From Octopus sinensis (Eukaryota): a stretch of 64,000 bases of DNA. Below the pieces are notes generated by a model that was not told the origin of the DNA, did not search any database, and saw nothing but the letters and a program-made list of their open reading frames with translations. This document shows positions 1-64,000 of this stretch, in pieces. Within the stretch, counting starts at the first letter, position 1, and the number at the start of each line of letters is the position of its first letter. The stretch covers positions 75,020,001 through 75,084,000 of the forward strand of contig NC_042998.1 of NCBI RefSeq assembly GCF_006345805.1, read 5' to 3'. Both the position numbers and the translations under genes were made by a program.

Positions 1-839
1 CGTAGGTTATGGTTCATTCTTCTACTAGCATTGAATTCATGCCGCCAATGTGAGGATATCTATCCCACTGGTTTCAGAATCCAAAGTCTCTGAAATGAAG
101 GTCGTTACTTTTCTGCATCTTGTTATAACGGTAAAAAGTTCACGCAAAAATATACAATACACAAAAAAGATATAATTAGAAAACTAGTAAGACAGTTGAT
201 CATGGGATATCTGTCCAATAACTACTGAGATTTATAGTCTGTGATTGAAGACTGGATCCTTTCAGCTATTGTAGCAAATATCAGCATGGTAGTGTATTTT
301 GTTGAAAGTTCTAGCGAAAAGATCATTAATGCAATTGATAAGACATCCAATATCCTCAGATGAAGTCTCGCAATGTAAATGCTAAAGAGTAATATACTTA
401 GACAGATAAGGATATAACACGGATATAGATTCAAGAGATTGGTTTCGCGGCTAACACAGTAAACCATCAACAGACTGTTCAGGAAAGTGACAAAATTAAT
501 TTAACCAAACGTAAAAAAAAATATAAACAACAAAACATAATGTTTGAAGGTATATAAAGTTTTCGTAACAAGAGATAGGTTTCTGCAGCAACAGCAGTCC
601 ACAAAATATCCAGATTTATATTACAACATTAGCATCCAACGGCTAAATGGAATGTTGACAATTCACTAGGATCAACAAATTCAAGCTATCACAAGTTCCC
701 TCTGGACGGATATTAGGATCTACATACACTACTTGATTTCTGCACTTTGCCATCTACAGATGAATCAATTCCAGAACCTACTTTGAAATTATCTCAGTAA
801 AATGAATACCAGCATTCGAGAACGAAACAAAAATCTTAT

Positions 840-1850
840 ATCGCTTCCACCCTTGATGAAGCAGCAATGTGCTTTATACTAACTGTCAGGGGAGACTTCA
901 TGAATTTACAAATACGTGAGTGTAACTAGACGAAAAAAGAAAGCGTGTACGTTTCTGACCTTTCTAGTTCGTACATTGTCTAAATTTCAGGGAAAAATGT
1001 AGTGTTTCTATAATAGTTATGCATAATGTTAAGTAAATGTTAAATAAAGATTACGGTTACTTATTTGCATAAGTAAGTATTTTAATATAAATCTCTAACA
1101 TTCTACAAGTATTTGAATATATTGAGCAATAACCTTCCCATATTTCAAGAAAAGATTGAAGCGTAAGTATTGTTTTAATATTTGTAACACGATGTATAAT
1201 AACTATTGATTTGAGCAATTCAATTAATTTAAGGTTAAAAGAAATAATCGACTCCAAATCTTTAATATGCTTGTATAATTATTGTTATTAAATATTTTGT
1301 ACGAGTATATATATATTGAAGAAAATAGGATAGTCTTACTTATGTAGCATTTCATTATATTAGCAATGATTCATAAACTCTCTTGGATTATTCGATTTGG
1401 CATATTAAGTATAACCTAATGTAATTGTTTGATATGTTATTTCAATAATAGATTAGCTCCTTGCAGAAATTTTGTCCGAATTAGAGAATGTCAAAAGGTC
1501 AATAACTTCTATATACACTTCTGTAAACTGATTATGTCTGCATTTAACTCCTTGGAGATAACCTCAAGTCTTTATGGAAAATCAAGTGAATGTTGACCCC
1601 TGAAGGCATAATCCTTTGCTACATTTATATGTTCAATTTAAATTTCTCTCCAATTATATTTCGTGCTTACTTAAGGCCAAATCGAACAAATGGTCTGGTC
1701 TATAATAGGAATCCTGGCGAAATTGTCCGCAGGCTACGAAATCAGGTGTTGTTTTTCTTTTAATTTGAAATAATGCGATGTGAGTAAATGCTAAGTGTTC
1801 ACTATTGTAATTGCTTATTCGAATAGGGTGACTTTCCAATCAAAGTTTAA
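840..1850 (-). mobile_element. Highly degenerate Helitron (PIF1-like) helicase relic
   Basis: Minus-strand fragments fall in the expected order: CGQFRQ (cf. GDFRQ, ~1715-1735), KFKLNI*M*Q (cf. L..NMR, ~1620-1650), GANL (cf. RAIL, ~1455), KGQ (cf. SQGQ, ~955) and AASSRV (cf. VALSRV, ~850-865). Many stops and frameshifts. Confidence 0.45.
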
Positions 1851-1992
1851 AAGAAGATATCGAAAACTAGCACATAATCTCTATTATTACGAAACTTTCA
1901 TTGTACAACGGTACAAAGAAAGATAATATAGAAATACTAGTGAATTTAACACAAACATAACTGAAATTTTCGCCGTGCATAAACGCATGCTC

Positions 1993-2037
1993 ATCTGTCT
2001 GTCTATCTCTTTGTATATCTATCTCTCTATCTATCTC

Positions 2038-2098
<61 letters not shown>

Positions 2099-2116
2099 TA
2101 TCTATCTATCTATTAG

Positions 2117-2187
<71 letters not shown>

Positions 2188-2255
2188 GTCTATCTGTCTG
2201 TCTGTCTGTCTATTTATATAGCTACCCACGTATCTCTCTTTTTATCTATCTATCT
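1993..2255. repeat. (TCTA)n/(TCTG)n tetranucleotide microsatellite
   Basis: Directly visible; accounts for the IYLS-repeat ORF. Confidence 0.97.
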
Positions 2256-2282
2256 AACGAATTAACTAACTAACTATATATA

Positions 2283-3549
2283 CAGGGGTTAGACAAAATA
2301 ACGGAAACACCTTAAAATTTCAAACAAATATTTTTTAATATGGAGTAGGCGCGCCTTTGTCAGTAATTACAGCTTGAATTCTACGATGTATAAACTCGTA
2401 CAAGGTTTGAATTGTTTCCAACGGAATTTGTGTTCATTCTTCACCTAAAACGGTCCCTGGTTCCTGTAGTGATGATGCTGGTGAATATAGACTCCTTACT
2501 TGTTTTTTATAAAATGCACCATAAAATGTTCAATAATATTGAGATCTGGGGACTGTGGTCGCTAGATAAGATGCTTAACTTCACTAGAATGTTCCTCGTG
2601 CCATTCAGTAGCAACTTTAGCTATGTGAATTCGTACATTAACATCCTGAAAGATTGCGTTTCCCTTCGGAAACAGTTCCACAGCCATAGGATAAATTTGA
2701 TCTGATAAAATGCTTAAATAGTCTTGACTATTAATTCTGCCATGAAGGAAATCCATTGGGCCGGCGGATTTCCTAGATATAGCTCCCCAGATCATTACAG
2801 ATCTTCCTCTATATTTAGCAGTTGCAGGAAGGCAGTCTGGTTCAAATGCTTTTTTTTATATGTCTCGGCCGGTGGCTGGAAATAAAGTAAACGATGACTC
2901 GTCCGAGAAAATAACGTTCTTCCACTGCTCTAGGGACCAATTCTGTAGGTTTTTACTCCACTCTAAACGTTTTGCAACGTTTGGGTTTGAAAGTAGTGGT
3001 TTTCCGATTGCAGCCCTCCCGTAAAATCCAGCTTTGTGAAGCTTTCGGCGAAGAGTTTATGTGAAAACTGAATTCACGAGGTGGTCATTAAGATCGGCTG
3101 TAATTTGGTGAGCTGTATTTTTGCGATGCTTTCTAACAATTCTAACATTAAGAGTCCGACTGTCCCTATCTGAAAGTTTGAATTTCTTCCGGTGTTTTCT
3201 TTCGACGAGGAGGTTTTTCCCATTTTCTCGAAGGCTATTATTACTTTCGAGACAGCACTTCTTGATATACCAAACATTTCGGTTGTTTTCGTTATGCTAG
3301 CGCCTGCCATACGAGCACCAACAATTTGATCGGTTTGAAAGTCCTATATATGTCATTTTAATGAATTATAATTACCTTTTTCTGATGATATCCAAATAGC
3401 AACAGCAATTTTAACAAAACATATTAAACAGCACTAATAATAAATTTAAAAAATCCCATTAAAATAAACAAGCTTTTGACGGTTTTATAGATATTTCAAA
3501 ATTGTGATGCTCTGCTGCTATGTGTTTCTATTATTTTGTCCAACCCCTG
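2283..3549 (-). mobile_element. Tc1-family (DD34E) DNA transposon, full length, transposase inactivated
   Basis: 28-bp TIRs CAGGGGTTAGACAAAATAACGGAAACAC (2283-2310) and its reverse complement with 3 mismatches (3522-3549), with TA on the left flank. Minus-strand transposase relic ~2335-3356: HTH (GARMAGASITKTTEMFGISRSAVSKV), FSDES, MIWGAIS, IFQD, PQSPDLNIIEH, ending KGAPTPY*. Confidence 0.93.
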
Positions 3550-5059
3550 TGTATATTAAGCATCTCAGCACCTATCGAGATACTAAACTATACAACACTA
3601 TCCTTGTAGCAGACATGCAACCTTGTCGATGAGTTAGGGATTCGCTACGTCTAGACTTATACCTTTAGAATCTTACGAGCTTTACTTGTGACCCATTCGA
3701 GAGAGCTAGGCAAAAGGCGGTAAGAATTATTTTAAGCCTCTCCCACCAGAGCCCACTCACACCAAAGAGAAATATCCAAATTCGATGATACATATCATTC
3801 ACAGTTGCGTTGAAGCTGTTCAGGAAAAAGTTACAAAGTTTACAATGCCTAGCTAACTCACTCACCCACAAAAACTGGTCGTGTTTCTCAGCAGCCCGCC
3901 TGCTGGTAGGATCTTATAGTAACCATAAGAATAATACAGCCACCAGAAAGAAAATGCATTGTTTAGATTTCGTGGTATCCTGCATTCGATACAGCAGTAG
4001 ATAACTCTTTGCAGTTTCTTCTTCCATTCAAGTCACAAAAAGAATGATTCTGCGAATAGTAGCCCAATGAAGATAACTATAACTTTCATCTACTCCATGC
4101 AGTCAACTTTACGCTGTTCACACTTTTAAATGTATCGCATTTTTTTTTACCAGATCCTTCTATACATGTATGAGCTTAAATGCTTCCGAGCCTCACATAG
4201 AACTACGTCGTTTCTGACAATGTTCCTTGTATTACCTTCTAACAATATGCTACGAAGCTAGCCCCTCTGATATGCAACTTCCTCAAACTCATCATGGATC
4301 TACACTTATATTTGAAATGTCCCTACATTATGTCCGATTCCAAAGAAAGAAAACGGCCCTAATCATATCAACTATTCATCTGAAACACTCACGGGTAAAA
4401 TCTATAAGTTAATGAAATAACCATCAACATTGATCTCCTTCAAATCTTTCAATCTCTATCCATCTTTAATGGCAGCCTGAACGGTCTTAGTTACACGAAA
4501 GCCCCCGCCTCTTGTTATCTAGTTTCTTATAGCATGTATCGATTGCATATTGTGTTGGAAAGGTACGAAAGGAATGTTGTCAACCTCAATATTACATAAT
4601 CTTCCGACCTTGTACAACATGCAAATCTCCTTGGCGAAAATGCACATCATATTGTTCTAGATATCACATGGAAAGTTTGATTTATATCAGATGTCACCAT
4701 TATGGCATAGCTTTTCAGAACTCTTCCTGTCTATCATCGTATGTGCGCTAGTTTTTCCCATTGGTTTTGTCTCATTTGGTCCTTCATGTATCATCCACTT
4801 GCAACCTTGATATCGCACGCGAAACTAGTACTGATTCCATGAACAGAGAGCTCTGAAACGGAGCTATTGCTGCCATATATATTTATATATGTACATTCTA
4901 CACCACCTATATAAAACAAGTATATATGTAACCATTGGAATGTGTTTGTATATCCCTGAAGTATGGCAACAAGAAAATATAGATGTATGTAGGCACATAT
5001 ATACACACTCGTTGTTGGGTATGCATATGGAATAATAAATAGACAGATACAATTCATAA

Positions 5060-5500
5060 GGTGTGAATATGTGATGATTTGAGTACCCGATATCTACAAT
5101 TAGTTAGTCGAAGATGCGCATTTACAACATAGCAATGCCCCAGGACAGTGCCAAAGTGACCAAGCGCAAACTTGAGGAATCTGTGTGGTTGTAAGTACTG
5201 CTTCACCTCGTCCACGGTCTTGACTTTGCACTATAACATTACCACCTTCTCCGATGTATGGCTCATTTCATGCACGGACGGAGGGTGAACAATATGGATG
5301 AGGTTGAAATTGGGTGCTGAGTATTTTTAACTAATCAAATGGTAGAAGCATGTGATTAAGCTTGTGGCACAACGACTGCTATAGATAATAGAGTATGATG
5401 GAATGTATTTTGATGAATAAACGCTTCTCGAAATCAATTTGTTTGAACTATTAAGTTAAGCTTGGAATATGAATAAACCTTTGACGCAAAATTGTATGAG
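5060..5500 (+). mobile_element. mariner (DD34D) transposase 3' relic
   Basis: LQHSNA..SAKVTKRKLEE..VLLHLVHGLDFAL*HYHLLRCMAHFMHGRRVNNMDEVE matches mariner HDNA...PHPPYSPDLAPSDYHLFRSM. Confidence 0.75.
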
Positions 5501-5531
<31 letters not shown>

Positions 5532-5782
5532 TGATAGATAGATAGACAGAGAGATAGATCCATTTAATAAATATGTGTGCGTGTGTGTGTGTGTGTGTGT
5601 GTTTGTGTGTGTTTATTAATTCGTTTTGCAAGATTCCTTATGTGAAATCATGTGTTGAACTAGACATTGTTGTATTTCGGGATGATCATTTTTCTTTTCT
5701 TTGCCAAATAAATACACGCACTATATTTTTTCTTCACTCGTTTATTACTGTTCTTTTTTTATTATTTTAACTCATATGCATT

Positions 5783-5828
5783 GTCCGGAAAATTTTCCGT
5801 CACACATCGTGTGCCCTTCTCAGCGACA
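5783..5828 (-). ncRNA. Degenerate hammerhead-ribozyme-like motif in a PLE pLTR-type repeat (~5620-5900)
   Basis: Minus strand reads GTCG CTGAGA AGGGCACAC..GTGTGAC GGAAA ATTTT C CGGAC. Same family as 52387 and 53946; the core is damaged. Confidence 0.45.
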
Positions 5829-6049
5829 CATTTTGTTTTCGTGCGTGTTCTTGCTCCACTTGCTCCATTCTGTTCTTCCAAGACGTCTATCCTTATGTAT
5901 TCGTGGGTTTGTGTCCTCGTTTATTTGTGTGTGTGCGTGTGTATGTGCATGTGTGTGTGTGTGCATGTCTGTGTATGTGTGTGTATGTTTGTCTGTGTGT
6001 GTCATATGCATTAGTGGGTATGGATTGTTAGATTAAGAGAGAACAGCAA

Positions 6050-7500
6050 CTACCTATATCTCGTACTCATGACGGGTTGAGGTTATTATTCTTCGAAGTG
6101 GACTTATTTTTAAACTACTTCGCTGATCCTTCTGCAAGGCGTTGACCATTAGGTAGGTAAACGTAAAAGTTTCTACAAGTGATATATTAATCAGACCTGT
6201 GCAGCCCATATTGGATTTATATTAACTGATGTCTGTATAATATGGATCCAGTGTGCCTGTATTGTTTTGATGAAGAGCATTTATTTGCGTAGTTCTGATA
6301 CCGAAGGGAGGCGTCTATAGATATTGCATGTTAATGTCTACACGTATTTAATATGTCAACATTTTACTGTTGAGCAGGAAGATCAAAATACCCACAGATG
6401 TGAGCTTAGTCAGAAGTTGATGTCGGTCTAAACTGAAGTGCTTAGGTTTTTAGGTAATCGAGTATATTATGTTATCTTATTATTCATCCTGTCATTATTG
6501 CGAGTGAATTTTGTTTGGTTACATAGTTTTTATATTCTCGCTTTGTTAAATAGCAAGATTGCAATTTCATTAATATTTTTGCTGTATTGTTTATAATTTC
6601 TAAGGCTTCATCACCTGACGACTAACAGAAGATACTTCATAACAGAAGATTTCTTCATATAAATAGCAAACGAAGAATATTTCTTCTGCAGAGTGTATGA
6701 AAAGAGTGAGGTTAGGTTATTATATTGCGTGAAGATGTTAATTTCAAGGTATTAAATATTAACGAAATGTATTTCATTCATCACATGTCAGGATGTTATC
6801 AATATTAATATAGAAACGATTTATAATGGTTTTATGGCGGATGTTGGTGACGATTTATTAAATATCCAAAGGTATCAAGAAATTTATATTAGTTTTAGAA
6901 AATATATTATATATAATAGTTTTTGAAATGACGTCAGGTAATTAAAGTGTCGACATCACTAGCTTCCGTGTGACTTAATGAGCTGGTTGCGATATTCTAT
7001 ACAATCTGTCAATATAATAAGGATATCAGCTATTTCTCTGGAAAAATTAGATAACGCATTTTTCTGACACAAACATATATGCTAGCAGTTGAAGAAAGTA
7101 TAATTCCAGGTGAAAATTTGCTCATGTTTTGTATGAAGAAAACGTGAACTGCATTGTGGCATAACAAGAACGAATACTTTATTAGACATGTCTTTTCATC
7201 TATGTAGACTTTACATTCTAGAAAACGTTTTAGTGTTGTGAGAGGTATTATATCTACAAAGTACATACTTTAGATTGATGCAGTGACCTTTCCATCTCGT
7301 AAAGGTTGTTTCCATTGAAGCAAATATTTCTTTGATTTCAGTTACTTTTCTTGAGGCAGTTATCGTTAATATTTACTGTCTTGTGACTAATCAAATTGGC
7401 AGACAGAATAATTCAGTAATAAAGTAGTTATCACTGTTGAGGTAACTCTTCTATCATAACAGCATTTACTCCTTTCATTATTTTAAAATAATTACACTGA
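6050..7500 (-). mobile_element. Very degenerate Penelope-like RT/GIY-YIG relic
   Basis: VTASI*SMYF..TLKRFL and FLLCHN (RT-like, ~7150-7290) and MQYL..ELRK*M/ALHQ (EN-like, ~6260-6340). It lies upstream of the minus-strand HHR repeat at 5620-5900. Confidence 0.3.
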
Positions 7501-8559
7501 AAGTGAAATAATTATACTGAAACATATTTTACCAATATCAACACATAAAAATTGACCTCTTCTAACATTAATGGATTGAATATAAATCTTTGTTTCATTT
7601 TCTAATGCCGATACTACATTATGAAGGTCATGAGAATAGATTGAATATTGATTTCTTACATCACTATGAAACCACAGATGAAGTCTACTAACCATCAATA
7701 TTTGTCGATTTCTTTTACTATGGAATTTAGAATAATAAAAAAGTAAAGATGCTATCAAAATGATTTAAAACCAAACTGCAAAGGGATTTATCTAAATACA
7801 TTTAGATCGCTTTATGCTCTAATGTTGTTGTTACGGGATAATGACTTGAGAACAATGTAATTTATGTATCTTCTGAATTACTATATATGTTCTAAAAATG
7901 ATTTTTTTCCTTATCGACAAAGATTGTATATTAATCTATGAAAAAAACAGAACGATTTTCTTAATTTCTAGGTTTCCATATTTTCGGATAACTTGTAATC
8001 AATCAGCAACATCATCACTAGATTACGATTAACAAAGCAATTAAGAAATTAGGACTATCGTAATGAAGACCGACATGCGTCTGTAGATAAAGTATTCCCC
8101 GATATTTTCGCGCAATGTACGTTGTTCTTCCAGCACAATTCAGCTTTATTGCATTAGAGTTTGACATTTGGAAACTATTTGCTCACAACGCAATTGAATT
8201 TCGATTACAAGGAGAGTGAAACTGACACTGAGACCGCAACGCAGATGAGAAATTATTTTCGTAAAGTGGAAGCATACATTGAGGATCTGCCAACGCGCGC
8301 CAGCATTGGCTATTGCTATTGTTGCTACTGGAGCTTCAAAATGAAAAGAGAAAATCTTCAAATCCAGCTGGGTACAAAAACATAATTTATACGCTTATAA
8401 CGAATACTTTGTTTTGTTAAATATGTACTTACTGTTTATGTACATATTTTTGTTTGCAAAAACAATAATGTAACCAAGTCATTCGGATACTGCTGTATTG
8501 TTTCGGTAGTGCGTCAACATTTTATGACGACTGTCGGTTACTTAAATTTAAGCATGCAC

Positions 8560-8560
8560 A

Positions 8561-8632
<72 letters not shown>

Positions 8633-8804
8633 TAGTAGTAAGAGCAGCAGCAACATTAGTAGTAGGAGGAGGTTGTGCATCAGCAGCAGCAGTAGTAGTA
8701 GTAGTAGTAGTAGTAAGAGCAGCAGCAACATTAGTAGTAGTAGTAGGAGCAGCAGCAGCATTATTATTATTATTATTAGTAGTAGTAGTAGTAGCAGTAG
8801 CAGT

Positions 8805-8842
<38 letters not shown>

Positions 8843-8880
8843 TAGTAGTAGTATAGTAGTAGTAGTAGTAGTAGTAGCAG
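8560..8880. repeat. Compound (AGT)n/(AGC)n trinucleotide microsatellite with an internal duplicated unit
   Basis: Directly visible; the unit AGTAAGAGCAGCAGCAACATTAGTAGT occurs twice. Confidence 0.97.
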
Positions 8881-11800
8881 AAGTATTTTGCTCAAGAGCA
8901 TCTTTGTCAGTGAACAACATCAACATGCACATCAGTTCCACTAGATGTTATAAAGTCAATAGTGACCGATATCATCATCATCAAAAGTTCAATGTATTTC
9001 TTCTCTCCCATACAAGTTTTGAAAATGGACTTGGTGCCTTATAACATCAAGTCTCATTGTAGTCAAAGTTTGATTCCATCCATTCACCGACATTGCTTCT
9101 GTAAGAAGATTCAGATTGGAAAAAGTAAGAAGCTTTCCCAATTAATGATTATATATGAGCGCTGTGTGCATTGTTTTTAAAAGCTTCTACCGTCTTTCGC
9201 CCATTATAACAACCTAATTTCTTGCTTGGAGCGGTTTCTATGACATGTGCATGGTAGGGAAAAGCACATCCTTCGAATGTCGCTAGAAATGACATCCTCT
9301 GACGTGGTACACACCCTGGAGAGTCACTACTAAACAAGACCTTCTTACAGGAGAACATAACGTGCGCTGGTTATGTGGCATGTGTATTTCACCATTGAAA
9401 CAATGGCGAAATGCACCTGTCTTATAATTTACAAATACCAGCAATCCCCTTGCCTAATAAGATGAAACGCTAGTTGGAGGAAAATGATGGTTTCAAGGAT
9501 ATTCTAATTAACTGGAGGAACCAGATCTAGGTAAATTTTCTGAACTCAGTTAATACAGTTGCAACATATGTGTTTACAGGTTTGTACCGAATTTAATTTT
9601 GAAGTGCAAATAGCTTCATATACATCGCGGTGTAGTGAAGGAATTCAAGGCAAAGAACTTTGTAAATACCCAGAATGCTAGAATGTTGTAACAGAAGTTG
9701 CTGTATATGACGATGAAGAATCGGGCTTTAGTAACGAAGATTGACAACAATATCTCTAAAGATCTTGCTTTTAAAATATTTAAATGTAAGAAATACAATA
9801 ACACACACAGCTGTAAACAAGGAAAAGGTAAATATATTTACTTGTCCGCTGATGGTTTTAAATATTGTTCATATTCAATGCATACAAAACGAACAAAGTT
9901 TTCCATACAACTATTAGTATAGTTTTCATTCAGCATGAACTAGAGTGGCTAAAGCCACAAAAGAAAATGTCGCCATTTTACTGAAACTATTATTATGTGC
10001 TACTGCTGTATAACATATTGTGCGCATTATATACAAGAACAGGCAGGTTTACCCACTGTTTTCCGTATATTATTATACCTGTCCACTTCTCGCTATGTAA
10101 AATGCAAATCCTGAACATGATTCATTGTAGATAAGGTTAAATTTTTGAAAAGTCCTTGTAAGTTATCACATAAAAAGTCCTTGTGAGTTATCACATTAAG
10201 AAAAAAACAGAGTTATGAGAAAAACAAAGAAAGAGGAGGAAAACTCTAATGTAGATAATTCTAAGGAAATGGTTAAAGATACGACTAAGTGAAGGTGTAG
10301 TGAGGAGACCTAAGAAAGGAACAAGCTAAAAACGTTTCATAAAGCATTTGGCCTAGATAATGAGCGAAGTTATTGTAAAGGTAGGCAGCACATATGGTTT
10401 TATGTTCTATGAAATATGTAGACGAAAAATGTTCAGTTGATAACGATGCAGCTGCTAAATGTGTTAATGAATTCACCAAGTTATATTGGAATCCTTTGAA
10501 AGTTATTTTCTTGTCCAATAATGAGCTTTGTTGGCCTAAGTCTCAACTGTAATAATTGTTACACACATTCTAAAATAAAACTCTTGCTAAAAATGCTTTA
10601 AGCATTTATCTCCTCCTAACTGCACATCATTAATTGACCCTCACCACCAAAAAAAAAAAAAAGAAATCGACATGATACTTTCTTTTAAAATCTCAGTATC
10701 ACACCCATTTTATAAAGCACATATTGTGTATGGCTCTACCTCGCAGATAAGTACGTGAGTTTCTAAAGCAATTTAATACGACTTCCTGTGTTGACAATGT
10801 TTGGTAGTCTGCATAAATATCTACAAATGTATGGCATAAATTTTAGCGATGATCGATGGTTGAAGCTCCTGCTGATGAAAACAGTCAAAATGACTTTACA
10901 GGATTTAGGACTTTGAAGAAGAAACAGGATATATATATAATCCGCTCCCTTAAGATCGTTATCTAGCTAATCCCCATGCAAAAAACATTCAATCCAGAAT
11001 GAAGATGATATTGGGAAATGTATTGGTAAACGTAAGTGGCAATATAGCTACTCTTATCATTATACTGGCCAAAACATTGTACAGGTGGTTATAAGTAAGC
11101 CGTAAAACGCTAACGGAGAATAGAGAAATGATGACAAAGAACATGAGCAGAAAAACATATTCTTTTGATCGATTAATTCAGTTAAAAGATGAACAGCTAA
11201 AATGTCTAGAGCAATACATTTTTATAAGTGAACAAGAAGTAAAGAATATTTATATGCTATAAGATAACCTAATTGAAGAAAAACCAAAATATATGCATTA
11301 GATCAGCTTGCAAGATATACTTTTAAAATAGCTAAAAACAAAATGTAGGTAGAACAGAAAGGTCAATACTTAAAAGTCCAGCGGTATCAGCGTTAGCTCA
11401 CCGAACTGTGCTGCTCTCTTTATCATCAGCACTAGATACCTTAGTGATCTTCTAAAATGAAGAGGGTGAGAATCTCGATAGCCCTTCATCTCAAAAGCTA
11501 TCAAGAGACTAATCTTGATAGCTTTTCTCCTCATAATATGTAAATGTCCATTGCTGATGAAATTATATGTGAGTTATGAAAATTGTAGTTGATTTTAATT
11601 TAATGGTCTTTGTATTATTTTATTAAAATTTAACAGGAATTTCATTTAATGTCATATTATTCACATTTTGACCATTTTGAAATTCGATAAAAATCGCTAA
11701 CCCGATATCAACATACATATACTCTTTTACTTGTTTCATTTGATATGAGAGAGATGCAATCGTGTAGAAACACGTTGAGGTATTTAGTGAAAGAAATCGA

Positions 11801-12381
11801 CACTGGCCGTTATTGTTTTAAGTGTGGTTCTTATTTTATCGGATAACTTTTGCCAAACTGCTAAGGTACGTTGTGAGTGATATGAGAACCAACAAAACGT
11901 CATGCAGACACATACATACATATGCACACATACATACACATGTATATAAATACATACATACAGACAGGTACTGCGCGCGCACCCGCACACCAATGACCTT
12001 ATATTCAGTAAATACGAATAGTAAACAAAAACGGTTTAGAAATGATTACCTGGTTCTTCTAGCAGTACATATAAATGTTAATCAGGTGAATGTATATAAA
12101 TTTTAATCTTCCTTCCTTCAGTTATTTTATTTAGATTTACTCTGATATTATGCATTACACACTCTCCTCTTCTATTTCTTTGTATTTGCTCATCACGCTT
12201 CCATTCCGAGCTATCTTGTCGGGTTTCTTTTTCTTCATCTTTATATTTAGCTTGAGTATATATCCAATTTACACTTAAGCTTGCCAATTATCCCAAATTA
12301 TCTTTATGCCCCCTGCAGCAGAATCTACGTTATCTAGATTATGACCGTATTCGACGGCAACACGAATAATATGATACTTGG

Positions 12382-12519
12382 GCACTTCTATAATTTTTAA
12401 TTTATAATGCTGAAACCATTTACGTTTTATTTTGATATAACTAAATCCGTTTTGTTTGGGAGGCAACGACCTTAATTTCAACTCTACAAAGTATTAAGGC
12501 CATAGTATACATATTATAT

Positions 12520-12606
<87 letters not shown>

Positions 12607-12820
12607 CGTGCGAAGGCATACACGCACACACATTAATGTGTGTGTGTCTGTGTGCCTGTGTCTGTGTTTGTCTGTCTGTCTGTATGTATGCATGTATGCA
12701 TGTATGTATGAATGTACGTACGTACGTACGTATGTATGCATGTATGTATGAATGTATGTATGTATGTATTATGTATGTATGTATGTATGTATGTATGTAT
12801 GTATGTTGTATGTATGTATG

Positions 12821-12852
<32 letters not shown>

Positions 12853-13032
12853 TGTATTATGTATGTATGTGCGTACGTACGTACGTATGCATGTATTTAC
12901 GTATACTAGGGCCTTTATATTTAGTAGAGTTGAATTTAAAGTCATTGTTGTCCTGCAGAAAATGAATTTAGATATTACAAAATGCAAAAGCAAAGGAATA
13001 CAGCATAATAAATTTAAGAAACTTAGAAGTGC
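12382..13032. mobile_element. Diverged fold-back/MITE-like element with ~130-bp inverted arms around a microsatellite
   Basis: 12382-12510 (GCACTTCTA...TTCAACTCTAC...AGGCC.TAGTATAC) is the approximate reverse complement of 12901-13032 (GTATACTAGGGCCT...GTAGAGTTGAA...TAGAAGTGC). Confidence 0.7.
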
Positions 13033-13139
13033 GTAAATATTCATACAAATATGTATGCACACATATAGACATACCTATACATACACACACACTGTCTTAT
13101 ATATACGCACAGGTATACAAATACCAAGATTTGATAAAT

Positions 13140-13334
13140 AAAATGAAGTAATTCAGTTCTATGTTTAAGAGATGAAGAATTATGTACATTATTTAAATTA
13201 TTTACATTTGACGGGTGTTTGTCCTCATCTTGTTTGTTGTTAACAAAACGTTTCGGCTGATATACCTTCCATCCTTCATCAGGTGTCTTGGGGAAATTTA
13301 GAACCTAGATTCTCATTCTTAAGGTATTTTTCGA

Positions 13335-13368
<34 letters not shown>

Positions 13369-13381
13369 ATTTTTATTGTTA

Positions 13382-13427
<46 letters not shown>

Positions 13428-13535
13428 GATTATTATTATTATTATTATTATATTATTATTATTATTATTATTATTATTTTTATTTTTATTTTTATTATTA
13501 TTATTATTATTCATGTCACTGCCTGGAATTGAACT
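13140..13535 (-). mobile_element. Inverted PLE pseudo-LTR: truncated tRNA-like B box, (AAT)n/(AAC)n, then HHR tail
   Basis: The minus strand starts AGTTCAATTCCAGGCAGTGACATGA(ATA)n, matching the + copy at 13760-13790, and continues to the HHR at 13242-13287. Confidence 0.75.
13242..13287 (-). ncRNA. Minimal type I hammerhead ribozyme (PLE-type), slightly decayed
   Basis: GACAC CTGATGA AGGATG-gaaggtatat-CAGCC GAA ACGT T^ TTGTT. Core intact, palindromic stem III ACGT, one mismatch each in stems I and II. Confidence 0.7.
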
Positions 13536-13562
13536 ACGCCATAATTTCAAGAAAAAAAAAGA

Positions 13563-13673
13563 GATCACCGCTGGAAAATACGAAATCTAAAAGAAGCAGC
13601 ACATATGCCAGGACACAACAACTTACTAAGCAGACCGAGTGCAGATATGAATAGCATATGGGAACCGGTATGA
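13563..13673 (+). mobile_element. Penelope-like GIY-YIG endonuclease C-terminus (5'-truncated)
   Basis: Translates DHRWKIRNLKEAAHMPGHNNLLSRPSADMNSIWEPV*, matching the W..R.LKEA..I...N...W.P tail typical of Penelope/Poseidon ORFs. Confidence 0.7.
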
Positions 13674-13712
13674 AGGAAGGATAGGAAAATATTAGAATTA
13701 TAAGCCCTAAAA

Positions 13713-13780
13713 TTCACTCCATAATGGTTAAGAGCACGGGCTACTAACACTAAGATTCCGAGCTCGAATCCTGGCAGTGA

Positions 13781-13781
<1 letters not shown>
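13713..13781 (+). other. tRNA-derived cassette (Pol III A/B boxes) in the PLE 3' region
   Basis: TCACT..CATAATGGTTAAGAGC (D arm/A box), GGGCTACTAAC (anticodon arm), GAGCTCGAATCC (B box) and CAGTGAC (acceptor 3' strand). It is decayed and not a functional tRNA. Confidence 0.7.
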
Positions 13782-13825
<44 letters not shown>

Positions 13826-13890
13826 TGATAGTAATAATAATAATAATAATATAATAATAATAATAATAATAATATAATAATAATAATAAT

Positions 13891-14353
13891 AAGATGGGCT
13901 ACAGCAAATATTCTGCTCAATACCACAGATTTGCTTGTCAGTTGTTTGACCTTAACCAGTTGAGCATGTCCCTTAGTGGCTGACGATATGTGCATCTCTG
14001 ATCACGAGCAGAAGTAGTGGGGGAGCATCATAGCCATGTGTTGAGAGGGATTCTTTGGGGTTTGAATAGTTCACCTCTGGAAACATGGGTGGTTCTTTCA
14101 ACATCCTTAAACAACCCTTATTCAGGGACCTTTTGAGCGGGATGGGCTACTCAACCTGAAGAAAATTCTAACTGGGCCCCACCTGCAAGGTCATGTGCTG
14201 TTTATCTTGATATGAGATCACCATGTCGCGCACATATGGTTGTGATGCATGTGCCTGGTGTACCTTTATCAGACGGGTAGTCATGATGGGTATATTGGGC
14301 TTCGTATATTTTACCCCAGTGTCACGTTGATGGCATGCACAGCTCTCTCACTC
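13891..14353 (+). mobile_element. Non-coding interspersed element copy 1, embedded in (AAT)n
   Basis: Near-identical to 14433-14831; flanked by (AAT)n on both sides and ends CTCTCTCACTC(AAT)n. Confidence 0.8.
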
Positions 14354-14371
14354 AATAATAATAATAATAAT

Positions 14372-14831
14372 ATGGCTTCTTATCTTAACTGATCGGAAGT
14401 GTTATCATGTACATTGTTTTGTCTTGGTATAAAAGATGGGCTACAGCAAATATTCTGCTCAATACCACAGATTTGTTTGTCAGTTGTTTGACTTTAACCG
14501 GTTGAGCATAGTCATGTGTTGAGAGGGACTCTTTGGGGTTTGAATAATTCACCTCTGGAAACATGGGTGGTTCTTTCAACATCCTTAAACAACCCTTATT
14601 CAGGGACCTTTTGAGCGGGATGGGCTACTCAACCTGAAAAAAATTCTAACTGGGCCCCACCTGCAAGGTCATGTGCTGTTTATCTTGATATGAGATCACC
14701 ATGTCGCGCACATATGGTTGTGATGCATGTGCCTGGTGTATCCTTATCAGACGGGTAGTTATGATGGGTATATTGGGCTTCGTATATTTCACCCCAGTGT
14801 CACTTTGATGGCATGAACTGCTCTCTCACTC
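14372..14831 (+). mobile_element. Non-coding interspersed element copy 2, embedded in (AAT)n
   Basis: About 60 bp longer at the 5' end than copy 1, lacks the ~64 bp at copy-1 positions 13968-14031, and has the same 3' end plus (AAT)n. Confidence 0.8.
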
Positions 14832-15255
14832 AATAATAATAATAATAATGAATGGTTCTGTTTAGCCGTCTAGATAACGTCTTCGATAATACGGTACACT
14901 TCGCTAATACGGTACACTTCGATTAATATGCTTGTACTCACATGGACTATATGTTTGTGTGTCCGTAAGCACAGGTTGTGCAAAAATAAACATAGTTACT
15001 TCGATGGGCCTGTTAATGCAATAAAATTATAATTGTGATGTCCATACAATATATATATATATATATATATAAATATAAACGCACACACACTTTTACATAT
15101 GTGTGTACATATACGTATACATACCTGTGTATTTATCTCTCGCTCTCTCCCTCTATCTCTCTCTCTATCTCTATCTCTCTCTCTCGCTATATATATATAT
15201 ATATATTATATATATATATACATAGGTATATATCCGTCTCTCTCATTAATCAGAC

Positions 15256-15340
<85 letters not shown>

Positions 15341-16142
15341 CGTGTGTGTGTGTGTGTTTGTGTGTGTGTGTATGTGTGTCTGATTAATGAGATAGACGGA
15401 AGGTGGATGATACGAGAATGTTTATAAAACACTACAATTGTTTCGACCCATCTAGCATCCATCTCTGCAGGGAATTACAAGAGGACTCATAAAAATAACA
15501 ACTGTTCCGCAAGATTTCTTCTCGGTTTATGTATGAAAAACAGCAAATTAATGGATACGGCTTCCTTTTTATAGAAGGTCAATAATAAAAAGCAGATGGA
15601 AAAAGAAATAAATACATAATACATAGAAAAAGTATTAAATATATCTATTAACGGATATGGATGTTTAAACACCCTCGCTTAGGATGTACTCTCGCACGTA
15701 CAAACATCTACGAAGATATAAGTATATGCATACGCATGATTTTGGGCACCTACGCTCACACATACGCTCACACTAATAAAAAAAGAACCGTAGTGAAGTC
15801 TAGGATGTAGCAAAACCGTGGTTTTGAAAATGCAAGAATAACAATGCCGGAGAGTATGTATAAAAATTGATCAGTTAAAAGATGTGAAGTAAGAGAATAT
15901 GCATGTAACGTATACGTAAATGCATAGATTATATAGGTGCATATTATGTGTGTACATATAAACATATATAGAAAATGTATGTTTGTATACACAAAGTCAT
16001 TTATGAAGAATGTATAGGTACTCGTATAGGGTTAAATATGTGCGTGTAACTATACGCAAAAATATATACGTGTGTATACATGTATGCTTACATATATATG
16101 TATGTATGCATGTATGTATATATATATATATATGTATGCATG

Positions 16143-16191
<49 letters not shown>

Positions 16192-16259
16192 ATGCATACA
16201 TCTATATATATATATATGTGTGTGTATATATATATATATGTATGTATATGTATATATAT

Positions 16260-16368
16260 TGTTGGAATTTACAAAACAGCAGAAGATGAAGACAGGTGTG
16301 TAAACAACAAATAGGTGTATTAGTTAAACGCTCGGGTAGGTGAGAAAATCTTTTACGTTACGAGCCTA
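16260..16368 (-). repeat. Truncated copy of the HHR-bearing repeat at 52690-52870
   Basis: Minus strand TAGGCTCGTAACGTAAAAGATTTTCTC...GAGCGTT.AACTAATACACCT matches 52759-52815; only the 3' half of the HHR is present. Confidence 0.65.
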
Positions 16369-16792
16369 ATTTATATTAATATTCAGTTGAAATAGGTACT
16401 TAAGTTAAGGCACCAAATCAGTCCGGTATTATCCGCACAGCTCGAAGGTGAATAAGAAGCAAATAAGTAACAAAAAAGAATGTCATGCTATTAACGCAAC
16501 ACGGCCGTATTACATTAATACTTTGGCATCCTTGTTACTTATTTGCTTTATATGAGTATAGAGATGCTTCTACATATGGAATCCGATATTCATGATTTAG
16601 ACGTGCAATGTGCATGCATACATATATGTATATGTCAACGTGTGTGTTTATATGCATACATATATGTGGTCGTGCGCATGTACCTGCGTATATATATGTG
16701 CATACATTTTGTTTACTGCAATTTAAATTATATTGTTTACAGGCCCACCGAAAGTAACAATCATTATTTCACCATCTCCTTCCCACAATCCA

Positions 16793-17337
16793 TAGTGATA
16801 CTGATAACCCATAGAGGCCCTAAGCACTTAAAAGGTTTTAGTGCCCCAACATATATGTAATCCAAAATATAAGCAATAATAAAGCATAAAATAAATTTTG
16901 TTTTTCAAAATGAAACAAAACTAACAGTAAGACGGAAAATGTTTATTTTTGTATACTTCCACTTTATTTATATTTTGAAAAGTTTTCTCCAACTTTCTTT
17001 AATTGCTAAGTCTTTGAACAGATCTTTAAAACTAATCTTACGTAACGCATAAAAATAAAGCATTCAGCCTGCCTTGTTGCACATTTGTTTTTTAGAGATT
17101 TTTAATATACTTCAACTGAGAAAATGCACGCTTAGTTGAGCAATTTGTGACTATTAATGTTAAACATATACGAAAAACAATGTCTACATTTAGAAAGGCA
17201 CACTCAATGATGTTTATTTTAGCAAGTTTAAAACGATTTCTAATGTGCTGTAAACTATTTACAATGTTTGTGGCACCCACCCTTCCCTCGATGCCCCAAG
17301 CACGTGCTTATTTTGCTTATGGGTTAATCCAGCGCTG
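16793..17337 (-). mobile_element. Internally deleted hAT transposon
   Basis: hAT C-terminal dimerisation motif FLNVDIVFRICLTLIVTNCSTKRAFSQLKYIKN..QGRLNAL. The right end ATGGGTTAATCCAGCGCTG has a degenerate counterpart TAGTGATACTGATAACCCAT at the left. Confidence 0.75.
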
Positions 17338-17713
17338 CTGCTAACTACACCAATTACTTACAGACACACAGACATATGAGTGCGTATCAGAATGTGTATG
17401 TTTGTGCGTAAATATAAGCATGTCTACGTGTTCCACATGCACTCATATATTCATATAATTATATTAATACAAGCAGAAATACAAATATGTGGATAAACAT
17501 ATTTCTATATCCATTAAACCATACTAAATGTTTATTATAAGTTTCAATATATTTTTAAATATTTTACTGTAGTTTGTTACGTTATTTTTTTATTTTCGTT
17601 CGTCTAATACTGATGCTTGTATAACTGAGCATATATGCAATTGGTTGTGCGCGCGTGTGTATGTGCATATCTCTGAATGTTTGTACCTGTATAACTGTAT
17701 ATCCATGCGTGCG

Positions 17714-17748
<35 letters not shown>

Positions 17749-18382
17749 GTTGGGAAAGTGACTTCTCTTATAGTGGATTCAGTAGACGAAAACGGAAAGA
17801 AGCCCGTAGTATAAATTGAGGATATAATCATTAAAATGACTATATCAATGGTTAGTGTATAAAAAACGACCATATCGGCAAAATTAATTTTTAGGTATTT
17901 AATTACAAGAATATAATTATAATTAAGAGCAGTGGAATGCCAACACATATACACTTGAGGTAGATGTCAAATACCTACAATCCACACTAAATTTGTTCTC
18001 TATTTATAACCCATGGTCGAATACGAGGTAATTAGCAAGAAAATTTACAAAATTTCGGATAATCTCATATCTTATGATTTGGTGCTCTGTAATAACGATT
18101 ACTTTACACTGTAGAGATACGCCAACAATATATATATATGCATACATACATATATATATATATAACTAATGTAGGATAACATTTTTTCGGGAAAAATTTT
18201 TATCAATGGCCAGCATATCAAAAAATACCTTTAAAGGTTAAATTTATAAATAATTTACAAGATAAGGGCAAAAGAAAAATTCTAATGCCAAATATGCCGA
18301 AAAAAAGACAAAGCTTTTCAATAACCATTATAATTTATGCGTCTCGAAACAAACCGATAGAAATCTCTAAAAAATTCGTTAT

Positions 18383-18438
18383 TATCGTATTGGTCCAATT
18401 TCGGGGTTAATTAATAAATTTTCCCCTCTTCAGCGGCA
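18383..18438 (-). ncRNA. Minimal type I hammerhead ribozyme (copy 1)
   Basis: TGCCG CTGAAGA GGGG-aaaatttattaattaa-CCCC GAA ATTGG-A-CCAAT A^ CGATA; one stem I mismatch. Confidence 0.8.
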
Positions 18439-18850
18439 AATACGCGAGATATAAGTGAAATACTTACTCATACCCATGGAAAAAGCAAGCACTAAGTCCA
18501 GAGCAGACCCAAGTACCCCAAATATATCCAAAATAGAAAGATCTTCGGCACATCTCGAGACACGTGTGATTCGAACTAGAAACTTTCACAGAATGAGAGA
18601 ATCCGGAAGTTAAACACTATTCAATTTATAACTAATGTAGGATAAAAGTTTTTTCGTGAAAAATTTTTTATCAACGGCCAGCATATCAAAAAATACCTTT
18701 AAAGGTTAAATTTATAAATAATTTACAAGATAAGGGCAAAAGAAAAATTCTAATGCCAAATATGCCGAAAAAAAGACAAAACTTTTCAATAATCATTATA
18801 ATTTATGCGTCTCGAAACAAACCGATAGAAATCTCTAAAAAAATTGTTAT

Positions 18851-18906
18851 TACCGTATTGGTCCAATTTCGGGGTTAATTAATAAATTTTCCCCTCTTCA
18901 GCGGCA
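18851..18906 (-). ncRNA. Minimal type I hammerhead ribozyme (copy 2, intact)
   Basis: TGCCG CTGAAGA GGGG-loop-CCCC GAA ATTGG-A-CCAAT A^ CGGTA. All core nucleotides present, 5-bp stem I (one G-U), 4-bp stem II, quasi-palindromic stem III, AUA cleavage triplet. Confidence 0.88.
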
Positions 18907-19163
18907 GATACGCGAGATATAAGAAAAATAGCCCAAAAGTTAAAACTGTCCTGTTTTAGAACGTGTGACTTTTGCGAGTTCATTGTATCAAGTGGATGAA
19001 TCTATGTTGGCATAACATTTTGGTCTTCACTAAATTTGTACATTATCGTCATGCGAGGGAATGTTATGATTGTACACAGAATTGAAGTTGTTGGCGATCT
19101 AAATTCAACATGGCGGGACGTATTTGCATTTGAATAGCTGTTAGCAAATGTACTATGTTGATA

Positions 19164-19295
19164 TTAATTCAGCCGTGGCTTGTGTTTTCGTATGAATATA
19201 TCTTCTTTGTTTATTCGTGTTTCATCTGTGGTATTGAATGAACAAAGTTAACATAGGAAGACTTGAGATTTGTGGGATTTAATTTTTGTACATAT
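19164..19295 (-). mobile_element. Penelope-like GIY-YIG C-terminal end
   Basis: Minus strand FNTTDETRINKEDIFIRKHKPRLN* matches the R...E..FI....P.LN* terminus of PLE ORFs. Confidence 0.7.
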
Positions 19296-19309
19296 GTTTC
19301 ATCACAGAA

Positions 19310-20080
19310 TTATTAAAATCCATCCCTGTAAGCAATTGTTTTTAATACTTTAATACATTTACAAGCAATATCTGGGATTGAAATATTTGCAATATTTACT
19401 CCAACTTATACCAATTTGATCATGGCATACACGGAGGTCCAGATATATGAACAATCTAAATTAAAATACGTCATGGGTTATTATAAATAATTACTAGATA
19501 TCTGGCTGCTGCTTAGATATCTGACTGATTCTACTGACACATGCATTTTACCATAATTAACCGCATGAACAATGGCATTCATGAACATTATAATCATCAA
19601 AACGGACACAAACATGGAAACAGAAACTCATTACACTCCAGCAGTTTCTAAACACAACCTGATGTTTTCCTCATGCCATTCCAAACACACGCAAACTAAT
19701 ATTCTGTTTAATATTGCAAGAAGAATCTGCACAACTGTTTCAAATTAGGAGACTCGTAATAAAATTAAAACAAATACTGCTTGAAAGACAACAGCCATCA
19801 ATTTAAATAGAGAACAGAATATAGTATTCCAAGGCAATAGATATTCATGAACGAATTAAAACAAAAATCAACTTCAGATATGCCCAATACTCTACACTTT
19901 ATAACAAAACACAACCCCCAAGCACAGAGGTTTACAACATTATCCACCTCACCATTTCACTTCTAAGAAAAGATCCAATAATAAGACAAGAACTCGAAAT
20001 ACACAGAATAATCAAAAGCAAAAGACAATTAAAATTCCTCAAAATACTGCTCACCTACGCTAAATTACCCCCACAAGCTC
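19310..20080 (+). mobile_element. Penelope-like RT thumb-region relic, inverted relative to the adjacent EN end
   Basis: ETETHYTPAVSKHNLMFSSCHSKHTQTNILFNIARRICTTVS matches PLE TDIYYKPTD..YL.F.SCHP.H.K.NIPF..ARRIC.IVS; also TKHNP and IIKSKRQ.K.LK.LLT.AK. Confidence 0.8.
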
Positions 20081-20199
20081 CACACGATATCTCAACACAA
20101 ATTTGCAAGCAAACTGCAAGCAAAGCTAATTAGAACGCGAAAATATTACTAATTTCATAGGTAAAGAAATGTCAAACAAAACGCCGTTCTTTATTCTTC

Positions 20200-20560
20200 T
20201 GACTACAGACACATTTACTTTTAGTATCCTCTAACTTAGCATGCTGCAGTGTATCTACAATTATTCTAACCCCATGTCTTGCGCATTACCTATACTATCT
20301 GTCTCATCACAAACCCGGTGATTCTGTATTAAGCTCATTTACACATTTCCTACCTAGATATATACAGTCTGGAACATCCCATTTGCCTATATTTCCTCAA
20401 TAGCCAGCAGCATATAGACGTTGAAACTCAATATTCACTCCATCGGCCCCATTATTTTCAGGGACATGTATCCGTTAGAACATCCTCCATATTCTTCCCG
20501 CAAAATAAAACACAATTTGTGGTATGATCTGTATTAATCAGCGTGGTTCAAGGCACATAG
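20200..20560 (-). mobile_element. Possible very degenerate RTE-type LINE RT fragment
   Basis: Minus strand EDVL..GVNIEFQRLYAA resembles ED.F...GINI.G..L.YADD. Confidence 0.3.
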
Positions 20561-21770
20561 ACATTTACTATTTCATTTCATCACTTGCAGAATTGTCGCT
20601 AAAGCTTGTTTATTATTAGGATGGATTGACAGTTTAATCCAGGTGATTAATGTTTCACCCAAGTTTTCGTATGTTAGAAAACTTTTAATAAGTTATCTAA
20701 GTATCTGCATGCATAGCCTTTATAGTAATCTAGATTCGTTAAAATAACTCGAATGCTCTAGAAGAAAATCCACACTAATAGTAGAACGCTTTAGTAATTC
20801 TTCTAACGTCAGTGTTAGACACATGCATAGTTCCTACTAGCAAGTTATAAATCATTTGTGTAATAAGTGTTCTTGGCTTTTGCATTGCAGAAGTGAATCA
20901 CGTTTATGTTAAATTTCTTGTACGAATAACATAGGAGTGTATCATTAATCAAAGCAACTTCCTTGTGCTTGCAATAGGTGTCAGAAAGACAGATAGGAAT
21001 TCCAACTACCTCAACCATTAATTTCTTTTTCTGATTCTCTTTATGTATTCTAATGCATGCTTGGCGGGGTTTTGTGCCAGAAGTCTAACATATATTTAGA
21101 ATGGAATTAAAATATTTTGTTTACAATTCTTTTGGTATTTTTACCATTTTTTTCTCGTAAAAATTGTTGCTTATTAACTGTTGATATACTTCGAAGATTA
21201 AATACACTAAATTAAAATAGTTCATCCATGTTTAAGTGAAAATACGTCTAAAATTGCAAGAGAAATCATACATTCTAATAAATTATACGGTCGTCATTTT
21301 ATATCATATTAGATTTAGGTAATTTACATGTAAAATGTAATTATTATGCTTTCCATTGAATTATGTCTTAATAATAAATTTTCTATATAAAATTAATACC
21401 ATCAGTAAACTAATGTGATGGAGAAAGAATTAAAAATGTTTTTTTCTTGAATAACATTTCTGGGCTACATTATTTAATGAACTTGCACTCGTAGACATCT
21501 ACAGTATCGGTGCTTAAAGTACATAAGAATGTAACGTGTACAGTATAGTTTCTAGGCAGGGTCACATTCACATAGTTATTTCATTGGGATTTATTCGTGT
21601 TTCCTAACAACTATAATAATGAAATTTCACAGAAAGTGAATTAACATTTCCAAGTAAATTTTTACTAGTTTAGAAAAGTATATTAATTTCAAGTCAATAA
21701 ATATAAAATTGGTTTTATTTTTATAAAACTGTCATTTGAACTCACATTTTCTTTATATGTTACATATAAA

Positions 21771-22185
21771 GGCGCAGGAGTGGCTGTGTGGTAAGTAGCT
21801 TGCTTACCAACCACATGGTTCTGGGTTCAGTCCCACTGCGTGGCATCTTGGGCAAGTGTCTTCTGCTATAGCCCCGGGCCGACCAATGCCTTGTGAGTGG
21901 ATTTGGTAGACGGAAACTGAAAGAAGCCTGTCGTATATATGTATATATATATATATGTATGTGTGTGTTTGTGTGTCTGTGTTTGTCCCCCTAGCATTGC
22001 TTGACAACCGATGCTGGTGTTTTTATGTCCCCGTCACTTAGCGGTTCGGCAAAAGAGACCGATAGAATAAGTACTGAGCTTACAAAGAATAAGTCCCGGG
22101 GTCGAGTTGCTCGATTAAAGGCGGTTCTCCAGCATGGCCGCAGTCAAATGACTGAAACAAGTAAAAGAGTAAAAGAGAGAGAGAG
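21771..22185 (+). mobile_element. tRNA-derived SINE, full length
   Basis: A box TGGCTGTGTGG, B box GGGTTCAGTCCC, CORE-like CTTGGGCAAGTG, internal (TA)/(TG) tract and (GTAAAAGA)2 tail. A second copy lies at 40201-40599. Confidence 0.9.
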
Positions 22186-22479
22186 TATATGTTCATCGTA
22201 TTTCTTTGTTTATTCTAATTTCAGTTTGTTCATACTAATTTAAGTGCCTAGTTAAAAGAAACGCAATTCCATGCGCCTCGAGTGGAAACACTTAAAAACA
22301 CCATGTATCCACGTAAATTGCTTTGGAAATTCGTGATTTCTTGAACTGTAACGAAGAGAGACTGAGGACGATTAAACTTACATAGCAATAGAGCTGACAC
22401 AATTACGACAAATTCTATAATTAAGATAAAATTACTTGTTGGAATGTTATTTAATCGCCTTTCCTTTATAAGAAAATCT

Positions 22480-22810
22480 CAAACAAGGCGAGAAGCAACT
22501 AAGTGTAAGGGACTATGAAGAAGGAGAAATTAGGCCGAAAGGAATGGATTTATTTTAGGCTTCAAAGAGTCCAGGTCATAAAAAAGGAGGAAAACAATAA
22601 GATGAAAGAGAGTTCCAAAGTTTGACAGTTGAGGATAAAAGCTACAACCAAAGAAAGACTTCCTTATTTTTGGAAGCACATCAGCACTTGTGTGAAGATG
22701 CTGTGAGTTTCGAGTCAGAGGAAAGGCACAAGTGATTTGGAACTAAGGTAGAAAGTTCATCAGACTACAGCTTGTGATAATAATGATAGAAAAACTCGGG
22801 TAATATTATA
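22480..22810 (-). mobile_element. LINE (CR1/Jockey-group) 3' end relic
   Basis: Minus strand SSTVKLWNSLSSYCFPP..YDLDSLK.KIN matches the ..T.KLWNSLP..FP..YDL..FK motif. Confidence 0.6.
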
Positions 22811-23810
22811 TTGATCACGTGTCTACAACCATCCAGAGGTTAACCAATAAACACACCTCCATTTGAGCATATTGCAGGGAAGACAATATTATTAGAGCGT
22901 AGCATTAGAGACTTCCAAATGAAGAATAATTTCAACATTTGTAAAGTTGATATGTGTAAAATTTCGTTCCTCAATACCATTAAACACTATATCTTGATCT
23001 TTTTATATTGAGACGGGTTGCCCTTTCTATCGAGTACAAATATTTCAGACGAACGACAATAGATATCAAGGGAAATATGAGTAACAACATTTGAGACATC
23101 TACTCAACACACGTAAGTGTACAGTCAAGAACGAAATAATACAGTTAACGTTTAAGCGTATCACTATTGTCTTTCAGCATTAAATACAAAGAGAATAACA
23201 TAAAAAAGTTAGCAGGTTCAGATACATTCGCCTTGTAAATCGAGGTTCATATCTAGACAGAAAAAAAAAATCATTGAAGTATTTGCTGATCGCTCTTCAA
23301 ATGTAAACAAACAGCATTCCCTGCAGTAATATTAGAAAACAATATAATACATATGGTGTAACAAAACAATGTTCTATCTTCAAGTACTACCGTATAACTA
23401 AACTTATGAATATATTCCAAATAGATGTTTCTTGTTATAAACATTAAATAAGATTTTCCTCATAGAAATACCTGGTGCTCAAGCATATTCGAGTGGCATG
23501 TAAGTTTTGTTTAACCATGCCAGTAGTACGTCAAGGATAATATAAAACTGATTGTTACTTGCAGCTACATGCTGCAAAAACAATAAAGTAACTGATACCT
23601 TCGTCTTGGGAAGTAGCAAAGGCATTCTAAATAGTGATAGTAGAGTTGCTCCCCTTGAGAACTGGTGTTTTTATATTGTTTTTATCACAATAACAAATAT
23701 TTTACCCTATTCTATAAAATGACTCTTATCGTATTAGTCTATCCTGGGGCGGAGTTGCATGTATTGAGATGCAAATATAAATCAGATTAGATGCTAGCTT
23801 GTAGCTATGA

Positions 23811-23865
<55 letters not shown>

Positions 23866-25411
23866 AAAACGGTTTCTGAGTTCTCATTCTACAATAGCTT
23901 AATTGACTTATACTCTACTATTTTGCATACGCTGCTCAAATATATATTACTTTTGTAAATAAAGCATACATATAAGTATTTCGTTCAAGAAGCCCGAAGT
24001 CAATCGAAAAAATATATTCTTATGCGAGTTTCTACCTGATAAAGTTCAATCACGTCTATATAACAGTTACCTGTTTAGGTGTCATTGCAGAAAGAGAATG
24101 TACTAAACTATATTTGTAAATCGATGTGATTCGAAGTGATTGTAAATGTACTTATTGTAATTTCAAATTTTTCTTTCAAATAATCGATTACTATTTATAC
24201 CCAGAAGCTAGAAAAGAATTTTTAGAACAGAGTCTTCTGTAAGTTGTAAATCTCTAAATATTTCAAAATAATTAAAGAGAAAAGGCGGATTTTGGGTTTT
24301 GCTTAGAGGAAATTGCAGTATATATAATATTAGAATTTACTACTATCATTTCCTGGTTTTCAAGTAAACAATTAAGAATAGATTGGAAATATATGAATTG
24401 CTACGGGGGAAAATGCCTAACAAAACAGATTTCAAAATATGCAGCTTTATCTTCTGAATGTTGAAATCATATTCACATAATTAAGGATACACGTAATCGT
24501 ACACACACAGATACATACACACACACACACACATTTCTAACATGCACACGCACATATTAGTTAAAGGCTAATTGCAACTTACGTAGACACGTTTCATTCG
24601 GAAGAGTGGGAGGTAGCTAGAATGTAGGAATTGTAAAATATAATAATAGAAAAAACCTCTCTGCGAGAAAAGATATCAAAATAAAGGTAACATTAAAAAT
24701 GAAATTATATTTTGACGATATTGTGTTTTTTCTTGTTTACCGATAGAATATTTATAGATTTGTTCTCTTGCGATTTCAGCTTTCTTTTATAGAATTTCGC
24801 TTTTCTTCTTTGAGTCGAACTCGTGTTCGACTTACGTGATGAGGTTAAAGTGCCTTGAAAAATTATATGAATTGCACACCGTTGCAAATTTATACCTTTA
24901 AAGGGAATAGTTACCGATTGTTGTGTTGATAATAATCATAAACATTATATTCTAGCAACCTGTCTTTATGCACACTCTCTATGATCTGGTAAACTGATAA
25001 GTGGAAGTGACAACGTTGACATTTCCCCCTAACTTATTCACTATTAAGTTCCATCGAAATACATAAACACTTATAGTAAATCAGAATCATATTAAATTTC
25101 AAATTGTTATTACTACATTAGAATTTTGAATTTTAACTTTTAAATCTTGGAGTGTAAAATAATATATATATATTCGGCATTTGTAAAAAGGGAGAAACGA
25201 CTGTGAAAACAGCCTTTACTGGGAGGACAGACATTTAATCATGAAAAATCTCAAACAACGAAAAACAAATCGACAGATAAAGAATAATGTACTTTATTTC
25301 AGTCAATACAATTTTTAAAATATCTACGGAACATTTAATTACAAGTTTTGTCGAAATTTCTCTAAGCATAATTAATGTTACGTATTAACTTGTTCATAAT
25401 ATATTATATGT

Positions 25412-25478
<67 letters not shown>

Positions 25479-27315
25479 TATACATAAACAATTTAAAGTA
25501 CATTTTATTATGAAACCTGAGAATTAACGCCAGGAGTTAATGACTTGGATGATATATTAATAACATAATGATGTGTGACTGTGAACTGAGAATTAATCCA
25601 TTCAAAAGGAAGCCGTTGACTATAATCGATACTTCGAACTGATAAATGACATATTGATACGTGGTTATAAATTCCAAACTGTATACCAGTCATATTTTCA
25701 ATATCAATATAACATTATTTTAATATTACTTCAATATACATATTTTTTTAATTTCCTACATGCAGTCACTAATTTCCTACAAGACAGTCTTGTACTTCAT
25801 CTTTACTTGCCACCTCTGAAAGGAATTCACATAGATAATATTGGTAAAACTGAGCAACAAACACTAGGAGACCATCTTCGGTCCAGTATAATATTGTGTA
25901 AACTTAACCAGTCTTTGACCTTCTATAAACTCAGTTAAGACCCACATGCCTGGTCACATCTGTCTTGATTTTCCTGCCGCATACGTAAATGTTCTATACC
26001 ACACAAACTGGATTTAAAACAATAAAGAAACGAGAGAAAAGTTGAAAATGCTTTCGCGCATTAATCAAGTAGGGTTCAGGAAGCACATTTCTAAGATACT
26101 ATCTCTATAAGGTGACAAGCACAATTACAGATTATTAATAGTTTATAAACTTTCTCACAGTTCGTTTGAATAGATTTCTACCTGACGTGTACAAAAATTC
26201 TGCTTCATGTGTGGTAAAGATTAGTTATACCCTACCTTTATTTCATATATATTTTTATAATCTGAACTCTTTATTACCAAAAATTGTTTTCGCATCTGAA
26301 CAGCCCCCAATAACTATTTATTTACACTTTAGTTTTCTCTGGTGGTTCTAAAACTATGACACTATAATATAAAGTTAAACAATCTTTCTTTCTTCAGGAG
26401 ACACCAATTTATTTCTTTTACTGCAAACCATTAAGAATAAAATAACTAAAACTGACACTATATAAGACAATATAAAAAGAAATATACGATAAGCTTAAAG
26501 AGAATAAACTGTTTGTACACAAACCTTGAGAATGTTTTGATGGAAGACTGAAAATGGATATATTTATATGACCATAGTAATTAAACTGCAAAATATATTT
26601 TTTTATTATTCATTTTTTGCAAAAGCAGCAACACTTCTATAGATTTTCATTATGTTGAGAATGAAATTGATAAACCAAAACAGTGTATATTACAGGTAAA
26701 AAGAGTATAAATATTTAAGTATAAACAATGAACTGCTACTGATGTAATGGCACATGCCAATCTTAGTGTTCACTTAGAAAGATGTAGGACTATTAAAAAT
26801 AGGAAATTATATGCGTAAAACATAAAATGTATTTCGTTTTTAGATGTTAATGGATGTGCTTTATATTGTAAAATCTCAATGACTCATATATTTAAGGATT
26901 AAATTTACTACTAAGCTATATGCTTCGGCAGAGTTCTTAAAGGGTAACTATTTTATTCATATTCTATTTTATATCATGTGAGAAATGCTATAAACAAAAA
27001 TATATTTTCCGGACATGTTTATTTCGCTTCCGGAAAGATTAGCATAAAACTCTTTTACTTTTCTGTCGCTCTTAGAGGATACAAAAGCGAAAAAAAAAAT
27101 GCCACTTTTCTTTTACTTCGATATGCTGGTATTGATATCTATAATTCGTAAGACTATAAATTTGCCTGGCTCAAACGAAAAGCACGTTTGGTTTGCTAGT
27201 TTGTTGCTGTGTGAATGAAGAGAATCTAACAATAATATATCACTGCCTGCCAAATTAAAATTTATGAGCTGTGAATGCAGTGAACTGCGTCAATAAATAT
27301 TATAACTTCTGTTGT

Positions 27316-27382
<67 letters not shown>

Positions 27383-28329
27383 CTTTAGTCACGAAATATT
27401 CATTTTCTCTCTGTAGATTTCGTTTGTATTCATAAAACGACCCACAGTTGTAACATCTAAAAGAAATACATTTTTGTAGTCTTCTATTTTTGTTTATTGA
27501 AAATGCATAAAGGAATTCTGAATTACAAAGTGTCTTTGTACCTCTTTTTCTACTTGCATATCAACAAACATCAAAATTGGTATACTATTTCAGTGAAAAT
27601 CTTCTATGATGTTTGAAGTCACATATAAAAATTATTCAAATGCATTATATTTTATATTTCCTTTACTAATCATTTTTTCCACTTTTACCAATAAATTCTT
27701 GATATATAAAGCAAAAAAATATTCTTCTTAATATAATTTCAGTGATAGCACTGGATTTTAAATTATATACAAGCATGAATCAAATGGGAGTCTCTTAGCC
27801 GCTGTGACTTAATGCTCACCTAAAACCTTCGCAATACAGCCTTCCAGTCTCTTAAAGTTTTGTTACGGTAACCATTTGCATAGTTTGCAAGGCATTTATG
27901 CATAAATTATAATATATATATATATACAGATAGATAGATATATATGAGGGGAGTAAAAAAAACAACAAAGAAAATACACCACTAGGTATAAAAGTAATGG
28001 CTTTTTTATAAAAACAAAGATATATACAAACAAATAAAGGATTTGATGTGGAATTAAGAAGTATAAAAATCATTATCAAGAATCAATATAGAAAGTCATA
28101 CCGGTTTCGTCATCGCTGTTCACTTTCTTCCAAACGGTGTTGGGTCTAATAGTACCTAAGTGAAAAGTTTGCATGCAAGGGAGGTAAACACTTCTGAATG
28201 TGATGCAATTAGGTTAATATGATTAATAGAGTATGATAGTATATCGGATGTATGAGGATTAGTGTGATCATTTGTCAGTAGCTTCATCAGGGATGATTTA
28301 GATAAGCTTAACACCTCCCGGAAATAATA

Positions 28330-28820
28330 AATGAAGGAACCCTATTAGAATCATCCGATGTGGTGAACATGTACACCAATATCTCATACGATTACGGTAA
28401 AAAGCAATCACTTTCTGACTAGAAAATACCCAGAAGAGATCTCAGGAGGCATCACCCACAACATCATAATCACAGCACTGAAATTCACTACTTTATGTTC
28501 GATATAATTTACTATCGACAAAAATGTGGAATTGCAATAGGAACTCGGGCTACTCCAGTTATTTCGACTAGAGCTTAAAATATACCAATTATCACATCAA
28601 AAATATGGTACCTCATTTTATTGCTACTTAAAGAGAACTGGAACAGATACTAAGATGATTGTTTTATACTTTGGAACAATAGCAAGGACAAATACCTCGA
28701 TTTCACAATAATGCTCAACAATACCAATAGCAACATACACTTCACCATATAATACAGCATAAAACAACTTCCTTTGCTTGACATCCTAATTAAAACAGTC
28801 AATAAACAGATCGAAATACG
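28330..28820 (+). mobile_element. Penelope-like RT core relic
   Basis: SSDVVNMYTNISYDYG, GIAIGTRATP (cf. GTAMGT), NWNRY*DDCFILW (cf. YLDD) and QLPLLDILIK. Confidence 0.85.
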
Positions 28821-29041
28821 CATGCTCCCGGTTCTGGAACTGTCTCGAGGCTGAGGTAGAAGCTAGGGACGGTTACTTTGAGTAAATTATTATATCATAA
28901 CAATAATGTACTTGATATGTATTGATTTTCTAAAAATAATCTATTTTCTGAAAGAGACATTGTGCGAGTTTTTTCTGTTAAGTTTAGTCCGAACACTCTG
29001 TAAATATATGCGTATACACAAAAAAAAAACAACTTACGTGC

Positions 29042-29174
<133 letters not shown>

Positions 29175-29393
29175 CGTATATATGTATGTATGTATGTATG
29201 TGTGTATGTATGTATGTATATATGTACGTATATAAAACGATAAATCAATGTAAATTAATATAACGAGATATAAAATATACTAAACTACATAATATAATTA
29301 ATTATAGATTATAAACAGTAAAAATATATATACATATACATATACATAGCTGTATATGTGTATATATCTATATATATATACATAAATGCCTGC

Positions 29394-29451
<58 letters not shown>

Positions 29452-29498
29452 TTATATATATTTGCATATTCATTTACAGATATCTATGTGGATATATG

Positions 29499-29533
<35 letters not shown>

Positions 29534-29574
29534 ACTTATGTATGTAAATATATATATATATACATATGTATATG

Positions 29575-29606
<32 letters not shown>

Positions 29607-29700
29607 CATATATATATGTACTTATGTATGTAAATATATATATATATATCTATATATATATACATATGTATATGTATATATATGTATATATATATGAATG

Positions 29701-29739
<39 letters not shown>

Positions 29740-29743
<4 letters not shown>

Positions 29744-29945
29744 AAATATTATTAGAGACAAAACCACTATTTTGCAAAACAAACAAGGAAAGACTAATAA
29801 TCAATACATAAAATTTTAATAAATAGTCAAAAAAACCGCCACTACAATCGTTTCTTGTCTTGATCGACAATCTTCAGGTGTATTTATTAAGTCTTTCCTT
29901 GTTTGTTTTGCAAAATAGTGGTTTTGTCTCTAATAATATTTTATA
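29740..29945. repeat. ~65-bp near-perfect inverted repeat with an HHR in the loop
   Basis: TATAAAATATTATTAGAGACAAAACCACTATTTTGCAAAACAAACAAGGAAAGACT and its exact reverse complement at 29890-29945. Confidence 0.9.
29840..29880 (-). ncRNA. Minimal type I hammerhead ribozyme
   Basis: CAC CTGAAGA TTGTC-gatcaa-GACAA GAA ACGATTGT A^ GTG. Core intact, 5-bp stem II, near-palindromic stem III, GUA triplet, stem I of only 3 bp. Confidence 0.75.
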
Positions 29946-30485
29946 ATATTTTACTATAAATTGGATTTAATCCTAAATCTGATTTTTTTCCCTGTAAATT
30001 TGGATTTATTCCCTAATATTTATTATATTATATATATATATATATATATAAATGTATAATGATAAATCAGTGCAAATTAATATAACGAGTTATAAGATAT
30101 ACTAAACCACATAATATAATTAATTATAGATAATAAACAGAAAACAGAGTAATAATTGAAATCGCGATGAAGGTAATATCATTTTTCGTTAACGAGCTGC
30201 ATTATTACAAAAGAAAAAAATAAAACTACACCCATAATGAGAGTTATAAAATAAAAGGGAATACTATAATATGATGAGATGAAATCAAACTACAATCTAA
30301 TGATAGAAGGATAATAATCAATTATTTGACGACGGAATAAAATTGCAGTTATGCCTTGCTTCAAAATCAGTGTGGTTGGCATGTGACTCGCAATACGGGA
30401 TTAATATTCAATTGACGTGGACTGTGGGCGGATACATATGCATATCGATTCACTCACAATACACATATACGTGTATATATATGTA

Positions 30486-30566
<81 letters not shown>

Positions 30567-30733
30567 TATATACATATACCTATGTACATAGTATAAAAAT
30601 ATATTATATATATAAAGATAGGTAGATAGATAGATAGATGCGCGCACATACACGCACACAACACACACACAGACATATCTATATCTATATGTATATATAT
30701 ATATGTGTTGTGTGTGTGTGTGTGTGTTGTAAC

Positions 30734-31045
30734 AGTGAAGGCGCATGGCTCAGTGGTTAGAACGTCGGGCTTACGATCGTGAGGTTGTGAGTTTGAATCC
30801 CGGACCGAGCTGCGTGTTGTGTTCTTGAGCAGTTCACTCAGCTGTAGAAATGAGTTGCAACATCTCAGGTGACAAGATGTGTCGTCTTTTGCCTTTCCTT
30901 TGGATAACACTGGTGTCGTGGAGAGGGGAAGCCGGTATGCATGTATGACTGCTGGTCTTCCATAAACCACCTTGCCCGAATTTGTGCCTGGGAGGGTAAC
31001 TTTCTAAGTGCAATCCCATGGTCAGTCATGACCGAAGGGAGTCTC
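30734..31045 (+). mobile_element. tRNA-derived SINE (second family)
   Basis: A box TGGCTCAGTGG, B box GAGTTTGAATCCC, then TGTGTTCTTGAGCA and a GC-richer body. Confidence 0.8.
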
Positions 31046-31234
31046 AGCACAGAATATGTAAAATTTAATTTCTCTATGTATGCGTGATGATATGTATGTA
31101 TGTATGTATGTATATATGTTTCGCAGTTAACCATTTAAATTACCAACTACTGTTAACATTATAGCAAAGCCTATACATAGTGAGGTAAATCACCAATTGT
31201 ACCTACGGATATTTTTATCCCTTACATAACCTCT

Positions 31235-31272
<38 letters not shown>

Positions 31273-31879
31273 GAATGTACGTATACACATTCATGTATAT
31301 ATCTATGTATATATACATGTCTGTATGCATGTATGTATGAAGTGCTTGAAATGATTGCAACAAAACATATTAAATTTACCTGATCATTAACGGATCAAAT
31401 ATAGGGAATTTATCCTTTGAATCAGGAACATATTGTTAAGAAATTTTACGTAACGCACAAACACATAGAAATACATTAATATATAAACGTAATAATTGAA
31501 TTAATATATTAGAAATATTTTTTTTTACTCTCCCGTTGCGACTTTTAAAGAGTAAAGTGCCAAACAATTATTCTGAAGAACCTTCCATCTTTTAGAATAA
31601 TGAAACTAATTGATTTATTGACTCAATGTGTTTTGCTAAATTGCATCAAACCGTATAATTGACTTTATTTGAATCATAGCGTAAACCATTAGGGATATTT
31701 ATAGCAGTAAACTTATAAATCATCCGCGTATTTATAAATCCTGTTTTTCATGTTAAGTTCTATAATAGCAAAACTGACACACGGTTTTTAGGCTTCTTTC
31801 ATAATAAAATTCATTCGCTAAAACATAAAACAGTTCTGCTTCAAAAATCAATTTGAAATCAATGGAACGGGCAGACCCG

Positions 31880-31903
31880 ATAATAGTAATAATAATAGTA
31901 ATG

Positions 31904-31953
<50 letters not shown>

Positions 31954-31987
31954 TAATAATAATAATAATGATGATGATGATGATGAT
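31880..31987. repeat. (AAT)n(GAT)n microsatellite
   Basis: Directly visible. Confidence 0.95.
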
Positions 31988-32252
31988 ATAGAAATAAAGT
32001 TATATTTCGGATGTAGGTTCAGTTAATTAGATCGACCTCAGTACTTGACTTGAATTTATTTCAGCGACCCGGAAGAACTGAAACGAAGATTACATAGGGG
32101 CTGATGATAGAGTCGGTCAGACGCGAAATAGAGTCATTCTCTGTATGTGAGTATGTACAGATGTACGTATGCATTTATGCATGTATGTATGAATGTATGT
32201 ATGTATATATGTATGTATGTATGTGTGTGTGTATGTACTGTATATATACATG

Positions 32253-32288
<36 letters not shown>

Positions 32289-32757
32289 GTTTCATATGTG
32301 TGTGTGTGCGCGCGTATGTATGTGTACATACACACATACAAATACATATATATATATAGATATATATATGTATGTATATATGCATGTATTTATGTATGTA
32401 TGTATGTATATATACATATATATATATATATGTATACACACAATGTTCATTACAAAATGTACAGTTCAGTAAATTTCAATATCTTTCAGAAAGCATTTTA
32501 ATATTGCATGGCATTATTTGCGAAAATAAAGTCTTTGCAAAATATTGAAGCATAAAAATTATTTAGCAGTTGCATGAATTTATTTCTCTTTGACCTTCAA
32601 AAAATAATATGACATATACATCTTCTTTCTTAGAAGCCCATTACCTTTGTTTATATTATCCTCTCAGTAGCGGTGAAATCATATACATGAATAACAGAGA
32701 CTATTCAGAGTTCCCAGCTCTCGAAAGTCGCCTATTTTTCACTCTTGCTAACCGTAT

Positions 32758-35700
32758 TGTAATGTATGACCAGTGAATCCTGCTTCAAAGAAACTAGTTC
32801 TTAGTCATAGTCCTGTACGTTATTCCGAATGCCCGTTCTCTCTCTTCCTCTTCCTGTCAAATGCGTATGCTCTTTATATCAACGTTATTTGCATAATATT
32901 CACTCACTCATAGATAAAGAACGAAAAATCATAGATCAAGCCTCTACGGGGCTTCCCGAATCCTTTGTGATCGACGCAGCTGAGGTGATTCTTTTTGTCT
33001 CGACGTTTATCTCTAGCAAGAGGAGAAATTTCAGTTGGTTCCCTATCTGGCTCTTGAGGGACAAATGTTTGGGTTAATCTTCTCTGGTGATGCCAATTGT
33101 TTTGTGGATACTGTGGCTTAGCAACCGTCTGGGTAACGAACGTGAGCGTATTGGGGTTTGGCTTCGATTAAATCAATTTGGTCCACGATAGAGTCATACT
33201 TGTTAGTACAAGTGTTCCTTTGAAGAGGCGCAGGTCCTGGGTTAAGAAGCCATGTTGACATAGATGTTCCTGTTGCTGAATGTCTTTGATAGTTAAAACG
33301 TTCGTGATCTGATAGAATGCAACCCGTCTCGGAGAACAGTTTCCCATGAAGATACTGGAAGGGCACGGGTTTTCAAAGAGATTAGTGCTGACTTCCAAAT
33401 AATACCATTATATCTTTCTACTTGACTGTTCCTAGTGGGATTGTATGGTGTCGTCCTATTCGTTGAAAGCCATTCTCTCAATCTTGTAGACATAAAGGCT
33501 GTTCCACGATCTGAATATACATAATTGGGCATACCAAAAGCTGAGAACAAGTCTGTATGACACTTTATAAGAGTCTTAGCTGATGTGTCAAATACTGGAT
33601 AACCACATGGAAACCAAGAGTATTCGACAACTATTGTTAGGAGATAAGGATGCTTCGTGAAATCGGACCTTTGAAATCGATGGAAATTCGCTCGAAGGGT
33701 TGTATGGCCTTAATTAACTGACTCTGGTTTATAATATTGTGGTTTCACTTCTTAATATATAGAGCAATTCCTACATATTTGTTTCATGTTCTCTAACGAA
33801 TATGGAATATTTCTACTGCGGACGAAATGATGAAGGCGTACTATACCAGGATGGCACAGTGCTGCATGTAACTCATAAAGTGAATGTGAACTAATTGCTG
33901 AACAGCGTACCCTGTGAATGCTTCAGAAGCGATGTTACTGGATCCTGGGCGATAGTGAATATCATATGAGATAACGCAATGCGCCATCTCATAATTTTAT
34001 CAGTTTTAATTTTTGCTCGTCACTATATAATTATACATGAATGCATCTGAACGTTGATCAGTAATTAATGTAAAATGCCTACCTAGAAGAAAGTGTCTCC
34101 AATGATGAATTGATTCGATAATTTCTTGGGCTTCCTTTTCAAATGATTATTTGTACTGTTCGCTACCTTGCAACGTGCGAGACTGGAATGCAACTGGTCT
34201 TCCATCTTGATTTAGTGTTGCAGATATGGCAACATCCGAACGAACCGGCTCAACAGTAAATGGAATGTTCTCATCTACTACTTGAATGGTTGCATTGGCT
34301 AGTTCTACCTTTAATGACTCAAATGCTTTTACTTGTTGGCTGTTTAGAGGAAATTTAATACGTTATTTAGAGAATATATTTTGTCATAAAATTTGGAGAT
34401 CCACTTAGCATAAGAAAACATACCGACTATACGTTTTAATGCTTTCTGGTCAGTTGCTGTACGAAGATTGAGGAGTGAATCAAGCCTTTCTGGGTCAGGG
34501 TTGAGGATATTGTGTGAGATACGGTATCCAAGAAAGTCAAGCATTGTTGTTGAGTAAACGCATTTGTCTTCATTCATGGTAAGCCCTTCACTTTTTGCTA
34601 CCATTTCAAATTTTTATCGTGCTCACTTTGATATTTCCCACGTATGCTTCAATTTTCTATGAATGGGAACGTACCTCGCAGCTTATATTTACTCACGAAG
34701 TCGTCCATTTTACGTTGGAAACCTGCGCTGCCGTTAGTTACTCCGAATAGAATCCTAGTATAATGCCATAATTTACCATCAGCTTCAAAGGCAGTAAATT
34801 AACTGTCTTTCTTTGGCGATAGTGTTCACTAACACATCAATTTTAGGAAGCAGGTAGGCATCAAGCTGTGTATATCTGTTAATCGTCTCTGAGTAGTCAA
34901 TAACCATTCTTCGATTTTTTTTTTCTTGAACAGCTAACACTTGCGATCTCCAAGGGGAGTTACTAGGTTCAATAATGTTCGCAGCTGCTAAGCGGCGTAC
35001 TTCTGTCCTGGTGAACTCTCGATCACGTTCCGAGTATTTTCGCGATTTGGTTGCAATAGGTTTACATTCCTCTCTGAGATGAGCGAATAGCTTTGGGGGA
35101 TCAGTTTTCATAGCTGTTAGCGCAGTAAATGTTAATGGTAGTCTCTGTTCTCCATATCATATGGAAATACTTTCTTGCAATTCTTGGAAGTCAGTGCCCA
35201 GAATTAGGTCAGTGTACAAGTTTATGAGCACGTACAGTTTCACATGGCAGTATTTCTGATTATTCAAGGTTAGTGAAACAGCGCATTATCCATTGGATTC
35301 CACAGAAAGAGATGCAGAAGCCATACCAATGACGTTCTTCAATTTGACCGTCTTGATGTTGAGTGTTCACTAGCTTATCACTGATGAAGCTCTTGTCAGT
35401 GCTACCGCTATGAAGGTTTCGGCTTTATAGCTATTGTTCAGTATAGCCATGGAGATTACTCGGAAGGGTGAACCTGCTGATGCTGATACTGCCAATGGAA
35501 AATCATATTTACCATCATCCTGTGTTACAGTTGCTACGTTGCTCCTACATAGTTTCTTTTAGCATTTGTGACAGACTGCTTTCCACGCAGGGCGGTGAGT
35601 CTGCGAGTGTCTGGAATAGCCGCAAAAACCAACATTGAAAGGAGTCTCCATTTCGGGTCGCGGTAGAGTGTTTTCGTTCCTGCTTTGGGGAATCTGTTGG

Positions 35701-36442
35701 CTTAGCTACAATTGGTGCAGTTGGACTGAAGTTGGCACCCTCAGAGTTTAGAAAGACACTGGAACTCTATTGCGCCACATCAAAAGTACTGAGGTCGACA
35801 CTTTTGTTTTCTAATAGTCTTTGTCGTATTTGATTCGAAGTGAGCCCATTTATAAATGCATCTCGAATCATTTCAGACGGGTACTGCTCAGCACTCACTG
35901 CAACAAAGTCACAGTCTTTCGCTAATATTTTGAGATTGTTTAAGAACTGGTCTAGAGATTCCCCTGCCTTCTGTTTTCTTGTGGCTAAAAGATGGCGTGC
36001 CATTACGATGTTCCTTGGTTTAATGCACACACTCTTTAGTGTATTCACAGCTTGATCATAGTTCTTAGCTTCACTGATGAATTCGTATACGTTCAGTTCC
36101 AAATAATTAATCAAAAGATTGAGTTTATCGATAATCCTATCTTCCTGCCCTGGTAGTGAGTATATAAAGTTGGTGAAAGTTCTAAACCAGTGATTAAAAG
36201 TTTTATCAGCATTTGTAGAATTTGGGTCTACATTCAATCTGTCAGGTTTCAAGTATCTTTCCATATCGTTCACGTCTTTTCACAAATTTATTTCTCAATA
36301 GACTGCTCTGCAACTTTTCCCAATTGTGTATTTCTTGTTTCAAAGAAACTAATTTTTTGTCATAGTCCTTTACTTTATTCCGAATGGCTGTTCTCCCTCT
36401 TCTTCTTCCTGTCAAATGCCCATGCTTTTTATTTGCATAACA
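32758..36442 (-). mobile_element. Ty3/Gypsy LTR retrotransposon, complete provirus with decayed ORFs
   Basis: TG...CA LTRs at 32758-32902 and 36325-36442, and TSD CGTAT at 32753-32757 and 36443-36447. Minus-strand order is gag (35767-36273) with a Cys-knuckle relic, protease LHSGSTDKSFI, RT (IIEPSNSPWRS, RMVIDYS, LDFLGY), RNase H (SDVAISATLNQDGRPVAF), integrase (LCHPG, FERISIDFKGP, SDRGTAF, QVERYNG). Confidence 0.95.
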
Positions 36443-37244
36443 CGTATGAAAGTTGTACTATCTGATTTCCCCTACTACTGTTGACAAGATCTATACTTTT
36501 CAAGGATTAAACTCGTAACACCAAGTGGTCCCTTATCAAGGCGCCTATCTTGAACCCGATCGCAATTCTAGTTTCTAAATCTTTTATCGGCTTATTTCAT
36601 CTTAATCGATTATTGCATTAGGGTAAGGAAGAAGTTCTGTTGAGCCTGGTATGTGAATAATGTGTGCATAAATATTTCAGTATGAATACCTATAGTTCTA
36701 ATGTATATAGTATCTCCTTCTTTCAAACTAATATGTACTAAATATTTCGTATTCTGGATGGATACAGGTCACTCACACTCACTCACGCTTATGTATGTAT
36801 GTATGTATGTATGTATGTATGTATGTATGTATGTATGTATGTATGCATGTATGTATGCATGTATGTATGCATGCATGCATGTATGTATGTATGTATATGT
36901 GTATATATGTATGTGTTTGTGTGTTGTCTGAGATACAGAGTTCAATACAATATGACTGTTTCGCAGTTACAGGACAACATTTGATAGTGGTCATTGGGCG
37001 TATTGTCTATGGTCACTGCCTATGTGAATTCTTCATATATATTTTGCTTCAACCGATTGTCTGAATTTGCAATTACTCCCACGAAATGGAATGATGGACA
37101 TCTACGAAACCTGGAATAGAAAAAGTTAACTAGTTTATTTCCGTGTACAATGATGCATACATACATAAATAAAATATATATTCATAACATGTATACCTAT
37201 TCAGAAATATTTAGAAAAATACAGAGAGAACTGCAAGAACTCAC

Positions 37245-37325
37245 ATTCAAGCAAATATACATTAGATACACTTGAGGTCTACTGAGATAACCTTGTGATA
37301 CAGAATTCAACGCCGGAAAAATAAT
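37245..37325 (-). other. Candidate 81-nt spliced exon
   Basis: Acceptor TTCTCGTTTTTTTTGTTTGTTACAG and donor GTGAGT. Length is divisible by 3 and one frame is open (IIFPALNSVSQGYLSRPQVYLMYICLN). No recognised homology. Confidence 0.25.
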
Positions 37326-37888
37326 CTGTAACAAACAAAAAAAACGAGAAGTGTACAGCATCAAAGAAAAGAAATAACAGTTTGTTTTCACCGAATGTGG
37401 TGTTTGTGGCTAGCATAACTAAATATATCGTTTATATCAATACAACTATCCAGAATAAGCTTAAAAACTGACTACCAACTTGCATTTAGGAATACAATAC
37501 TCTAGCAAATTTGGTTACTACACTTTCTGGTCACGAGTGGTCGGTAACTGCATACAAATCATTGACAATTGCTAAAGAAAAACCGAGGGAGACAATCAAT
37601 ATTAATACTGGTTATTTATTGGATAAACTCACTAGAGAATGGATTATTGGATAGGGAATATTTTGTCAGAATATTTTAAACAAATGAAATTTGAATATAT
37701 TTTTTTTAGCACTTCCTGAATCGATCATACGCTATAAAGACACACACGGAGATAAACATGAATGTACGAACGCACGCACACACATACATGCATATACACA
37801 CATGCACAGGAATATATTTGATGTTCTCTTCAATAATTGTACGTGACATCATTTGTATAATTATTTAGTTTACTTATTTATAGACATA

Positions 37889-37935
<47 letters not shown>

Positions 37936-39120
37936 TATTACTACTACAACAGTGTTTGAAGTTGTTGAATAAACGTGCTATATACGCAGTAGAAAATTAA
38001 ATGGGAGAAGAAGTTAATAGAAAATACAGAACATATTCGGTTATTAGAAAGTAAAAGTATAAAAGAATGAAAAGAGGTAACATAAGGAAAAATATGATTC
38101 GAGTTGAATTCGTGCAATTTTTTAGAAAATATGTGATATGTAGTTTGTTAAATACTAGTAGCAGAGTATATACTAAATCTATGTGCACCAACGAGACTAA
38201 ATGCAAGTTTAGATCTATTAATTTTAATATACATTTTATCCCACGTAGATGTGCGTCCTTGTAACATTTGCTACGTAACTAATATGCAATACTGTATTTT
38301 GAAGTACCATTATGAAAAGAAGGATATAACATTGCCTGGCATATGTGAAATTATATGTAAAAGAAAGCATAGATACATATGCATTATTGTATCAGCTAAT
38401 GTATGTATATGTTTGCGTGTGTCTGTGTGCGTGTGTGTGTACGAGTGTGCATGTATTTGTGAGTTCCTGTCTGCATGCGTATTTTTCATAAATATCCTTT
38501 CATTGCTATATAAAGGATATCCAGATAAATGTTTAAAAAAGAAAACATTACACATTACTCGTAAAGCTGTTTTCATTGTTTATTAAAATATAGATATATT
38601 CATACATCCACATGAAGAAATTTGTGAACATAGTCGCTTAATCCACTTTCATGTCTTCATATGTATATGTATATGTAAAATTTAAACACATGTAACGATC
38701 TCCGAACCTTTCTGGTCACAAAAAATAAATCTGAATTAACCTTTCTGATTCCACTTTGATGATTTTAATGATGTTTGTTAGTTACAACATAATTTCCATG
38801 ATCCTTGATCTACTTTGAACATGCGGGAAGAAAAATGTCATTATCATACAAAATTGATTGAAATGATGGCAAAGATAATCTAGATACGATCGGCTTAGCC
38901 CAGAGAATAGTTATTCTAAAATAAACGCTGTAACTAGTAAGGAAATATGGATAGTAACGCTACAAATTTATAAATAAGGAGTATACAGTTTCGAAGAGAA
39001 ATGCATTTCTGCTCAAAATCAGGGAGGTGTATTATCGTTACAAAAATGATTATTTGACGCGGTGACATGATTTGATCAAATGGTTTTGTTGTAGTATGTT
39101 GAGATTACCAAGGAGACAAC

Positions 39121-39268
39121 AAATTCTTAATAGCAGAAACCTGTACAACCGTGCAACAGAAGAAGATCACAACATTCGTACAATATTGGTTAAATTCTTA
39201 ATAGCAGAAACCTGTACAACCGTGCAACAGAAGAAGATCACAACATTCGTACAATATTGGTTAAATTC
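39121..39268. repeat. Perfect 71-bp tandem duplication
   Basis: 39121-39191 equals 39192-39262, followed by a third AAATTC. Confidence 0.95.
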
Positions 39269-39439
39269 ACTCTTTTTTCCCTTAATTCGCATGATATAGA
39301 AGGTCGGTGAACCTTTATTTCCCATGAGATATGAAAGGTCAGAGGACCGCTTATCTCATGAGATTTTTTATGTAAGGCATTATGGGTTTTATTGAGTGAT
39401 GCCTATCTTTCTAATAGTGTCGTTAAATATTTATTTCAA

Positions 39440-39652
39440 ATGTTGGTACATTGCCAGCAATTTCGGGGTGGGAGGGGTAAGTCGATTACAGAGATCCCAG
39501 TGTTTGACTGGGACTTATGTTATCCACCCTCCGAAAGGCCGAAAGGCTGAAAGGCAAAGTCGACATCGGCAGAATTTGAACTCAAAACGAAAAGATGGAC
39601 AAATGCCGCTAAGCATCTTGCCTGGCGTGTTAACGATTCTACTACCTCGCTA
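39440..39652 (-). mobile_element. tRNA-derived SINE relic with a Meta-domain-like centre
   Basis: Minus strand GAGTTCAAATTCTGCCGATGTCGACTTTGCCTTTCAGCCTTTCGG...GATAACATAAGTCCCAGT...GTAATCGACTTA. A further fragment lies at ~32020-32090. Confidence 0.7.
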
Positions 39653-40200
39653 TGGAATATTAGCATTTGCAAGCCAGCTTAACAGAATATGCTCAATATA
39701 TTCGTTGCTCATCGTGTGTAATATTTAAGAAGCATATAATGATTCAACATTAAAGAGATTATTTAGTAACAGGTGCGACAGTAATATAAACTATATTTTC
39801 TAAATTATATTACTTTACAACTCCAGTGAATGGAATCTGCAACTATAGAGAGCAATTTCCTAGAATGTTAGAAGTGATTTTCAATTTTCTTTTTTGTTGG
39901 TTTCATTATTTCTCTTAGTCCTATAGAAATATCACGAACAAGTTGAATTTTAATTCGTCGATATGCATCTGCCGTATGAGCTTCCATATATAACCTGCAT
40001 TAGTTTCCCTTTGCAGATACATATATATTTGTCTTAAGCTTGCTTTGATAACAAAACGACGTCCGATGCAATCGATGTTAAAGGGTAATTATTGTAGAAG
40101 TTTGCATAATTTTATACATACATCATAGTTATCATTGATGTTTGTTGTCCTTTATATAGCTAGAATAGAAATATCTCACCAAGATACGTCATACGGTATA

Positions 40201-40599
40201 CTCTCTCTCTTTTACTCTTTTACTTGTTGCAGTCATTTGACTGTGTCCATGCTGGAGCACCGCCTTTAGTCGAGCAAATCGACCCCGAGACTTATTCTTT
40301 TTAAGCCCAGTACTTACTCAATCGTTCTGTTTTGTCGAACCGCTAAGTTACGGAGATGTAAACACACCAGCATCGGTTGTCAAGCGATGTTGGGGGACAA
40401 ACAGACACACAAACACACACACATATATATATACATATACATATATACGACGGGCTTCATTCAGTTTCCGTCTACCAAATCCACTCACAAGGCTTTGGTT
40501 GGCCCGAGGCTATAGTAGAAGTCACTTGCCCAAGTGGGATTGAACCCGGAACCATGTGGTTGTTAAGCAAGCTGCTTACCACACAGCCACTCCTGCGCC
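40201..40599 (-). mobile_element. tRNA-derived SINE, same family as 21771-22185
   Basis: The reverse complement aligns end to end, with a ~10-bp deletion just after the B box. Confidence 0.9.
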
Positions 40600-40957
40600 T
40601 ATATATATGTATAATATATATTAATGTATGTATAATATATATTAATTTTGAAGAAAATATTTCATATATACATTGCTTTTGCTGTATATAGCCATTGGTT
40701 GCTTGTAATTTCAAAAGCCGTTAGGAAATGCAAAAAACAAAGAAAACTTTTCCTAATAGCTTTAATATATCAAATGTATAAGATAATGCAAATGAATTAT
40801 ATAAAACATTCAGCTAAATGCTATCAGCAATACAGCTCTATAGTATACGGCAACTCTACATTAATCTATTTCCAACTCAGCATCATCTTCTGTACATATG
40901 TAGCCAAATAAGTAGTTTTCTTATTTTAATATGTTCCATAAATATCGATCAGGCAAT

Positions 40958-41080
<123 letters not shown>

Positions 41081-42102
41081 TCAGCACATTTTAATATACA
41101 TATCGGTACTTCATTGAACACGATATATATAGTTTTGAATTGCCCTAAATACATCCTTTCTCCGACGCAGTTATAATACTTGCAATTTTGGCACGACAGA
41201 ATTTTTCGTTTCTCACCAACTAAATAATTATCTGAATGCTGCCTGTTCATTTATGTATTCTAGTGTTATTGTAACACTGTACTCTATGTTATTATCATAA
41301 TAATTCCATATTTCATCATTATCCCTGAATTATTGCAATGACAACTCAAATTTTGCACTCTATCATCGTCTGTCGACTTATTATTTATTAACGTAATACG
41401 GAAGCATATTAAACTCAGCAGCTAAGTTTCAATCGTAACATCAAGGGAAATTTATAATCTGTGAATGATTTCAACTTCAACATTCCCATGAGAAATTACA
41501 CAATATATAAACGCCTTATTTACTGTGAAATTTGAAGATTAATTTGAAATGTTGCAGCATTTTAAAAGTTGAAGTGAGAACAGAAAATTTACGAAATACT
41601 TTTAAAATAATGGTATTGTTTTTGTTTAATGAAAGCAAAAAAAATTAATTTGTGGATTTTTAAAGAGTTTTACTGAGGGGATATTATATTGATAATTTCA
41701 AGTTAAATCTGTAAAATCCCAAATTTTCAAGCAAAACAGTTCATCATACTAAGGAAAAATTAGCGTTGTGTTATTTGGTATCTCTGTCAGAAACTTAGGC
41801 CAATGAAGAAGAGACGATAATGTTTAATAATTTAAACCATTTGCATGAATAAATATTCAACAGCCAGTGAGTTGCATATGGAAACGAGCGAGCTATTTAC
41901 GGTCACATTAACAGGATTTGAACAAGATAGTCTCCAAGATATTCATATATATTCCAGCTCTGGGCATAGACTAAGCTGCCTAGTATATCATTTTACAGGG
42001 GTATTGGCATGGTATGGCTTACTGTAAATTTCATCCCCACCTCCAGACATACATAATCCCACTTACAGTCACACATGTATCATATAAATATACATACACA
42101 TA

Positions 42103-42962
42103 TTGTGTCATCCCATAAGTAATGCAGTGTTTTATATCGTTTTTTATTTTCAAAATTAAGATAAACAAAGTTCTTTTTTAATCTAAAATATAATCTCCTT
42201 CATTTTGTACAATGCTCTTCTATCTATCTGGTAGATTTACCAGGCCAATCTGCCAATATTCACTTGTCCGTGGCGAAAAATACTCCTCCAGTACTGTTCT
42301 GACCTCATATACAGAATTCATATTTTTTTCCTCTAAATGATTTTGAAGACTGTGGAATAAATGATAATGAGATGGATCAATGTCCGGCGAATATGGTGGC
42401 CAGAGTTTCCCATTCAAACTGTTCCAGCCTTTGGAATGTCATCCTCGCTGTATGTGACCGAGCATTATCCTGATGGAAAAACATCTTTCGTCTTGAAAGC
42501 AAAGATGGCTGCTTTTCTTCTAGTACTGACTTGAATGACTGGTTGAATGACCAAATCCAAGCTGCTCAGCTAGTTCCTCGACAGTTATGATGGGATTTTG
42601 TTCCACAAGTTTTGCAGGACGTCCTCACCGAGCCCCACAGATCTTCTAAGATGAGGATCGTCATCTAGATTGTAGTTTCAGGCTCGGAATTTCTAGAACC
42701 ACCATTGACGCTGGCTTACGCTTATTATTCGATCCTCAATGACTGAATTAATATTCCTCGTACTTACCGCTGCGCTATTGCCTTTTTTGAGCTAATTATA
42801 GCTTTGAAAATATAACTGTTAAAATCGAACTGTACTCTTCAAAACTTGCACAAACAATAAGTACAACTTAAAATTACTACCTGGTTTTGTAGCAAGTTGA
42901 TGCAAATATTTTATCCCGTTCATGCAATTGAAAAAAACCGCATTCTTTATAGGATGACCCAA
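42103..42962 (-). mobile_element. Internally deleted mariner (DD34D) transposon
   Basis: TIRs TTGTGTCATCCCATAAGTAATGCAGT and reverse-complement TTGGGTCATCCTATAAAGAATGCGGT, with TA on both flanks. Minus strand HQDNARSHTARMT..PPYSPDIDPSHYHLFHSLQNHL. Confidence 0.92.
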
Positions 42963-45680
42963 TATATACATACAGATACATACATATATGTCTATACAAA
43001 CATATATGTTTGCATGTATATATTTGTACATGTAAGTATGTATGTGTGCTTGGTGAGTTTACTGCAGTGAGTGAGGAGAGAAGGATAGTGAATCGGAGAT
43101 GTTTATCAAGTGCTTAAGGAAGAGACTGCATCATCACGTGATCAGTTCCATCTTCTTCTGCACGTAGGCAGGAGTTGCTTATTGTGATTATAAGAAAAAA
43201 ATGAAATTTGTGGCACAGAATGAAGTCAAATATTTCCATTTAAGGATCCAGTGTCCCAGGGTTCTCTAGTTACTTTTAACATAGATCATTTTAGCATGTT
43301 ATTATGGGAAGACGGCATCTTTCCATTGTTTTACTATCTATCAGAAGAATATGAATCAGTTCCTGTTCTTCATGCACTAATACACAAAGCATTATTATTA
43401 TAATTATTAATATTGCAGGGGAAAAGCGTGTAACTAAGACAGTTGATTTAGAAAACCAATATGTATGAGTGGCTTGGGAGACAGATGAAATTAAAGTAGC
43501 AACTATGAATTATTTAGTGAAAAATAGCCAGGTTTCACTTCTTCCTGGCGGCAGTGTAGAATGTAATTCACCTAGGACAAGTGAAAGGGACTGGAATGAC
43601 ACTACTGATTGGCACCGGCACGGAGTTGAAGCAAGATCTTGTCAGGAAACAAACTATCCTTTGCCTGTCTAGCACCATAAAATGTTATACTCCCTGATAC
43701 ACTAAAACAACACTTCAGTACCACCGACAGAATTAATATTTTATTATGTTAAGCACTTCATAGTTAAAATATGAAGGGCTTAACAGGAAGCACGAGGACG
43801 GTATTATATGGTACGTCCAAAAGGTGGCTATTGCAGGTTTATCGCAAGATCCATTACACCCTGAATGGAAACGAAATCATTAGTGTTAAATGAATTTTTT
43901 GTCAAAAGGGCCAAGAGGAAATATACTTTGCTGGAACGCTTCGTGCAGATGTTCAGATGGAGGTGGTATTTACGATCTCTGACATACTGTAGTTCTCTTA
44001 CACACTCTTAGTAAAGTATAGTCTAAGCCTGCTCATTTCTAGGTGTAGTATAATATATTTCAACCTGTGTAATGATTATCGGTTCATAACTGCTATCAGA
44101 AAATTTTAATGAATTCTGAAACCATTTTAATGAATTAATCAGATAGTAGAAGTAGTACTTACGAATTTTATGGGATTCTACGTATTGACCTGAACTAAGT
44201 GATATAGATACGATGAAGGCTTTAGCTTCATCAACGTCTGAAGAATAAAAACGTGACTTACAGACTGGTACAGGACCTGGAGGGTTCAAGACAGCATGCC
44301 TAACATGAGGATCAGCATATGCCAAGCTAGATTCGTGTGAACTTCATATAAATCGCAACGACTATCAGCGTTTAGTATACCCAGTTTCACATACATAGCA
44401 TGGTGCGACACGAGGTTATAAAAAATGACATTTGAACAAAACTGCATGCAGTGGAATCTGCTTGTATACCTCAAGATTGTGAAGCGAAATCAACTGTTGT
44501 GCCATATGGTACTCTATGGTTAAACAACGACAAGAACTCAGGAAAATATCTATAGCTAAATATACTATTTCAATATATCATTCACAAAGAATGTGATATC
44601 TTGTGTGGAAAAACAAACACCTCTTTAATCAAAACCATCTCGAACACAACAAACATTATAAATAAAACAAAAAGACCAATATAAAAGCATGATACCTTAC
44701 AAGCTATTCTGCAAAGAAAATAATTTCGGTGTATAAACACTGAATCATTCAACACAATGAAAGCCAGATAGAAATATCTATAATTGTTGAAAGAATTGTC
44801 TCTTTTGAATAATGAGTACACAAGCAACTGAAAATTGTATCCGGCCGTTGTTCCTTACAGTAGCATAAAAGATACGCCAATTTATGTGCTGATAATAACA
44901 GCACATGATATATTTCAAACCCTCTTACAAAGAAAACAAAACATCGCGCTCGAAGCATATTAGTCGAAAAAGAAAAGCAGTGATTATGCTGTCAATATAT
45001 GGTTTATATTGGAGACAGTCGTTTAATGGAATAATTGTTCAAAACAGTGCAATTTGTTTTAGACTCAAACAAATTTTATCCTAAGTCAATTCACACCGAT
45101 AATGAAAAGAAAGATAGAGCTAATCTTGACCGTGAGACACAGTATGACATTTTCTCTTCATCTTTTCAGGTAAAACAACAGAGCACGGTTAACGTCACGC
45201 AACATATGACACACATACATTTTAATTTTTGCGTCAACAACGATGAAAGAATTCACTTCAAAGTCTTGCTTTCAAACTCTTAACTACGAGCGGGAAAATA
45301 TAACATGCATGGAGATACAGACGCTAAAGAACTGTGGATATGTATGCAGTATATTGTCTTTTCGAGTAACAAAAACAGCATCAAACTATATTATTTACAC
45401 CTCACAAAGAAAACGTCAGACGCATATTCAAACACATATATATGCATGTGTTTACATGCACACTCATACTCACATACACACACACAATATATAACAAACA
45501 AGCGTTCACATGGTCACACACATATATCAGAGTTAATGCACACGAAACCAGTTAGTTCAATATTTGTTCATCTAAGAGTCATATTTTGATACTTATCAAC
45601 TTAAAGCGTTAACATACATATGAGTATGTATATACCTATCTATAAACATATACAGGCACACACACACGCACCCCCCCCCC

Positions 45681-45785
<105 letters not shown>

Positions 45786-45818
45786 CATAATCAAAATAAG
45801 CAACAAGAATGACTCCGG

Positions 45819-45911
45819 TAATTTGGTACGATCGTTTCGTACTACATCATTTTATTAAATGTTGTAAGTATTACAACAGATTTAAAATACTGAGTACTCA
45901 TCAGCCAATTA
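45819..45911 (-). ncRNA. Type I hammerhead ribozyme with extended stem II (left TIR)
   Basis: TAATTGG CTGATGA GTACT..long hairpin..AGTAC GAA ACGATCGT A^ CCAAATTA. Confidence 0.85.
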
Positions 45912-47084
45912 TAGAGGTCTTCCATTAATACAAAAATTTTCATATCAAGTGGCAACATTATAGAGAAGGTAGATATATAAACAAAGATGTGGATTTAAAT
46001 TTTTAAGTAATACAAATCTGTTGAATAACCGTTTGGAGCTGGGTTTTATCTTGTATACATCGTACAACCCGAATGTTTAAATACTTTAAATAATAATTTT
46101 GTGAATATTCCTATATTTTTCAAATTTTAATTCTTTATAATCAAATAAGAAGGAATATACCATATTTAACATTCATAGATGACTAAACAAACTTCACTCT
46201 AAACTTAAAATTGAATTCTTTTTTCTAAAATTAAACTGTATGAATCTAAATAGTTAGAATCCTAAATAGTATGAATCCCAAATAGTAAGAATACTAAATA
46301 GTATGAATCATATGGCCCTAAAGAAACTATTCGGTTCACCTTGATTATCTCACTTCCATTTCTCAATATATGATTAGTCTAAGATATCTTTACAAAATAT
46401 ATATATATATATTTAACCAAATAGGAACGAATATACCATACTGGTTTTAGTTTAATACTCATAAATGATTAAAGAACTTCATTATAAACTTAGAATTAAA
46501 TTCTTCTTTTGATAATGTTCTCCAATACTAAGTAGTATTAATCCTATGTCCCGAGCGTAACTATTTGGTCCATCCTGATTATCTCACTCCATTTTCTCCA
46601 AATTGAATAAATTTTAGATTTATATTTTTTCCTTTATTCTAACGTGTCAAAGTACTTGGAACTTATAGATCAACTGTTGTGTTGATGTGCATAGGGGTTG
46701 TAAGGTCTCTGCACTCTCTGTGAATGTGATTGTGACCACCTGATATTGACCTAGTTCTCCAAACGCTGAATCTGTTCATCAAATAGTAGTAATTGGCATT
46801 TAGTAGTGACAATGCTGTCTTCCACATAAATTCCTTATATGGAGCTCTGAAACCCCATTTACCCCATTTCTATAATTAGAAAATCTTTATTGTCTCCGTC
46901 CACCTATTCTTCCCTCTCACAACCTCACAGTAGTCTGGAACAACCAAATCTTAGTCAGTCAGTTGATAGGCTCCACTACCTCAAATCTTCTTAAAATTTA
47001 AATCCACATCTTTGTCTATATATCTACCTTCTCTATAATGTTGCCACTTGATATGAAAATGTTTGTATTAATGGAAAACCTCTA

Positions 47085-47177
47085 TAATTGGCTGATGAGT
47101 ACTCAGCATTTTAAATCTGTTGTAATACTTACAACATTTAATAAAATGATATAGTACGAAACGATCGTACCAAATTA
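47085..47177 (+). ncRNA. Type I hammerhead ribozyme with extended stem II (right TIR)
   Basis: TAATTGG CTGATGA GTACT cag CATTTTA aatc TGTTGTAA tac TTACAACA tttaa TAAAATG atat AGTAC GAA ACGATCGT A^ CCAAATTA. Perfect core, palindromic stem III, GUA triplet. Confidence 0.88.
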
Positions 47178-47212
47178 CTAGGGTCATTCTTGTTGCTTAT
47201 TTTGATTATAAT

Positions 47213-47570
47213 CACCCCACGGATTTTTGAAGGCCTGCAACATCAACATTAGCGGTTGGGAGGCAGTCGCCGGCAACCGTGGACAATGGCGACGTACAGT
47301 AAAAGAGGGTATACAGAGGAGTGACAGAAAGAGAGAGGAGAAATGGAAAGAAAGGAAGAGACATAAACAAGAGACCATGGCACTACAACCAGCCAGGAAC
47401 AGTCTTCGCTACATTTGCAGTACCTGCCAGAGGGAGTGTTTGTCCAGGATAGGACTACACAGCCACAGCAAGAAATGTAACAGGAAATAAAATATAACAG
47501 CCGGACTAGACCTAGAAAAAAAAAATGCGCAACTCCATTGTCTCCCGAGACAGAAAGGATGCCAATGCAA
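47213..47570 (+). mobile_element. RTE-clade LINE 3' end (5'-truncated)
   Basis: LKACNINISGWEAVAGNRGQWRRTV...YICSTCQRECLSRIGLHSHSKKC, followed by a short 3' UTR with a TGTCTC/GAGACA hairpin. Confidence 0.88.
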
Positions 47571-47639
47571 TGCATCTAGAGCATCTAAATTAAGTACCAT
47601 ATTTATTTGAATCTAAATTTTTGCTGAACTTATATATAT

Positions 47640-47692
<53 letters not shown>

Positions 47693-47696
47693 CTAT

Positions 47697-47743
<47 letters not shown>

Positions 47744-48194
47744 GTGTGCATACATATAGATATAGAGAGACAGACAGACAAGCAGATACATACAGATACA
47801 TATATACATACATAACAGAAACAAATATTGGACTAATATATTTCTTAAACCTTCTCTCACCTGTGTTGTCTACACACACACGCGCGCACCTATTTTAGGG
47901 CTTATTACAAATGGGTAATCAAATAGGAAATCTTGATATATTTCATAAACGTATTGCGCAAAACTCTCTGCAATTGAATATTTTTTTGCAACTTCGACCC
48001 AATTAAAAATAAATACAAGTATATATGTATAAAAATGTATAAATATTCTTTTATAATCATTTACCAGAAGTAATAAAGTGACTCAAGCGCCGAGATATTC
48101 GTGCGTTAGATACATTTTGAGTTCTATTTTTTCCTGTTTATAATTCCATACCTATATATACATACTTATATGTACGTACATATAAATATATACT

Positions 48195-48246
<52 letters not shown>

Positions 48247-48335
48247 TGTATGTATGTATGTATGTATAGAATGTAAATACGTAACAAGAATTCCCAGGTG
48301 TCAATACACAACAGCTGTTTCGAGTGGCTCCATTT

Positions 48336-48723
48336 GGAAGGAAGCACTCCGACGGTTACGACGACGAGGGTTCCGGTTGATCCGAATCAACGGAACAGCC
48401 TGCTCGTGAAATTAACGTGTAAGTGACTGAGCACTCCACAGACACGTGTACCCTTAACGTAGTTCTTGGGGATATTCAGCGTGACACAGAGAGTGACAAG
48501 GCCGGCCCCTTGAAATACAGGTACAACAGAAACAGGAAGTAAGAGTGAGAGAAAGTTGTGGTGAAAGAGTACAGCAGGGATCACCACCATCCCCTGCCGG
48601 AGCATCGTGGAGCTTTAGGTGTTTTCGCTCAATAAACACCCACAACGCCCGGTCTGGGAATCGAAACCGCGATCCTATGACCGCGAGTCCGCTGCCCTAA
48701 CCACTGGACCATTGCGCCTCCAC
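48336..48723 (-). mobile_element. tRNA-derived SINE (third family) with a 13-bp TSD
   Basis: Minus-strand head GTGGAGGCGCAATGGTCCAGTGGTTAGG...GGTTTCGATTCCC. TSD AGTGGCTCCATTT at 48323-48335 and 48724-48736. Confidence 0.92.
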
Positions 48724-49901
48724 AGTGGCTCCATTTAATCGATGAATGGAAACAGTACATCAGTTTGAAAGAAACCGCTCTCCTCAGGCGTAGATGACCA
48801 TATATATTTCCAGCATAAAGGATAAATCATTTTTGACAAATTTATCAATTCTAGGAACCAAAATAATTATATTGTTTCTTCTATGTTATATTTGTAGCAG
48901 AATGAGTTTAGAAATAAATGCATATCCTATTAAGCTTACTATTATTTAGAGAGTACAGAAGAAAATAGTGGGATTGGAGATATAGGAGTGGTGAGCATTC
49001 CTTAATTCAGAAATTGTGACACCAAATTTCTTATTCTTTACTTTACTCGAAGTAATAGCTTGCCCTATACTTTTACAGGTGTAATAACTTGTCCTGTACT
49101 TTTCCATGTTTATAATCTTATGACTTCTCGTGCTCGCATTTTTCCTTGTAATATACATGGGATATTTTTATACATTCTTATATCTTTTCATAAGTTTTCG
49201 TAGTTCTTGCAATTAAAGGCCTTATGGGCTTTCTTAAACCCATTGTTAGGTTTTAGGTTTAGTTTCTATCCTTTTCCTATATACTGATTAAAAGTTGATT
49301 TTATATATTTAAGATAATGAATTTACAAAATTAAGAATTACTACATCCTGTATCCCTCAATTGTAATTCCCACCCTTACAGCTTATATTACTAATCACTT
49401 TTGCATTTTTCATTATGTTCCCCTTTCATTGATAATATAAGTCTTGCCCACCCCTTCCGTCTCCTAGTTATCACCTCTGCCCCATCAATGATTCTCTTAC
49501 TAGCAGCTCTGATACATATCCTTTTATGTAAATAACGCTATATACATGATTCCATAAAAATAAGGTTCTGAAAGATTGTCTGACATTAATTGATTAATCA
49601 CTATCAATTAGAACACCGTTGACAACTCCCGATGGGTTTAATTCTACGTGGTTGTATAAAACCTTCTAAGTATAAATAACTATCTCACCAATCCTATGTC
49701 ATGACCCCCTAATATTTTCCTCTGCTACTCTCTAAATAACTCTCTAAATATCCTGCAGGCTTAGCAGGATATACATTTCTTTCTAAACCATTCTGTCACA
49801 AATATAACATAAAGAAACAATGTAATTATTTTGGCTACTAGTGTTGATATAAATTTGTCAAACATGGTTTATTCTTTACACCGAAGCTATATATGATAAT
49901 C

Positions 49902-49988
49902 TACTTCCGAAGGGAGCGGTTTCTTTCAAATTGATGTAATGTCTTCATTGATCGATTAACTGGAGTCGCTCGAAACGCACGTAGTGTA
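49902..49988 (+). ncRNA. Decayed hammerhead-like motif with a long stem II loop
   Basis: TACTT CCGAAGG GAGCG...CGCTC GAA ACGCACGT A^ GTGTA. The core has two substitutions relative to CTGAAGA. Confidence 0.55.
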
Positions 49989-50065
49989 TTGATACCTGGA
50001 CATCCTTGTTACTTATTTACATCCTGTCCACATAACTTGGAGCAGTGTGGACTATACCGAACTGG

Positions 50066-50205
50066 CTTGTTACTTCAATTTAAGTACGTAATTCAACTTA
50101 ATCTTAATTATATATATATATAATTAAGATTAAGTTGAATTACGTATATATACGTATATATAATTAAGATTAAGTTGAATTCCGTACTTAAATTGAAGTA
50201 ACAAG
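50066..50205. repeat. Palindrome with ~50-bp arms and a duplicated inner arm
   Basis: CTTGTTACTTCAATTTAAGTACGTAATTCAACTTAATCTTAATTATATA and its reverse complement, separated by an extra copy of TAATTAAGATTAAGTTGAATTACGTA. Confidence 0.9.
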
Positions 50206-50958
50206 GATCTTGCCGAAGGTGCCACAGTGGGATTCGGAACCATATAGTTCAGAGCCAAACTTCTTTCACAGAAATATATGCGTGTGTGTGTGTGTGTGTG
50301 TGTGTGTGCACGCATGCGTGTGCGTATGCATATGTGGGTGTGTGCGTGCGTGTCAGTGTGTATGTTTGTGTGTGTGCGCGTGTGTACGTATACCTGTTTT
50401 CAGGAATTGCTGCAGGTTACATTTTTCCCATTGATATCCAGTATAATATAACTGCTCCTTTCTTTCCTACAGACTTTCAGAAACATTTCACTATTGGTGA
50501 TTATGTTGCGCAATTTATGACACAACGGTAGAAATAAGTTACCCGGATTTCATTGAAGAAGACTACTTTGAAATGGAAAGAATAATTCTGAAACAAACAT
50601 AAATAATCATTTGAAACTTTCACTAGAAAAGAAATGAAAGAAAATCTGAAATAAAATCAGTTGGATATAATCAATTGTCAAATGACAAGAGTAAATCATA
50701 GCTATATGAAGTACATGTTTTAAAATAACTGTGTACGTATGCTTGTGCCTATGCCTGCTGCTATATGTGTCTATGTGTCTATATCTGTGCGTATATATAC
50801 AGTATAAATACTCTCATTCAAGCACACATACCAGCACATATATACGTGTGTACATGAATATATATATATATATACGTGTGTGTGTGCATGTATGCATATG
50901 CATACATAGACACAAATACATATAAGTTTGTGTATTTGTATATATCTATATACGTATG

Positions 50959-51000
<42 letters not shown>

Positions 51001-51513
51001 ATCATCTCTTTTAATAATGATGCACGAGCAGAAAAAAAAAAATTAGATTCCAGCCGACAGTCTAAACGTATATCATTTGTATTTTCTCCCGACTTCGCTT
51101 GTAGCCTACATATATCTTCTTTATGAATTCATATTTATTATTACTACATTTCCAAAAAAATATTACTCTTTCATTGTATATTCCGAGAAAGAAAAAAACA
51201 GAATACTATTCAATCACACCAGTTTTTTTATGTCATGAAGCTTAACGTATCTTTCTTGTCATTTCAATGAATGCCGTGATTTACAAACTTATTTTATAGT
51301 TTAGATATTTTTAATTTAATTTTTTTTCCCACGGTTTTACGTATACTATTGCTCAGGCTACACATATATTCTAAAATGAACGGTCAAATAAAATTGTATA
51401 TACCCGAATATAAAATATACATCATATGCACATAGAAACACACACACACACACAACGAGACGTGTTCTCAAACACAAGCAAGACATATAAAGAAACATAT
51501 ATATCAATCCGAA

Positions 51514-51559
<46 letters not shown>

Positions 51560-51561
51560 TA

Positions 51562-51658
<97 letters not shown>

Positions 51659-51665
51659 TACACAC

Positions 51666-51698
<33 letters not shown>

Positions 51699-51705
51699 TA
51701 CACAC

Positions 51706-51736
<31 letters not shown>

Positions 51737-52221
51737 CATATATAATATATTATTTATATTTATATGTATATATATATGTATATATATGTATATATGCATA
51801 TATATGCACAGATACACTACCACCAACAAGTGCAAACACAAAGGTACATACATGTGTGTGTAAGTGTGTATGTACGTGTGTCAACTACGAGAATGATATG
51901 TGTTATCGCAGGCTAGATCATTGGTAGATAATTATTTTATACCTAGAGGTTGAGAGTAGGCAGAAGGTTCACTTCTACGCTCCTAACCTTGAATCAGAGG
52001 AACATGTTGTATGCAGAGCTTAAGGAAGCGAGTAATACGCTAGTAACTGACTACAACACATTTCAAACGAATGCATTAAGGTGACGTGGAATGCATTGGC
52101 TTGGTTAAGGACGCAACACGCCGAATGTTTCATGAGCGGAACCTTCGTCTTTATAATACTTAGTCGAACATTCTAAATTGTAGATACACTCTTTCTCTTT
52201 CTTCCTCCCCTTTTCTCCCTC

Positions 52222-52285
<64 letters not shown>

Positions 52286-52386
52286 CTATTATACTTCTGG
52301 ACGGTCATTCTGTCCTTGCAAGCTTAACACACGCACTATATATTCGTTCTTCACTTTTTTATTATTGTTCTTATTTTATGTCCATT

Positions 52387-52430
52387 GTCTGGAAATATTT
52401 CGTCTCATGTCTTGTGACCTCTTCAGCGAC
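52387..52430 (-). ncRNA. Hammerhead-like motif, slightly decayed, in a repeat (~52300-52470) between (TA)n tracts
   Basis: GTCG CTGAAGA GGTCAC-aagacat-GAGAC GAA ATATTT C^ CAGAC. Confidence 0.6.
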
Positions 52431-52476
52431 TCTGTATCCCACGTGTCTCTTCCTGTTCTGTTTAGTCCATATATAA

Positions 52477-52584
<108 letters not shown>

Positions 52585-52632
52585 ATGTATGTATGTATAT
52601 ACTTATATATGCACATATATAAATACACACAT

Positions 52633-52692
<60 letters not shown>

Positions 52693-52741
52693 TTAGCCAC
52701 TACACTTTCTTTATTTTCTCTCCTTGTTTCTTACTGTGTTC

Positions 52742-52777
52742 CTTTCTGTGGAAGAGCGTAGGCTCGAAATGTTAAAG
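52742..52777 (+). ncRNA. Very small hammerhead-like motif with the variant core CUGUGGA
   Basis: CTTT CTGTGGA A GAGC-gtag-GCTC GAA ATGT T^ AAAG. Stems I and II pair; the A6 position is U. Confidence 0.55.
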
Positions 52778-53822
52778 ACTTTTTCACTTCTCGAGCGTTA
52801 TACTAACACACCTGTTTGTTGTCTATACTACCTGACTTCGTCTTTTGTTTTTTTTGTGAATTCTCCCTATATATATACGTAGACACACACGCACACATAT
52901 ATTTATACATATATACATACATACATACACACATACATACATCCATCCATACATGCACACACATATATACATACATACATAAATACATACATGCATACAT
53001 ACATACATACATCCATACATGCATGCATACACACATACATACCTACGTACATACATACATACATACATGCATACATTCATACATACATTCATACATACAT
53101 ACATACATTCATACATACTTACATACATACATACTATACATAATATAGGTTTTTTTTCCTTTTGCTGATTGTCTGAGCTGCTAATCACAGTTTCACGTAT
53201 TCATTAACGGTGAAGCTGAATATTTGTACAAAGATTGTAATTCGGACCATGTGTTCACAATTGAAAAACCTGCTCATCATAAATCAAACAAATATTTAGC
53301 TTCTTGATGGTGTAACTTTTGTGGTGTAAGTGCTATGCTCACACGTAAAAATAAGACATAGCATTACTTTTTATATGATTCATTTGAACTACAATGTGCC
53401 CCTCTTTCGAAAGCACCTCTCTCAACCTCCTAAATACTACCCAGATCTTGTTTTTTAATCGAACTCATTTGTTATGGAATTTATCACTACACCGACTTTA
53501 TTGCTTCTTTAGTTAAATTGGATACGTGTACCAACTTTTCTCCTTCAGTAATATTGAACTCACCCCATACCTCTTAGTTCTAATATCTACATGGCTGATA
53601 GTAAGAATTTCCATTTTTCAGATGTTTATATTCATATTCTCTCCTCTGTTTACACCCGCAAAGCCATTCTCTGGATTCGCAGAACCCATTCCATTACAAA
53701 TATATACATGTATATATATGTATGTGTGTGTGTGTGTTCGCACGTGTATTTGTATCTGTGTTTATATATGCGTATATACGTGCATGAATATATATACACA
53801 TATATATCCATATATGTATATA

Positions 53823-54197
53823 TATATTGCTGTATTTAGGAATGGTCATTTTGCCAGTTTAGCCAATAAAAACACACGCACTATATATTTGGTGTTACTT
53901 TGCTTCAGCGTTATTTATTTTTAACATTAATCTTAATATTATTTCGGCCAGAGTTCTTTCGTCACACTCTTGTGACCTAATCAGTGGACCTTTGCTTTCT
54001 TCTTTCTTATTTGTGTGTCTCTCCTTACTAACGGCCAGCCATTTTGTGTTGTGTAGTGTGACGAAAGAACTCTGGCTGAAATAAGATTAAGATGAATGTG
54101 AAAAATAAATAACGCTGAAGCAAAGTAACACAAAATATATAGTGAGTGTTTTTATTGGCTAAACTGGCAAAATGACCAATCCTAAATACAACAATAT
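53823..54197. repeat. ~145-bp inverted repeat of a PLE pLTR-type sequence
   Basis: 53823-53968 is the approximate reverse complement of 54055-54197; related to 5620-5830. Confidence 0.88.
53946..53990 (-). ncRNA. Hammerhead-like motif with one core substitution
   Basis: GGTCCA CTGATTA GGTCAC-aagagt-GTGAC GAA AGAACT C^ TGGCC. Confidence 0.6.
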
Positions 54198-54228
54198 CTG
54201 TTTCAACACACGGTTTCACATCAAAAAT

Positions 54229-54278
<50 letters not shown>

Positions 54279-54289
54279 TTGTATGTATG

Positions 54290-54830
54290 TACCTTCTGTT
54301 AAGTTGTAGGATATTCCTGGAATATCTCTGATGCTGAAATCCCACCGTTCTATCAAGCTGCACAGCGGTAGTGACCATTTGCGTTTTGCAAGATTTTATA
54401 GTAGACTGCATATCTTTTAGTGTAGAAGGAGGTTTTTGTAGACATTCAAAAGTGCTGAGGACCAAACACAGTTTCGTTCGGAAACTGTTTCTAAATTTAA
54501 AACATTTAATAAAGTCAATGGTCACCACCATAAAGTCCCTCGCTTACATATTCTGCTTAGGTTGAATGTTGCAGAAATATGTACCGAATGTGCCACCAGC
54601 TAAAGATGTACAATATCAGAAGGTGTGTAGATTAAAGGGTAATAATGTGAGAACCTTTGTACTGATATAATAATAAAGGTAACTTTGAGTCTGCAGTCAT
54701 CGATCTTGTGAGGTCAATAATTATCATTGCACCTGCATTGATAAAAGGTAAACAAAATACTTCAATGCTGTAGACATTTTCAATAAACCGTAGATTGTAT
54801 TTCATTTTTCTATGCAATCTTTTACTCACA
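54290..54830 (-). mobile_element. Possible PIF/Harbinger (ISL2EU-like) transposase relic
   Basis: KCFK..KQFPN (frameshift) ..FECLQKPPSTLKDMQSTIKSCK resembles P..FK..FP..RVIIDCTE..IQKPSSL..Q..TYS.YK. Confidence 0.4.
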
Positions 54831-54939
54831 TCTCTCTCTTCTCACCCTGCCACGTTTCCTTCTCTTTCTATTTAACAAACGTTTCTTGAGCTCAACTTCA
54901 CATTTTGAATGCATCAATGAATAGGTGTATAAGAAGTTC

Positions 54940-55021
<82 letters not shown>

Positions 55022-55103
55022 ATATGTTTGCATATCTGTATATGTATATATGTATATATAAATATTATATATATATATACACACACATAAATATAGTTTT
55101 ATA

Positions 55104-55139
<36 letters not shown>

Positions 55140-55767
55140 TATATATGGATGGATGGGTGGATGGATGTATATTATATATATACCTAAATATAGTGAGAAA
55201 GAGAAATATTTAGAATAAAAGCAGAAAATCATAGATTCACACAGGTTTCGCACTTTAACTGTGTTCAACATATTTCATTAAAACGAACGCCATTAAATGT
55301 ACAATTAAATTGCAGTGATATACAGATTAGTAAACTTGAATTATGTTTAAAACCTGTGTGTACTCAAAACCAAAGGAATGGTAAATGATGTGTTATTTAT
55401 AATAAAACTTTACTAGTGTAATCATATCTATTGAGAGCGAAACACGTAAAAAAAGAAAAACCGTTAACAAAACAAATTCTTTCACATTTTCTCAAAATTT
55501 CTAAATAGTTATACCGAAATGAACATGCAATACACGCTATGAAAAACATCGATTCTAAAATGGATTGGGACATTCGAAGGAATTTTTTTAGTACAATGCT
55601 AGATCGTCTGACATGTTTACAGATGATTTTGGTTTACAGAAGATTTGAGTTTATCATGTTTACAGAAGAGTTGGGTTAGAGTCCTACGGGAAGCTTTCGA
55701 TATTTTCTATAAAATTTACAAGATATTTCAATTTCTACTTTAGTAAATATTGTACATACACACACAT

Positions 55768-55897
<130 letters not shown>

Positions 55898-56430
55898 TAC
55901 AGATATATATGTATATGCTTATAAATGCATGCGCATATGCATATATGGTGAGAAATATGAACGTACAAACACACAAGAACAACCACATTTATATAAAAGC
56001 AGACATAAACACGTATGCAATCATACATGAGTGTGTGTATGTGTGTGTGTAAAGATAGACTGGTAGAGTGAATGAATTGAAATTCTCATATCGATACAGA
56101 CACTTACAAATACACGAACATAAAATCTGATACAATACAAAACGTTAAACAATACAATATGTAGGATCGGGTGAGTTAACAAAATTATCAACATTTCTAG
56201 TGTCAAAATATCATGGGGGCTGCTGGTGAAAATTATCTATGTGTGTATATAAATGAATAGAGATAAAGATTAAAGCTATGCGCGTAAATATATATACACA
56301 ATCACACAAGTGTATATAAATTTAATTACGCATACACCTACATACAAACATATAAACCTAGACACACCATAAAATATTCGTACACTTGTATTCATATATA
56401 CATATATATATATATGTCTATGTGTGTGTG

Positions 56431-56484
<54 letters not shown>

Positions 56485-56519
56485 GAGAGGGGGGACAGAA
56501 AGAGATAACACAAGTACTA

Positions 56520-57650
56520 CAAAGTTTTCAACAAGTCAACCGTCAAACTATCTTATTGAACCGCGCCTAATTTCGCCTCTATTATAGCAACATTAAATCG
56601 CTATAAATTAAACCTGAATTATATTTATTCTAAATATATCAAAAATTCGATTATTTACAATAATTGTCCTGTTGACTACATTACTTCTAATAATATCGAT
56701 TGTAATCTTAGTCGTAGAATGGGTAGGATTCTTCGAAATTACAATACTATTACACATAGTAACATTACCACAAACATAAATACTAATAAGTCTGGGAATA
56801 ATGGTTTTGAGAGTATTAATAAAATTATAATTATGGCGATATAAATAGCAATAAATATGATTTTGAGGCAAATAACAAAATGAGTAAATGCAGCGCAGAT
56901 GATTCTTATACAAATTATATAAAGTCGAGGATAAACAATGTTACAAACAATAACACATTTCCTTCCAATAGCAACGATAACATCTTTCTTACCTGCGTCT
57001 AAGAACTCTTTCTTTTCGAAGATCTATATAATTGTAAAGCGAATATAACTAAGGTTCACAAATTATTTTTAGAACACATACCCGGTCTAAATTCTATATT
57101 TAACATTGTCCCGAGGGAGATCAAAGAGGAAAAGGATCCCATCAACTTCAAACAGAGTCTGGATAGATTCCTTCAAAGAATACCAGATAAGCCACCCATA
57201 ATTGCATACAACTCACCCAACAAGAACTCACTACTTGAACAAAACTTGACTTAAAAGGATTCGAATAATCCTATCAGGTGGTGCTATGAAGTTAGACATG
57301 GCCTGGACCAATCTCTGGTCGAAACATATCTAAGTTTATCTAAGTTTATGCTTCTTCAAATTCAAAACAGAAAAAGATATTACTCATATTGCCATTTATT
57401 TCCTAAAGATACCCTAAAGAATTCTACACCCTTTGCTGCATATATTTTCAATTTGAAAGCTAAACACATTCCTTATAATTTAGAATGATCTATTCTTTAA
57501 TTTGAAAAATCTTTTCAAAGTAAGAAAAACTCCACCGGCCATGTACATATAATATCCTAGATATCATTAAAGCTGATTAATGTCATATGTTCGATCCCAA
57601 ACAGGAGATTAGTATGAAATGTCAACTCTCAAACTTCCGTCTTTTTCCCC
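56520..57650 (+). mobile_element. Naiad-type PLE linker plus GIY-YIG relic, interrupted by a LINE 3' end
   Basis: TAPNFASIIATLNRYKL and RKRYYSYCHLF..LKNSTPFAAYIFNLKAKHIPYNLE*SIL parallel TTPNLGSIIASINRSKL and KRRYRNRLNSF..KSSTTLTAYIQELKLKNIQYTLSWSII in the element at 58300-60960. Confidence 0.65.
57098..57348 (+). mobile_element. CR1/L2-group LINE 3' end nested in the PLE relic
   Basis: FNIVPREIKEEKDPINFKQSLDRFLQRIPDKP..NSLLE, a GACCA/TGGTC hairpin and an (ATCTAAGTTT)2 tail. Confidence 0.75.
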
Positions 57651-58299
57651 ATTACCATATCTGGAATTCATGATCGGAACTATGATATGGACATAGGTGC
57701 AATGAAATCTGGGATTATATTGTCAGTTTAACCAGTGAGGACCTATGGCCCAACGGCTAGGCTTTGCATTCACGATCCTGAGATTGGGTTGGGGGGTTAT
57801 TGCTGCATCGGGTGAGGCGTTGTATTCTTGAGCAAATCAATCTGATGATGCTCTGTGGTTACCACGAGCAACTATTTAGTTAATGTCGAGTTGATAGAGA
57901 ATATGTGGTAATGTGCATCCTAAACACTTGTGCAGATTGATCACCAAGAAGTATCAGAACCGTCTGTATTTGACCTTAGAGACTACCATACTATCAGTTT
58001 AACTAAGCTGTTACACATAGATTTACCTCTATAGTTAAGATCATTTCTATATATTTTAGGAATCTTAATATTAAATGCATAAATCTTTTACAGGTACATT
58101 TTATATAATCTTTAACTCTTATTTTCTTTTGTAGATGTATATATCACGATTTCTAAATTTATGTAATAAATTACATTAATGTATACATATATGCAACTTA
58201 CGTATTGACTTACGTATGTCTGTTTCTATACTGAGAGACAAAAATGGAAGAGAAAACATATTTTTTATCTCTTTCAGCTGATTTCATCCTTTCTCCCTT

Positions 58300-60960
58300 T
58301 TCCTCTGTATCTAGATCATTTGCACCATATTTATAAAAGACTTGCAATATGACAAAAGACATAAAATATTCTAAATATACTAAACTATTTCAAAAACAAC
58401 TCTCTGAAACCATATCTAAAATAGATGCCTCATAATATGTACATGCGTTTATTGATAAAACTAGGAACCTCTATGCATTATCTATCGAAACCTATCATAA
58501 TTTACTACAAAAAGACCTTAACACCAATTACAAACACACTCACGCAAACGCATTGAATGATATTAATAAAACATATTATAAATTAATAAAGGATTTGGAC
58601 CTACTCAACAGAACTGAACCATACGTTCCGAGAACACCACGTTTAATACTGAAGGACCGTAAACCCAAATTTCAAGCTAAACCTTCTGTCGGATTCAAGC
58701 ATCATTAGTAAAACCATTTTAGATAGAGTGTTACCCAAAATTAAAGAGAACGTAGAGCTCCTCCTCTGGAACTCAACTGGTGACGTAATTACATGGTTTC
58801 ATTCCCTCAGGGGCAAACATCATATTAAATTCATCCAATTTGATATTTTCGATTATTACGTTTCAGTAACACCTAAATTACCGAGTGAAGCATTATCATT
58901 TGCCCAAAAACTGTATCACAATTTCTGCATCTCATATAGACATAATCGTGGCTGCTAGAAAGACCCTTATAAGGTTTCATGTTAAAAATTGGACCCGTAA
59001 TACTAACTCTGACCCTTCTTGATATAACAATGAGATCCTCGCATTCAGCTCAATTAACAAACCTTGTTGGACTATTTCTTCTGTCAAACATTAAGCAACA
59101 CTTCCCTAACATCTCCGGAGGCCTCCATAGAGATGGCACGCTTTTGGAAACTAAAAACTTCTCCCGTCTAGAGATTGAACGCACTTAGAAAATTTAATAA
59201 AATTCTTTAAAAATTATAATTTAAATATAGTGTTGGAAATAAATCTTAATATATCTCATTTTGTACACGTCACACTTAATCATAAAATCAATCTCCACTA
59301 TCCATATACGAAACCAAATCAAACCCTTCAGTACCTAAACGTTCTTTCTAATCATCCTAGATCAACCCTCGATGGCATGCTAACGGCTATCCCAATTAGA
59401 ATCTCAAACTTATCGGCGAACGAGGAGATATTTAACACCCAGGCTCCGTATTATAACTAAACCTTAAAGTTAAGTGTTTTTAAAAAAGAAATACTTTACA
59501 TCCCTGATACAATTCTTCAGACAAAAAATGTCAAATATCTTGAATGGAACTGGCTCACAGTCTAATAATACGACCTCCAATTTAGGTAAACCAATTAAAA
59601 ACACTGTATGAATGAAGCCCGAATTAATAACATGGCATTTGGGAATTCACATAAATATAAATATAAATCCTACATCGACATCCAATCTAATCAGACCAAA
59701 ATATCAAAATCTAGGAAATGTGGAATTATATGGTTTGCCCCGCCCTTCTCTCTTCAGGTCAAATCTTTTACTCAAATTGTTTTTTAACATACTGAAAAAA
59801 TTGTTTCTTAAAAATCATAAATATTATTCTATTTTTAATAAATTATCTGTAAAATTGTCGTACTCAACTACTCCGAATTTAGGTTCCATCATAGCATCCA
59901 TCAATAGATCTAAACTCAGACTTAAGAAATTTATCTACACAAATCTTTAAAATGAACTCTATAATCCCCAAACTGGCAATAGCTCTAGCGTTAACATTAC
60001 GCCAGGTCAACCTTCACAGGTCAACCCCTCTAATAACTGGAAAATTAATAATGATGTGAGGGTGGGGAACATGTCGAATAAAGGTGTTATGTCCTTTAGC
60101 TGGTTCCTGTTTACGTAATAACGTAGTATATAGTTGTTCTGTAGAAATCCCTGCTACACAGGGGTTAAGAATTCATATAGGAAGCACTGTAGACTTTAAA
60201 CGTAGGTATCGGAACCGTTTGAACTCTTTCACTAACGCAAAATATAAATCTTCTACAACGCTAACCGCGTATATACAAGAACTTAAACTAAAAAATATAC
60301 AATACACATTATCTTGGTCAATAATACCAGAAGCACCGCCATACAATACAATTACGTGTGTATGTAAATTGTGTATTCGAGAGCCCATAAATATACTTCG
60401 TCGACATGGACCTACATCATTAAATAAGTTCTTGGATGCTATATTTCCTTGTAACCATAGATACCATTCAACATTTAAATATTTTCGTAAATCTAGCGGA
60501 AATAACCATTTAATTTTTAATTATCAATACTTCGATTAATTTCTATACTATTGCAATCCTGTAACCTCATATTGACCAATTATTATCTTCTTAACATTTA
60601 TAAATTCTCTAAATTACATTTCCCATAATTCTTTATTATGATACTTCCTCCTCCTGTTAACAACTTCACCACCCTGTATAACTAAATCTCATCTACCCAG
60701 TACAAAGTCGCACGAAATATGAATTCTAAATAATATACTCTCTCATGGATTTTTGGAGTGAAAATACCTTTAAAATTAATGGATTACTGTACCCTTGAAA
60801 CGGACGGCCGTAAGGGGATTATCACTAACAGTTTCCCTAATCAGGATTACTTATTCTCTTGGATTATTTACATTTGTGTTTTGAAATATTCCAACCTCAA
60901 CGCTACGATGTTTTTTATTCGCTCTTCGGAAGACTTTACTTTATTCATCTTTTTTTTGTA
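58300..60960 (+). mobile_element. Penelope-like retroelement (probably Naiad clade), RT plus C-terminal GIY-YIG, decayed
   Basis: DKTRNLY, LKDRKPKF, FIQFDIFDYYVSVT, LDITMRSSHSAQLTNLVGLFLL, GLHRDG (cf. GLYRDDG), PYTKPNQTLQYLNVLSNHP, VKLSYSTTPNL and EN CPLAGSCLRNNVVY..HIGSTVDFKRRY..CKLCIRE. A degraded HHR 3' half GAA..ACGGCCGTA lies near 60797-60812. Confidence 0.9.
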
Positions 60961-61192
60961 AAACACTTGTATTTTTAATAATTTTTACTACGCCGTTCTA
61001 AAATAATTTCACTCATCTATTTATATATGTATATTAGATTTTTATATATTTGTGTATTCATGAATTTGTAATATGATTTAATATATTAACGATTGATACA
61101 TTGGTATATTCTAAAGACTGATATGCATTGACCTACGGCAGAATGCATGTACAATTATATTGTTGAACCTACCTAAAATTCTCTTTAACATT

Positions 61193-61236
<44 letters not shown>

Positions 61237-61715
61237 CGCGTTTGTGTGTGTGTGTGTACATATACATGCACACATAAACATTGAAAAGACAGAAAGAACA
61301 AGCAAAATGCGGTAACACTTTCGAAAGTATGATTTATAATTCATTATAACTCAAACATGATTTGAGATTTGTTGGCGAAATAATGCATAAAGTTTCTTAC
61401 AACTTTTTCTAGTACAGCTATGCATGTGGGATCTAGGTCATTGAGCAAAGATTTCCATTTAACTTAGCTATTCCGTCTTAAGAGTGTAAGAATCAAGGAA
61501 TATCTGTCCCTCCATTCTCTATCCTTTAGGATGTTTTCTACGCGTTATTCACTATTCTTGTCTTCTTGACCCTAAGGTCATATTTTGCTTGACTCTTCGA
61601 CTTTGCTCACCGTCCCAAATCTCTCTCTCTCTCTCTGTTGTTTTGCTTTGTTTCATTTGCTCTTGGCCCTGAACTCTCCACAAAAAATTTACGGGTACCG
61701 CAAATATGGGAAGAT

Positions 61716-61785
61716 CTCAGTCTTACCATTAATGGTGCGAAACCTCGTATTACCAATTGGTTGATAACTGATGAAGACTTGGGGA
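61716..61785 (+). ncRNA. Candidate circularly permuted (type II order) hammerhead
   Basis: AGTCTT accattaatggt GC GAA AC-ctc-GT A^ TTACCAA-ttgg-TTGATAA CTGATGA AGACT. GAAA precedes CTGATGA and stem I is closed as a hairpin. Confidence 0.5.
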
Positions 61786-61922
61786 CTTTCTATGTTTGTT
61801 TCCCGTCTGGTTGTACACTCAGTATACCTTATGTCGTTTGTTTATTTTTGCCATGCATTTTTTCGTTTATTACATATATATGTGTGGGTGGGTGGGTGTG
61901 TGTGTGTATGAGTGTGTTTCTG

Positions 61923-61977
<55 letters not shown>

Positions 61978-62139
61978 ATGCGTGCGTATGCATACATATA
62001 TTTATAGATATGCGATATATACATATATTATTTATAACTTCATAGTAGGATTTATGGGTAAGATCACGCTTGTAACTTTTATCAAGTAGTCAGCATGCTA
62101 TAAAAATTTATAGGCAATTTATACATTAAATTAATGATT

Positions 62140-62380
62140 ATATACATATGTATATGATTGTATTAAGAGAGCGAAGGCGAAAACGATCAGTCTCGAACGT
62201 GCTTGAAATGCCAGGACAGTCAAAACTACCAAAAAATCCAGATTAAATATACGTTTTCAGTCATGTGTATGTTTAATCTGGAGTTTGGGTAGTTTTGAGT
62301 CTCCCTCGGCACTTCAAGCATGTGAGATATGGGTCGTTTTCAACTTTGGTCCCTTAATATAGTTATATACATATGTATAT
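62140..62380. mobile_element. Fold-back/MITE-like element with ~110-bp diverged arms and a ~14-nt loop
   Basis: The arms share TATTAAG, GAAAACGA, TGCTTGAA.TGCC, TCAAAACTACC and TCCAGATTAAA with their reverse complements. Confidence 0.8.
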
Positions 62381-62389
62381 CATTATTAA

Positions 62390-62442
<53 letters not shown>

Positions 62443-62671
62443 GGATGCGTATATATTATAATATCCAGGGCAGTTATTGTCCGTTAAAGACACCCGCTTT
62501 AATGAGAACAAAGAGGACATCCTTCAACATACGTAAAAGATACATAAAATTCTGAGTGTCTTAAGTAAAAATAGTATCTATTTAAACAGCGGTGCATCAG
62601 CATGGCCGCAGCTCTGAGCTGAAACTAGAGAGAAAAAAATATTATAGATATATTCATATATGTAAGTATGC

Positions 62672-62734
<63 letters not shown>

Positions 62735-62754
62735 ATATATATACATATATAGAC

Positions 62755-62812
<58 letters not shown>

Positions 62813-62882
62813 GCATACATACATACATATATATATATGTATGTATGTATCTATATATATGTATATATATGTGTGCGTGTAC

Positions 62883-62925
<43 letters not shown>

Positions 62926-64000
62926 AGTGTGTATACGTGAAAGTGTAAGTAAAATACGTACACGCAGTCTATATATATAGTTTTACTTACCCACGTGACC
63001 ACTATTTGAATTTTTCTTTCATCTTCTGCAAATCTTAAATCATCAAATCATTGATATTGCTTCCCTTTGCGTTTTTATTTTATCTGTCCTTTCATCACAT
63101 TATGATATATTGCCGTCCTATATGTTTCATCAACTAATACTTTTACACTCTCTCATCCTTCATTCTCTTGTTACCGAAAAGTATACATATATGCATGTAT
63201 TAACGCACGCGCACACACCCACACTCACACACACACACACACACTCATATATAATTCACAAGTTTACTTGACATCTTCATCTATGTTTAAAGTATTTCAA
63301 TCATATTAATGGACCCTTCTATATTATCTTGACTTCAGTTTATAGATATATGTGTGTGCATGTGTGTTTGTGTGTGTGTGAAGAATGTATGTGTAAGTAA
63401 TCACGTGTATATGTGTACACTTTCCCTTTGAGTATTTCTTCGAAACATTATTTTATTCAACCATCAAATCGTATTGCTTTCATTATATCTAACTATAATT
63501 TGATAGGAAATCTTAACTTCTTTTTCCGTCATTATATATCTTACAACACATCAAATATAGACAAATTTTCTCACGATTGATTCGTCGGTGAAATGTTATT
63601 TCGGAAATCATTACATACACATGACTCCATTTATATATATATTTAAAATTAAATTCAATAAGTGCATGACGAGTAAATAAAAACTGGCTTTTTCTCTTTT
63701 ACATTGATATGTCAAATTTCCCATATTCTCCTATGGCTTAAGTGTTTAAGACTGTAGTTTAAAATCTTTTAAACGAATATTTACTATCATTTGAAACGAG
63801 GAATATATTAAGAAAAAACTGAAATACTTCACTACAAACATAACATACTGAAATATCTCTTACCACCTACTTATTATGTTTCAAATTGCTTGTTGTAATG
63901 TTTTAATTAAATATACTGCGTTTTTCTGAAATAACTTTACTACAATCGAAATACACCCACAATACTTCTAATAAATGTTGTTGCTGTTTTTTTTTGTTTT

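What the first reader, a model, noticed from the sequence alone, without database searches (positions are those of the whole stretch)
13140..13890. PLE 3' region carrying a tRNA-derived Pol III cassette upstream of its hammerhead
Seen in sequence: a PLE EN C-terminus (13563-13673) is followed 40 bp later by a tRNA-like cloverleaf remnant with A and B boxes (13713-13781) and then (AAT)n. The inverted upstream copy shows that the same B-box/(AAT)n junction continues into an HHR (13242-13287). The reconstructed unit is ORF end, tRNA cassette, (AAT)n, HHR. Inference: the pLTR could be transcribed by Pol III and trimmed by the ribozyme, giving a SINE-like or retrozyme-like RNA mobilised by a Penelope RT rather than a LINE. 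This would link PLEs, SINEs and Pol III/HHR satellites such as schistosome SM-alpha.
Basis: partly seen in the sequence, partly recalled or inferred. Interest (0 to 1): 0.75.

Follow-up and report, generated by a model that had tools for sequence, protein, structure and literature searches.

The report
Penelope retrotransposon with tRNA-derived promoter
This is a broken head-to-head pair of copies of a very common Penelope-type jumping gene whose end repeat opens with a tRNA-derived segment where most copies begin, so the element is likely started by RNA polymerase III, the cell's small-RNA polymerase, which would be unusual for a protein-coding transposon.

Summary
The unit is real and not a chance landing. 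ORF end, tRNA-like head, (AAT)n and minimal hammerhead form the fixed end repeat (pLTR) of an abundant Penelope/Poseidon retrotransposon with an 834-aa RT-GIY-YIG ORF (about 30,000 tail copies). In the tandem form the head sits just upstream of the ORF start. Of 67 position-ordered copies reaching the head's 5' end, 50-57 stop within 10 nt of tRNA +1, a tenfold jump in truncation rate. A and B boxes are intact while the tRNA stems have decayed. The 2.8-kb sense strand has no TTTT terminator (3-5 expected; present in 42 of 43 related PLE ORFs and 14 of 14 host RT families). Pol III initiation is therefore likely but untested. Ribozyme trimming is not supported: 29 of 30 copies span the cut site and end at two Penelope-type RT start zones beyond it. 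Short copies show no diagnostic differences, so they are not a separate SINE lineage. This window's own boxes and hammerhead are damaged. The scan reported this family before on other DNA.

The parts
13149..13335 (-). Inverted arm: PLE 'tail' = first ~165 nt of the ORF (start ATG at 13314-13316), ending at the distal RT start zone
   Evidence: alignment to family model; ORF start
13242..13287 (-). Minimal type I hammerhead: stem I 13283-13287 with 13242-13246, core 13276-13282 and 13247-13254, palindromic 2-bp stem III, predicted cut between 13247 and 13246; two stem mismatches in this copy
   Evidence: sequence; motif definition from PMC4209133 passages; no Rfam hit
13336..13511 (-). (AAT/AAC)n spacer of the inverted arm
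13512..13543 (-). Inverted tRNA head remnant: starts at tRNA +6, A-box start fused to B box by an internal deletion of about +16 to +53
   Evidence: sequence; B-box part aligned
13544..13559 (.). Head-to-head joint between the two arms (A-rich, weakly similar to the ORF)
13560..13703 (+). Forward arm: 3' end of the PLE ORF (GIY-YIG C-terminus); premature stop 13671-13673, family stop 13701-13703
13704..13724 (+). Linker remnant between stop codon and tRNA head (23-nt deletion follows)
13725..13782 (+). tRNA-derived head, positions +16 to +73; A box mostly deleted; B box 13762-13771 with T54C
13785..13892 (+). (AAT)n spacer of the forward arm; its hammerhead tail is missing, an unrelated younger repeat follows

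Best explanation
The locus is a decayed head-to-head pair of copies of an abundant Penelope/Poseidon retrotransposon whose end repeat begins with a tRNA-derived A/B-box cassette that likely serves as an internal RNA polymerase III promoter and sets the 5' end of the element's RNA. Shown: the cassette lies both after the stop codon and, in 5' pLTRs, about 100-150 nt upstream of the ATG of an 834-aa RT-GIY-YIG ORF; copies begin at tRNA +1; they end at two zones past an uncut hammerhead; most have an inverted partner. Inferred steps: (1) a tRNA-Arg-like SINE or tRNA pseudogene with an (AAT)n tail was captured into the pLTR; (2) Pol III starts about 2-7 nt upstream of tRNA +1 and, meeting no T4 terminator, can run through spacer, hammerhead and ORF; (3) the Penelope protein binds the ORF 5' region and starts reverse transcription internally, 40-65 or 78-100 nt past the ribozyme site, as shown in vitro for PAc; (4) starting at the 5'-proximal site, or on RNA from a solo or 3' pLTR, yields the dominant ~300-nt SINE-like copy, and starting at the 3' site yields ORF-bearing copies; (5) two cDNAs primed on opposite strands, or one folding back, join at the near-palindrome around +1 to give head-to-head pairs. 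The minimal hammerhead is predicted to cut only as a dimer and seems not to shape the inserted RNA.
For: Fixed linkage. 5'-end cliff: of 93 B-box-anchored copies in 86 position-ordered loci on contig 1, 26 end in +11..+49, 50 in -10..+10, 7 more at -12..-18 where a fold-back arm mimics the linker, 10 go beyond; hazard 0.8% per nt in the head, 9% at +1, 0.3% in the ORF; binomial P 6e-27 without reassigning the 7. A head-only query gave 27 of 29 loci without linker or ORF upstream. Exact 25-mers: ORF end 637, B box 1424, tail 9662, reversed controls 0. ORF-bearing templates start there too: 4 of 7 copies that reach the 5' pLTR head begin at +1..+4, 3 are partial tandems. Boxes kept, stems lost: acceptor 2 of 7, D 3 of 4, anticodon 3 of 5, T 3 of 5 pairs. 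No T4 run in the 2823-nt majority model; 3.0 expected with codon usage kept (P 0.026), 4.9 under a neutral third-position model (P 0.004); Phe TTC 14 to TTT 6. Controls: T4 in 42 of 43 related PLE ORFs of 400 aa or more from metagenomes and in 14 of 14 RT families of this genome (133 observed, 113.5 expected). Of 30 host tRNA loci, 25 have a T run within 40 nt and 15 of these are T4. PAc precedent for internal starts and uncleaved template: PMC11167929.
Against: No direct transcription evidence: three RNA-seq runs show no strand bias and no discrete start, only the genomic copy profile. The T4 test is modest (P 0.004-0.03), G4 runs are also absent (1.05 expected, P 0.28), the model is a majority sequence while controls are single copies, and one control PLE ORF (L338, no tRNA or B box found) also lacks T4. 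A hairpin (-6.8 to -8.5 kcal/mol) spans the cliff and a TATA-like word lies about 30-36 nt upstream of +1, so stalling or a Pol II start would fall in the same place. In an earlier set only 2 of 10 ORF-5' copies reached the head. How an uncapped RNA would be translated is unexplained. The B-box anchor favours less diverged copies.
Confidence: 0.62

Rival explanations
1. The cliff is a transcription start, but of Pol II: the tRNA piece is a relic and a core promoter (TATA-like word at the stop codon, or an internal LINE-type promoter) starts at about the same place.
For: D. virilis Penelope has an internal TATA-less promoter (PMC2377424, abstract). A TATA-like word overlaps the stop codon 30-36 nt upstream of +1 (sequence). 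A capped RNA solves translation.
Against: Copies that begin at +1 and carry the ORF (L303, L319, L321, L306) lack the upstream word. It does not explain intact A and B boxes on decayed stems or the lack of T4 runs.
Confidence: 0.15
2. There is no start here: RT copying a longer Pol II read-through RNA stalls or folds back at the hairpin that spans -14 to +10, so truncations pile up at +1.
For: The hairpin coincides with the cliff; 19 of 57 copies starting there carry a fold-back arm; deletions across it are common in ORF-linked copies, this window included.
Against: The hairpin is weak, and windows as stable at +16 and +151 lie on every copy's path without a cliff (26 of 30 copies pass the whole hammerhead). 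38 of 57 lack the fold-back arm. A drop of 75-85% in 20 nt is large for such a stem.
Confidence: 0.12
3. Pol III makes only the short cassette RNA of a distinct non-autonomous SINE lineage, and the cassette in the PLE is a passenger; or, as in the first reader's refuting case, the head is an independent SINE.
For: Short copies outnumber ORF-linked ones about 8 to 1 (83 against 10) and have SINE anatomy. 15 of 93 heads lack a tail.
Against: No diagnostic base separates 57 short from 52 ORF-linked copies and divergence is similar (3-5% against 4-6%). All 15 tail-less heads end in the AAT array, where other repeats insert. ORF-bearing copies also begin at +1.
Confidence: 0.1

Closest known systems
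Penelope/Poseidon EN+ PLEs, e.g. PAc of Anolis carolinensis (PMC11167929, parts 1-2 of 4 read; PMC8557442, introduction and passages)
   Same: Single RT + C-terminal GIY-YIG ORF; ORF start overlapping the hammerhead region; two RT start zones 30-40 nt apart; uncleaved template; inverted 5' partners; partial tandems.
   Different: The pLTR opens with a tRNA-derived A/B-box cassette and (AAT)n; the sense strand lacks T4 runs; D. virilis Penelope uses an internal LINE-like promoter (PMC2377424, abstract).
TRIMp3: Cassandra, Helenus, Ajax (PMC10886601, passages)
   Same: Small-RNA-derived Pol III promoter inside a terminal repeat, proposed to arise by SINE insertion into the repeat.
   Different: Those are non-autonomous LTR elements, and that paper expects their autonomous partners to use Pol II; here the cassette is in the autonomous, protein-coding PLE.
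tRNA-derived SINEs (SINEBase definition, PMC3531059, passages); octopus OK/OR1/OR2 (Ohshima and Okada 1994, seen only as a citation)
   Same: Short copies are under 700 bp, tRNA-headed, tens of thousands in number, and share their 3' end with an autonomous element.
   Different: Partner is a PLE, not a LINE; no 3' simple-repeat tail; head-to-head insertions; no separate lineage found. Whether one of the 1994 families is this element could not be checked.
Schistosome SM-alpha/Sj-alpha hammerhead SINE-like repeats (PMC6765202, passages)
   Same: Pol III-type promoter followed by a type I hammerhead in a short repeat.
   Different: Those are tandem and released by ribozyme cleavage; here copies are inverted pairs, the hammerhead is the minimal dimer type, and inserted RNA was uncut.
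Animal non-LTR retrozymes (PMC7229834, passages; bioRxiv 10.64898/2026.07.22.740005, part 1 of 5 and term search)
   Same: Non-coding, hammerhead-bearing, related to PLE pLTRs.
   Different: Retrozymes are head-to-tail arrays giving circular RNA; 2 of 83 short copies here have a direct partner. The preprint's main text has no mention of tRNA or Pol III.

Membership tests
EN+ PLE, Penelope/Poseidon clade | Single ORF with RT and C-terminal GIY-YIG endonuclease | tested here: met
   834-aa majority ORF; RVT_1 hit; C-terminus aligns at E 4e-29 to P0064, which carries PF01541; profile hits telomerase RT at E 7e-4
EN+ PLE, Penelope/Poseidon clade | CCHH motif with two Cys between GIY and YIG; no extra Zn finger in the RT-EN linker | tested here: met
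   Read from translations against the definition in PMC8557442
EN+ PLE, Penelope/Poseidon clade | Placement in the clade by RT phylogeny with named references | not tested
   No named reference sequences were at hand; no tree built
EN+ PLE, Penelope/Poseidon clade | pLTRs from partial tandems, often an inverted 5' copy | tested here: met
   Partial tandems L327, L328, L331; 52 of 83 short copies with inverted partner
EN+ PLE, Penelope/Poseidon clade | Optional 30-40 nt tail from two RT start sites | tested here: met
   45 of 78 ends at 40-65 nt and 28 of 78 at 78-100 nt past the cut site
EN+ PLE, Penelope/Poseidon clade | Minimal type I hammerhead with palindromic stem III in the pLTR | tested here: met
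   Core and stems read from sequence; 1997 exact core+stem II matches; Rfam does not call it; cleavage not tested
tRNA-derived SINE | tRNA-derived head with A and B boxes | tested here: met
   Alignment to host tRNAs; boxes intact in the family majority, damaged in this window
tRNA-derived SINE | Transcribed by Pol III from the internal promoter | not testable with these tools
   Indirect only; RNA-seq uninformative
tRNA-derived SINE | Non-autonomous lineage distinct from its partner | tested here: not met
   No diagnostic differences between 57 short and 52 ORF-linked copies
tRNA-derived SINE | Reverse-transcribed by a partner LINE | tested here: not met
   3' ends and inverted partners are PLE-type and shared with the PLE
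Non-LTR retrozyme / SM-alpha type | Head-to-tail tandem arrays of hammerhead units | tested here: not met
   2 of 83 with a direct upstream partner within 130 nt
Non-LTR retrozyme / SM-alpha type | Unit ends set by ribozyme cleavage | tested here: not met
   29 of 30 copies span the cut site; 2 of 78 3' ends fall at or before it
Non-LTR retrozyme / SM-alpha type | Circular RNA monomers | not testable with these tools
   One go-back joint in the RNA-seq carries flank letters and looks like a genomic partial tandem; not evidence of circles

The most novel reading that the evidence does not exclude
An autonomous animal retrotransposon whose entire 2.5-kb RT-endonuclease ORF is transcribed by Pol III from a captured tRNA promoter, purged of T4 terminators and translated without a cap (the unstructured AAU/AAC leader is a candidate enhancer), and which spawns its own SINE-like parasites from the 5' end of the same RNA: SINE-type copies driven by a Penelope enzyme instead of a LINE.
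Probability: 0.4. Interest if true: 0.85.

Novelty: new variant of a known kind. Interest (0 to 1): 0.62.

Why it matters
SINEs are defined as Pol III elements that depend on LINEs, and protein-coding retrotransposons are taken to use Pol II (PMC3531059, PMC10886601, passages). A PLE with a built-in Pol III promoter would break both rules, extend the TRIMp3 idea to an autonomous element, and show one route from PLE ends to tRNA+hammerhead repeats. It also gives a clean read-out on an open PLE question: the 5' end of the RNA is marked, and the copies show that the hammerhead does not trim the template, matching the in vitro PAc result. Nine literature searches listed no paper title or abstract describing a tRNA/Pol III cassette in a PLE pLTR; Repbase and the 1994 octopus SINE paper could not be seen, so the short form may already have a name.

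Tried and rejected
ARAGORN and Rfam: no tRNA or hammerhead call in the window or copies. RNA: no run on record as RNA holds the stretch in the index ('no RNA holder listed'); three raw RNA-seq runs gave equal depth on both mate directions, no discrete starts, and a threefold step at +1 that mirrors genomic copy structure, so they say nothing on Pol III. The excess of A>G and T>C there reflects decay of the reference copy and was not read as editing. Ribozyme-defined ends: rejected. Separate SINE subfamily: not found. tRNA cassette in related PLEs: no A+B box pair or B box within 500 nt after the ORF and no A+B pair before it in 43 metagenome ORFs, though some had little flank, and no ARAGORN gene in 40 of 79 loci scanned; the closest relatives (54-68% identity) had no DNA available. 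L338, the one T4-free control, has a T-rich 3' region and no Rfam hit. Isotype: only 6 isotypes (15 distinct tRNAs) were sampled, so Arg is provisional. The 5' column was wrong (index error) and was redone. Target-site duplications were not analysed. Not seen: Ohshima and Okada 1994 (not held), the SINEBase table, bioRxiv supplements, and the PLE consensus files of PMC8557442; any of these may bear on novelty.

Full report
Setting. The window lies in a 2.72-Gb animal genome; its repeat content resembles an octopus (recalled, not tested). The finding sits in microsatellite-rich DNA with no host gene nearby among ORFs of 120 aa or more.

The locus. Aligned to a family model, 13149-13543 is an inverted arm and about 13560-13892 a forward arm, joined head to head. 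The forward arm holds the last 47 codons of a GIY-YIG domain with a premature stop at 13671; the family stop is 13701-13703. A 23-nt deletion then removes tRNA +1 to +15, and the B box has T54C. The inverted arm starts at tRNA +6, has lost about +16 to +53, and runs through (AAT/AAC)n into the hammerhead (13242-13287), which has two stem mismatches. The forward tail is missing; a younger unrelated repeat follows the AAT array. Neither arm is likely to be functional, so the interest lies in the family.

Is the linkage real? A search with ORF end plus head gave 4483 candidates, 40 scored, 30 fetched; 25 of the 29 other loci show the tail downstream. Anchoring on RT instead, 14 of 15 copies that reach the ORF end continue into head and tail (20 loci). 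Anchoring on the B box, 78 of 93 copies have the tail, and all 15 others end in the AAT array. Contigs from runs of four organism labels bridge ORF end and head.

The element. [quoted passage not shown] Its ATG lies 70 nt upstream of the hammerhead cut site, so the 'tail' is the ORF start, as in PAc. The pLTR is thus linker, tRNA head, (AAT)n, ORF start with hammerhead; in a tandem or 5' pLTR the head sits where the promoter should be. Exact 25-mer counts are 637 (ORF end), 1424 (B box, two CpGs) and 9662 (tail); 24 of 78 copies match the tail word exactly, giving roughly 30,000 tail copies, of which 18 of 30 sampled have a head upstream. Copies differ from the majority by 3-6% at non-CpG sites.

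The head. It no longer folds as a tRNA and keeps 11 of 21 stem pairs, but aligns colinearly with host tRNAs, best with Arg-TCT (z 7.9; 15 distinct tRNAs, 6 isotypes). The majority has a full A box at 8-18 and B box at 53-62.

Where copies begin. I took the first B-box matches along contig 1 in position order: 30 loci (4 overlapping ones dropped) and 60 more from its list, 93 copies in 86 loci. 26 end within +11..+49, 50 within -10..+10, 7 at -12..-18 where an inverted head mimics the linker, and 10 go further. The truncation rate is 0.8% per nt in the head, 9% at +1 and 0.3% in the ORF. Among 30 loci anchored just inside the ORF 5' region (some are duplicates of one locus), 7 reach a forward head; 4 start at +1..+4 and 3 are partial tandems. 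An earlier set had only 2 of 10 reaching the head. So both short and ORF-bearing templates can begin at the tRNA start.

Which polymerase? Host tRNA genes end mostly at T4 (15 of 25 runs; 30 loci, some identical). The 2823-nt model has no T4 run on the sense strand and 30 on the antisense; 3.0 (P 0.026) or 4.9 (P 0.004) are expected. No T4 position is shared by 20% of copies. Of 79 metagenome PLE loci, 43 had an open frame of 400 aa or more and 42 of them contain T4; 14 of 14 RT families in this genome do (46 ORFs), as does a different PLE-like remnant in this window. Against: the test is modest, G4 is also absent, and L338 lacks T4 with no cassette found. The hairpin at the cliff is weak, and equally stable windows at +16 and +151 cause no cliff. 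RNA-seq is uninformative.

The ribozyme. It fits the minimal type I motif with palindromic stem III, reported to need a dimer and to cut poorly (PMC4209133). 29 of 30 tail-anchored copies span the cut site, one starts 2 nt from it, and 73 of 78 3' ends fall in two zones 40-65 and 78-100 nt beyond it. This matches PAc, where RT starts at two internal sites on uncleaved RNA (PMC11167929). Trimming by the ribozyme is not supported.

SINE or not? Short copies look like SINEs but share their majority sequence with ORF-linked copies; the only strong differences lie in the anchor word itself. 52 of 83 have an inverted partner and 2 a direct one. They work like PLE-driven SINEs but fail membership as a separate SINE lineage and as retrozymes.

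What is known. Closest are Poseidon PLEs for mechanism, TRIMp3 for a Pol III promoter inside a terminal repeat, and SM-alpha for promoter plus hammerhead. The 2026 retrozyme preprint links retrozymes to pLTRs without mentioning tRNA or Pol III. Passages of two octopus repeat surveys list PLEs and SINEs with no ribozyme mention. Nine searches listed no description of this arrangement; Repbase, the SINEBase table and the 1994 octopus SINE paper were not seen. I formed my reading, which showed nine notes of this scan (eight listed) on what appears to be the same family in at least two genomes; they are not independent support. One of them reads the short form as a distinct parasite, which one search does not support.

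Verdict. A real, abundant new variant of a Penelope/Poseidon element. Pol III initiation at the captured tRNA is the best explanation (0.62); Pol III transcription of the whole coding RNA is plausible (0.4). Interest 0.62.

Noticed in passing
window 13891-14360 and 14372-14850 (+): Two copies of an unrelated ~560-nt repeat flanked by (AAT)n, inserted in the forward arm's AAT array; genome copies are about 98% alike (5955 candidates) and several begin at the same 5' word after an AAT array. Likely an AAT-targeting element, perhaps moved by a Dong/R4-type LINE (recalled, untested).
   Followed up: partly
window about 58800-60540 (+): Decayed RT plus GIY-YIG-like element of another PLE type with a C-terminal Cys/His motif; 9 T4 runs, no B box or hammerhead motif found; no Pfam hit.
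   Followed up: partly
window 33293-36279 (-): Broken Ty3/gypsy-like LTR retrotransposon: gag-like, RT-like and integrase frames (rve hit E 3.6e-10).
   Followed up: no
family linker, tRNA -14 to +10 (e.g. L074 1440-1462): The linker's last 14 nt are a near-inverted copy of the head's first 10 nt, as if a fold-back joint was fixed when the tRNA piece was captured; the 10 nt from -6 to +4 are almost self-complementary and could let two cDNA ends anneal.
   Followed up: partly
L306/L314, L319, L328: Copies that begin at the head and run 340-430 nt past the tail into the ORF, then stop: further internal RT starts or later deletions.
   Followed up: no
family spacer upstream of the ATG: The (AAT)n grades into (AAC)n just before the ORF start, recalling CAA-repeat translation leaders of plant viruses (recalled; speculation).
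   Followed up: no
L338 2600-4745: The closest metagenome relative (47-48% identity) also has about 2.1 kb without a T4 run, but a T-rich 3' region and no tRNA-like cassette found.
   Followed up: partly
family-wide: Head-to-head pairs inside host transcripts would form long RNA hairpins, possible ADAR substrates; opposite-strand joints at +1 appear in RNA-seq reads.
   Followed up: no
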